Shown: positions 1 through 32,000 of the stretch, one piece after another
Layout: every line of letters starts with the position of its first letter
How positions within the stretch are numbered: the first letter of the stretch is position 1
Assembly: GCF_001458695.1 (NCBI RefSeq)
Contig: NZ_LN885086.1
Coordinates: 1,260,001 to 1,292,000 of the forward strand
From: Candidatus Nitrospira inopinata
GTDB taxonomy: Bacteria > Nitrospirota > Nitrospiria > Nitrospirales > Nitrospiraceae
DNA length: 32,000 bases
Direction of reading: 5' to 3'
Translations under genes and position numbers: made by a program
Notes under the pieces: generated by a model
What the model saw: only the letters and a program-made list of their open reading frames with translations
Told to the model about the DNA's origin: nothing
Databases searched by the model: none

Positions 1-809
1 CGCTCAAGGCGGGACACACGTACCACTTCAGCGGTCAGACCATCGCTCATGACGAGATTATCGGGAAACAGGATGGCACGGTCGTCGTGCTGTCCGGCGG
101 AAAGAAGATGTTGGCGCTTAAGCCTACGTTCAGGGATTACGTGCTCAAAATGCCCCGCGGCGCGCAAGTGCTGTACCCAAAGGACCTCGCGCTCATTCCC
201 ATGTGGGCGGACATCTATCCGGGGGCTCGGGTCTTTGAGGCGGGAACCGGTTCGGGAGCGCTCACCATGGCGCTTTTGCGCGCGGTGGGGCCGAAAGGGC
301 TGGTTGTGACGTACGACGTGCGAGAAGATTTCGCCCGCACCGCGCTTCTGAACATCGATCGTCATCTGGGGCCCGTTCACAACTTGGTGGCCTTGCGCAA
401 GAACGCCTACGAATCGATCGAGATGCCGGAGGATGGAGTTCCATTTGATCGCGTGGTGCTGGATCTTCCCGAGCCGTGGCAAGTGGTTCCTCATGCGGCC
501 AGGGTTCTTCGGTCAGGTGGAATATATTTGAGTTTCGTCCCGACGGTCCCGCAAGTCATGCAAACGGTCGAGGCGCTGGAGCGGGCGGCGACGTTCGCCA
601 TGATGGAAACGTTTGAGTCGTTGCTGCGGACCTGGTCGGTGCAAGGCCGAAGCGTGAGGCCGGACCACAGGATGGTCGCCCACTCCGGATTCATTACCGT
701 GGCAAGGAAAGTGGAAGCCGGCTTGCCCGCGGCGCGAGCGGAACAAGCCGATGCCGACGATGTCTTCAACGCCGAGACGAGGGGCGAAACGGAAGGGTCG
801 GAAGGGTGA
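1..809 (+). CDS. trmI: tRNA (adenine-N1)-methyltransferase, TrmI/GCD14 family; 5' end lies outside the window
   Basis: Frame 3 is open from nt 3 (LKAGHTYHFSGQTIAHDEIIGKQDGTVVVLSGGKKM...), so the ATG at 87 is internal. SAM-binding motif EAGTGSGALT and the VLDLPEPW motif are typical of TrmI. Confidence 0.8.
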   Translation, partial: LKAGHTYHFSGQTIAHDEIIGKQDGTVVVLSGGKKMLALKPTFRDYVLKMPRGAQVLYPKDLALIPMWADIYPGARVFEAGTGSGALTMALLRAVGPKGLVVTYDVREDFARTALLNIDRHLGPVHNLVALRKNAYESIEMPEDGVPFDRVVLDLPEPWQVVPHAARVLRSGGIYLSFVPTVPQVMQTVEALERAATFAMMETFESLLRTWSVQGRSVRPDHRMVAHSGFITVARKVEAGLPAARAEQADADDVFNAETRGETEGSEG

Positions 810-814
810 GCAGG

Positions 815-1576
815 ATGCAGCGATTGACGGGGAAAGTCGCCGTCATCACGGGTGGGAATGCCGGGATCGGGGAAGCCGTGGCCAAACGGTTTGCGGCGGA
901 AGGGGCGTCGGTGACGATCACGGGGCGCCGTCAAGCGGAGTTAGATCGTGTGGCACGGACGATTCGGCATGCCACCGAGAACGTCCTGGCCGTCGCCGGT
1001 TCCGTAACGGACGAGGCGCACGCGCAAGAGGTTGTGCGGACGACCATCGATCGCTTCGGTCGGATTGATATTTTGGTGAACAATGCGGGGATCGGCGATT
1101 TCGGCAAGCGGTTGCACGAGATCGACGATGAGCGATGGGGAACCGTTTTTGACGTCAACGTGACGGGCGTGTTTCGCATGACGAGGGCGACGATCCCCCA
1201 GATGCTGAAACAGAAGGCCGGCTCTATCGTGAATATCTCGTCCGTCGCCAGCTTGGTCGGAATTCCCGGATTGCCGGCCTATGCCGCGTCCAAAGGGGCC
1301 CTTGACGCCCTCACAAGGGCGCTGGCGGTCGACTATGCCCAAGACGGCATCCGTTGCAACGTGGTCAACCCGGCGCTCATCGATACCCCGATGGCGGCGC
1401 CGCTGATGGCGAATCCGGCGATGCTGCAATCGATGCTCGCCCAATATGCCGTTCGTCGCGCGGGGAGCCCTGATGAAGTGGCGAGCCTGGTGCTCTATCT
1501 GGCATCGGACGAGGCCGGGTGGGTGACCGGAGGCACGTTTACGATCGACGGGGGAATGACCATCTACAAGGGCTAG
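815..1576 (+). CDS. Short-chain dehydrogenase/reductase (SDR) family oxidoreductase
   Basis: N-terminal TGGNAGIG Rossmann motif, NNAG, and catalytic S...YAASK. The ATG at 815 (MQRLTGKVAVITGG) is preferred over the GTG at 806, which overlaps the trmI stop. Substrate unknown. Confidence 0.85.
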   Translation: MQRLTGKVAVITGGNAGIGEAVAKRFAAEGASVTITGRRQAELDRVARTIRHATENVLAVAGSVTDEAHAQEVVRTTIDRFGRIDILVNNAGIGDFGKRLHEIDDERWGTVFDVNVTGVFRMTRATIPQMLKQKAGSIVNISSVASLVGIPGLPAYAASKGALDALTRALAVDYAQDGIRCNVVNPALIDTPMAAPLMANPAMLQSMLAQYAVRRAGSPDEVASLVLYLASDEAGWVTGGTFTIDGGMTIYKG

Positions 1577-1613
1577 GCCGGCGGCCATTTCCCCGCATCT
1601 GCACACGAAAAAT

Positions 1614-2468
1614 ATGGAGATCGGTCCCCACACTCGGTTTTGCGGCATTATCGGCAATCCCGTCGAACATTCTCTCTCTCCCGCCATTCACAACGCGGCC
1701 TTTCGGTCGCTCGGCGTCGATTGCGTGTATCTGGCGTGGAAAGTCGAACGGATCGGAGACGCGATTCGAGGCCTCCGGGCGCTGGGGAATTTCCGCGGCG
1801 CCAGCGTGACCATCCCGCATAAGGTCGCGGCCGTGCCGTTTCTGGACGAGATCGAACCGACGGCCGGCCGGATCGGCGCCATCAATACAATCGTGGCGGA
1901 GAAGGGGCGCCTCATCGGGTATAACACCGACGCTACCGGCGCCCTGCGCGCTCTGCGGGGTGGGGGCGTCGCGCTGGCCGGGCGGCGCATTGTCATGCTC
2001 GGCTCGGGAGGCGCCGCGCGCGCCATCGCCTTTGCGCTGGCGGCGGAATCGGACGCGGAGAAGCTCGTCATCCTGGGCGTCGATCACGCCGAACGAACGA
2101 CGTTGGCCGATGATCTTCGATCCAAGACCGCCTTACCCGTTAACGACGACACCCTTGACGAGAGCACCCTTCGCCGGACGGTCCCTGACGCCCACGTTCT
2201 GATTCACTGCACGCCGGTCGGCATGTTCCCCAAGGCGGACGCCTCCTGTGTGCCGGCTTCATTGTTGCACGCCGGTCTGGCCGTGATGGATATCGTCTAT
2301 AACCCCAGGGTCACGAGGTTGCTCGCGGATGCCCAACGAGCCGGCTGTCGGACGATTCCCGGTCTGGAGATGTTTCTTCATCAGGCGGTCGCGCAATTTG
2401 AACTGTGGACGAATCGATCGGCCCCCGTTGACGTGATGCGCGCGGTGCTGGAGTCCCATTTCACATGA
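1614..2468 (+). CDS. aroE: Shikimate dehydrogenase
   Basis: Motifs GNPVEHSLSP, SVTIPHK, GYNTDATG and a GSGGAARA NADP-binding loop. Lies immediately upstream of aroK and overlaps it. Confidence 0.9.
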   Translation: MEIGPHTRFCGIIGNPVEHSLSPAIHNAAFRSLGVDCVYLAWKVERIGDAIRGLRALGNFRGASVTIPHKVAAVPFLDEIEPTAGRIGAINTIVAEKGRLIGYNTDATGALRALRGGGVALAGRRIVMLGSGGAARAIAFALAAESDAEKLVILGVDHAERTTLADDLRSKTALPVNDDTLDESTLRRTVPDAHVLIHCTPVGMFPKADASCVPASLLHAGLAVMDIVYNPRVTRLLADAQRAGCRTIPGLEMFLHQAVAQFELWTNRSAPVDVMRAVLESHFT

Positions 2469-2965
2469 ACGTCGTGCTGATCGGTTATCGCGGGACCGGC
2501 AAGAGCACGGTGGGGAAAATCGTGGCGTCCCGCCTGGGGAGGACCGTGATCTCGACCGACGCGGAAGTGGTAAAACGGGCCGGACGGAACATCCCCGAGA
2601 TTGTCGCGCAATACGGCTGGGACTACTTCCGCGATCTCGAGTCTCAGGTGTGTCGTGAGCTGGCGGCGGGAGACGGCCTGGTGATCGACACGGGAGGCGG
2701 AGCCATCCTGCGTCCGGAGAACGTCGAGCGTCTCAAACAAAACGGTATCCTGTTTTGGCTGACGGCGTCCGTTGAGACGATCGTCCGACGTATCGGCCGT
2801 GATAAGCAACGCCCGTCGCTCACTGGAACCAAATCCTTTGTCGACGAGGTGGAGGACGTTTTGCGCGAGCGGACGCCGAAGTATCAAGCCGCGGCGGATC
2901 ACGTCATCGCGACGGATGGACGATCCCTCGGGCAAGTTGCGGACGAGATTCTTGCGCGTCTCTAG
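2465..2965 (+). CDS. aroK: Shikimate kinase
   Basis: Walker A GYRGTGKST at the N-terminus, size of 166 aa, and an ATGA start/stop overlap with aroE. Confidence 0.9.
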   Translation: MNVVLIGYRGTGKSTVGKIVASRLGRTVISTDAEVVKRAGRNIPEIVAQYGWDYFRDLESQVCRELAAGDGLVIDTGGGAILRPENVERLKQNGILFWLTASVETIVRRIGRDKQRPSLTGTKSFVDEVEDVLRERTPKYQAAADHVIATDGRSLGQVADEILARL

Positions 2966-3025
2966 TCAACCGGCGGATCATGTTCTTGACAAGTCTTCTC
3001 CCAACATGCTTTTTGTAGGCTTGCT

Positions 3026-3102
<77 letters not shown>

Positions 3103-3621
3103 CACTGAGGAGCATGCGCCGCCTGGATTCGGCATGCTCACCGGCTCTCGAAGCCGAGACGGCGCCACCCCCTCCCCTGAGCGGCGCCGTATGACGCGGC
3201 AGACAGATTCTTCCGGGCTTGCGAACAAGATCGATTCTGAGTCTCGATAGAGCCTTTACCTCTATCTTCCCGCCTAACTTGTCATGATCGCGGCATTTTT
3301 GATGATCCGGCAGCCTGATTTCATTTGGAACCTCTCAATCGGCAAAGTAGCTGGAGGGCCCCGGCGAGACCAAATAAGAGAATTCTGGCATAATTAAAAA
3401 AGTCAAGAAGAAGAGGTAACCTTGGATGTGAAAGATACGGGTCAAGAAGGGGGCAAAACGAAGTCCGCTGTCCGGATGGAAAAGAGAACAGTGCCATGTG
3501 GAAGGGGAGCCCTCATGCCTTTTTATGCGAGCGATCGCTTCAAGAAGTGAGGCCGATGTATTCATGGATCTGCCGTGCGGGTGACGGAATGGACGAGCCA
3601 CCCAGGAGAAGGAGATAAGCC

Positions 3622-3762
3622 ATGATCCCCATCTTGCAGGATATAAGAGCAGGGTTCTTTTTGGCCCTTGCCTTGGCGATGGTGGTGTTGATTTGTACGA
3701 TCGCCGGATTGGGAGTAGTGCTACGACCGGTCCGCTGGTCTGATCGCAGAGGGTACCGATAG
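3622..3762 (+). CDS. Hypothetical 46-aa hydrophobic peptide (single predicted TM helix)
   Basis: Below the ORF-track cutoff. ATG preceded by AGGAGAAGGAG, ending about 7 nt upstream. Translation: MIPILQDIRAGFFLALALAMVVLICTIAGLGVVLRPVRWSDRRGYR. No homology support. Confidence 0.3.
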   Translation: MIPILQDIRAGFFLALALAMVVLICTIAGLGVVLRPVRWSDRRGYR

Positions 3763-4096
3763 CTCGTGGCCCGGTATTGTCCGATGGCATAGGGGCAGGG
3801 GCTCAGGGTGAGACAAGCCCTCATACTTCTCCTCGGTTTTCCTCAATAAGGCGGCTTCAGGTTCACGTTCTTCATCGACGCAATCTTCTTGCTGATTGTA
3901 AAACCTTCGCAGGATCCCCGTAGTTTCGGCCATTTGCCGACGAGGAGCCGGCCGAGAGGCGGTTTTTTTAATCGATGCTATATTTGTTGTGTTTCGAACC
4001 GGAAGTCCACAAAACGGGGTTTCTGTCGCGTGGGTTGTGTCGGCGCGTGGGGAGCTCAACGGGCGTAGAAGGTCTTGATCGGGAGGCAAGAAAGGT

Positions 4097-4720
4097 ATGA
4101 ATCGATTTGTCGCCAGATCCGGTGCGGTTGTGGTTGCAGGGGCGATTCTCATTATGCTTCAAGGCTGCGGGACGAAATGGGTGCAATCCGACGGCGAACA
4201 AGCGGCTCCTCCCCTTTCAAATCAAGGGTCGGGAGGGGAGTTGCGCGGTTTTTCCCGCAATCCGCCCCAAGAGCGAGTGACCGGAGACGGCTCCGTGCCC
4301 GGCGCGTCTTCGATGGCGACCGCCCGCCGGTCGGCCGAGCGGACCAAAGAAGAGATGGAGGCGGAGCAAGCCGCGGCGGAAGCCGGTCTTCAGGACGTCT
4401 TTTTTGGTTACGACGAATGGACGGTGTCTCCGGCGGGAATCGAAGCGCTCGATCGCGATGCCGCCTACCTCAAGGATCACCCGGATGCCGTGTTAAGGGT
4501 CGAGGGTCATTGTGATGAGCGCGGCACGAGCGCGTATAACCTGGTGCTGGGAGACAAACGGGCCAAAGCCGTCCGTCGTTACTTGGTTGAATCCGGTGTC
4601 GGCGAGAGGCGAATCACGATCGTCTCTCTCGGCAAGGAACGGCCCTTCTGCTTCGATCATGACGAAGCCTGTTATCAGCAGAACCGCCGAGGCCATATGC
4701 TGCTCAATCTGAAAAGATAG
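4097..4720 (+). CDS. pal: Peptidoglycan-associated lipoprotein / OmpA-family protein
   Basis: Signal peptide with lipobox-like LQGC. C-terminal OmpA_C domain (VFFGYDEWTVSP, LRVEGHCDERGTSAYNLVLGDKRAKAV, GKERP). Confidence 0.85.
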   Translation: MNRFVARSGAVVVAGAILIMLQGCGTKWVQSDGEQAAPPLSNQGSGGELRGFSRNPPQERVTGDGSVPGASSMATARRSAERTKEEMEAEQAAAEAGLQDVFFGYDEWTVSPAGIEALDRDAAYLKDHPDAVLRVEGHCDERGTSAYNLVLGDKRAKAVRRYLVESGVGERRITIVSLGKERPFCFDHDEACYQQNRRGHMLLNLKR

Positions 4721-4830
4721 CGACGGTGCGCGAGGTGTGTCCTGCATGGCTCCGCGTAGACGGAGAAAGGAGAGGAGCAAGAGAATCGCCCCGACCTTCG
4801 GGCGGAGTCTTGGACGAATAGGTGACCGTG

Positions 4831-5229
4831 ATGGACTGGAGGAAGAGAAGAGTCGCTTCAAAGATGGGAAGGCCGGCACAGGCGTCGTCCTGTTCGTCGG
4901 ATAGACTTCAGGCTCGGGACCGACGCGATCAGCCGCGATTTCATGCCCAATTCCGCAGCAGCCTTTCCGGACAGCACCAGGAGGGGCACGGACGAACCAT
5001 GGATATCTCGGCAGGGGGCTGCAAGATCGAGAGTGATCTAATGGTCGCGGAAGGGACGACCCTTGAATGTCGGATCCACGTTCCTGGACTGGATTGGCCT
5101 CTGAGGATCGACGAGGCCACGGTCCGGTGGACGGACGGCAAGACGTTCGGTCTCAGGTTTTCCAAAATCAGCCCTCAAGAGCTGGAAAAGCTCGAGGCGG
5201 TTCTCGACGACCTTGAGCGCGAGGCGTAA
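4831..5229 (+). CDS. PilZ domain protein (putative c-di-GMP receptor)
   Basis: RRDQPR (RxxxR) followed by DISAGG (D/NxSxxG). Start uncertain: GTG 4822, ATG 4831 or ATG 4864. Confidence 0.6.
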   Translation: MDWRKRRVASKMGRPAQASSCSSDRLQARDRRDQPRFHAQFRSSLSGQHQEGHGRTMDISAGGCKIESDLMVAEGTTLECRIHVPGLDWPLRIDEATVRWTDGKTFGLRFSKISPQELEKLEAVLDDLEREA

Positions 5230-5432
5230 TCGAGAACGCGCTGCTCTCCGATAGACCGCTCACTGAATCTACCCGCCAGCTTCGGACAAACACCGTTGAC
5301 AGAGGTGCCGCAACTATCAGAAAGTACAGCCCCCCAAGGTCCAACGGTTATCGCCGGATAATGGAATCATGGAGGCGGTCGGATTGCAGGTTCGGTGTTG
5401 TTGACGAGGGCCTGAAAAAGGAGGAAGGGGAA

Positions 5433-5594
5433 GTGGAACAACGCTACGTGGTGACAGTGAAATTTCTCGTGGAGGCGGATTCGGCGGAAGACGCAGAGGA
5501 AATGATTGAAAGCGCGTGCGAGAAGGCGGCGGCATCATTTCCCGGCATGAGTTACGAGGGAATTGAAGATATCGAAGAGGGCGAGGAGGAGTAA
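5433..5594 (+). CDS. Small acidic hypothetical protein (~53 aa)
   Basis: GTG at 5433 lies 8 nt after AGGAGG. The ORF could alternatively start at ATG 5361, which has no SD. The C-terminus is strongly acidic (IEDIEEGEEE). No recognisable family. Confidence 0.4.
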   Translation: MEQRYVVTVKFLVEADSAEDAEEMIESACEKAAASFPGMSYEGIEDIEEGEEE

Positions 5595-5683
5595 AAACTT
5601 TCCGTCGTGATCGTCGCCGGCGGACGAACGTATCGTCGGAATCAGAGACGCGACGAACTCCTTTTCTTTGAACGGCAGTCGAT

Positions 5684-6247
5684 ATGGAAACAGCCGTCCG
5701 CTCAAATCAGCCTCGGTACGAAGTGGCGACGCTCGCCGGAGGCTGTTTCTGGTGTCTCGAAGCGGTATTCGACCTGGTTCGAGGCGTTGTGTCCGTGGAG
5801 TCCGGCTACATGGGGGGAGCAACCGACCGTCCGACCTATGAAGCGGTCTGTAGCGGTCAAACGGGGCATGCCGAAGCGGTTCGGATCACCTTTGATCCCG
5901 GAGTGATTTCGTATCGAGATCTCCTGGAAATCTTCTTTGCGATTCACGATCCCACGACGCTTAACCGGCAGGGCAATGACAGAGGGACTCAGTATCGTTC
6001 GGCCATTTTTTACCATCATCCGCTCCAACGGGAAATCGCCGAACAGATGATTCATGCTCTGACCGAACAGAAACGATATCCAAACCCCATCGTGACCGAG
6101 GTGGTGCCGGCTTCGCAGTGGTACGAAGCGGAGGCGTATCACCAGGAGTACTTTCAACGAAATCCCTTCCAAGGCTATTGTCAGTATGTCGTGGGGCCGA
6201 AAGTGGCGAAGTTCCGTAAGGAACATGCCGATCGCCTGAAGGCCTAA
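5684..6247 (+). CDS. msrA: Peptide-methionine (S)-S-oxide reductase
   Basis: Active-site motif GGCFWCLEAVF, GHAEAV, and a conserved YHQ(E)Y near the C-terminus. Confidence 0.92.
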   Translation: METAVRSNQPRYEVATLAGGCFWCLEAVFDLVRGVVSVESGYMGGATDRPTYEAVCSGQTGHAEAVRITFDPGVISYRDLLEIFFAIHDPTTLNRQGNDRGTQYRSAIFYHHPLQREIAEQMIHALTEQKRYPNPIVTEVVPASQWYEAEAYHQEYFQRNPFQGYCQYVVGPKVAKFRKEHADRLKA

Positions 6248-6678
6248 TCCCCGGTTGAGTTCCAGCCTGTCCCCTTGGTCAGGATCTCTCGGATCGATCC
6301 GAACACAGGCGGTTTTTGGAAAATTTGACGCGTGTGGAGCCGCACCTCCGCGTGAACCGGACAGAAGGGCCATTCGCCGGGCTGATTCCCTTGCACATGC
6401 GCCACGATCGATGGATTCGCGGGATCATCCGACACCTGAGCGATAATCAAAGGGCTGTCGGGATCGAGCAAGCAGGTGTCATCGAGGCGAGAGCCGGAAG
6501 TGTTCGATGGCGTAATGAGCTGAACCCGCTGCTCTCCATCTGAAAAGACCGTATCGCCCTCGCGAAGAGGACCGGTCGGAGCCAATGAGTAGAGAATAAG
6601 CGGGGCGACCAGGATCATGATCGCGACGATGCCGATCGACCACAGCGGCGGTTCGGCTGGAGAATGTTCCGAAGACAC
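6244..6678 (-). CDS. Hypothetical membrane-anchored protein
   Basis: 144-aa ORF with an N-terminal TM helix (LWSIGIVAIMILVAPLILYSL). Divergent from the porin gene; no recognisable family. Confidence 0.45.
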   Translation of the reverse strand: MSSEHSPAEPPLWSIGIVAIMILVAPLILYSLAPTGPLREGDTVFSDGEQRVQLITPSNTSGSRLDDTCLLDPDSPLIIAQVSDDPANPSIVAHVQGNQPGEWPFCPVHAEVRLHTRQIFQKPPVFGSIREILTKGTGWNSTGD

Positions 6679-6750
6679 CCCTGTCTCCTCTTTTGATGAA
6701 TCGTTCCGTATTCTATCCCAGAGGTGGGCTCTCTTGCCGTCCTCTGAAAA

Positions 6751-6788
6751 TTAACCAACCTGTAACAGATCCGTCATCCCATCACAAT
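6751..6788 (+). promoter_or_regulatory. Candidate Pho-box array upstream of the porin gene
   Basis: 11-bp-phased units TTAACCAACCT / GTAACAGATCC / GTCATCCCATC / ACAAT. Very similar in order and phasing to the array at 10404-10444. Confidence 0.4.
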
Positions 6789-6860
6789 CTTCTCGGCCTA
6801 CCTAATCGCCTGCGGTTGATCCTTGGCAGTTTTGACGATGGATGAGAGGAGGGAGCGGGC

Positions 6861-8246
6861 ATGTTCTTTGGGCTGACGAACAAGAAGAACCGGCGTTGGA
6901 GATGGATGGGGTGGATGGGGATGTGTCTGCTGATGGCGTTGAGCGTGGGGGTGAACGAAACGGCTCGAGCCGGCCACTTGGAAGATTTGATGCTGGAAAA
7001 GGGACAAATCACCATCGACGAATGGGTCGAGCTCAAGGCGGAAGAAGAACGGCGGGAAAGCAAGAAATTGGAAGAGAGCCGGAGCGTCGGCGATACGCCT
7101 GTGACCGCGAAATGGTACGAGAAGATCAGCGTCCGAGGCTACACCCAAATACGATGGAACCGATTGGGGCAACCAAACGGCGCCCTGGTGAGCAATCAAG
7201 GGGACCGGTCCATCGGGGATAACAGCGGGTTCTTCCTGCGTCGCGCCCGTCTGGTTTTAAGCGGCCAGCCGCATGACCGGTTATTTATCTACCTCCAGCC
7301 CGACTTTGCCTCGAGCGTCACTGGCGGGAACCACGTGGTTCAGCTACGAGATTGGTATGCGGATATCTTTCTCACGGAGGACAAGGAATGGCGCATTCGG
7401 GCCGGGCAATCGAAGGTGCCCTATGGGTTTGAGAATATGCAATCAAGCCAGAATCGTTTGGCGCTCGACCGTGCCGATGCCCTCAATAGCGCCGTCTTGA
7501 ATGAACGAGACTTTGGTTTCTTTCTCTATTATGCGCCCAGCCATGTCCGGGCGCGGTTTCGGAAACTGGTCGAGAGCGGCCTCAAGGGATCCGGCGACTA
7601 CGGCATGTTGGGTGTGGGCGTCTATAATGGTCAGACGGCCAATCAGGTGGAATTGAACGACAATAAGCATGTGATTCTGCGCGCCGCCTATCCCTTTGAG
7701 TTTCCGAACGGCCAGATCGTGGAATTGGGCGCCAGCGCCTACCATGGGAAGTTCGGCATCACGAAGACGCGCATTGTGCCGGAAGGCGGTGGCGCGGCCG
7801 TGACCCCGGCGGGCCCGACGACCTTCCTTGACGAACGGGTTGGCGCTTATTTCATGATCTATCCTCAGCCGTTCGGCCTTCAGGGTGAATATACGTTCGG
7901 GCATGGGCCGAGGCTGAGCGAGGATCGCCGTTCCATTAGCACCAGGCCGCTTCATGGCGGCTACATCCAGGCGATGTACAACTACAAGTGCCCGGCCTAC
8001 TGTCTGAGCGTCTGGCCCTTCATCCGGTATCAAGAATATCTTGGCGGCAGAAAGCATGAGCCGAATGCACCGAGTCATCGCGTGCGGGAGCTCGAAATCG
8101 GGGCGGAGCTCCAGATCAATCCCAATCTGGAACTCACGGCGTCCTATTCCTGGACCGATCGGACTTCGTCTGTCGCAACGGGGTCCGAACCGTACAAGAG
8201 TCAGGCGGGAAACCTGATTCGATTCCAACTGCAATTCAACTACTAG
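6861..8246 (+). CDS. Phosphate-selective porin O/P family outer-membrane protein
   Basis: Signal peptide. Internal GQSKVPYGFENMQSSQNRLALDRA segment typical of the OprO/OprP family. C-terminal beta-barrel ending (FQLQFNY). Sits in pst gene context. Confidence 0.75.
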   Translation: MFFGLTNKKNRRWRWMGWMGMCLLMALSVGVNETARAGHLEDLMLEKGQITIDEWVELKAEEERRESKKLEESRSVGDTPVTAKWYEKISVRGYTQIRWNRLGQPNGALVSNQGDRSIGDNSGFFLRRARLVLSGQPHDRLFIYLQPDFASSVTGGNHVVQLRDWYADIFLTEDKEWRIRAGQSKVPYGFENMQSSQNRLALDRADALNSAVLNERDFGFFLYYAPSHVRARFRKLVESGLKGSGDYGMLGVGVYNGQTANQVELNDNKHVILRAAYPFEFPNGQIVELGASAYHGKFGITKTRIVPEGGGAAVTPAGPTTFLDERVGAYFMIYPQPFGLQGEYTFGHGPRLSEDRRSISTRPLHGGYIQAMYNYKCPAYCLSVWPFIRYQEYLGGRKHEPNAPSHRVRELEIGAELQINPNLELTASYSWTDRTSSVATGSEPYKSQAGNLIRFQLQFNY

Positions 8247-8358
8247 GCGATCCGTGGATGGTGGTCGCCATTTGTTCTCGGCTGCCAACGAGCGTCTCAT
8301 GAAGGCTCGGCAACCGAGCGGCCGGAAAGCGGAACCAAAGGAGATAAGGAGATATGAC

Positions 8359-9105
8359 CTACGGCTTTCCGGTCGACGGTTGGCTTGGGGTTGCGGGGGA
8401 ATGGCTTTTCTGCAACAGATGGGCCCTTACCTGGCTCAGCCGTACCACGAGTTCGGGCCGGTCTGACCGAAAGAGTCGGCTGAAGAAAGGGCCGCTTTGT
8501 GGTGGCACGAGGGCGGCGGCCGGCTCAAAGTCCAGCTTGGCCCGGAGCGGTGTGATAGACCGGAGCGGCATCATCCGGTCATCGTGCGTGTCGGCCATGC
8601 CCAGGTCGGAAGTATAGTGTGTCGGTGAACGGTAGTTGCTTATGATGATGTGGAGCTCGTCGCCGTCGAGGAAGATCCCGCCGGACGTGACTTTCCTGAT
8701 GATCGCGGTTTGCTGGACCGATTGATAAAACGTGACGACCTGTTCGGGTGTCGCCGTCTTCAATCCCTGCGTCAGTAACGGGGCAAAGAAGCTGATTTCA
8801 GCGGCAGTGAACGCGGGATGCCGAGGCGGCTCTTCGTCTTTGCCGAAGAAAGGCAACGATGGAACCAGCTTGACCGGTTCATTGATGATGACCCCTCCGA
8901 GAACGGCGGCCATCTCGGCCGTGGTGACGTCGATGGGGTGAGAGTGCCCTCCCCCCACGGTGTGATCGACTTCCAGTCGGACAAACCGAGACGGGCTTTC
9001 ATAGATGGTCTGCGTGAGTGCGTGTCGACTCTGACAGGCGTTCATGCCGAATCCCATCACAACCACGCACAGAGTCATCCACGTCGTCGAATAATGACGA
9101 TTCAT
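8359..9105 (-). CDS. Hypothetical secreted protein or lipoprotein
   Basis: 248-aa ORF with a signal peptide and weak lipobox (GMNAC). Lies 52 bp downstream of pstS paralogue 1 on the same strand. No recognisable family. Confidence 0.55.
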   Translation of the reverse strand: MNRHYSTTWMTLCVVVMGFGMNACQSRHALTQTIYESPSRFVRLEVDHTVGGGHSHPIDVTTAEMAAVLGGVIINEPVKLVPSLPFFGKDEEPPRHPAFTAAEISFFAPLLTQGLKTATPEQVVTFYQSVQQTAIIRKVTSGGIFLDGDELHIIISNYRSPTHYTSDLGMADTHDDRMMPLRSITPLRAKLDFEPAAALVPPQSGPFFSRLFRSDRPELVVRLSQVRAHLLQKSHSPATPSQPSTGKP

Positions 9106-9157
9106 CGTTTGCGATCCATGGGCGTGAAGGTAGGCATGTCTTGTAGGACGGACCGAG

Positions 9158-10228
9158 TCATGGGCGAGACCTTTCGTTCATGCGCTTGTACGGCAACCCG
9201 GCGGCTTCGGCGGCTTGCATGGATTGAGACCATGCGGCGGAGAGTCGGTTCAATACATCCGTCGGGAGCGGGAAAAATCCCTCCTTCACCACGACCTCTT
9301 GACCTTCGTGGCTGGTCGCGAATTTAACGAACTCTGCGACGATGGGCGCGAGTTCCTTTTCCGGAGATTTGTCCACGTACAAGTAGAGAAGACGTCTGAG
9401 AGGATAGGTTCCATTGATGGCCGTCTGAAAGGTCGCTTCGACAAAAGCGTCTCCGTCCCGTTCCGCCAGGGGAACGGCGCGGACGGTTGAAGTTTGGTAG
9501 CCGATGCCGCTGTATCCGATCGCGAAACGGTCTCTCATGACTTCTACGACGATCGACGCCGATCCCGGCTCTTCGATGACTCTGGGACTGAACTCGCCGT
9601 TCAGACAGACCTTCTCCCGGAAAAAGGTGGCGGTTCCTGACGGCGAGGTGCGTCCATGAAGCCAGATCTCCGCCTGACTCCATTCCCCGTCCAAGCCGAG
9701 TTGCCCCCATTTGGTGATCGGATGTTCCGCTTGCCGCCGTCGTTCTTTACAGAACATGGCCTCCAGTTCTTTGAACGTCAGACCGGTAATGGGGTTGTCC
9801 CGATGAACAAAAATCGCCAGTGCATCGGTGGCCACGGGCACTTCCGTCGGTTCGTAACCGTGTCGCTTCTTGAATTCCAAGATTTCGGCGGGCGTGAGCG
9901 GCCGAGAGACGGCGATAATCTGGGCGGTCTTTTCCAGCAAGGCCGGCGGACCCTGCTCGGACCCCGAACCTTGTATCCGAATGTCAATGTGGGGATAAAA
10001 CTCCTTCAATTTGCGTTCCCAATGTCTGGTCAACGGTTTCATCGTGTCGGACCCGACAATCGTTAAACTCCCGGTCATTGTTGACGAGCTCCGCACATAC
10101 GCATGAATATGTGGGTCGGTCGAGGGCTTAAGCTGAGCCTTTGCCGTGTCCGATAACCCTGTGACACCCATTGCGACTAGAAGCGCGATGACCCCCGCCC
10201 CCCGAAACAGTGCCACGCTCATCCGCAT
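9158..10228 (-). CDS. pstS: PstS-family phosphate ABC transporter substrate-binding protein (paralogue 1)
   Basis: Signal peptide, then IVGSDTM, QGSGSEQG and VATDALAIFVHRDNP, typical of PBP-like_2/PstS. AAAGGAGG SD precedes the ATG. Confidence 0.8.
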   Translation of the reverse strand: MRMSVALFRGAGVIALLVAMGVTGLSDTAKAQLKPSTDPHIHAYVRSSSTMTGSLTIVGSDTMKPLTRHWERKLKEFYPHIDIRIQGSGSEQGPPALLEKTAQIIAVSRPLTPAEILEFKKRHGYEPTEVPVATDALAIFVHRDNPITGLTFKELEAMFCKERRRQAEHPITKWGQLGLDGEWSQAEIWLHGRTSPSGTATFFREKVCLNGEFSPRVIEEPGSASIVVEVMRDRFAIGYSGIGYQTSTVRAVPLAERDGDAFVEATFQTAINGTYPLRRLLYLYVDKSPEKELAPIVAEFVKFATSHEGQEVVVKEGFFPLPTDVLNRLSAAWSQSMQAAEAAGLPYKRMNERSRP

Positions 10229-10246
10229 TCCTCCTTTCGCCCGTTC

Positions 10247-10252
10247 ATTATA
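10247..10252 (-). promoter_or_regulatory. Possible -10 element (TATAAT on the minus strand) for pstS paralogue 1
   Basis: Perfect TATAAT about 19 nt upstream of the ATG at 10228, followed by the AAAGGAGG SD. No good -35, as expected for an activator-dependent promoter. Confidence 0.3.
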
Positions 10253-10299
10253 TGCCGCCTATCAACGGCCGCTGAGGTTCTGTACCCTAGGAGAAGAAA

Positions 10300-10343
10300 G
10301 TTACACGGGCAAAACTTGTCTGTTACAGCCATGTAAAACCGAA
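10300..10343. promoter_or_regulatory. Candidate Pho-box repeats (GTTACA / TGTAAC units, 11/22-bp phasing)
   Basis: GTTACACGGGC AAAACTTGTCT GTTACAGCCAT GTAAAACCGAA. Read on the minus strand this gives TGTAAC twice, 22 bp apart, 72-100 bp upstream of pstS paralogue 1. Confidence 0.35.
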
Positions 10344-10403
10344 GGGCGCAAAATTCGTCCTCATGGCGAAATGCGCGAGAACTTGCAACCTTCTCTGTCG
10401 GAA

Positions 10404-10444
10404 TTAACACAGAGTTAACGCGGATGTCACGACCGTGGAACAAT
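10404..10444 (+). promoter_or_regulatory. Candidate Pho-box array upstream of pstS paralogue 2
   Basis: TTAACACAGAG TTAACGCGGAT GTCACGACCGT GGAACAAT. Three units start exactly 11 bp apart, with the same unit order as at 6751-6788. Confidence 0.4.
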
Positions 10445-10559
10445 GTCGCAGTAAGAAGAAAGCGGGCGTTTTTGTGTAATGGGCGGATTCATGCGTGTCC
10501 ATATGTGTCAAAGGTCTTCATCCGCTTCGGTCGTCAGTTTTAAAAAGGAAGGATCGTCC

Positions 10560-11570
10560 ATGCGCCGCATTCAGTTTGCAGGGTGCCGGATCGCCGTCGG
10601 CTTCTTAGTGCTTTTGTGCTTGTGGACCGAACCGGTCGGAGCGAATCAGTCCAGTTTAATCAAGGTCGATGGATCGAGCACGGTCTATCCTGTGACGGAG
10701 GCCGTGGCCGAGGAGTTTCAAAACGCTCATCGCGGCAAGATCCGAGTGACCGTGGGGATCGCGGGATCGGGTGGAGGATTCAAAAAGTTTTGTCGCGGCG
10801 AGATCGATATCGCCGATGCCTCACGGCCGATTTTGAAGGAGGAAATGGCGCTGTGCCAAAAAAACGGCATCGCGTATTATGAGTTGCCCGTGGCTTTCGA
10901 CGCGTTGACGGTGGCGGTCAGCCCGAAAAACACGTGGGTGGATTCGATGACCGTCGAGGAATTGAAGAAGATCTGGGAGCCCTCCGCGCAAGGCAAAGTG
11001 ACGCGATGGAATCAGGTCCGTCCCTCCTGGCCCGACGCCCAGCTTGTGCTCTTTGGCGCCGGATCCGATTCGGGCACCTTTGATTATTTTACCGACGCGA
11101 TCGTCGGAAAGCCGAAATCCAGCCGGGGCGATTACACGGCGAGCGAAGACGATAACGTGTTGGTCCAAGGCATTGAACGCAATGTAAACTCGTTGGGGTA
11201 CGTTCCCTATGCCTATTACGCGGCGCAACAGAAGAAACTCAAGGCCGTCGCGATCGTTGGAAAGAACGGACCCGTGTTGCCGAGCGTTGAGACCGTGAGG
11301 GACGGCAGTTACCAGCCGCTGGCGCGCCCTCTCTTTATCTACGTGAGCGCTGAAGCGGCGAAACGGCCGGAGGTGCGACAGTTCGTCGAGTACTATCTCA
11401 CGGAGGGGCCGAAGCTCATCGCGGAAGTCCGCTACGTGCCGTTGCCGGATCAAGCCTATGGCATGGCCCGCGAGCGATTCGCAAGAGGCGTCGTCGGAAC
11501 GGGGTTCGGGGGAGAGCCGGAAGTCGGATTGCCGGTCGAAGAGATCATGAAACGTCCTCCGAAACAATAA
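10560..11570 (+). CDS. pstS: PstS-family phosphate-binding protein (paralogue 2)
   Basis: The ATG at 10560 has an AAGGAAGGA SD and gives a signal peptide ([21 protein letters not shown]...). Motifs [18 protein letters not shown] and DIADASR. The track start at 10479 is probably too far upstream. Confidence 0.85.
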
Positions 11571-11642
11571 ATCGCGTTCTCCTCATCCGTTTTGGATTCT
11601 TCTGGCGTACGCCGAGACCATTGTGTTTCAGACCGGTTTCTT

Positions 11643-12599
11643 ATGCCTACTGTTATAATGGAGGAAAAAGAGGCGATTCTCATCGGCAAGTCGGGTGGAA
11701 CGGAAGCGCCCGGCCGCCGCCGCGCACGACGGCGGCGGGAATTCGTCATCGAGGGCGGGCTGTTGCTCGCCGCTTTGGTATCGGTGGCGACCACCGTTAC
11801 GATTCTGGCCGTCCTGTTGTTCGAGTCGCTCGGATTTTTTGAAATCGTCTCTCTCCAAGACTTCTTGACCGATACGCTGTGGACGCCCCTCTTCGATGAT
11901 CCTCACTATGGGATTTTGCCCCTGTTGGCCGGCACCATCGTCACCAGCCTCGTCGGTCTGTTGGTGGCCATTCCGGTCGGAACCGTGTCGGCCATCTATC
12001 TGTCGGAGTTCGCCTCGCCTCGCATAAGGGAAGTCATCAAACCGACGCTGGAGCTGCTGGGCGCGGTGCCGACGGTGGTCTATGGGTACTTTGCCCTCCT
12101 CGTGGTGACGCCGGCTCTGCAACTGCTGTGGCCGGACCTTCCGGGCTTTAACATGTTGGGACCAGGGATCGTCATCGGCATCATGATTCTGCCGCTCGTG
12201 ATTTCGTTGAGTGAGGACGCGATGCGGGCCGTCCCGATGATGCTGCGAGAGGGGTCCTATGCCATGGGGGCCACGCACTTGGAAACGGCGTGGCGGGTCG
12301 TCGTGCCGGCGGCCACGTCGGGCATTGTGGCGGCCTATGTGCTCGGCGTGTCGCGCGCGGTCGGCGAAACGATGGTGGTGGCGATTGCGGCCGGACAGAA
12401 TCCGAATCTCACGTGGAACCCCATGGAGCCCGCCGCCACGATTACCGCGTACATTGTCCAGGTCGCCCTCGGTGACCTGCCGCATGGCAGCATCGGCTAT
12501 CGGAGCATTTTCGCGGCCGGACTGGTGCTGGCCGTGATGACGTTCGCCTTTAACATTCTTGGGCACGTCATGCGAAAGCGGTTTCGGGAGGTTTATTAG
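11643..12599 (+). CDS. pstC: Phosphate ABC transporter permease PstC
   Basis: Multi-TM protein with an EAA-type loop (SLSEDAMRAVP...GA). Position in the pstSCAB order fits. Start uncertain: TTG 11592, ATG 11643 or ATG 11658. Confidence 0.85.
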   Translation: MPTVIMEEKEAILIGKSGGTEAPGRRRARRRREFVIEGGLLLAALVSVATTVTILAVLLFESLGFFEIVSLQDFLTDTLWTPLFDDPHYGILPLLAGTIVTSLVGLLVAIPVGTVSAIYLSEFASPRIREVIKPTLELLGAVPTVVYGYFALLVVTPALQLLWPDLPGFNMLGPGIVIGIMILPLVISLSEDAMRAVPMMLREGSYAMGATHLETAWRVVVPAATSGIVAAYVLGVSRAVGETMVVAIAAGQNPNLTWNPMEPAATITAYIVQVALGDLPHGSIGYRSIFAAGLVLAVMTFAFNILGHVMRKRFREVY

Positions 12600-12600
12600 T

Positions 12601-13491
12601 GTGATCAAGCGCCGGAAATTTTCAGAAGCCTTGTTCAAGGCGCTTGGGCTGAGCGCGCTGGTTCTGGCGGTCGGTACGCTGGTTCTGTTGTTTGGAGCGC
12701 TCCTCGTCGACGGCATCGGGCGGCTTGATTGGCGATTCATGACGTCGTTTCCCTCCCGCCATGCGTCGCAGGCCGGTATCCTCCCCGCCGTCGTCGGCTC
12801 GACCTTGGTGATGCTGGTCACAGCGTGCGTGGGGATTCCGATCGGAGTCGCCGCCGCCATTTATTTGGAAGAATACGCGAGGCGGACGTGGCTGACGGAA
12901 TTGATCGAGGTGACCGTCACGAATTTGGCCGGCGTGCCGTCGATTATTTTCGGATTGCTCGCGCTGGGGCTGTTCGTTTATATGCTGGGTCTTGGGTCGA
13001 GCATTTTGACGGCGGGGTTGACCCTGGCCTTATTGATTCTTCCGGTGGTGATCGTGACGACACGGGAAGCCATACGCGCCATTCCGGTCCAAATACGCGA
13101 GGCCGCCTTTGCGTTGGGAGCCACCAGGTGGCAGACGGTTGCCGACCACGTTTTGCCCTACTCGGCTTCGGGGATCTTGACGGGCATCATTTTGGCCCTA
13201 AGCCGCGCCATCGGGGAGACGGCTCCGATCGTGACGGTCGGAGCCCTCACGTTCATCGCGTTTCTGCCTCCTTCACCGATCACCGATCAGCCGCCATACC
13301 TCTCGTTTGAATGGCTCATGTCCCCCTTCACCGTGATGCCGATCCAGATGTTCGCTTGGGTGTCCAGGCCAGGCGAGGATTTCGCCGCCAATGCGGCCGC
13401 CGCGGGCTTGTTGTTGGTGGGAATGACCCTCGCCATGAACGGACTGGCGATCTACGTGCGCTATCGGATGCGCAAGCGCGTGTCTTGGTAA
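12601..13491 (+). CDS. pstA: Phosphate ABC transporter permease PstA
   Basis: The GTG at 12601 lies 10 nt after GGGAGG and 1 nt after the pstC stop. EAA loop ([10 protein letters not shown]...GAT). The track start at 12559 would overlap pstC by 41 nt. Confidence 0.85.
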
Positions 13492-13501
13492 CTCCGACGT
13501 C

Positions 13502-14320
13502 ATGGCCCGACCCGTGGATGGCTCACACACCGACTCGGCCGGAAGAGGAGACTGGCCCAAACCGCTCAAGGCGGAAACGTGCGAGCTGAGTTTTTACTAT
13601 GGAACTCGGCTGGTGCTGAAGCGGGTGTCGGTCCCGATCGCCGAGTGCAACATCACGGCGTTGATCGGCCCGTCCGGATGCGGCAAATCGACGTTTCTGC
13701 GATGTTTTAACCGCATGCACGATCTCTATCCCGGCACCCGCTACGAAGGAACCATCGTGCTCTATCCGGACAGCCGCAATATCCTGGACCGTGAAGTCGA
13801 TCCGATTGAAGTGCGTATGCGATTGGCCATGGTCTTTCAGAAACCCAATCCCTTTCCCAAGTCCGTGTACGAGAACGTCGCCTACGGCCTACGAGTTCGA
13901 GGGGTGAAGGATCGGCGCGTGATCGACGAAAAGGTCGAGCAGGCCTTGCGAAGCGCGGCGTTGTGGGAAGAGGTCAAGGATCGATTGTCCGCTCTGGGGA
14001 CGTCGTTGTCGGGGGGGCAGCAGCAGCGTCTCTGCATCGCCCGCGCGCTCGCGACCGATCCGGAACTGTTGCTGTTGGACGAGCCGACGTCGGCGCTCGA
14101 CCCCATTGCGACGGCGAGTATCGAAGAGCTGTTGCAGGATTTGAAACGCCGCGTGACAATTCTGATCGTGACGCATAATATGCAACAGGCAGCGCGGATC
14201 TCCGACTGGACGGCGTTCATGTATCTTGGTGAACTCGTGGAATTCGGCCCCACCAAACGGCTGTTTACGACTCCCGCGAAGAAACAGACCGAAGACTACA
14301 TCACGGGACGGTTTGGTTGA
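13502..14320 (+). CDS. pstB: Phosphate ABC transporter ATP-binding protein PstB
   Basis: Walker [10 protein letters not shown], signature LSGGQQQRL, Walker [13 protein letters not shown], and a CFNRMHDL segment typical of PstB. Confidence 0.93.
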
Positions 14321-14324
14321 GCGC

Positions 14325-14996
14325 ATGACGCAACGGCATTTTGACGAAGAACTCGCCGAACTGAAGGCCAAATTGGTGCGGATGGCCGGCTTGGCGGAAG
14401 ATCAGATCGACAAAGCGCTCGAGGCGCTCGTGAAGCGCGACTCGGAACGGGCGAGTCAGGTGATCGAACGGGATCACAAGGTCAACGCCCTGGACGTGGA
14501 GATCGACGAGGAGTGCATCAGCCTGTTGGCGCTCCACCAGCCGGCCGCGCGGGACCTGCGGTTGGTGACGACGGCCATGAAAATCTCGACGGAGCTCGAA
14601 CGGATCAGCGACCTCGCCGAAAATATCTGTGAGCGGACGATCGAACTGAACCAAGAACCCCAGTTGAAACCCTACATTGATATTCCGCGGATGGGCGGCA
14701 TTGCCAGGATGATGGTGAAAGAAAGCATCGACGCCTTCGTCAAAGAAGACGCGGCGCTCGCGAGAAAAGTCCTCAAAGACGACGATTTGGTCGATGATCT
14801 GATGGAACAGATCTTCCGTGAGCTCCTGTCGTTCATGATCGAGAACCCCCATACCATTTCGCGCGCGATCCGGCTCAGTTTTGTGGCGAAGTATTTGGAG
14901 CGAATCGCCGATCACGCCACCAACATGGCCGAGTTGGTGGTCTATCTCGTCGAGGGGAAGATCATCCGCCACACCGCGCCTCCCGTCTTTCCGTAG
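14325..14996 (+). CDS. phoU: Phosphate signalling complex protein PhoU
   Basis: The ATG at 14325 (MTQRHFDEELAELK) lies 4 nt after the pstB stop. Two PhoU repeats are present. The track start at 14226 overlaps pstB. Confidence 0.88.
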   Translation: MTQRHFDEELAELKAKLVRMAGLAEDQIDKALEALVKRDSERASQVIERDHKVNALDVEIDEECISLLALHQPAARDLRLVTTAMKISTELERISDLAENICERTIELNQEPQLKPYIDIPRMGGIARMMVKESIDAFVKEDAALARKVLKDDDLVDDLMEQIFRELLSFMIENPHTISRAIRLSFVAKYLERIADHATNMAELVVYLVEGKIIRHTAPPVFP

Positions 14997-15052
14997 CGGC
15001 GTTCGGGATCGGGAACGGAGCCGGTTTCTGGCGATCCGGCGGCCGCCTTCGT

Positions 15053-15081
15053 TTGAAATGACCTGTGCCCTGTGCTAGCAT
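15053..15081 (+). promoter_or_regulatory. Sigma-70-like promoter TTGAAA-N17-TAGCAT immediately upstream of ftsK
   Basis: -35 at 15053-15058 and -10 at 15076-15081. The ftsK ATG at 15088 is 6 nt after the -10 and has no SD, which would make a leaderless or near-leaderless mRNA. Confidence 0.35.
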
Positions 15082-15087
15082 CGGCCC

Positions 15088-17541
15088 ATGGGTGCGACCA
15101 CCTCTGCCAAGCGGGGCGAGTCTCGCCGCGGTTCCAACGCTTCTTCCCATCTCCAACGAGAAGTCGCCGGCGTCATCGCGATTGCGGTGAGTCTGCTGTT
15201 GTTTCTGAGCCTCGTCTCGTTTGTGCCGGGCGAGGCGACGACGCCGGCGACCGGCGTCGCGTCGTCTCATCAACCGAAAAACCTCATCGGATCGTTCGGC
15301 GCTTTGGTAGGCGCCTGGTTTTTCCATCTGATCGGAGGAGCGGCGTATTTGTTCCCCATCTTGTTGGCCAGGCTGGGAGTCCGCTGTTTCTCCAGCAACA
15401 ATCCTGTGAGCATCACTCTCCGAACGACGGCAAGCTCGCTCGCGGCGGTGTGTTTTTTGAGCGCGTTTCTGCATCTGGAAGCGACGGGGGTGCCGACCGT
15501 CAGCAGCGGGGTGATTTCTCGCGGCGCGGCCGGCGGCGTGGTCGGACAGTTTATCGGGAACGGATTACGGGCGATATTCGCGGGGACGGGCGCTCACATT
15601 GTGATCATCGCGGGGTTCTTGGTCTCGCTCTTGTTTACCGCTCCGCTCTCGCTCGGCGAAACGGCTCGGCGTATTCGGGATCGAGGCAGGGCGTGGCTGG
15701 AGCGGGCGGGTTCCCGACTCTCGGAGCGTCGAGACCGCGACCCCAAGCCGATCGGCGGCCGCGAAGAAGAATCTGAAAATCGGAAGATGGCCCAATCTCC
15801 AACGATGATCGGCGTAGGCCGCGAACGTGTCGAAATCGAAGACGCCGTCGAAACGCCGACGTCGGCGAGCGGGCTCACGGGGAGCGCCGGCAAGCCGGTC
15901 TTTGTCTCTTCCGTGGTCGGATCGGAGAGAGAACACCGTGTCGAACGGGAGTATTCTCGTGTTTGCGTGGCCCCCGGCGAGTATCGCCTTCCCGATCCGG
16001 CGACGATTCTCAGCGATCCTCCCGCTTCGACGGCCCGCGTGTCCGACGAAGAGCTGTACGCTCAGACCGAAGTGCTCTCAAAAGCCTTGGCGAGTTTCGG
16101 CATCGAAGGCCGGGTGACGGAAGTTCGGCCCGGCCCGGTCGTCACGATGTACGAGTTCGAGCCGGCGCCCGGCACCAAGGTCGCGCGGATTGTGAACCTG
16201 GCGGACGATCTCGCGCTGGCGCTCAAGGCCGTGAGCCTCCGCATCGTGGCTCCGCTTCCGGGAAAGTCGGTGGTCGGCATCGAGGTGCCGAACGTCTCAC
16301 GCGAAACCGTTTCCATCAAAGAGGTGTTGATGAGCGGCGCCTTTTCCAGGGCGCGCTCGAAACTGACGTTGGCGCTGGGGAAAGACATTTTCGGAGCGCC
16401 GGTGACGGCCGATCTTAGGACCATGCCGCATCTGTTGGTGGCTGGCGCGACGGGCGCGGGGAAGAGCGTCGGGCTCAATACGATGTTGCTGAGCATTCTC
16501 TTTTCGGCCAAGCCCAACGAAGTCAAATTGTTGCTCATCGACCCAAAAATGCTGGAGTTTCAATCATACGAGGGGATCCCCCATCTGTTGCGGCCGGTCA
16601 TGACCGACGCCAAGTCGGCGGCGAAGGGGCTGGGATGGGTCGTCGCCGAGATGGAACGCCGGTATAAATTGTTGGCGGAGGCCGGAGTCAGAAGCATCGA
16701 CGCGTACAATCGCAAAGTGGCCGGACTGCATGAAGCTGCCGCCGGAAAACCGGCTCCCGCTGTTGAGCAGCCGGAGCTGCCGATGCAGTTTCTCTCGGAG
16801 GAGGAGCGGCTGTCGGCGGGAGAGTCCGCGATCGCCGCCGGCGAGCCGGGCTGCACGCAGACGAAACCGACGCCTCCGGAGCCGCTGCCCTACATCGTGG
16901 TGATGATCGACGAACTGGCCGATTTGATGATGGTGGCCCCCAAGGAGGTGGAAGACAAGATCGCGAGGCTGGCCCAAATGGCGCGGGCGTCCGGTATCCA
17001 TCTGGTGCTGGCGACGCAGCGGCCTTCCGTCGACGTGTTGACGGGCTTGATCAAGGCGAATTTCCCCGCGCGCATCGCCTTCCAGGTATCCTCGAAAACC
17101 GACTCGCGGACGATCCTGGACGCTAACGGGGCGGAGGCCTTGCTCGGCAAGGGCGACATGTTGTATCTCGCTTCCGGTACCGGCCGGCTCGTTCGGTTAC
17201 ACGGGTCTTTTGTGTCGGACGACGACGTGCGGGCGGTCGTGGAGTTTGTGAAGCAACAGGCGTCGCCCGCCTACGATCAGGAATTGCAATCGCTCAACGG
17301 CGACGAAGCGAAGGCGGAAGAAGAAGTAAAAGACGAAGTGTATGAGCAGGCCAAAGAGCTGGTGCTGAGCACCGGGCAGGCGTCGGCCTCGCTCCTCCAG
17401 CGGCGGCTGCGGGTCGGCTATCCGAGGGCCGCTCGCATGATCGAGCGAATGGAGGCGGAAGGCATCGTGGGAGCGGCGGGTCGTGACGGACGGCGCGAGG
17501 TGCTGGGGCGTCGCGGGCCCGTGGGAGCGGTGGAGGGATGA
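15088..17541 (+). CDS. ftsK: DNA translocase FtsK/SpoIIIE
   Basis: N-terminal TM helices and a low-complexity linker. Motor domain with Walker A GATGAGKS and Walker B VVMIDELADL. C-terminal gamma winged-helix (SASLLQRRLRVGYPRAARMIERME). Confidence 0.95.
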   Translation: MGATTSAKRGESRRGSNASSHLQREVAGVIAIAVSLLLFLSLVSFVPGEATTPATGVASSHQPKNLIGSFGALVGAWFFHLIGGAAYLFPILLARLGVRCFSSNNPVSITLRTTASSLAAVCFLSAFLHLEATGVPTVSSGVISRGAAGGVVGQFIGNGLRAIFAGTGAHIVIIAGFLVSLLFTAPLSLGETARRIRDRGRAWLERAGSRLSERRDRDPKPIGGREEESENRKMAQSPTMIGVGRERVEIEDAVETPTSASGLTGSAGKPVFVSSVVGSEREHRVEREYSRVCVAPGEYRLPDPATILSDPPASTARVSDEELYAQTEVLSKALASFGIEGRVTEVRPGPVVTMYEFEPAPGTKVARIVNLADDLALALKAVSLRIVAPLPGKSVVGIEVPNVSRETVSIKEVLMSGAFSRARSKLTLALGKDIFGAPVTADLRTMPHLLVAGATGAGKSVGLNTMLLSILFSAKPNEVKLLLIDPKMLEFQSYEGIPHLLRPVMTDAKSAAKGLGWVVAEMERRYKLLAEAGVRSIDAYNRKVAGLHEAAAGKPAPAVEQPELPMQFLSEEERLSAGESAIAAGEPGCTQTKPTPPEPLPYIVVMIDELADLMMVAPKEVEDKIARLAQMARASGIHLVLATQRPSVDVLTGLIKANFPARIAFQVSSKTDSRTILDANGAEALLGKGDMLYLASGTGRLVRLHGSFVSDDDVRAVVEFVKQQASPAYDQELQSLNGDEAKAEEEVKDEVYEQAKELVLSTGQASASLLQRRLRVGYPRAARMIERMEAEGIVGAAGRDGRREVLGRRGPVGAVEG

Positions 17542-18248
17542 GTCGTCGTCGATGGGCTTGGCTTCCGTTGGTTTTGTGTGTGACCGCGTCGGCTTGGGGC
17601 GCGGAGGAGCCTGCCGATCATCAGGCGCTTCAAGAAGTCCGTGACATCGTCAAGCATATTCAGAGTCGATACGAGAAGACCAAGGACCTGCAGGCCGACT
17701 TTGTCCAAAAAACCAGGATCGAAGGGTTTGAGCGGCCCGTGACGTCAAGCGGCAAGGTGTATCTGAAACGACCGGGGCGATTGCGGTGGGACTACCTGGA
17801 GCCGGCGAACGAACGAATCTACGTCGCCAATGACGACGTCAAGGTGTATGTGCCGGAACATAAACAGGTGCTGGTCGGAAAGTTGACGCAGATGGCGGCC
17901 TCCAAGGCGCCGTTGGAATTGTTACAGGGAGCCGGCAAGTTGGAAGAATCCTTCGACATCAGGCCGGCGGAGGGCGACGAGCGGGGGACGGGGGGGCTTC
18001 GTCTCGTCGCGCTGTTTCCAAAGGCCAAGGACCACGAATCGACAAGAAACCCTCAGCGAATCGTCATCGAGGTGTTCCCTAAAACGTATTTTCTCCGCAC
18101 CGTGTCTTTGTATGAAGCCAGCGGCAACGTCTCGACGTTCGAATTTTCCAATTTGAGGGCGAACGTGGGTTTGGCGAACGAGACGTTCGAGTTCGTCATC
18201 CCGTCCGACGTTGAAGTGATTCAGGCTCCGGTCATGACCGGGCCGTAG
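17538..18248 (+). CDS. lolA: Outer-membrane lipoprotein carrier protein LolA
   Basis: Signal peptide and LolA-like core (DFVQKT...SGKVYLKRPGRLRWDY). Classical ftsK-lolA synteny with an ATGA overlap. Confidence 0.8.
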   Translation: MSRRRWAWLPLVLCVTASAWGAEEPADHQALQEVRDIVKHIQSRYEKTKDLQADFVQKTRIEGFERPVTSSGKVYLKRPGRLRWDYLEPANERIYVANDDVKVYVPEHKQVLVGKLTQMAASKAPLELLQGAGKLEESFDIRPAEGDERGTGGLRLVALFPKAKDHESTRNPQRIVIEVFPKTYFLRTVSLYEASGNVSTFEFSNLRANVGLANETFEFVIPSDVEVIQAPVMTGP

Positions 18249-18384
18249 GAGGCGCGATCTCCGTCGGCGCCCTTCGGCGCGCGGTGGGATCCTCCACGCG
18301 AAAATCACTGAGCAAGGTCGATGGCAGAAAAGGAGCGGGTCCGATCGTGGAGAGTATGATCACGATGCTGAAAGGTGGACGTCC

Positions 18385-19146
18385 ATGATACGGGAGGCAA
18401 GTGCCGTGGTGGAGGCGGTCAATCAAGCGGTGGCGGCGTTGGATCTCGACCGGCTACACGGAGAGTATTGGGATCAGGAAGAGTTTCTGGTCATCAAACA
18501 GTTCTTGCCGCGGGCCTTCGTGGAGCAGGCCCTGGTGCCGCAGGCCCAAGGCGTAAAGGGCGAACTCAATCGCAACTACATTCCCGGCCATAAGAAGGGC
18601 GGAAGCGTCAGTTATTATACGGTTCAGGAAAAAGCGCCCCGTTTTTTGGACATCTACCGATCGGAGTCGTTCAAGCGTTTCCTCAACCGGCTCACGGACG
18701 CGGACGTGATGGTCTGTCCGGACAATGATCCCCACGCGTGCGCGCTCTACTACTACACGGAGCCGGGGGACCACATCGGATTTCACTATGACACGTCTTA
18801 TTACAAGGGAGCGCGCTATACGATTTTGATGGGGTTGGTCGACCGATCAACGTGCTGCAAGTTGGTATGCGACCTCTTCAAGGATCATCCGACCAAACCG
18901 CTTCGTCATCTTGAATTGGTCACCGAGCCGGGAGACCTGGTGATTTTCAACGGCGACAAACTCTGGCACGCCGTCACGCCTCTCGGAGAAGGAGAAGAGC
19001 GGATCGTGCTGACGATGGAGTACGTGACGAATTCGGACATGAATCCGATCAAGCGGCTCTACTCGAATCTGAAGGACTCGATCGGCTATTTCGGCCTCAG
19101 AACGGTTTTCAAACGGGCATGGTCCGATCCGAAGCGTTCGCGATGA
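18385..19146 (+). CDS. 2OG-Fe(II) oxygenase superfamily protein (prolyl-hydroxylase-like)
   Basis: HYD (HxD) in GDHIGFHYDTS plus a distal His in KLWHAV, with surrounding beta-strand pattern. AAAGGTGG SD. Substrate unknown. Confidence 0.55.
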   Translation: MIREASAVVEAVNQAVAALDLDRLHGEYWDQEEFLVIKQFLPRAFVEQALVPQAQGVKGELNRNYIPGHKKGGSVSYYTVQEKAPRFLDIYRSESFKRFLNRLTDADVMVCPDNDPHACALYYYTEPGDHIGFHYDTSYYKGARYTILMGLVDRSTCCKLVCDLFKDHPTKPLRHLELVTEPGDLVIFNGDKLWHAVTPLGEGEERIVLTMEYVTNSDMNPIKRLYSNLKDSIGYFGLRTVFKRAWSDPKRSR

Positions 19147-19202
19147 CGCCCGTGCGCGTCTGCCGATTTCCCGGACTCCGCAAGCGGCCCCGTGATCGTT
19201 TT

Positions 19203-19712
19203 TCAAAGATGAAGGTGTTTCATCGCGGCGGCGCACAGCACGATAAAGAATCCCATCCACAGCGCGGCACGCTGAAACGGAATGACCTCGTAGGTCTCTC
19301 CCTCTTCGGCTTGATCATCGGACTTGAAAATCACGGTGTACAAAAAGAGCGTGAGAAGACCGAGCACGAGGAGCAATTTGATGCAAAAAACGATCAGATA
19401 CTTGGCGTGATGCTGCATGCCGGCGCCGGTTTGCGACGTGATGACCTGATTGACGTAGTGCAGATTGATGCCGCCGGTGAACAGGAGGACGACCAAGAGA
19501 ACGCCCGCCACTTTTTTATAGTGGCGGTAGAAGACGTCCGTGATTGGTTTGACCTGCTCCTTCGGTACGGCCGTTTGAAGACCCGGCGTGACCGCCAAAA
19601 CAAGAAAAGCGAGGCCGCCGATCCAAATCACCGCCGACAACAGGTGAAGCCAGTGGTTCACGATCGGGATCACCGTATTCAGATCGGTCACGATGCTTTG
19701 GAGTGCGTCCAT
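19203..19712 (-). CDS. CopD-family-like four-TM membrane protein
   Basis: 169 aa with four hydrophobic helices. The first carries HWLHLLSAVIWIGGLAFL, reminiscent of the CopD/HemJ-type His-containing TM1. Assignment is from memory only. Confidence 0.5.
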   Translation of the reverse strand: MDALQSIVTDLNTVIPIVNHWLHLLSAVIWIGGLAFLVLAVTPGLQTAVPKEQVKPITDVFYRHYKKVAGVLLVVLLFTGGINLHYVNQVITSQTGAGMQHHAKYLIVFCIKLLLVLGLLTLFLYTVIFKSDDQAEEGETYEVIPFQRAALWMGFFIVLCAAAMKHLHL

Positions 19713-19723
19713 GATGGGCCGTT

Positions 19724-19758
19724 AATCGACAATCGTCATTCGTCAATCGACAATCGTG
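19724..19758. repeat. Five tandem heptamers AATCG(A/T)C in the 5' leader of the CopD-like gene
   Basis: AATCGAC AATCGTC ATTCGTC AATCGAC AATCGTG. The array ends 12 nt from the ATG at 19712 (minus strand). GTTGACG is also repeated at 19783 and 19797. Confidence 0.7.
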
Positions 19759-19803
19759 AGGGGCGATCACCGGTCTCCGTCGGTTGACGCATGACAGTTG
19801 ACG

Positions 19804-21168
19804 TCAGAGCTTAAAGACCGGCGCGTCGTTGCCGAATCGCTTCTTGCGCAACTCTTCCATCAGCTCGACGGTGATCAGAGAGATGTTATTTTCCCGGGCG
19901 TGTTTTTCGACGCCCTTTTTCACCATGGCCCGCAGGAAATAAGGAATACGGCTGAGACGCACCGACGATGCGTCGTCCCACTGGATCGGGGCGTCTTCCG
20001 GCGTATTGAACGCCACCTTGATCTTTTCCCCGCCCTTGGGGGTGTATAGACACCACTGATCCTCGTCCAACCAATCGCCGTGATCCACATAGGGACGCGC
20101 GCGGCACCCCCCGCAAATGTCCGAATACTCACAGTCTCCGCATTTGCCCTTGAGTTGAGGATAACGGAACGAGTTGAAAATGTCGGAGTGGTTCCACAGA
20201 TCCACGAAACTGCGTTGCCGCACGTTCCCGGCCGAAAGAGGCATATAGGGACAGGGAGTCAATTCACCGTTCGGCGTCACGCGGGCATAGTTGGTGCCGG
20301 CCAGGCAGCCGCCGCCCATGTAGCCGGTTGCCTTGGTGAGGGGAGAGTTCGGATCTTTCTCATAGGCCAGCCGTTTGAAGTGCGGCGCGCATCGGGCGCG
20401 GACCAGCATGCCTTTGTAATTGTCCTGGCAAGTGACCAGATAGCCGAGCGCCTCCTCGTACTGAGCCGGCGTGATATCGGTCAATTCTTCTCCCCGTCCC
20501 GTGCACACCATGAAAAACACGTTGAACACGCGGGCTCCAAGCCGATGGGCCCACTCGATGGCCTCGGGCAGTTCTTGATAGTTCATGGGCTGGACGCTGA
20601 AATGAATTTGAAACTGAAGGCCGTTGCGCTTGCCGGCTTCGATGCCGGCGACCGCGGCGTTCCACGCTCCCGGAATGCCGCGGAACGCGTCGTGTTTGGC
20701 CGGGTCCAGCGAATCGATACTGATGCCCACCCCCATCACGCCGATCTCGACCAGGTTTTTGGCGATCCGATCGTCGATCAACATCCCGTTCGTCCCCAGG
20801 ACGACCATGAAGCCGGCGTTCACGGCATAGCGGGCGATGTCGAGGATGTCCGGCCGCACCAGCGGCTCGCCGCCCGTGATGACCAGCAAACAGCCTTTGT
20901 TGACCTCGGCAATCTGATCGATCAGTCGGAAACATTCTTCGGTGGACAGTTCGTCATGGCCGCCAGACGCCCTGGTGGTGGCGTCGAGATAGCAGTGGTC
21001 GCACTTCAGATTGCACCGCTTGGTCAGGTTGAGCGCGACGAGATAAGGCTTGAAGTCATCGACGGTTCGTCCGTCCCGAAGCGGCGAAGGCGAGCGGTCG
21101 CCTACACTCTGGAACGGTGGAGAATCCGGCGCGGGAGATGGATTTAGAATGGGAAGCGACTTGCCCAT
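19804..21168 (-). CDS. Radical SAM/SPASM enzyme (AhbD/NirJ-like) with a C-terminal PCP_red-like domain
   Basis: CNLKCDHC (CxxxCxxC) and GGEPL. SPASM cysteines (CLAGTNY...TPCPYM, GKCGDCEYSDICGGCRARPY). C-terminal WDDASSVRLSRIPYFLRAMVKKGVEKHARENNISLITVE resembles the ChlB/BchB C-terminal PCP_red domain. The ATG at 21168 is preferred over the TTG at 21177. Confidence 0.8.
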   Translation of the reverse strand: MGKSLPILNPSPAPDSPPFQSVGDRSPSPLRDGRTVDDFKPYLVALNLTKRCNLKCDHCYLDATTRASGGHDELSTEECFRLIDQIAEVNKGCLLVITGGEPLVRPDILDIARYAVNAGFMVVLGTNGMLIDDRIAKNLVEIGVMGVGISIDSLDPAKHDAFRGIPGAWNAAVAGIEAGKRNGLQFQIHFSVQPMNYQELPEAIEWAHRLGARVFNVFFMVCTGRGEELTDITPAQYEEALGYLVTCQDNYKGMLVRARCAPHFKRLAYEKDPNSPLTKATGYMGGGCLAGTNYARVTPNGELTPCPYMPLSAGNVRQRSFVDLWNHSDIFNSFRYPQLKGKCGDCEYSDICGGCRARPYVDHGDWLDEDQWCLYTPKGGEKIKVAFNTPEDAPIQWDDASSVRLSRIPYFLRAMVKKGVEKHARENNISLITVELMEELRKKRFGNDAPVFKL

Positions 21169-21260
21169 GTGAGCCAATTATAGTCGTCCTGCCGTACAGG
21201 CGGAATAGGACGAAGGAAGCCTCTCCGGAGCCGTGTCATGAAGAGATGACGCGAGATAAG

Positions 21261-23363
21261 CTAGGCGCGCCCTTTCCCGGTCAGGTCCGCGATCATGCTT
21301 TTGAGATTGCCGGTTTTCATGGCCTCGGCCATGTAGCCTTTGGCCTGTTCGATCCCTTCGTTGGCGACTTCCAGCGTAATATGGGTCACGCCGATCTTTT
21401 CCGCGTGTTTCAGAATCAAAGCCTTTGTGCAGTCCCGCATGAAGCCTTCCGGAGCCCGTTCCAGCCGTGCCTGCGCTTCCGCGGTCCAGGTATAGGGGGA
21501 AGTGTCGGCCTGCTGTTGGCCCTTCGTTTCATCAAGGACATGGGCGCCGTTGCCGCGCGGGTCGGTTTCCCCTCCTGCAATTCCCAGTTTGGCTGCCGCC
21601 TCCGAGGAGATTCCCGTTCCCTTGTTGGAAAAGATCGGACGGTACTCCTCCGACGCCGCCTCTTTAATCATGGGGGCGGCAAATTCCAAGGTGACGGTGG
21701 TCATGCCGAGTTTGCGGGCGGTCTTCTCGATCTTGGCCTTGGCTCGCCGCCGCTGAAAGCCCGCCGGGACGGCCCGGATGGCTTCTTTGGCGTCTTTGGT
21801 CCACTGCATGGGGACGTCGTCATACGCCACGTCCGTTTCCAGCCCCCCTTCGGCTTGGGCCGCCGCTTCGAAGATCGTCTTGTCCACTTGTTTGAATCGC
21901 GCGCCGTCCGCGCCGCAGACCGGGCATTTCACCGGCGTGTCGCCTTTTCCGATGTAGCCGCAGCCGTCGCACACGAAATAATTTTGGTTCATGCGATCCA
22001 GATAGGCCTGCGTCGAATCGGAGGTCTTGGGCTTCTCCTCGACGATTTGCGTCATGAGGCCGCTCAAGGTCGCGCCCATCAGGTCTTGCGCCACCGCGTC
22101 GTCGGCCTGCATCTTGTTGCGATCGATGCCGGCTTGATCGAGGCTTCCTCCCAGCGCCCGCATGGCCTCCATGGCTCCCTTGGGCAGGATATGACCGACC
22201 GCCGCGTCCACGACCGTGTTGCTGATGATCGTATGACCCTTCTCGATCGCGTAGCGGTGAATGGCGGTCTTGGCGACTCCGCGGGCGAAGACGGGGATCT
22301 TTTCCATGCGGCGGAGGGCCTCTTCGGTCCAGGCGATGGTGTACTCCGCCTGCGTATCGATCGGCGGCACGTACTTTCTGTTCGAGACGAGAACGTTACA
22401 AGGGGCGCTGCGCAGCAGATTCTCCGTGTTGCTGCCGATGTCCATGTCCTCGTCGCTGTGCACCCCGATCCGGCCGACGATCAGCAGGGCCGGAACGTCT
22501 TTGCGGACGTATTGAATGATTTTCTCAAACGCTTTTCCATCGAGGAGGGTCGTCTTCAGATCCGATTGTTCGGCCTGGGCGATCTCGCGGGAGATGTCGA
22601 GGTGCGACTGGTAGATTTTGGCCAAGCCGCTGTCGATGATTTCTTCGTGCAGCTTTTCCTGCTCTTTGAAACGGAACACCTTCCCGGCTTCCTCGTTCAG
22701 GACGCCGGAAATGCTGTGAAAGGCGGCGTAGTGAAAATAAGGGTCGAAGGCGGAGATCGCCTCGACCGGCATATCGAATGCCTTGCCGAGCTGCAGGGCG
22801 GTCATCAGCCCGCCGAACGAATAGGGGCTGCCGTCGACCGCGACGACGATCTTGCCCGTCTGCATCGGCTGGACGTTCTTGACGATCAGCATGTCGGAGT
22901 TGCGCACGCGACGGACCACCCGCTCCGTGTTGCTGCCGATCACGCTCTCCTTGACGGCACCCACCCCCAGGGCTCCCATGATCACGAGATCGTACCCGTT
23001 GGTGTTGATGTCTTCGGACAAGACCTTCCAGTTGCGCCCTTCAAGAGAGCGGCGTTCGATCGGCAGGTTCGATTCCGAGCACTTCTTGTCCACGTAATCG
23101 AGGTACGAGTCCGTGATGATTTGAAGCCCGCGCGTGATCAATGAATCGTGAATTTGACGCTGGCGGTCGAGCTCTTTCTCGTCGTGATACTCTTCCGGCA
23201 GGCCGGCTTCCATCTGCTTGAAGCGCTTATCGTGCATTTTGGCGGCGTAGACGTGGCTGCCGACGATCTTGGAACCGAATCGTTTCGCCAGGTGGATGCC
23301 GATGTCCACGGCGGCGTTGGAATGGTCGGAATTATCAACCGGGATATAAATGGTCTTATACAT
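21261..23363 (-). CDS. Multidomain protein: 2x universal stress protein domains, 3x PCP_red-like domains, one rubredoxin-type zinc knuckle
   Basis: USP1 covers aa 1-163 (GALGVG...GSNTERV) and USP2 about aa 165-335. Three W-T-x-x-A...(I/V)P...(R/K) segments are present (WTEEALRRMEKIPVFARGVAKT, WTKDAKEAIRAVPAGFQRRRAKAKIEK, WTAEAQARLERAPEGFMRDCTK). Zinc knuckle: CDGCGY...CPVCGA. GGGGGAAG SD. Confidence 0.8.
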   Translation of the reverse strand: MYKTIYIPVDNSDHSNAAVDIGIHLAKRFGSKIVGSHVYAAKMHDKRFKQMEAGLPEEYHDEKELDRQRQIHDSLITRGLQIITDSYLDYVDKKCSESNLPIERRSLEGRNWKVLSEDINTNGYDLVIMGALGVGAVKESVIGSNTERVVRRVRNSDMLIVKNVQPMQTGKIVVAVDGSPYSFGGLMTALQLGKAFDMPVEAISAFDPYFHYAAFHSISGVLNEEAGKVFRFKEQEKLHEEIIDSGLAKIYQSHLDISREIAQAEQSDLKTTLLDGKAFEKIIQYVRKDVPALLIVGRIGVHSDEDMDIGSNTENLLRSAPCNVLVSNRKYVPPIDTQAEYTIAWTEEALRRMEKIPVFARGVAKTAIHRYAIEKGHTIISNTVVDAAVGHILPKGAMEAMRALGGSLDQAGIDRNKMQADDAVAQDLMGATLSGLMTQIVEEKPKTSDSTQAYLDRMNQNYFVCDGCGYIGKGDTPVKCPVCGADGARFKQVDKTIFEAAAQAEGGLETDVAYDDVPMQWTKDAKEAIRAVPAGFQRRRAKAKIEKTARKLGMTTVTLEFAAPMIKEAASEEYRPIFSNKGTGISSEAAAKLGIAGGETDPRGNGAHVLDETKGQQQADTSPYTWTAEAQARLERAPEGFMRDCTKALILKHAEKIGVTHITLEVANEGIEQAKGYMAEAMKTGNLKSMIADLTGKGRA

Positions 23364-23456
23364 GAAGTACTTCCCCCAGGCCCTGAAGAGTACTATGTCC
23401 GCGTCATTACGTGAGAATCTCTGAGACCGCCGCGCAGGCGATCACGAAGAAGTGGG

Positions 23457-23486
23457 ATGATAGCATCGGGCTCCAGCCGAAAGCAA
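23457..23486 (-). promoter_or_regulatory. Possible sigma-70-like promoter TTGCTT-N18-TATCAT (minus strand) for the USP/PCP_red gene
   Basis: -35 at 23486-23481 and -10 at 23462-23457 on the minus strand, about 90 nt upstream of the ATG at 23363. Sequence match only. Confidence 0.25.
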
Positions 23487-23647
23487 GGCGCTCCTCCCCT
23501 GGATGGGGCCAGATGGGGCCGCCAGCCGGTCATCACGTCTCAAGGCCGATCACGGGAGAAGAGGATGCGCTTCATGATCCCCGCCTTGGGGGAGCTCCTT
23601 GCAGATCAGCCAGGAATACGACGGGATCGTGGAACTGACGGGTGACG

Positions 23648-24424
23648 TTATTTTGTCGCCACGTGGATCGCCACGATTCCTCCCGTCAGGTTTCGGTATT
23701 CCACCCGGTGGAAGCCCGCTTCGCGGAGAATCTGGCACAGCCGTTCTTGATCGGGAAACGTGCGGATCGAGGCGGGCAGATATTCATACACGCCGGTGGA
23801 ATCACGGGCCACTTTCGTGCCGATCCAGGGGAGCAGCGTAAACGAGTACCAGTCATACAGGGTTCGCAGCCATCCATAGACCGGGCGGGAGAATTCCAAA
23901 CAGACGAAGCGGCCGCCGGGCTTGAGAATGCGGCGGATCTCGGCGACGGCCAGCGGCAGGTTGCCGACGTTGCGCATGCAGAAGCCCGTCGTCACCGCGT
24001 CGAAGGTGTCGTCCGCAAACCCCAACCGTTCGGCGCTTGCCTGCAAACAGACGATCTTGCCGGTCAACCCCTTGCCGGCCACTTTCTTGAGCCCTTCGGC
24101 CAACATGGCGTGGTTCAAGTCTGATGCGATCACGCGCCCGTCGGGGCCCATGCGCGGCTCCACGAGAATCGCCAGGTCGGCGGTGCCGGCTCCCACGTCG
24201 AGCGCCAGGCCACGTTCGACCGGCGTGACGAACGAGACGGCGATTTTCTTCCAACGGTGATGAAGGCCGAAACTTAAGAGCGTGTTGTTCAGGTCGTACA
24301 CGCCGGCGATGGCCGTGAACATCCGTTGCACGGCCTGCTCGCGCGCCTGGCCGGACCAGGTCGAGACGACCTTGGCTTGCACTTTCGTCTGTTGCGCGGC
24401 GGGGGGATCCTCGGTGTGCACCAT
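23648..24424 (-). CDS. ubiE: Demethylmenaquinone/ubiquinone C-methyltransferase (UbiE/MenG family)
   Basis: MFTAIAGVYDLNNTLLSFGLHHRWKK signature, SAM motif LDVGAGTADL, and FCMRNV...LKPGGRFVCLEFS. Confidence 0.85.
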   Translation of the reverse strand: MVHTEDPPAAQQTKVQAKVVSTWSGQAREQAVQRMFTAIAGVYDLNNTLLSFGLHHRWKKIAVSFVTPVERGLALDVGAGTADLAILVEPRMGPDGRVIASDLNHAMLAEGLKKVAGKGLTGKIVCLQASAERLGFADDTFDAVTTGFCMRNVGNLPLAVAEIRRILKPGGRFVCLEFSRPVYGWLRTLYDWYSFTLLPWIGTKVARDSTGVYEYLPASIRTFPDQERLCQILREAGFHRVEYRNLTGGIVAIHVATK

Positions 24425-24517
24425 GGGGACCGTGGTAGCACCCGCTTCGAGGCGGTGTCAAGCCGGCACAGGTGGCGAGGCGGTGGGAGGAAGGGAAGCG
24501 TGTCGCGTATCAGACTC

Positions 24518-24546
24518 TTGCGCCCGTCCCGCGTTTACTTCATTAT
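24518..24546 (+). promoter_or_regulatory. Possible promoter TTGCGC-N17-CATTAT upstream of hsdM
   Basis: Hexamers at 24518-24523 and 24541-24546, about 50 nt upstream of the hsdM ATG. Sequence match only. Confidence 0.25.
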
Positions 24547-24598
24547 CCCCTGCGAAGAGCCTCTGCCTCCCTGCGTGGAGCGTGTTTTAGGGCTGGAG

Positions 24599-26155
24599 AT
24601 GCCGCAGACGAACGGCACGGACAAATCGCTGGAATCCTGGATCTGGGACGCCGCCTGTTCGATCCGTGGCGCCAAGGACGCCCCGAAGTTCAAGGACTCC
24701 ATCCTGCCGCTGATTTTTGCGAAGCGGCTCTGCGACGTCTTCGACGACGAGCTGAACCGCATCGCCAAAGAAGTCGGCTCCCGCGCCAAGGCCTTCAAGC
24801 TCGTCAAGCAGGACAAGAAGCTCGTCCGCTTCTATCTCCCACTCCAACCGACCAATCCCGACGAGCCGGTCTGGTCTGTCATCCGCAAGCTGGCCGACAA
24901 GATCGGCGAACGGCTCACGACGCATCTCCGCGCCATCGCCGACGAGAACCCGTTGCTGAAAGGGATTATCGACCGGGTGGACTTCAACGCCACGACCCAC
25001 GGCGTGCGGGACCTGGCCGACGACCGGCTCAGCAATCTGATCGAGCGCATCAGCGAAAAGCGGCTCGGCCTCGCCGACGTGGAGCCGGACATCATCGGGC
25101 GGAGCTACGAATATCTCATCCGCAAGTTCGCCGAGGGCAGTGTCTCCAGCGCCGGTGAGTTTTACACGCCCGCCGAGGTTGGCATGGTCATGGCGAAGAT
25201 CATGGACCCGGAGCCCGGCATGGAGATCTACGACCCCTGCTGCGGCTCGGCCGGCCTGCTCATCAAGTGCGAGCTGGCGCTGGACAAAAAGATGAGCCTG
25301 CGATCGAAGAAGACCTACGTGCAGCTCAAGCTCTACGGCCAGGAGTATGTCGCCGAAACCTGGGCCATGGCGAACATGAACATGATCATCCATGACATGG
25401 AAGGCGAAATCGAGCTCGGCGATACCTTCAAGAATCCCAAATTCCGCAAGGGCAACCGCCTCCGGACCTTCGACCGGGTCGTCACCAATCCCATGTGGAA
25501 CCAGGACTGGTGGACGGAGAAGGACTACGATGCCGACGAGTGGGACCGGTTCCCGAAAGGGGCCGGCTTTCCCGGCCGCAAGGCAGACTGGGGCTGGGTG
25601 CAGATCGTGCTGGCGAGTCTCAACGAGAAGGGCCGGGCCGCCATCGTGCTCGACACGGGCGCCGCCTCGCGCGGATCGGGCAATGCCAATGCGAATAAGG
25701 AAAAGGACGTGCGCCGCTGGTTCGTGGAACAGGACTTGATCGAAGGCGTGATCTATCTACCTGAAAATCTCTTCTACAACACCACCGCGCCGGGCATCAT
25801 TCTGTTCCTCAACAAGGCCAAGCAGAAAGATCGCAAGGGCAAGCTCTTCCTCGTCAACGCCTCGCAGGAGTTCGCCAAGGGCGATCCAAAGAACTATCTT
25901 ACGGACGATGGCATTCGCCGCATCACTGAGACGTTCAAGAGTTGGAAGGAACAAGAGAAGTTCAGCCGGATCGTCACCCGCGAAGAGATCGCCAAGAACG
26001 ACTTCAACATCTCGCCAAGCCGGTACATCCACACGGGAGCGGGCGAGGAATACCGGCCGATTGGGGAGATTGTGGAGGAATTGGAAGCCCTGGATGAGGA
26101 AACGGCCCAATCTGACAAGGCCTTGAGGCAAGTTCTAAAGGGGCTGCGACTCTAG
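24599..26155 (+). CDS. hsdM: Type I restriction-modification system, DNA methyltransferase subunit M
   Basis: HsdM_N-like start (LESWIWDAACSIRGAKDAPKFKDSILPLIFAKRL), GEFYTP, SAM motif IYDPCCGSAGLL, and catalytic-position tetrapeptide NPMW. The ATG at 24599 is chosen; the upstream extension to 24326 is Arg/Gly-rich noise. Confidence 0.9.
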   Translation: MPQTNGTDKSLESWIWDAACSIRGAKDAPKFKDSILPLIFAKRLCDVFDDELNRIAKEVGSRAKAFKLVKQDKKLVRFYLPLQPTNPDEPVWSVIRKLADKIGERLTTHLRAIADENPLLKGIIDRVDFNATTHGVRDLADDRLSNLIERISEKRLGLADVEPDIIGRSYEYLIRKFAEGSVSSAGEFYTPAEVGMVMAKIMDPEPGMEIYDPCCGSAGLLIKCELALDKKMSLRSKKTYVQLKLYGQEYVAETWAMANMNMIIHDMEGEIELGDTFKNPKFRKGNRLRTFDRVVTNPMWNQDWWTEKDYDADEWDRFPKGAGFPGRKADWGWVQIVLASLNEKGRAAIVLDTGAASRGSGNANANKEKDVRRWFVEQDLIEGVIYLPENLFYNTTAPGIILFLNKAKQKDRKGKLFLVNASQEFAKGDPKNYLTDDGIRRITETFKSWKEQEKFSRIVTREEIAKNDFNISPSRYIHTGAGEEYRPIGEIVEELEALDEETAQSDKALRQVLKGLRL

Positions 26156-26158
26156 CTA

Positions 26159-27370
26159 ATGACTTGGTTGGCAATCGAATTCCCCAAGGCTCTTGAGAAG
26201 ACGAAAGTTGGCAGAGAGAACCAGATTCTCTCTTCCGAGATTAAGCCGTTCGGTCGATTTCCGGTGATCGACCAAGGGCAGACATTCATAGCTGGATACT
26301 CTGACGACGAGGGGAAGGTTATCCACAAGGAACTTCCGGTAGTAATTTTTGGAGACCATACACGCAGCATCAAGTATGTGGACTTCCCGTTCATTCTTGG
26401 AGCGGATGGCACAAAAGTGCTGAAGCCCAAGGCGGAACTCTTTGAGACCAAGTTTTTCTACTATGCGCTTATGAGCCTTGATATTCCCAATCGTGGATAC
26501 AACCGTCACTTCACTCTCCTGAAAGAGAAGACCGTTCCGCGCCCAGAGAAAGATGAGCAGCGGAAGATTGCCTCGGTGCTGAGCTTGGTGCAGCGGGCGA
26601 TTGAGCAGCAGGAGCGGCTGATCGCGCTGACGCAGGAATTGAAGAAGTCGCTGATGCACAAGCTCTTCACCGAAGGTCTCCGCGGCGAACGGCAGAAACA
26701 GACCGAGATCGGCCCCGTGCCGGAGAGTTGGGAAGTTAAGCCGCTTGGTGTTCTTGCTAAGATTGGTAACGGTTCAACTCCCAAACGAGACAACGTCAGT
26801 TATTGGGAAGATGGTTCTATTCCATGGCTGACCAGCGGGAAAATTCATGAGCGATTTATCACGGAGGCTGACGAGTTTGTCACAGAACTGGCGGCAAAAG
26901 AATCCCACCTCCCTTGCGTGAAGCCGGGGAGTCTCCTTATCGCCATTACCGGCCAAGGAAAGACGCTCGGCAATTCGGCATTGGTGACGTTTGAAACTTG
27001 CATCAGTCAGCATCTTGCCTACGCCCAATTTCACACTCCGGATATCGTGCCCGAGTTTGTCCTCTGGTATTTCCAAACCCGCTATCAACATTTGCGTTCG
27101 ATAGGTCAGGCTGGCGGGAGCACCAAAGGCGCGCTTACTTGCGGGTATCTCAAAACATATCCGGTCCCGGTGCCTTCGCGAGAAGAACAGCGCGAGATTG
27201 CAGACATCTTTACTGGGTTGGAGCAGAAAGAGCAGGTGCATATTCACAAAAGACGAACTTTGAATGACCTCTTCCGCACCCTCCTCCACCAACTTATGAC
27301 CGCGCAGATTCGCGTCCACGATCTGGATCTGTTTGAATTTGGGCTGGATTCTGAAGCTGCCGTGCCCTAA
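26159..27370 (+). CDS. hsdS: Type I restriction-modification system, specificity subunit S
   Basis: Two variable target-recognition halves separated by conserved helical repeats (EQRKIASVLSLVQRAIEQQERLIALTQELKKSLMHKLF and EQREIADIFTGLEQ...LNDLFRTLLHQLMT). Starts 3 nt after the hsdM stop. Visibly lower GC than flanking genes. Confidence 0.88.
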   Translation: MTWLAIEFPKALEKTKVGRENQILSSEIKPFGRFPVIDQGQTFIAGYSDDEGKVIHKELPVVIFGDHTRSIKYVDFPFILGADGTKVLKPKAELFETKFFYYALMSLDIPNRGYNRHFTLLKEKTVPRPEKDEQRKIASVLSLVQRAIEQQERLIALTQELKKSLMHKLFTEGLRGERQKQTEIGPVPESWEVKPLGVLAKIGNGSTPKRDNVSYWEDGSIPWLTSGKIHERFITEADEFVTELAAKESHLPCVKPGSLLIAITGQGKTLGNSALVTFETCISQHLAYAQFHTPDIVPEFVLWYFQTRYQHLRSIGQAGGSTKGALTCGYLKTYPVPVPSREEQREIADIFTGLEQKEQVHIHKRRTLNDLFRTLLHQLMTAQIRVHDLDLFEFGLDSEAAVP

Positions 27371-27384
27371 GCTGGCCTTGTCGC

Positions 27385-28167
27385 ATGATGCCGCTCGTGC
27401 TGAAAATCGATGCCACTGAACAATTTCCTCGCCTTGCCCACGCGCCTATTGCCGAGGCGGTCATCGACATACGGGCCCGCGCGGAGGCGCCCTGGGAGGA
27501 GTCAGCGGTCCGACAATGTCTGGTTCCACTGCTTCCTGCCTATCCGCACATTGAATCGCAGCGGGAATTTGAGCACGCGCTGCAAGTCGGGCCGGGCCAG
27601 GAGACCGTTCAGATACACCGGGATTTAGGCTGGAAGGGGCTGCGATGTGAGTCAGCGGATCATGTCCACATCGCCCAATTCAACCGCGACGGGTTTGTCT
27701 TCAGCCGGCTTCGTCCCTATGATCATTGGGAGCAGTTTCACGGCGAAGCGATGCGGCTGTGGAAAGTGTATCGGGACCTCGCCCGGCCGTCGGCAATCCA
27801 GCGGCTCGGTCTTCGCTTTATCAATCGCATCGAACTGCCGCTCGATGGGCTTCGGCCGGATGACTATCTCCACATGCCTGCGGATGTGCTCAAGGGGCTA
27901 CCGCTTTCGCGGGCCGGTTTCTTCCACCGGGACGTGCTTGGCGTCCCCGGCTATCCCTACCTAGTTGCGATCGTTCGAACTGTCCAGCCGATACAGGTCT
28001 CGGGCGGTAAAGGATTTGGGTTGCTCCTCGATATTGACGTATTCTCGACCGAGCCATTCGATCTCCGTGATGATCTGCTGGCACAGCGTCTGGTTGAGAT
28101 GCGATGGTTGAAAAATAAAGCATTTTTCGGCAGTATTACGCAGCAAGCATTGGAGACTTTTCAATGA
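27385..28167 (+). CDS. Uncharacterised 260-aa protein, possibly TIGR04255-family-like
   Basis: Starts 14 nt after the hsdS stop. N-terminal HAPIAEAVIDIRA, central RLGLRFINRIELP and LLLDIDV resemble my recollection of the TIGR04255 conserved hypothetical family. No catalytic motif recognised. Confidence 0.6.
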   Translation: MMPLVLKIDATEQFPRLAHAPIAEAVIDIRARAEAPWEESAVRQCLVPLLPAYPHIESQREFEHALQVGPGQETVQIHRDLGWKGLRCESADHVHIAQFNRDGFVFSRLRPYDHWEQFHGEAMRLWKVYRDLARPSAIQRLGLRFINRIELPLDGLRPDDYLHMPADVLKGLPLSRAGFFHRDVLGVPGYPYLVAIVRTVQPIQVSGGKGFGLLLDIDVFSTEPFDLRDDLLAQRLVEMRWLKNKAFFGSITQQALETFQ

Positions 28168-28661
28168 CGCTTGCCACGCTCGATTCCCCACAACTTTCCT
28201 ATGGTGCGGCCCCCACTCGTGGTGCCGGTCCCGAAGCACGTTTTATCGCAAAGCAATCCGAGGAAGGTCGGCGCCGCTTGCGGGAGGCTCATTCCATTGG
28301 TCTCGGCGCTGAACGTGCCTTTGAAGAGCTGTTCGTGGTCGCAAGGGAATGCGAAACGCGGAATTGGGATGGGCATGGGGCCACCCGTGTTTCGGCGGAA
28401 GCGATTGCCCATGCTTGCCGACTCCTGAGTGCGCTGCCGCTTGGAATTCCTGCTCCTTCCGTTGGGGCTGAGCCTGATGGGCATGTAACTTTCGAGTGGC
28501 ATCGCAGTCCACGATGGACTCTTTCCGTAAGCATCAGTCCAGAAGGCGACCTTCATTATGCTGCGCTGCTCGGCTCAAGCAAGGTTTATGGAACCGAGCC
28601 GTTCTTTGGCGAGACTCCCTCGCGTATCCTTGAATTGATCCGCCAGGTCAGTCTTCTGTGA
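28164..28661 (+). CDS. Uncharacterised 165-aa protein
   Basis: ATGA overlap with the preceding gene. Contains NWDGHGA and PDGHVTFEWH segments. No family recognised. Confidence 0.6.
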   Translation: MTLATLDSPQLSYGAAPTRGAGPEARFIAKQSEEGRRRLREAHSIGLGAERAFEELFVVARECETRNWDGHGATRVSAEAIAHACRLLSALPLGIPAPSVGAEPDGHVTFEWHRSPRWTLSVSISPEGDLHYAALLGSSKVYGTEPFFGETPSRILELIRQVSLL

Positions 28662-29059
28662 ATGAAGATATCTCATGGCCTCCGGTCACGGATGATGAAG
28701 ATTTGGCGCGTTTTGTCCTTTTCCGAGGATGGATTCGAAGCAGTCATAGCACGGTCAAACCGGATGCGTTCATTCCCTATCCTTATCCGGACCTCTCTGT
28801 AACCCGCCATATCGGGCTATCGGTGGAAGAAGTTTGGCAGATCGGCCAGGCAGTCGCTGATCGCCGTCCTGCTACGCTATATGGACGAGCGGATATCCAG
28901 GCCGTACATATCAGGCGGCAAGCCCTTCGAATCGTTCCCACTCCCGAGCCGAGAAACCATGCGAATATCACGGACTGGCCCAAGGACAAGCCCGCGCAGA
29001 AAATCATTGCCCAGGAACTTGCTGCGGTTGCGCGTTATGTGCCCAACCCAAATCAATAA
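28658..29059 (+). CDS. Uncharacterised 133-aa protein
   Basis: GTG start overlapping the upstream stop (GTGA). Segments VKPDAFIPYPYPDLSVTRH and NHANITDWPKDKPAQKIIAQELA. No family recognised. Confidence 0.55.
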   Translation: MNEDISWPPVTDDEDLARFVLFRGWIRSSHSTVKPDAFIPYPYPDLSVTRHIGLSVEEVWQIGQAVADRRPATLYGRADIQAVHIRRQALRIVPTPEPRNHANITDWPKDKPAQKIIAQELAAVARYVPNPNQ

Positions 29060-29100
29060 CCAGGGCTGGGGGCAGCTCAGATGAAACCTCGGTGAAATGG

Positions 29101-29457
29101 AGTAATACGTGATGGGTTATTACTCTGTTTCAGCCGGTCATTACCCTATTCTTTCCTTGTGCTCAGCCAAGGTCTGGAATTGGGTATTACGCAATCAAAG
29201 GGGTAATGAAGTGGGTAATGGGAGAGGGGAAGAGCTAACCGGACTCCGAAAGAGTAGCTAACCGCACGGACCCGGCGCGGCTTGGCGTAAAAGGGTGATA
29301 GCGGAGGGTTGGTGTGATCATCACATCACAAAACGGCCACGTGATATGAATAGGCGAACCTGCCGCCTGCTGGCGACGGCCAAGCCCAGGAAAGAGGGTA
29401 ATAAGGGACCGGTTATTACCCTCTTTCGTGTTCCCATTACCCTCTTTCTGAGACCGG
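29101..29457. repeat. Non-coding spacer dense in GGGTAAT/ATTACCC repeat units in both orientations
   Basis: Nine GTAAT/ATTAC cores at about 29102, 29119, 29141, 29186, 29203, 29214, 29397, 29416 and 29436. Longer units (G)AAAGAGGGTAAT(A/G)(A/G)G occur at 29139-29155 (rc), 29197-29210, 29211-29227, 29390-29404, 29413-29427 (rc) and 29435-29448 (rc). AGCTAACCG is also repeated at 29233 and 29255. Confidence 0.8.
29390..29427. repeat. Perfect 15-bp inverted repeat with an 8-nt spacer
   Basis: GAAAGAGGGTAATAA gggaccgg TTATTACCCTCTTTC, 40 nt upstream of the ATG of the hsdR remnant. Candidate operator or intrinsic terminator stem. Confidence 0.85.
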
Positions 29458-29466
29458 TTGTTCAAT

Positions 29467-29703
29467 ATGCCCTCTCCTGGTGAGCACAAGACGGTCCTGG
29501 CCCGCATCCTGGCCTATGTCCAGGAGATCGGCTGGAGCAGCTATGCGTCTCGGGAGTGGGGAAATGCAGTGCGGATGCACAAGGCATCGCTCTTTTTCAA
29601 CGATCTGGATAGACCAACAGATGATCGCGCTTCGTGTCCAGGATCTCGATTCATCGTTCCTGACGGAGGGTACCGCAGTATGAGCGGATTGGTATCACCC
29701 TGA
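29467..29703 (+). pseudogene. Degenerate duplicate of the hsdR 5' end (truncated remnant)
   Basis: The first 70 nt are about 87% identical (61/70 by hand alignment) to the start of the intact hsdR at 30460. MPSPGEHKTVLARILAYVQEIGW compares with MPAPGEHKTVQARILAYAQEIGW. A later patch ASLFFNDL matches ASLFFGDL, then similarity decays and the frame ends at 29703. Confidence 0.7.
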
Positions 29704-29782
29704 CTTGAAACGAGGTAAGATCGACACGGAGTTTACAGAGTTTCCTTCGGGCATGGGGCCCGAATTGTGTCTGCACGGCTCT

Positions 29783-30280
29783 ATGGAACGAACCCTGCAA
29801 GTCCTCAATGACCTCGAGCAGGACGGCGTGCTGAGCCGGTATGCAATCGGCGGCGCGATGGGGGCGACCTTTTATGTCGAGCCGCTGCTGACCTTCGATC
29901 TAGACGTCATCGTACTGCTGCCGGAGATGGAGAGCGGGCTGCTGACGCTCGCTCCGCTCTATGGGGCGCTGCGCGCCAAAGGTTATGCGGAAGAAGCCGA
30001 ATGTGTGGTGGTCGAGGGCGTGCCGGTCCAGTTCCTGCCTGCCTACAACGCTCTCTTGGAAGAGGCCTTGCGAGAAGCGCACGAGACGCCGTATCAGGCG
30101 ACGTCCACGCGGGTTCTCCGAGTCGAACACCTTGTGGCGATCTGTCTGCAAACCGGACGAGCGAAGGATCGTGAGCGGGTGCGGATTCTACGAGAGCAGG
30201 CCACGCTCGATCATGAGTATCTCGCCGCAGTTCTCCGTCGGCATCAACTGGAAGGAAAATGGAAAGAATGGATCGCGTGA
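29783..30280 (+). CDS. Nucleotidyltransferase-fold protein (minimal NTase / AbiEii-like)
   Basis: YAIGGAMGATFYVEPLLTFDLDVIV fits the pol-beta NTase pattern hGG-x(~14)-DhDh. C-terminal LVAICLQTGRAKDRERVRIL is typical of small bacterial NTase-like proteins. Start uncertain: TTG 29705, ATG 29753 or ATG 29783. Confidence 0.6.
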   Translation: MERTLQVLNDLEQDGVLSRYAIGGAMGATFYVEPLLTFDLDVIVLLPEMESGLLTLAPLYGALRAKGYAEEAECVVVEGVPVQFLPAYNALLEEALREAHETPYQATSTRVLRVEHLVAICLQTGRAKDRERVRILREQATLDHEYLAAVLRRHQLEGKWKEWIA

Positions 30281-30456
30281 ATCCTGAGATCGAAAAGCTC
30301 TTCCGCGCCAAAAAGCTGCGTCGGGTTCGGCTTGCTGCCCTGCCGTTCCATGAGAAGGTGCGGGCCGTCGTCCAAATGCAGCAGATGGCTGCTCCGGTAT
30401 TGCGCGCCCGAGGCAAACAGGTGCGGGTCTGGGACCTCCCACCTTCTGATATGTGA
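30259..30456 (+). CDS. Small 65-aa hypothetical protein, partner of the NTase-fold gene
   Basis: Overlaps the NTase gene by 22 nt (13 nt if ATG 30268 is used) and ends 3 nt before the hsdR ATG. Basic and helical (LFRAKKLRRVRLAALPFHEKVRAVVQMQQ). No family recognised. Confidence 0.45.
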   Translation: MERMDRVNPEIEKLFRAKKLRRVRLAALPFHEKVRAVVQMQQMAAPVLRARGKQVRVWDLPPSDM

Positions 30457-30459
30457 ACG

Positions 30460-32000
30460 ATGCCCGCTCCCGGTGAGCACAAGACGGTCCAAGCCCGTAT
30501 TCTGGCTTACGCCCAGGAGATCGGCTGGACCTATGTGCCGCGGGAGGAAGCCGAGCGGCGGCGGGGATTCGATCCCGATGCGGCGACTCCCGAAGAACAG
30601 GCCCGCTACGCCTCCCTCTTCTTCGGCGATCTGCTCCATGCCAAGGTCCGCGAATTCAATCCCAAGTATAAAGAAGCCGAAGGGGCGCTGGTCGGCGAGT
30701 TGCAACGGCTCCATGCGGACATCTACGGCAACCGCGACTTTCTGAGCTACCTCCGTAACCAGCGGACTTTTTTCTCTCCAGACGACGACCGCGAACTGGA
30801 TCTCATCCTGATCGACTACGGTGATCTTGCTCGCCCGAAAAAGGATTGGCGCAATCGCTACGAAGTCACGGAAGAGTTCTGTGTCCACAACGGCCGGTTT
30901 GGGACGCGCGAGGACGTGGTCTTCCTCATCAACGGCATTCCGATGCTGGTCATCGAGTGCAAGAACGCGACAAAGGACGAAGCTATCGCGCTCGGCATCG
31001 ACCAGATTCGCCGCTACCATCTGGAGACGCCCGAAGTGATGGTGCCGGAGATGCTGTTCACGGCCACGGAAGCCATCGGCTTTTCCTACGGCGTCACCTG
31101 GAACACCGTCCGGCGGAACATCTTTCGCTGGAAGCATGAGGAGGCGGGCCGGCTCGAAGCGAAGGTGAAGAGCTTTTGTTCCGTGCCGATGGTGCTGCGA
31201 TTCCTCAAGGACTTCATTTTATTCGCGGAGAAGGAGGAAGAACTGCAGAAGTTCATCCTGGCGCAGCATCAGACTGCTGCCGTGGACCGCGTGGTGGATC
31301 GGGCGCTCGATGCCAAACGGACCCGCGGCCTTGTCTGGCACACGCAGGGGAGCGGCAAGACCTATACGATGATCAAGGCGGCCGAGTTGCTCTTCAAGGC
31401 GCCCAAGGCCGACAAGCCGACCATCCTCTTGATGATCGACCGGAACGAACTGGAAGATCAGCTCCTCAAGAATCTGGCGGCGGTCGGCTTGAGCAATGTG
31501 GCGCACGCCTACTCGATGGTCGAGCTGACGCGGCTCCTGAAGCAAGACTATCGAGGCCTGATCGTCACCATGATCCACAAGTTCCGCGACATGCCGGCCA
31601 ATCTCAATACGAGGTCGAATATCTTCGTCCTGATCGACGAAGCGCACCGGACGACCGGGGGCGATCTGGGGAACTATCTGATGGCCGGGCTCCCGAACGC
31701 GACGTTCATCGGGCTTACCGGCACGCCGATCGACAAGACCGCCTACGGCCGGGGAACCTTCAAGACCTTCGGTTGCGAGGACGACAAGGGTTATCTCCAC
31801 AAATACTCGATCGCCGAGAGTATCGAGGACGGGACGACGCTCCCGCTCTACTACAACCTGGCGCCGAACGAGATGCTGGTGCCGCACGAGCTGATGGAGC
31901 GGGAATTTCTGTCACTGGTTGAGACTGAGGGGATCGCCGACATCGAAGAGCTGAACAAGATTCTCGACCGCGCCGTGAATCTCAAGAACTTCCTCAAGGG
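30460..32000 (+). CDS. hsdR: Type I restriction enzyme, R subunit (3' end outside the window)
   Basis: Frame 1 is open from the ATG at 30460 to the window end, which is why it is missing from the closed-ORF track. PD-(D/E)xK nuclease (EDVVFLINGIPMLVIECK), helicase motif I HTQGSGKT, motif II LIDEAHR, motif III GLTGTP. Confidence 0.92.
   Translation, partial: MPAPGEHKTVQARILAYAQEIGWTYVPREEAERRRGFDPDAATPEEQARYASLFFGDLLHAKVREFNPKYKEAEGALVGELQRLHADIYGNRDFLSYLRNQRTFFSPDDDRELDLILIDYGDLARPKKDWRNRYEVTEEFCVHNGRFGTREDVVFLINGIPMLVIECKNATKDEAIALGIDQIRRYHLETPEVMVPEMLFTATEAIGFSYGVTWNTVRRNIFRWKHEEAGRLEAKVKSFCSVPMVLRFLKDFILFAEKEEELQKFILAQHQTAAVDRVVDRALDAKRTRGLVWHTQGSGKTYTMIKAAELLFKAPKADKPTILLMIDRNELEDQLLKNLAAVGLSNVAHAYSMVELTRLLKQDYRGLIVTMIHKFRDMPANLNTRSNIFVLIDEAHRTTGGDLGNYLMAGLPNATFIGLTGTPIDKTAYGRGTFKTFGCEDDKGYLHKYSIAESIEDGTTLPLYYNLAPNEMLVPHELMEREFLSLVETEGIADIEELNKILDRAVNLKNFLK

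Follow-up and report, generated by a model that had tools for sequence, protein, structure and literature searches.

Three small genes, here called P1, P2 and P3, are packed between hsdS and hsdR of a type I restriction-modification (R-M) operon in Candidatus Nitrospira inopinata and, judged by sequence comparison, form a discrete, conserved unit that moves horizontally and crosses phyla. The window analyzed is a 32,000-nucleotide stretch of this genome, in which the cassette would be cargo attached to the 3' end of the transcription unit formed by hsdM and hsdS. The trio is a good candidate for a toxin-antitoxin-like or anti-phage module, with context alone suggesting defense. We give about an even chance to the fuller explanation, in which P1, P2 and P3 make up an autonomous cargo that moves horizontally and works as a tripartite system of the toxin-antitoxin or abortive-infection kind.

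The genes hsdM, hsdS, P1, P2, P3 and hsdR all lie on the forward strand. The methyltransferase subunit gene hsdM (24599..26155, with its ATG placed at 24599; Pfam N6_Mtase, 313 bits, and HsdM_N; PADLOC MTase_I, 548 bits) ends in a TAG stop at 26153-26155, followed after 3 nt by the ATG at 26159 of the specificity subunit gene hsdS (26159..27370; Pfam Methylase_S; PADLOC Specificity_I, 245 bits). The TAA stop of hsdS (27368-27370) is separated by 14 nt from the ATG at 27385 of the first cassette gene, P1 (27385..28167; 260 aa). P1 and P2 (28164..28661; 165 aa) share an ATGA overlap at 28164-28167, while P2 and P3 (28658..29059; 133 aa, with a GTG start) share a GTGA overlap at 28658-28661. These ORF positions and junction sequences agree with the close packing claimed in the first-pass annotation, which also placed the restriction subunit gene hsdR (30460..32000, continuing past the window end) about 3.1 kb further on: its start lies 3,089 nt downstream of the stop codon of hsdS and 1,400 nt downstream of that of P3. 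No terminator-like or promoter-like sites above chance were found in the hsdM-to-P3 interval, and the arrangement is compatible with, and weakly suggests, a single hsdM-to-P3 transcript.

The impression of lower GC and foreign composition from hsdS through the cassette was borne out, chiefly by GC3. Total GC is 0.52 in hsdS, 0.58 in P1 and P2 and 0.54 in P3, with flanks at 0.59-0.60; GC3 is 0.60 in hsdS, 0.63 in P1, 0.51 in P2 and 0.52 in P3, with host genes at 0.66-0.81 and hsdM and hsdR at 0.81-0.84 (hsdM, 0.84). The compositional contrast with the flanks is far sharper in GC3 than in total GC. TRD1 of hsdS (about 26105-26554) has no DNA homology to the closest relative, L001, although its flanks are 88-90% identical, and TRD1 has been swapped relative to L001. 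The window hsdR is 96% identical to that of L001 and 80% identical to that of L004, and full-length hsdR homologs bear HSDR_N, ResIII, SWI2_SNF2 and T1R_D3-like domains.

The 1.4 kb interval between P3 and hsdR, overlooked in the first-pass annotation, holds a regulatory-looking region, an hsdR 5' fragment and a two-gene insertion, all on the forward strand. The intergenic region that precedes the ancestral start of hsdR (29060..29466) is conserved in L001 directly upstream of hsdR, and a repeat search found in it the palindromes GAAAGAGGGTAAT...ATTACCCTCTTTC at 29387-29448 and a 38-nt direct repeat with copies at 29094 and 29390; it is likely to be the hsdR promoter and operator region. Next, the first 70 nt of hsdR recur as an orphan copy (29467..29536; 87% identical to 30460-30529), followed by a second cargo block (29537..30459), separate from the trio and missing from L001. 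The alignment between the window and L001 reaches 29536 and restarts at 30460; the orphan copy thus marks where a later insertion begins on its left side, such that the duplicated hsdR 5' end flanks the block and the second cargo would have arrived after the trio. Its two ORFs, of 191 aa (29705-30280) and 65 aa (30259-30456), have no Pfam, NCBIfam, PHROGs or PDB match and no tblastn match among the 69 loci collected with the P3 profile.

These 69 loci span more than 12 phyla. Checking for co-occurrence of the trio in other genomes, as had been proposed, we found the full P1-P2-P3 order in 52 of the 69, with the 4-nt overlaps retained (junction medians -4/-4 nt over those 52). The P2-P3 pair is found wherever a locus offers enough sequence, and is the core of the cassette. 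P1 is an accessory, lacking from about seven divergent loci, where P2 is preceded by other genes or by none. DNA homology between the window and L003 spans 27403-29043 only, which is to say the three genes alone. Protein identity between phyla is 55-68%, the phyletic distribution is patchy, and decayed copies of the cassette occur in L057, L059, L064, L065, L082 and L084. Variants of the module are also found: L044 carries extra solo P2 domains, and L022 has a second module composed of a P1-like gene, a P2-like gene and an unrelated third gene, in which hhalign detected no similarity to the P3 profile. The foreign composition and the spread between phyla together support the horizontal acquisition that had been suggested. 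No copy was recovered when plasmids were searched by tblastn with P3 and P2 and phage records with P3, by a scan of IMG/VR with the P3 profile, or from complete E. coli genomes probed with the trio DNA of a Klebsiella MAG. Literature searches on the TIGR04255 family, on PDC-M32, on cargo embedded in type I loci and on three-part zeta/TBP-like systems returned no paper describing the trio.

The three proteins had all been described as uncharacterized, which stands for P2 and P3, neither of which has a family match, but P1 does carry a family name. By its alignment to NCBIfam TIGR04255 (105.5 bits, E 3.9e-30, residues 16-259 on model positions 1-251 of 252; curated cut-off 30 bits), P1 is a full-length member of this named but uncharacterized family, which NCBIfam describes as "sporadically distributed" and leaves without functional annotation; no paper in the literature searched mentions it. 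P1 can also be aligned with proteins annotated as TIGR04255 on five plasmids, with Y112, W115, R144, N147, D216 and F247 invariant, and a further invariant polar set comprises E24, R144, N147, D216 and K243. No Pfam, PADLOC (searched to E<=1), PHROGs or PDB sequence match was found for P1. Its AF2 model (pLDDT 88, pTM 0.85) has two tandem beta-alpha-beta4-alpha repeats, and the best Foldseek matches of this model are to TBP (prob 0.99-1.0, E 4e-4, TM 0.26-0.37), so that two TBP-like repeats are confidently predicted. With a pI of 6.0, P1 is mildly acidic, a property that does not favor binding of nucleic acid. That TIGR04255 is tied to P2 and P3, to R-M loci and to a TBP-like fold is newly reported here. 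A 407-aa P1 "fusion" (P0274) was judged an internal duplication or assembly artifact rather than a P1-P2 fusion.

P1, P2 and P3 are genuine genes, each with about 900 homologs at 50-100% identity. P2 (887 homologs) varies in its N-terminal part and is conserved in a C-terminal "NWDGYGA...EPDG..T.EW" domain, with W68, A73, G106, E111, W112 and G143 invariant, and is acidic, with a family median pI of 5.1. It has no Pfam, NCBIfam, PHROGs or PDB match, and neither Pfam nor NCBIfam detects in it a DNA-binding domain (RHH, HTH, AbrB, Phd) of the sort that most type II antitoxins possess. P3, with a pI near 7.9, belongs to a large, uncharacterized, stand-alone family, including 952 close homologs, one a relative named from an archaeon, and about 2,480 representative clusters (50% identity, E<=1e-3) among 1.84 billion proteins. 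H101 is invariant in this family, and E14, R18, S47, R50, R77, D79, W107, P108 and K111 are at least 90% conserved. The window P3 has no NCBIfam, PADLOC (E<=1) or PHROGs match, Pfam assigned no family to P3 and diverse relatives (108 sequences) beyond scattered single chance matches, and profile searches of the PDB that started from alignments of P1, of P2 and of P3, the 108-sequence P3 profile among them, gave nothing credible. The statement that no recognized effector motif occurs in the trio is thus upheld by profile searches of Pfam, NCBIfam, PADLOC and PHROGs, in which no effector domain was found. The AF2 model of P3 is weak (pLDDT 72, with four of the five models at pLDDT 48 or below) and of mixed alpha/beta type, and Foldseek against PDB and BFVD returned no match with E<0.4. 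The highest TM scores in the PDB (0.36-0.41) were to KptA/Tpt1 (1wfx, 9ld6, 9ldi), with NarE and AvrPphF ORF2 also among the matches, all at E>1 and prob <=0.09 for a low-confidence model; no ART family was assigned to P3 by sequence searches. An ART/Tpt1 fold was recorded as a lead and left unadopted, and a HEPN reading was rejected, as P3 is predicted to be alpha/beta, lacks the Rx4-6H motif and has no HEPN match.

TIGR04255 genes on plasmids head other small, overlapping arrays. A Vibrio plasmid array consists of TIGR04255, a 179-aa gene product and a zeta toxin (Pfam Zeta_toxin, 46.8 bits) whose gene overlaps the middle gene by 4 nt; an Acinetobacter plasmid array consists of TIGR04255, an Xre/CI-type HTH protein and a 273-aa protein; and on a Rhodococcus plasmid TIGR04255 is paired only with an HTH regulator. 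Three-gene TIGR04255 arrays are also found on plasmids of Crinalium and Methylocystis, the latter adjoining an "abortive infection family protein". The Xre/CI-type HTH occurs in the middle genes of two distant arrays and is absent from P2. This modularity allows the roles of the three proteins to be permuted, with P1 as the effector and P2 and/or P3 as regulators or immunity proteins. TIGR04255 is the constant member of otherwise variable arrays, the two-gene pairing with an HTH regulator resembles the toxin-first layout of higBA, so that the effector could be P1 itself rather than P3, and the invariant polar residues of P1 would be compatible with catalysis. We nevertheless hold this assignment to be very unlikely, since the P2-P3 pair is kept in the loci that lack P1 and is therefore self-sufficient, the zeta gene that ends the Vibrio array, a bona fide toxin family, puts the toxin in third position, and TBP-like domains are known for binding rather than catalysis (PMC8266594). 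The arrays also invite a broader and more speculative proposal, which we regard as unlikely: TIGR04255 proteins, as tandem TBP-like repeats, may be the shared trigger- or substrate-binding hub of an unrecognized modular class of prokaryotic conflict systems with interchangeable antidote and effector genes (P2-P3, HTH, zeta and others), the P2-P3 toxin would be of a new fold, and the repeated capture of the cassette by type I, III and IIG R-M operons would be the mark of a working partnership, with the cassette stepping in once a phage has disabled restriction.

The association with R-M genes is recurrent. In 17 of the 69 loci the trio has type I hsd genes as same-strand neighbors no more than 10 kb away, in at least five arrangements, and the hsdM-hsdS-P1-P2-P3-...-hsdR layout is found again in L001, L004, L005, L007, L010, L021, L029, L040, L044, L073 and L085. 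Type III-like neighbors are also seen, as are Eco57I-like (type IIG-like) neighbors with SNF2/PLD, and half of an independent long-contig sample (5/10) adjoins R-M. The enrichment next to R-M or other defense genes for which the first-pass annotation proposed a test holds insofar as R-M operons repeatedly embed or abut the trio on the same strand. In about 70% of loci, though, the nearest neighbors include neither R-M genes nor any other recognized defense gene and are housekeeping genes instead (MutS, DnaE, ThiC, GidA, menaquinone synthesis, SIMPL/AhpC). R-M genes are the only recurrent defense neighbors, with no other defense family recurring, so the cassette is not a generic resident of defense islands.

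This company could mean that the trio is a dedicated R-M accessory, either a guard that notices when a phage counters restriction (by DNA mimics, SAM depletion or inhibition of HsdR) or when methylation is lost, and then kills or arrests the cell, following the logic of PrrC-EcoprrI, or a modulator of restriction, for example in restriction alleviation. R-M neighbors are always close and on the same strand, they belong to several types and extend to the independent contigs, only 14 nt join hsdS to the trio in the window, and the predicted TBP-like saddle of P1 could in principle bind DNA or DNA-mimic proteins. We consider this reading distinctly unlikely. The cassette appears autonomous rather than accessory to R-M given that roughly 70% of loci have no R-M within 10 kb, and the trio persists without R-M even in some close relatives (L003; L086 compared with L076). 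Moreover, 11 of the 17 type I cases trace to one hsd lineage transferred as a block and hence represent fewer independent events, and P1 is acidic. Many unrelated cargo genes, including Fic, RelE/ParE, RhuM, YhcG and Mrr-like genes, occupy the same gaps of this hsd lineage elsewhere, so the position of the trio may reflect only a permissive hotspot. The hsdS-hsdR gap of this widely transferred lineage is a cargo hotspot that can be mined for further unknown genes.

The opposite possibility is that the trio has no part in conflict at all and is a mobile accessory, for instance a small module serving stress response, regulation or metabolism, that reached R-M operons by chance or hitch-hiking. 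Its mostly housekeeping neighbors, its lack of a toxin, nuclease or NTPase signature and its absence from phage, plasmid and viral collections are all in keeping with this. Adjacency to R-M genes in 25-50% of loci is nonetheless far above the rate for a random gene, which by rough estimate is well under 1%, and the combination of patchy distribution, high identity between phyla and decaying copies also speaks against it, as do the linkage of P1 relatives to zeta toxin, Xre-type HTH and Abi-family genes and the matches of 23 of 109 pooled trio-related sequences to a PADLOC defense-candidate model. We accordingly consider a non-conflict role improbable.

Comparison with characterized systems shows likenesses of layout and logic rather than of identity. 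The trio shares with PrrC/EcoprrI the presence of extra same-strand genes between the hsd genes of a type I operon and the proposed logic of a second-line suicide or guard function carried with R-M; Campylobacter type I loci offer a further example of embedded cargo in their Rlo genes. PrrC, however, is a single protein with an N-terminal ABC-type ATPase and a C-terminal anticodon nuclease, neither of which is found in P1, P2 or P3 by Pfam, NCBIfam or PADLOC, whereas the trio encodes three small proteins mostly located away from R-M. A PrrC-like identity was ruled out by this lack of an ATPase or nuclease domain; the earlier analogy to prrC-like embedded cargo therefore applies to position between hsd genes and does not extend to similarity of the proteins, and the many loci without R-M oppose obligate dependence on a partner R-M enzyme. 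In the anti-phage toxin RnlA, two N-terminal TBP-like domains bind the substrate (PMC8266594), and tandem TBP-like domains are also fused to bacterial Schlafen defense nucleases (PMC13056530). RnlAB/LsoAB and the trio are both small mobile modules with two TBP-like domains, in P1 by prediction (TM only 0.26-0.37), and with a neutralizing partner, which in the trio is only proposed (P2). RnlA joins these domains to a HEPN RNase in one polypeptide; in the trio P1 stands as a protein of its own, and P3 differs from the RnlA HEPN domain in its alpha/beta prediction and in conserved R and H residues that are not in the Rx4-6H arrangement. No similarity between RnlA and P1 was found by sequence, and RnlA is outside the top 50 Foldseek matches.

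The layout of omega-epsilon-zeta and PezAT, with an accessory gene, an antidote and a toxin, resembles the roles proposed for the trio. The third gene of those systems is a P-loop kinase, though, whereas P3 has no P-loop, Zeta_toxin or AAA match and only the Vibrio plasmid TIGR04255 array has a zeta gene; omega is an RHH repressor, a type to which P1 does not belong; and P2 is unrelated to epsilon/PezA by the searches run. P2-P3 does have the arrangement of a type II toxin-antitoxin system, that is, an adjacent, small, co-directional and coupled pair (median -4 nt, 52 loci), but the known toxin superfamily expected of such a system is missing, as P3 matches none. One further lead comes from PDC-M32, an uncharacterized two-gene PADLOC candidate (A, B) whose only mention in the literature searched is as a PADLOC match in Sinorhizobium prophages (PMC12429752). 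The window P2 matches PDC-M32A weakly and partially (E 1.7e-3; residues 66-135 on positions 273-342 of 375). When 109 sequences (P1, P2, P3 and their relatives) were scanned as one pool and counted without specifying members, 23 match PDC-M32A (best E 3.7e-5), 9 match a second PDC-M32A model and 3 match PDC-M32B (best E 1.7e-5).

If the trio is a mobile toxin-antitoxin or abortive-infection-like cassette, as we favor, P3 would be the effector or toxin, being small and near-neutral to basic, with conserved polar residues (E14, R18, S47, R50, R77, D79, H101 and K111) that resemble an enzyme active site. P2 would be an acidic antitoxin or adaptor that binds P3 and keeps it inactive, with the conserved 4-nt start/stop overlap fixing the ratio in which the two are produced. 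P1, with its two TBP-like repeats, may be an accessory subunit that binds a substrate or trigger, a module of the same kind as the RNA-binding part of RnlA but encoded in trans. Toxicity, neutralization, sensing and any anti-phage effect of the trio are what we infer from several lines of evidence: the conserved trio with its core pair and accessory, the modularity of TIGR04255 and the charge pattern of P2 and P3; behavior typical of accessory genes, namely identity across phyla, atypical GC3, decayed copies and solo P2 domains; and the company of R-M genes, the pooled PDC-M32A matches and the precedent for TBP-like domains in RnlA and Schlafen proteins. Weighing against the cassette reading, no component has a significant match to a known toxin, antitoxin or defense protein, P2 has no DNA-binding domain, the P3 model is weak, the pI of P1 is 6.0, and some 70% of loci have only housekeeping neighbors. 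Addiction and defense modules are usually common on plasmids, phages and viral contigs, and the lack of any plasmid, phage or IMG/VR copy also counts against it.

P2 and P3 represent two large families with similar numbers of close homologs that lie outside Pfam, NCBIfam, PHROGs and PDB. Their union with the named but unstudied TIGR04255 family in a precisely conserved operon brings three families of dark matter under one hypothesis, and the association to be explained is with several types of R-M operon rather than with defense islands generally. Should a conflict role prove false, the trio remains a clear case of a mobile three-gene unit. Should defense or toxicity prove true, the effector would represent a new fold, and the TBP-like module known from RnlA would gain a new use, acting in trans.

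P1, P2 and P3, the three small genes behind hsdS, lie with the hsd genes of their type I restriction-modification (R-M) system on the forward strand. Each of their products is 100% identical to a database entry under the name Candidatus Nitrospira inopinata, the organism of the window. Both hsdM (24599-26155, with its ATG located) and hsdS (26159-27370, 3 nt after hsdM) are assigned unambiguously by Pfam and PADLOC. After a further 14 nt comes P1 (27385-28167, 260 aa), joined by an ATGA overlap to P2 (28164-28661, 165 aa), which is joined by a GTGA overlap to P3 (28658-29059, 133 aa). The gene order, gaps and overlaps reported in the first-pass annotation match the ORF list and the sequence, and so does the distance to hsdR, which starts at 30460, 3.1 kb past the end of hsdS, and continues beyond the window. 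Between hsdM and P3, no promoter-like or terminator-like site exceeds chance. The lower GC content proposed for hsdS and the cassette holds strongly at third codon positions but only weakly in total GC: GC3 is 0.60 in hsdS, 0.63 in P1, 0.51 in P2 and 0.52 in P3, against 0.66 to 0.81 in 13 other host ORFs, 0.84 in hsdM and 0.81 in hsdR.

The trio is a conserved, discrete and mobile unit. A 90%-clustered collection holds about 900 homologues of each protein (933 of P1, 887 of P2, 952 of P3), many of which share contigs. A scan with a P3 profile, taking one genome per species, gave 69 loci spanning Nitrospirota, Desulfobacterota, Beta- and Gammaproteobacteria, Acidobacteriota, Planctomycetota, Verrucomicrobiota, Bacteroidota/Ignavibacteria, Spirochaetota, Hydrogenedentota, Omnitrophota, Binatia and others. 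Co-occurrence in other genomes, a check proposed along with the original claim of defence cargo, was found by tblastn and HMM searches: P1-P2-P3 is complete and in the same order in 52 of the 69 loci, with median junctions of -4 and -4 nt. The P3 proteins of Nitrospira and of deltaproteobacterial metagenome-assembled genomes (MAGs) share 68% identity, and a relative at 61% identity carries the name of a Methanobacteriota archaeon. At another Nitrospira locus (L003), DNA homology is confined to 27403-29043 and takes in the three genes alone. In another Nitrospira MAG (L002, 7509-10478), some 0.8 kb separates the trio from ubiE, which is also its neighbor in the window, and there is no hsdM or hsdS; DNA homology with this locus begins 46 nt upstream of P1, within the 3' end of the window's hsdS, a boundary that suggests either an hsdMS deletion or a common cassette boundary. 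Searches of 72,556 plasmids, 50,697 phage records, IMG/VR and E. coli genomes turned up no copy of the trio.

Within this unit, P2-P3 is present wherever a locus has enough sequence. About seven divergent loci (L042, L054, L060, L062, L066, L068 and L069) lack P1 and have in its place a longer P2, an HNH-like gene or a small unrelated gene, and the P1 family is also found without P2 or P3. One contig (L022) carries both a normal trio and a second module (12576-14515), in which P1-like and P2-like genes (hhalign E 6.5e-5 for the latter) are joined by a third, unrelated gene of 178 aa, an arrangement that suggests effector gene exchange. P1 belongs to the uncharacterised NCBIfam family TIGR04255, and annotated plasmid members of this family, 24-31% identical to P1, each stand at the head of a short overlapping array. 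The clearest tie to a known toxin is on the Vibrio parahaemolyticus plasmid CP063527 (L072, 158-2105), where TIGR04255 is followed by a 179-aa hypothetical gene and, overlapping the latter by 4 nt, a zeta-toxin family gene (Pfam Zeta_toxin, 46.8 bits). TIGR04255 is accompanied by an Xre/CI-type HTH protein and a 273-aa protein on an Acinetobacter baumannii plasmid, by an HTH regulator on a Rhodococcus plasmid, and by two further genes on Crinalium and Methylocystis plasmids, the Methylocystis array adjoining an "abortive infection family protein". On a Thermus plasmid, TIGR04255 and one further gene have a VapBC pair on one side and CRISPR genes on the other.

The first-pass annotation had recognized no known effector motif in the three proteins, and neither P2 nor P3 has a Pfam family. 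P1 matches TIGR04255 from end to end (105.5 bits) and has no match in Pfam, PADLOC or PHROGs. The AlphaFold2 model of this mildly acidic protein is confident (pLDDT 88, pTM 0.85) and consists of two tandem beta-alpha-beta4-alpha repeats. TATA-box binding proteins (TBPs) top its Foldseek matches in the PDB (prob 0.99-1.0, E about 4e-4) at low TM scores (0.26-0.37), which fits a predicted fold of the same repeat topology with another inter-repeat geometry. P2 is acidic (family median pI 5.1); its N-terminal third is variable and its C-terminal domain conserved (NWDGYGA...LP...P...EPDG..T.EW...Y.A). Pfam, NCBIfam, PHROGs and the PDB yielded no match for P2. It weakly matches the C-terminal part of PDC-M32A (E 1.7e-3), an uncharacterised PADLOC phage-defense candidate model. 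In a pooled PADLOC scan of 109 P1, P2, P3 and related sequences, whose matches are not attributable to particular members, 23 match one PDC-M32A model (best E 3.7e-5), 9 a second, and three further members match PDC-M32B. The P3 family is large, with 2,480 representatives at 50% identity (E<=1e-3), nearly all stand-alone proteins of 125-145 aa. Among 108 diverse members, H101 is invariant and E14, R18, S47, R50, R77, D79, W107, P108 and K111 are at least 90% conserved; Pfam has no family for P3 even when diverse members are included, and profile searches yield no PDB relative. Its AlphaFold2 model is weak (best pLDDT 72, the other four at most 48), and with this query Foldseek returned nothing significant from the PDB or BFVD; the highest TM scores (0.36-0.41), to KptA/Tpt1 ART-type domains, are not significant and serve as a lead only.

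When the two closest ORFs on either flank of each of the 69 loci were scanned with Pfam and PADLOC, R-M genes were the only recurrent neighbor families: Methylase_S (10) and N6_Mtase (6) upstream, and ResIII (9), HSDR_N (7), SWI2_SNF2 (6) and a handful of methylases of types II and III downstream. All remaining families are housekeeping singletons. About 70% of the loci are without R-M. Iterated HMM searches place type I hsd genes within 10 kb of the trio in 17 of the 69 loci, on its strand every time. Eleven of these share a single hsdM lineage (75-97% identity to the hsdM of the window) and the order hsdM-hsdS-trio-hsdR; the other orders are hsdM-hsdS-trio with a 37% identical hsdM, hsdR-x-trio, hsdR-hsdM-x-hsdS-trio and hsdR-x-trio-hsdS-hsdM. 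At L035, an Eco57I-like methylase and an SNF2/PLD helicase lie upstream. In an independent sample of ten long-contig look-ups, the trio is within or abuts R-M operons in five, three of type I and two with a type III-like operon at one shared site. That site, AhpC-SIMPL-trio, has the type III-like operon (N6_N4_Mtase, DUF6978, DUF1828/1829, ResIII) directly downstream in L076 and L087 and is without R-M in L086; at a single site, then, the trio and R-M genes repeatedly come together and part.

In the window's hsd lineage, the same gaps also house Fic, RhuM, YhcG, RelE/ParE, Mrr-like, ATP-grasp and 23S_rRNA_IVP genes, which makes the position a cargo hotspot. Gaps full of cargo occur at L044 (3600-10640), L073 (3544-11001) and L085 (1741-4688), with YhcG-type PDDEXK, Mrr_cat and SWIB genes among Fic, RhuM, RelE/ParE, ATP-grasp and 23S_rRNA_IVP ones; L044 has two additional copies of the P2 C-terminal domain, solo or fused. 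A decayed hsd-trio locus of the same kind (L082, 6589-8004) has an hsdR interrupted by an IS200/IS605-type Y1 transposase, a P1 cut down to 225 aa and, judging by gene calls alone, about 600 nt past P2 without a gene.

Comparison with L001, the closest locus (88-91% DNA identity), resolves the region between P3 and hsdR. A block of 923 nt (29537-30459) is absent from L001 and is flanked by an 87% identical direct repeat (29467-29536 and 30460-30529) that duplicates the first 70 nt of hsdR; it appears to be a second piece of cargo inserted later, putatively through recombination at the hsdR 5' end. It contains ORFs of 191 aa (29705-30280) and 65 aa (30259-30456, ending 3 nt ahead of the hsdR ATG), neither with a Pfam, NCBIfam, PHROGs or PDB match; the 191-aa ORF has a "TFDLDV" motif that we take to resemble a nucleotidyltransferase signature. 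The 407 nt from P3 to the orphan hsdR start (29060-29466) contain near-perfect palindromes (e.g. 29387-29448, GAAAGAGGGTAAT...ATTACCCTCTTTC; GAAAGAGGGTAATAA / TTATTACCCTCTTTC) and a 38-nt direct repeat (29094-29131), all conserved upstream of hsdR in L001. This region is probably the hsdR operator and promoter, and retention of the palindromes suggests a separate, regulated hsdR promoter, in which case the trio would be part of the hsdMS transcription unit; no regulator gene is evident nearby. Within hsdS, TRD1 (26105-26554) has no DNA homology to L001 between flanks that are 88-90% identical, which points to a TRD1 swap and thus to different specificities in otherwise near-identical R-M systems.

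We interpret the trio as a toxin-antitoxin (TA) or abortive-infection-type (Abi) conflict module with a P2-P3 core and an accessory P1, a reading about as probable as not. It is favored by the conserved translational coupling; by the self-sufficient P2-P3 pair of an acidic and a more basic partner; by the accessory gene in first position, which elsewhere leads arrays with HTH proteins and a zeta toxin; by patchy inter-phylum spread, atypical codon composition and decayed copies; and by the company of R-M and TA genes. Tandem TBP-like domains form the substrate-binding part of the anti-phage toxin RnlA (PMC8266594), a precedent for the predicted fold of P1, and are fusion partners of bacterial Schlafen defense nucleases (PMC13056530). 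From these shared features and precedents we propose, with evenly balanced confidence, that P1 would bind a substrate or trigger, P2 would restrain P3, and P3 would act as the effector. Three main alternatives remain in view. The trio may be a dedicated guard or accessory of R-M systems, as the R-M-specific association favors, though the large share of loci without R-M weakens this explanation; it may serve a non-conflict accessory function; or the roles may be permuted, with P1 as the effector.

Within the literature searched, no paper mentions TIGR04255 or describes the trio, and PADLOC (2023) does not include it. That type I loci carry cargo and that TA or Abi modules can have three genes are established ideas; these parts are new. 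The trio is real, conserved and worth testing, and further unknown genes could be mined from the hsd lineage that carries the hotspot.

Follow-up and report, generated by a model that had tools for sequence, protein, structure and literature searches.

Here, we identify the duplicated hsdR start in a type I restriction-modification (R-M) operon of Candidatus Nitrospira inopinata as a probable recombination scar from another type I operon, and the cargo enclosed by the duplication as a probable toxin-antitoxin-like (TA-like) pair with a MenT1-like nucleotidyltransferase (NTase), a reading to which we give a probability of about two in three. We suggest that a distal segment of another type I operon, made up of an hsdS 3' tail, the MenT1-like NTase gene, the gene of a small partner and an hsdR 5' end, was spliced into the first ~70–180 nt of the resident hsdR. 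The original scar would have joined a 5' piece of hsdR to the foreign hsdS tail at or near the shared 9-mer CTGCTGCAC. The cargo would then have had a direct copy of the strongly conserved hsdR start on either side, and ordinary homologous recombination within those ~70 nt could bring about its gain or loss. The resulting order would be hsdM-hsdS-(three earlier embedded genes)-old hsdR control region-junk relic ORF-NTase-small ORF-hsdR. In this scheme, the NTase would block translation via tRNA 3' end modification, as MenT1 does, the small helical protein would restrain the NTase, and the cargo pair would probably be expressed together with hsdR. In the window, i.e., the whole 32,000-nt stretch of DNA analyzed, we distinguish the following features (other loci are designated by L and a number):

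24614..26155, + strand: hsdM, start of the resident type I R-M operon (Pfam N6_Mtase 2e-93, HsdM_N)
26159..27370, + strand: hsdS, with the C-terminal tail ...LFRTLLHQLMTAQIRVHDLDL... (Pfam Methylase_S)
27385..29059, + strand: three earlier embedded genes (NCBIfam TIGR04255 for the first; trio in relatives)
27385–28167, + strand: first of the trio, TIGR04255-family gene (NCBIfam TIGR04255 4e-30)
28164–28661, + strand: second of the trio, 165-aa gene of no known family
28658–29059, + strand: third of the trio, 133-aa gene of no known family
29060..29466, + strand: original hsdR upstream intergenic region with TTATTACCCTCTTTC-type boxes (~90%+ alignment with L009)
29467..29536, + strand: upstream copy of hsdR nt 1–70, young-looking part of the relic (61/70 against 30460–30529; 64/70 against L009 hsdR)
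29537..29607, + strand: decayed hsdR relic, model nt 71–174, with a ~36-nt deletion (nhmmer, model positions 1–174)
29613..29683, + strand: foreign hsdS 3' tail relic, DQQMIALRVQDLDSSFLTEG... in another frame, with the relic stop codon at its end (nhmmer hsdS-tail model)
29684..29782, + strand: leader of the NTase gene with the motif GAAACGAGGTAAGAT, common to L113, L114 and L115
29783..30280, + strand: 165-aa MenT1-like nucleotidyltransferase, putative toxin (AF2, Foldseek, family profile)
30259..30456, + strand: 62–65-aa two-helix protein, putative antitoxin (174 homologues; AF2 hairpin)
30460..30529, + strand: downstream repeat copy, the true hsdR 5' end (61/70 against the upstream copy)
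30460..32000, + strand: intact hsdR, running off the window (Pfam HSDR_N, ResIII, SWI2_SNF2)

The signature domains of a type I R-M operon, i.e., those of hsdM, hsdS and hsdR, are all present, and the NTase and the small ORF are encoded inside this operon between hsdS and hsdR. The window hsdR, a truncated query, matches TIGR00348 (E 1e-82); full-length HsdR has 981 aa in L001. The same trio of embedded genes lies between hsdS and hsdR in L009, L029, L031, L034 and others. The region that follows the trio aligns at ≥~90% with the DNA that immediately precedes intact hsdR in L009, and likewise aligns with that in L012 and L010. It contains four TTATTACCCTCTTTC-type boxes compared to 0.27 expected and, at 29387–29430, a palindrome that precedes the relic.

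Several lines of evidence establish the upstream hsdR 5' copy as a real relic. First, the direct repeat reported in the preliminary description holds: the two copies are identical at 61/70 positions without gaps, both have the hsdR ATG as their first codon, and when hsdR nt 1–70 were slid over all other offsets in the window, the next-best score was 35/70. As read from the sequence, five of the nine base differences between the copies are synonymous third-position changes. Both cargo ORFs (29783–30280 and 30259/30268–30456) sit between the copies, as described. Second, a profile built from the DNA of intact hsdR 5' ends matches 29467–29607 over model positions 1–174 with an internal deletion (nhmmer, E 4e-18), and in the protein profile, the upstream copy carries KASLFFNDL in register with kaslffgdl. 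The ~36-nt deletion appears, by eye on the alignment, to have an end-point in common with the L115 relic. The relic is 87–91% identical to hsdR in nt 1–70 and only ~63% identical beyond, pointing to a junction near nt 70. Finally, five JGI metagenome contigs (L001–L005), assembled independently from five different samples, show 100% identity over the 1.6-kb region, making an assembly artefact very unlikely. The metagenome origin and a repeat that could in principle mislead assemblers are what could be said for a chimeric join of two hsdR-bearing strains during assembly or binning; however, the repeat is only 70 nt long at 87% identity, and L047, L113 and L115, which come from other studies, show the same architecture, so that we consider the chance of such an artefact negligible.

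The preliminary description had the upstream copy continue as a decaying, internally deleted hsdR N-terminus up to the stop of the relic ORF at 29701–29703. This is correct to ~29607; beyond, however, 29613–29683 is a relic of an hsdS 3' tail. This segment matches positions 72–145 of an hsdS-tail model (nhmmer, E 2e-5 within a 254-nt region) and aligns with the real hsdS tail of L114, an operon with the order hsdM-hsdS-NTase-small ORF-hsdR. Because the hsdR relic is fused to a foreign hsdS-tail relic, the inserted DNA would be the distal end of another type I operon. Thus, the proposed insertion at the hsdR start is supported, but in place of a free two-gene cassette, the sequence supports a unit that would comprise the hsdS 3' tail relic, the NTase gene, the small ORF and the hsdR start. 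Clean joints between hsdR (model position 180–181) and the hsdS tail (model position 65) are found in L015, L018, L025 and L113. They fall at the shared 9-mer, which encodes Leu-Leu-His, in the first three loci and at the variant CTGATAGAC in L113, i.e., at a 5–10-nt microhomology between hsdR codons 57–59 and the hsdS tail. The original hsdR::hsdS scar is old. The joint in the window is decayed and frameshifted and reads GATCTGGATAGACCAAC; its position fits, the original bases are no longer legible, and a microhomology crossover in the window is what the cleaner loci would imply.

The structure of the relic also bears on two other explanations. The upstream copy might be a functional upstream ORF or leader that regulates expression of hsdR or of the cargo: it retains the original hsdR start codon and control region, and relic ORFs are intact in L018, L025, L041 and L064. 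However, relics in L015, L047 and L055 have in-frame stops, relic lengths and sequences vary widely, and the window relic is frameshifted into the hsdS tail; we accordingly give a leader function little credence. Alternatively, the hsdR start could have been duplicated in tandem, with one copy decaying and a free TA module inserted later between the copies. In other Nitrospira genomes, the NTase/small-ORF pair is also present among TA genes at sites away from hsdR and so has relocated between genomic contexts. A tandem duplication is nevertheless hard to reconcile with an hsdS-tail relic sitting between the hsdR relic and the NTase gene, and with a junction of small-ORF stop, 3 nt and hsdR ATG that at least four divergent genomes have retained (the window, L047, L022 and L035). 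Moreover, the five synonymous changes among the nine copy differences are what divergence of two alleles under selection would produce, and this sequence of events has, in our view, only a slight chance of being correct.

The uninterrupted arrangement presupposed by an insertion exists: in two Nitrospira relatives, L009 and L012, the upstream genes and/or the intergenic region are the same and lead straight into an intact hsdR. L009 is from a Nitrospira sp., and its hsdR product is 96% identical in amino acids to that of the window; the two loci have a net difference of 993 bp with repeats at both bounds, and at each of the nine sites differing between the window copies, L009 has one state or the other. 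The window hsdR body and upstream genes are closest to cassette-free L009 (hsdR 90–97% nt identity per 100-nt block). The closest relative of the cassette is L113 (87% nt; NTase 92% aa), in which the same cassette lies behind a different upstream context. Nucleotides 1–103 of the window hsdR are a patchwork of L113-like and L009-like sites; within the 70 nt, the patchwork is symmetrical for gain or loss. From these comparisons, we infer that the 993-bp unit was most likely gained by an L009-like operon. In the converse scenario, the cassette-bearing state is ancestral, and L009 and L012 are deletion products of recombination between the 70-nt repeats. Direct repeats favor loop-out deletion, the single L009 copy is a patchwork of the two window copies, and the scar is old, with the apparently common deletion end-point in the window and L115. 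By contrast, the five closest hsdR relatives (L009–L013) all lack the cassette, loss in relatives leaves the young-looking nt 1–70 next to the old-looking remainder unexplained, and the closest relative of the cassette is not that of the hsdR body. We therefore consider an ancestral cassette unlikely, while giving it appreciable weight. A metagenome scan with the 133-aa upstream protein, aimed at empty or filled alleles nearer to the window, yielded no relatives above 77% identity; those recovered, such as L094 and L103, inform on recurrence and not on polarity.

The cargo gene at 29783–30280 was rightly assigned to the NTase fold in the preliminary description. The AF2 structure has a pLDDT of 96, the top Foldseek matches are the MenT1 structures 8an4, 8an5 and 8rr5 (TM 0.70, E 5e-8), the five best matches are all MenT1 (TM 0.64–0.71), and the family profile matches the MenT1 sequence (E 2e-6) with the GG...T.D.D motif aligned. 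Among PDB sequences, MenT1 alone matches this profile significantly (E ≤ 0.001), and this match is the only sequence link of the NTase to MenT/DUF1814 toxins. The 165-aa protein has a Pol-beta-type NTase fold with the hG[GS]...[DE]h[DE]h motif; G24, T37, D39 and D41 are near-invariant in 68 homologues, and the family has >4000 homologues at 90% clustering. Searches with the NTase gave no Pfam match even at E ≤ 10 (DUF1814/AbiEii included) and no NCBIfam match, and Pfam and NCBIfam scans of both cargo proteins and the relic gave nothing usable. A weak PADLOC match to Cas5_IIIh (18 bits) in a scan of the same proteins was judged spurious. An N-terminally extended NTase (TTG at 29705, 191 aa) was rejected, as the upstream frame has stops in L047, L007 and L008. 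The motif GAAACGAGGTAAGAT is kept upstream of NTase homologues in all contexts examined. Base composition does not mark the cassette off.

The small ORF starts at 30259 or 30268, overlapping the NTase gene, and, as had been noted, stops 3 nt before the hsdR ATG (30456 compared to 30460). It has 174 homologues with the conserved start MDR... and always adjoins the NTase gene in L006–L008, L022, L047 and L113–L115. In the AF2 prediction, it forms a helix-turn-helix hairpin (pLDDT 87); neither a fold search nor a profile search of the PDB with this protein gave a match. The best structural match of the NTase (TM 0.70), MenAT1 (Rv0078A/Rv0078B) of M. tuberculosis, likewise combines an NTase with a very small helical partner of 62–68 aa (PMC10435456, PMC11375011), and its GG...T-x-D-x-D motif, including the phospho-acceptor Thr, aligns with the NTase described here. 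However, identity is only ~19%, and the NTase lacks a DUF1814/AbiEii Pfam match. The gene order is reversed, in that the small gene here is downstream and overlapping while MenA1 is usually upstream, and the small protein has no detectable similarity to MenA1. Also, the Lys of the MenT1 "AMKL" motif (K137), whose substitution by Ala abolishes nucleotide binding (PMC11375011), pairs with Cys121, for which the family consensus is Ala, in a helix where the HMM alignment is uncertain. The two-helix protein is a plausible antitoxin, and by analogy with MenAT1, the pair is most likely a TA-like module, in which the NTase would be the toxic component; its location among TA genes elsewhere in Nitrospira speaks for this reading.

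A promoter/terminator scan predicted no promoter-like site in 28900–30700 and just two weak terminator-like hairpins, a number that shuffled sequence also reaches. Because the cargo genes overlap, lie 3 nt from hsdR and are followed by no convincing terminators, they would be co-transcribed with hsdR; translation of the pair may also be coupled to that of hsdR, as the 3-nt gap suggests. The position of prrC is between hsdS and hsdR. The NTase pair resembles PrrC/EcoprrI, TgvAB (Vibrio cholerae VPI-2) and Hma-embedded candidates in being cargo inside a type I operon; the ecoprrI locus contains prrC as an embedded gene (PMC12707154). If the fold analogy holds, the pair would also share with PrrC a tRNA-targeting effector (PMC12707154; PMC11411939). 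In contrast to PrrC and TgvAB, the effector here has an NTase fold and is not an anticodon nuclease or a GmrSD-type enzyme. By this analogy, a functional link of the pair to the R-M enzyme as a PrrC-like guardian is a candidate only.

The scar architecture is not confined to this locus. Among 80 related hsdR loci chosen without bias, 19 have an upstream hsdR 5' relic on the same strand, and the opposite strand gave 0 hits in the whole set; scars thus recur in about one quarter of related operons, across many phyla, in a type I R-M family with 75–96% aa identity across phyla. Between relic and intact hsdR, the scarred loci carry varied defence cargo. In line with the expectation of other cargo at the same position, RhuM, GmrSD_N, Fic, PDDEXK_3 and DUF3800 are found there in other genomes. 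Scars can also be stacked, as in the L113 array SIR2+DUF87, scar, RhuM, scar, NTase pair, hsdR. Many relics begin at the ATG or no more than ~10 nt from it, and the ends of several lie near nt 64–91, a pattern that could suggest the first ~70 nt of hsdR to be an attachment site for integrase-driven cassettes of the integron or island type. However, homology simply begins where hsdR genes begin, and relic ends vary over model positions 40–192, with one distinct class ending at the hsdS-tail microhomology. In addition, unlike in integron-like cassettes, no Pfam integrase or recombinase domain occurs among the called genes of loci with gene tables (L009–L088 lay outside this screen). We consider site-specific integration quite improbable.

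Recombination between type I operons has parallels in two known processes. Homology-facilitated illegitimate recombination, in which short-homology joints are formed, is known from natural transformation studies. It resembles the events proposed here in using long homology, here hsdR, on one side and a 5–10-nt microhomology on the other. It differs in that the same microhomology joint recurs in several genomes here, and in that the product bears two direct homology arms, which would allow further gain or loss. Shuffling of hsdS domains occurs by recombination in conserved hsdS regions. Here, too, conserved gene segments would serve as crossover points between related type I operons; however, non-R-M cargo between hsdS and hsdR, and not target-recognition domains, would be exchanged or accreted, and the genes on the two sides of the crossover are different ones.

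It is not unusual for genes to be embedded in R-M operons, but their entry route can rarely be seen. Here, the joints are preserved in sequence, i.e., the fusion of an hsdR start with the tail of a foreign hsdS, together with an empty-site allele and the recurrent, sometimes stacked scars. This recurrent architecture is apparently undescribed: in a prior-art check that is incomplete, we came across no account of cargo flanked by duplicated or truncated hsdR 5' ends or by hsdR::hsdS scars. Operon-to-operon recombination via conserved R-M gene ends would provide a testable route for defence island growth, hsdR relics could be a simple bioinformatic marker for new embedded cargo, and the large MenT1-like NTase family with its small partner provides candidate TA or abortive-infection modules in Nitrospira. 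More speculatively, and with doubts outweighing confidence, hsdR 5' ends and hsdS 3' tails could be portable homology arms that turn operons into docking sites, with the NTase pair acting as an HsdR-coupled tRNA-targeting guardian. If so, defence and toxin cargo would hop between operons and accumulate in scar-separated arrays such as that of L113, and the NTase pair, translationally coupled to HsdR, would fire when restriction is disabled, in analogy to PrrC.

An Asp variant (L[IL]DQLM) occurs in scars only; it can be derived from hsdR alleles reading DLLD and is therefore undecisive on single or multiple origin. A common origin is possible for some of the scars, in that one and the same intact-allele group is the nearest to each of the three RhuM-linked relics.

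The start of hsdR is present twice in the window, as the preliminary description had claimed. Nucleotides 29467-29536 and 30460-30529 form ungapped direct repeats, each opened by the hsdR ATG, that are identical at 61 of 70 positions, while sliding hsdR nt 1-70 across all other offsets of the 32-kb window gave a next-best score of 35/70. Direct reading shows that five of the nine substitutions between the copies are synonymous and fall at third codon positions, a better fit to divergence of two functional alleles than to a recent duplication in place. Five metagenome contigs, assembled independently from as many samples, match ~1.6 kb around the repeat at 100% identity, which makes an assembly artefact very unlikely.

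Layout of the Nitrospira type I R-M operon in the window (forward strand)
24614-26155, hsdM
26159-27370, hsdS
27385-29059, TIGR04255-family gene and two unknown genes, between hsdS and hsdR
29060-29466, intergenic region, 407 nt
29467-29607, hsdR 5' relic
29613-29683, hsdS-tail relic
29706-29722, conserved motif upstream of the NTase gene
29783-30280, 165-aa NTase ORF
30259/30268-30456, 62-65-aa small ORF
from 30460, intact hsdR (981 aa in L001, one of the five contigs identical over ~1.6 kb around the repeat)

The upstream copy had been described as a decaying, internally deleted hsdR N-terminus reaching 29703. The decay and the deletion stand, but the hsdR part extends only to about 29607. 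First, 29467-29607 aligns to positions 1-174 of a DNA profile made from 85 intact hsdR 5' ends, with an internal deletion (E 4e-18), and its KASLFFNDL lies in register with kaslffgdl of the protein profile; the match to the intact copy falls from 87% identity over nt 1-70 to ~63% beyond. Second, the directly following 29613-29683 matches hsdS 3' tails (model positions 72-145; E 2e-5 in a search of 254 nt). In shifted frame, it reads DQQMIALRVQDLDSSFLTEG, and the functional hsdS tail of L114, another locus with the NTase and small ORF, reads HQLMTAQIRVHDLDLSFLTEE. The L114 operon has the order hsdM-hsdS-NTase-small ORF-hsdR without a relic, and 29613-30800 is collinear with it without a break (79%). 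Together, the hsdS-tail relic and this continuous alignment indicate that the incoming DNA derives from a different type I operon, of which it is the distal part. Thus, the NTase gene and the small ORF do lie between the two copies, but the insertion is not a bare two-gene cassette, as it includes an hsdS tail.

It had been suggested that relatives might carry an empty site or other cargo at this position, and both were found. In L009 (Nitrospira sp.), whose hsdR is 96% identical to that of the window at the amino acid level and which has the same three embedded genes, a region ~90% or more identical to 29060-29466 leads directly into intact hsdR; L012 has the same arrangement for the proximal 90 nt of the intergenic region and the hsdR start. 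The window exceeds L009 by 993 bp net, with the repeats as boundaries. At each of the nine sites that differ between the window copies, L009 has one or the other state, a pattern expected if recombination within these 70 nt converts the single form into the double form and back.

Several lines of evidence lead us to favour a recent gain, through homologous recombination in the hsdR start, of a unit that had formed earlier and was already flanked by the repeats. First, the cassette is closest to L113 (87% nt identity from 29654; NTase 92% aa), whereas L009, which lacks the cassette, is the nearest relative of the hsdR body (90-97% per 100 nt) and is matched by the upstream genes too. Second, hsdR nt 1-103 mixes L113-like and L009-like sites and is followed by L009-like sequence (at hsdR nt 108-190, the L113 assembly is poor and contains a run of N). 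Third, in an alignment judged by eye, the window and L115 relics apparently have the deletion end-point and joint region in common, with cassettes only ~75% identical; a shared end-point would make the scar far older than the split between the window and L009. Fourth, in L113, the same cassette lies in a different upstream context, in which a RhuM gene and a gene like the 165-aa gene at 28164-28661 of the window (u165) end 3 nt before the ATG of the relic. Interconversion would also allow the reverse, i.e., loss of the cassette from L009 and L012 rather than gain in the window, which we consider unlikely. L009 also has a frameshifted hsdM (4915-6447) and an in-frame TAG near hsdR codon 71 (about 10211); at the ~3x coverage of this contig, both may reflect sequencing errors and not true loss of function.

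Such scars recur. This hsdR family is 75-96% identical at the amino acid level (first 513 residues, L009-L088) across many phyla, with hosts in Nitrospirota, Bacillota, Verrucomicrobiota, Acidobacteriota, many Proteobacteria, and others, which implies that a single type I R-M family has spread horizontally very widely. Among 80 loci retrieved by hsdR similarity only, 19 have same-strand hsdR 5' relics that precede the intact gene by 0.15-6.6 kb; no such match was obtained on the opposite strand of these loci. In these 19 loci, 15 of 20 relics start within model positions 1-7, others at 9-11, and one at 25; relic ends range over positions 40-192, and the L068 relic covers positions 168-209 only. 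In a distinct class, the hsdR relic ends at 180-181 and overlaps by ~9 nt an hsdS-tail relic beginning at tail position 65. The two relics join at CTGCTGCAC, a sequence coding for LLH both in hsdR (FFGDLLH/AK) and in hsdS (FRTLLH/QLM), and 5-10 identical bases are typically common to hsdR and hsdS of one locus at this site. The class comprises L015, L018, L025, and L113 (joint CTGATAGAC), and L115 and the window have a decayed joint that is probably the same.

Among the cargo that separates a relic from the intact gene are RhuM, PDDEXK_3, GmrSD_N, Fic, DUF3800, and DUF1186; by eye only, L041 additionally has AAA/RloB-like and HipBA-like ORFs. L113 (1-6300) is a three-layer cargo array in one type I operon, in the order hsdS, SIR2_2 with DUF87 (an ATPase), relic::tail, RhuM with the u165-like gene, relic, NTase pair, and hsdR; L094 and L064 have two relics each. 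Relics are nearer to intact alleles than to one another. Because the three RhuM-linked relics all point to one allele group, we argue for just a few independent events (RhuM-linked, GmrSD-linked, and NTase-linked) and not for one event at each locus. L056 (5918-16872) is a complex rearranged locus with partial hsdR copies (aa 1-191, 1-23, and 23-118) downstream of the full hsdR start.

Type I operons are well known to harbour embedded genes, e.g., PrrC in EcoprrI, TgvAB, and HEC genes (PMC12707154, PMC11411939). The scar architecture, with an hsdR 5' relic flanking each cargo layer, at times joined to an hsdS tail where a microhomology recurs, and the resulting cargo between direct repeats of the hsdR start, was not found described in a literature search that was incomplete and may have missed an earlier description.

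The earlier NTase-fold assignment of the cargo gene is upheld by structure prediction. The 165-aa protein, which has no match in Pfam or NCBIfam and no meaningful one in PADLOC, has >4000 homologues at 90% clustering (1779 clusters at 50%). The top five PDB matches of its AlphaFold model (pLDDT 96; 68-sequence alignment) are all MenT1, an NTase toxin of M. tuberculosis (TM 0.64-0.71, E down to 5e-8), and the family profile matches the MenT1 sequence (E 2e-6). The near-invariant family residues GG...EPxxT37-x-D39-x-D41 align with ...T39-R-D41-V-D43 of MenT1. MenT1 extends tRNA 3' ends and is neutralised by the 68-aa antitoxin MenA1, which sequesters the toxin and induces T39 autophosphorylation (PMC10435456, PMC11375011). 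By contrast, the window NTase has, in a helix of uncertain alignment, a non-Lys residue opposite K137 of MenT1, and it lacks a DUF1814 match. The small ORF product is a predicted two-helix hairpin (pLDDT 87); in contrast to MenA1, its gene lies downstream of the NTase gene and overlaps it, and no similarity to MenA1 was seen. Elsewhere in Nitrospira, the pair lies among PemK, PIN/MazE, and ParE modules. In hsdR-linked copies (window, L047, L022, and L035), the small-ORF stop always lies 3 nt before the hsdR ATG, a spacing that suggests translational coupling. In L035 (9258-10001), a 73-aa homologue abuts hsdR (stop, 3 nt, ATG) and is preceded by a u165-like gene in place of the NTase gene; in L055 (9203-10001), a decayed NTase C-terminus and a small-ORF relic lie between the hsdR relic and intact hsdR. 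Of the two cargo genes, the small ORF may have the closer tie to hsdR.

In 28900-30700, no sigma-70-like promoter and just two weak terminator-like hairpins, no more than in shuffled sequence, were found, which makes co-transcription of cargo and hsdR from the old hsdR control region plausible. Boxes of the TTATTACCCTCTTTC type occur four times in 29094-29448 (0.27 expected), with a palindrome with 18-nt arms among them (29387-29430). They are conserved in L009, L010, and L012, where the box region lies directly upstream of intact hsdR, and L113 has a similar box pair just upstream of the NTase gene (5464-5498). The boxes and palindrome could be an operator or terminator. In all contexts compared (window 29706-29722; also L006, L007, L008, and L047), the NTase start is preceded at 25-75 nt by the conserved motif GAAAC[AG][ACG]GGTAA[GA]AT, a possible promoter or operator of the module itself.

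The TIGR04255-family gene and the unknown 165-aa and 133-aa genes are conserved as a trio between hsdS and hsdR in many phyla (window 27385-29059, L009, L029, L031, L034, L045, L054, L057, L051, and L089-L110) and are a candidate R-M-associated module; in some metagenome trio loci, hsdR was not detected within the ~4 kb of downstream flank available. A YgjP-like (PF01863) gene lies directly 3' of hsdR in L001 (12008-12328) and L113-L115, followed in L001 by a PIN-domain gene pair.
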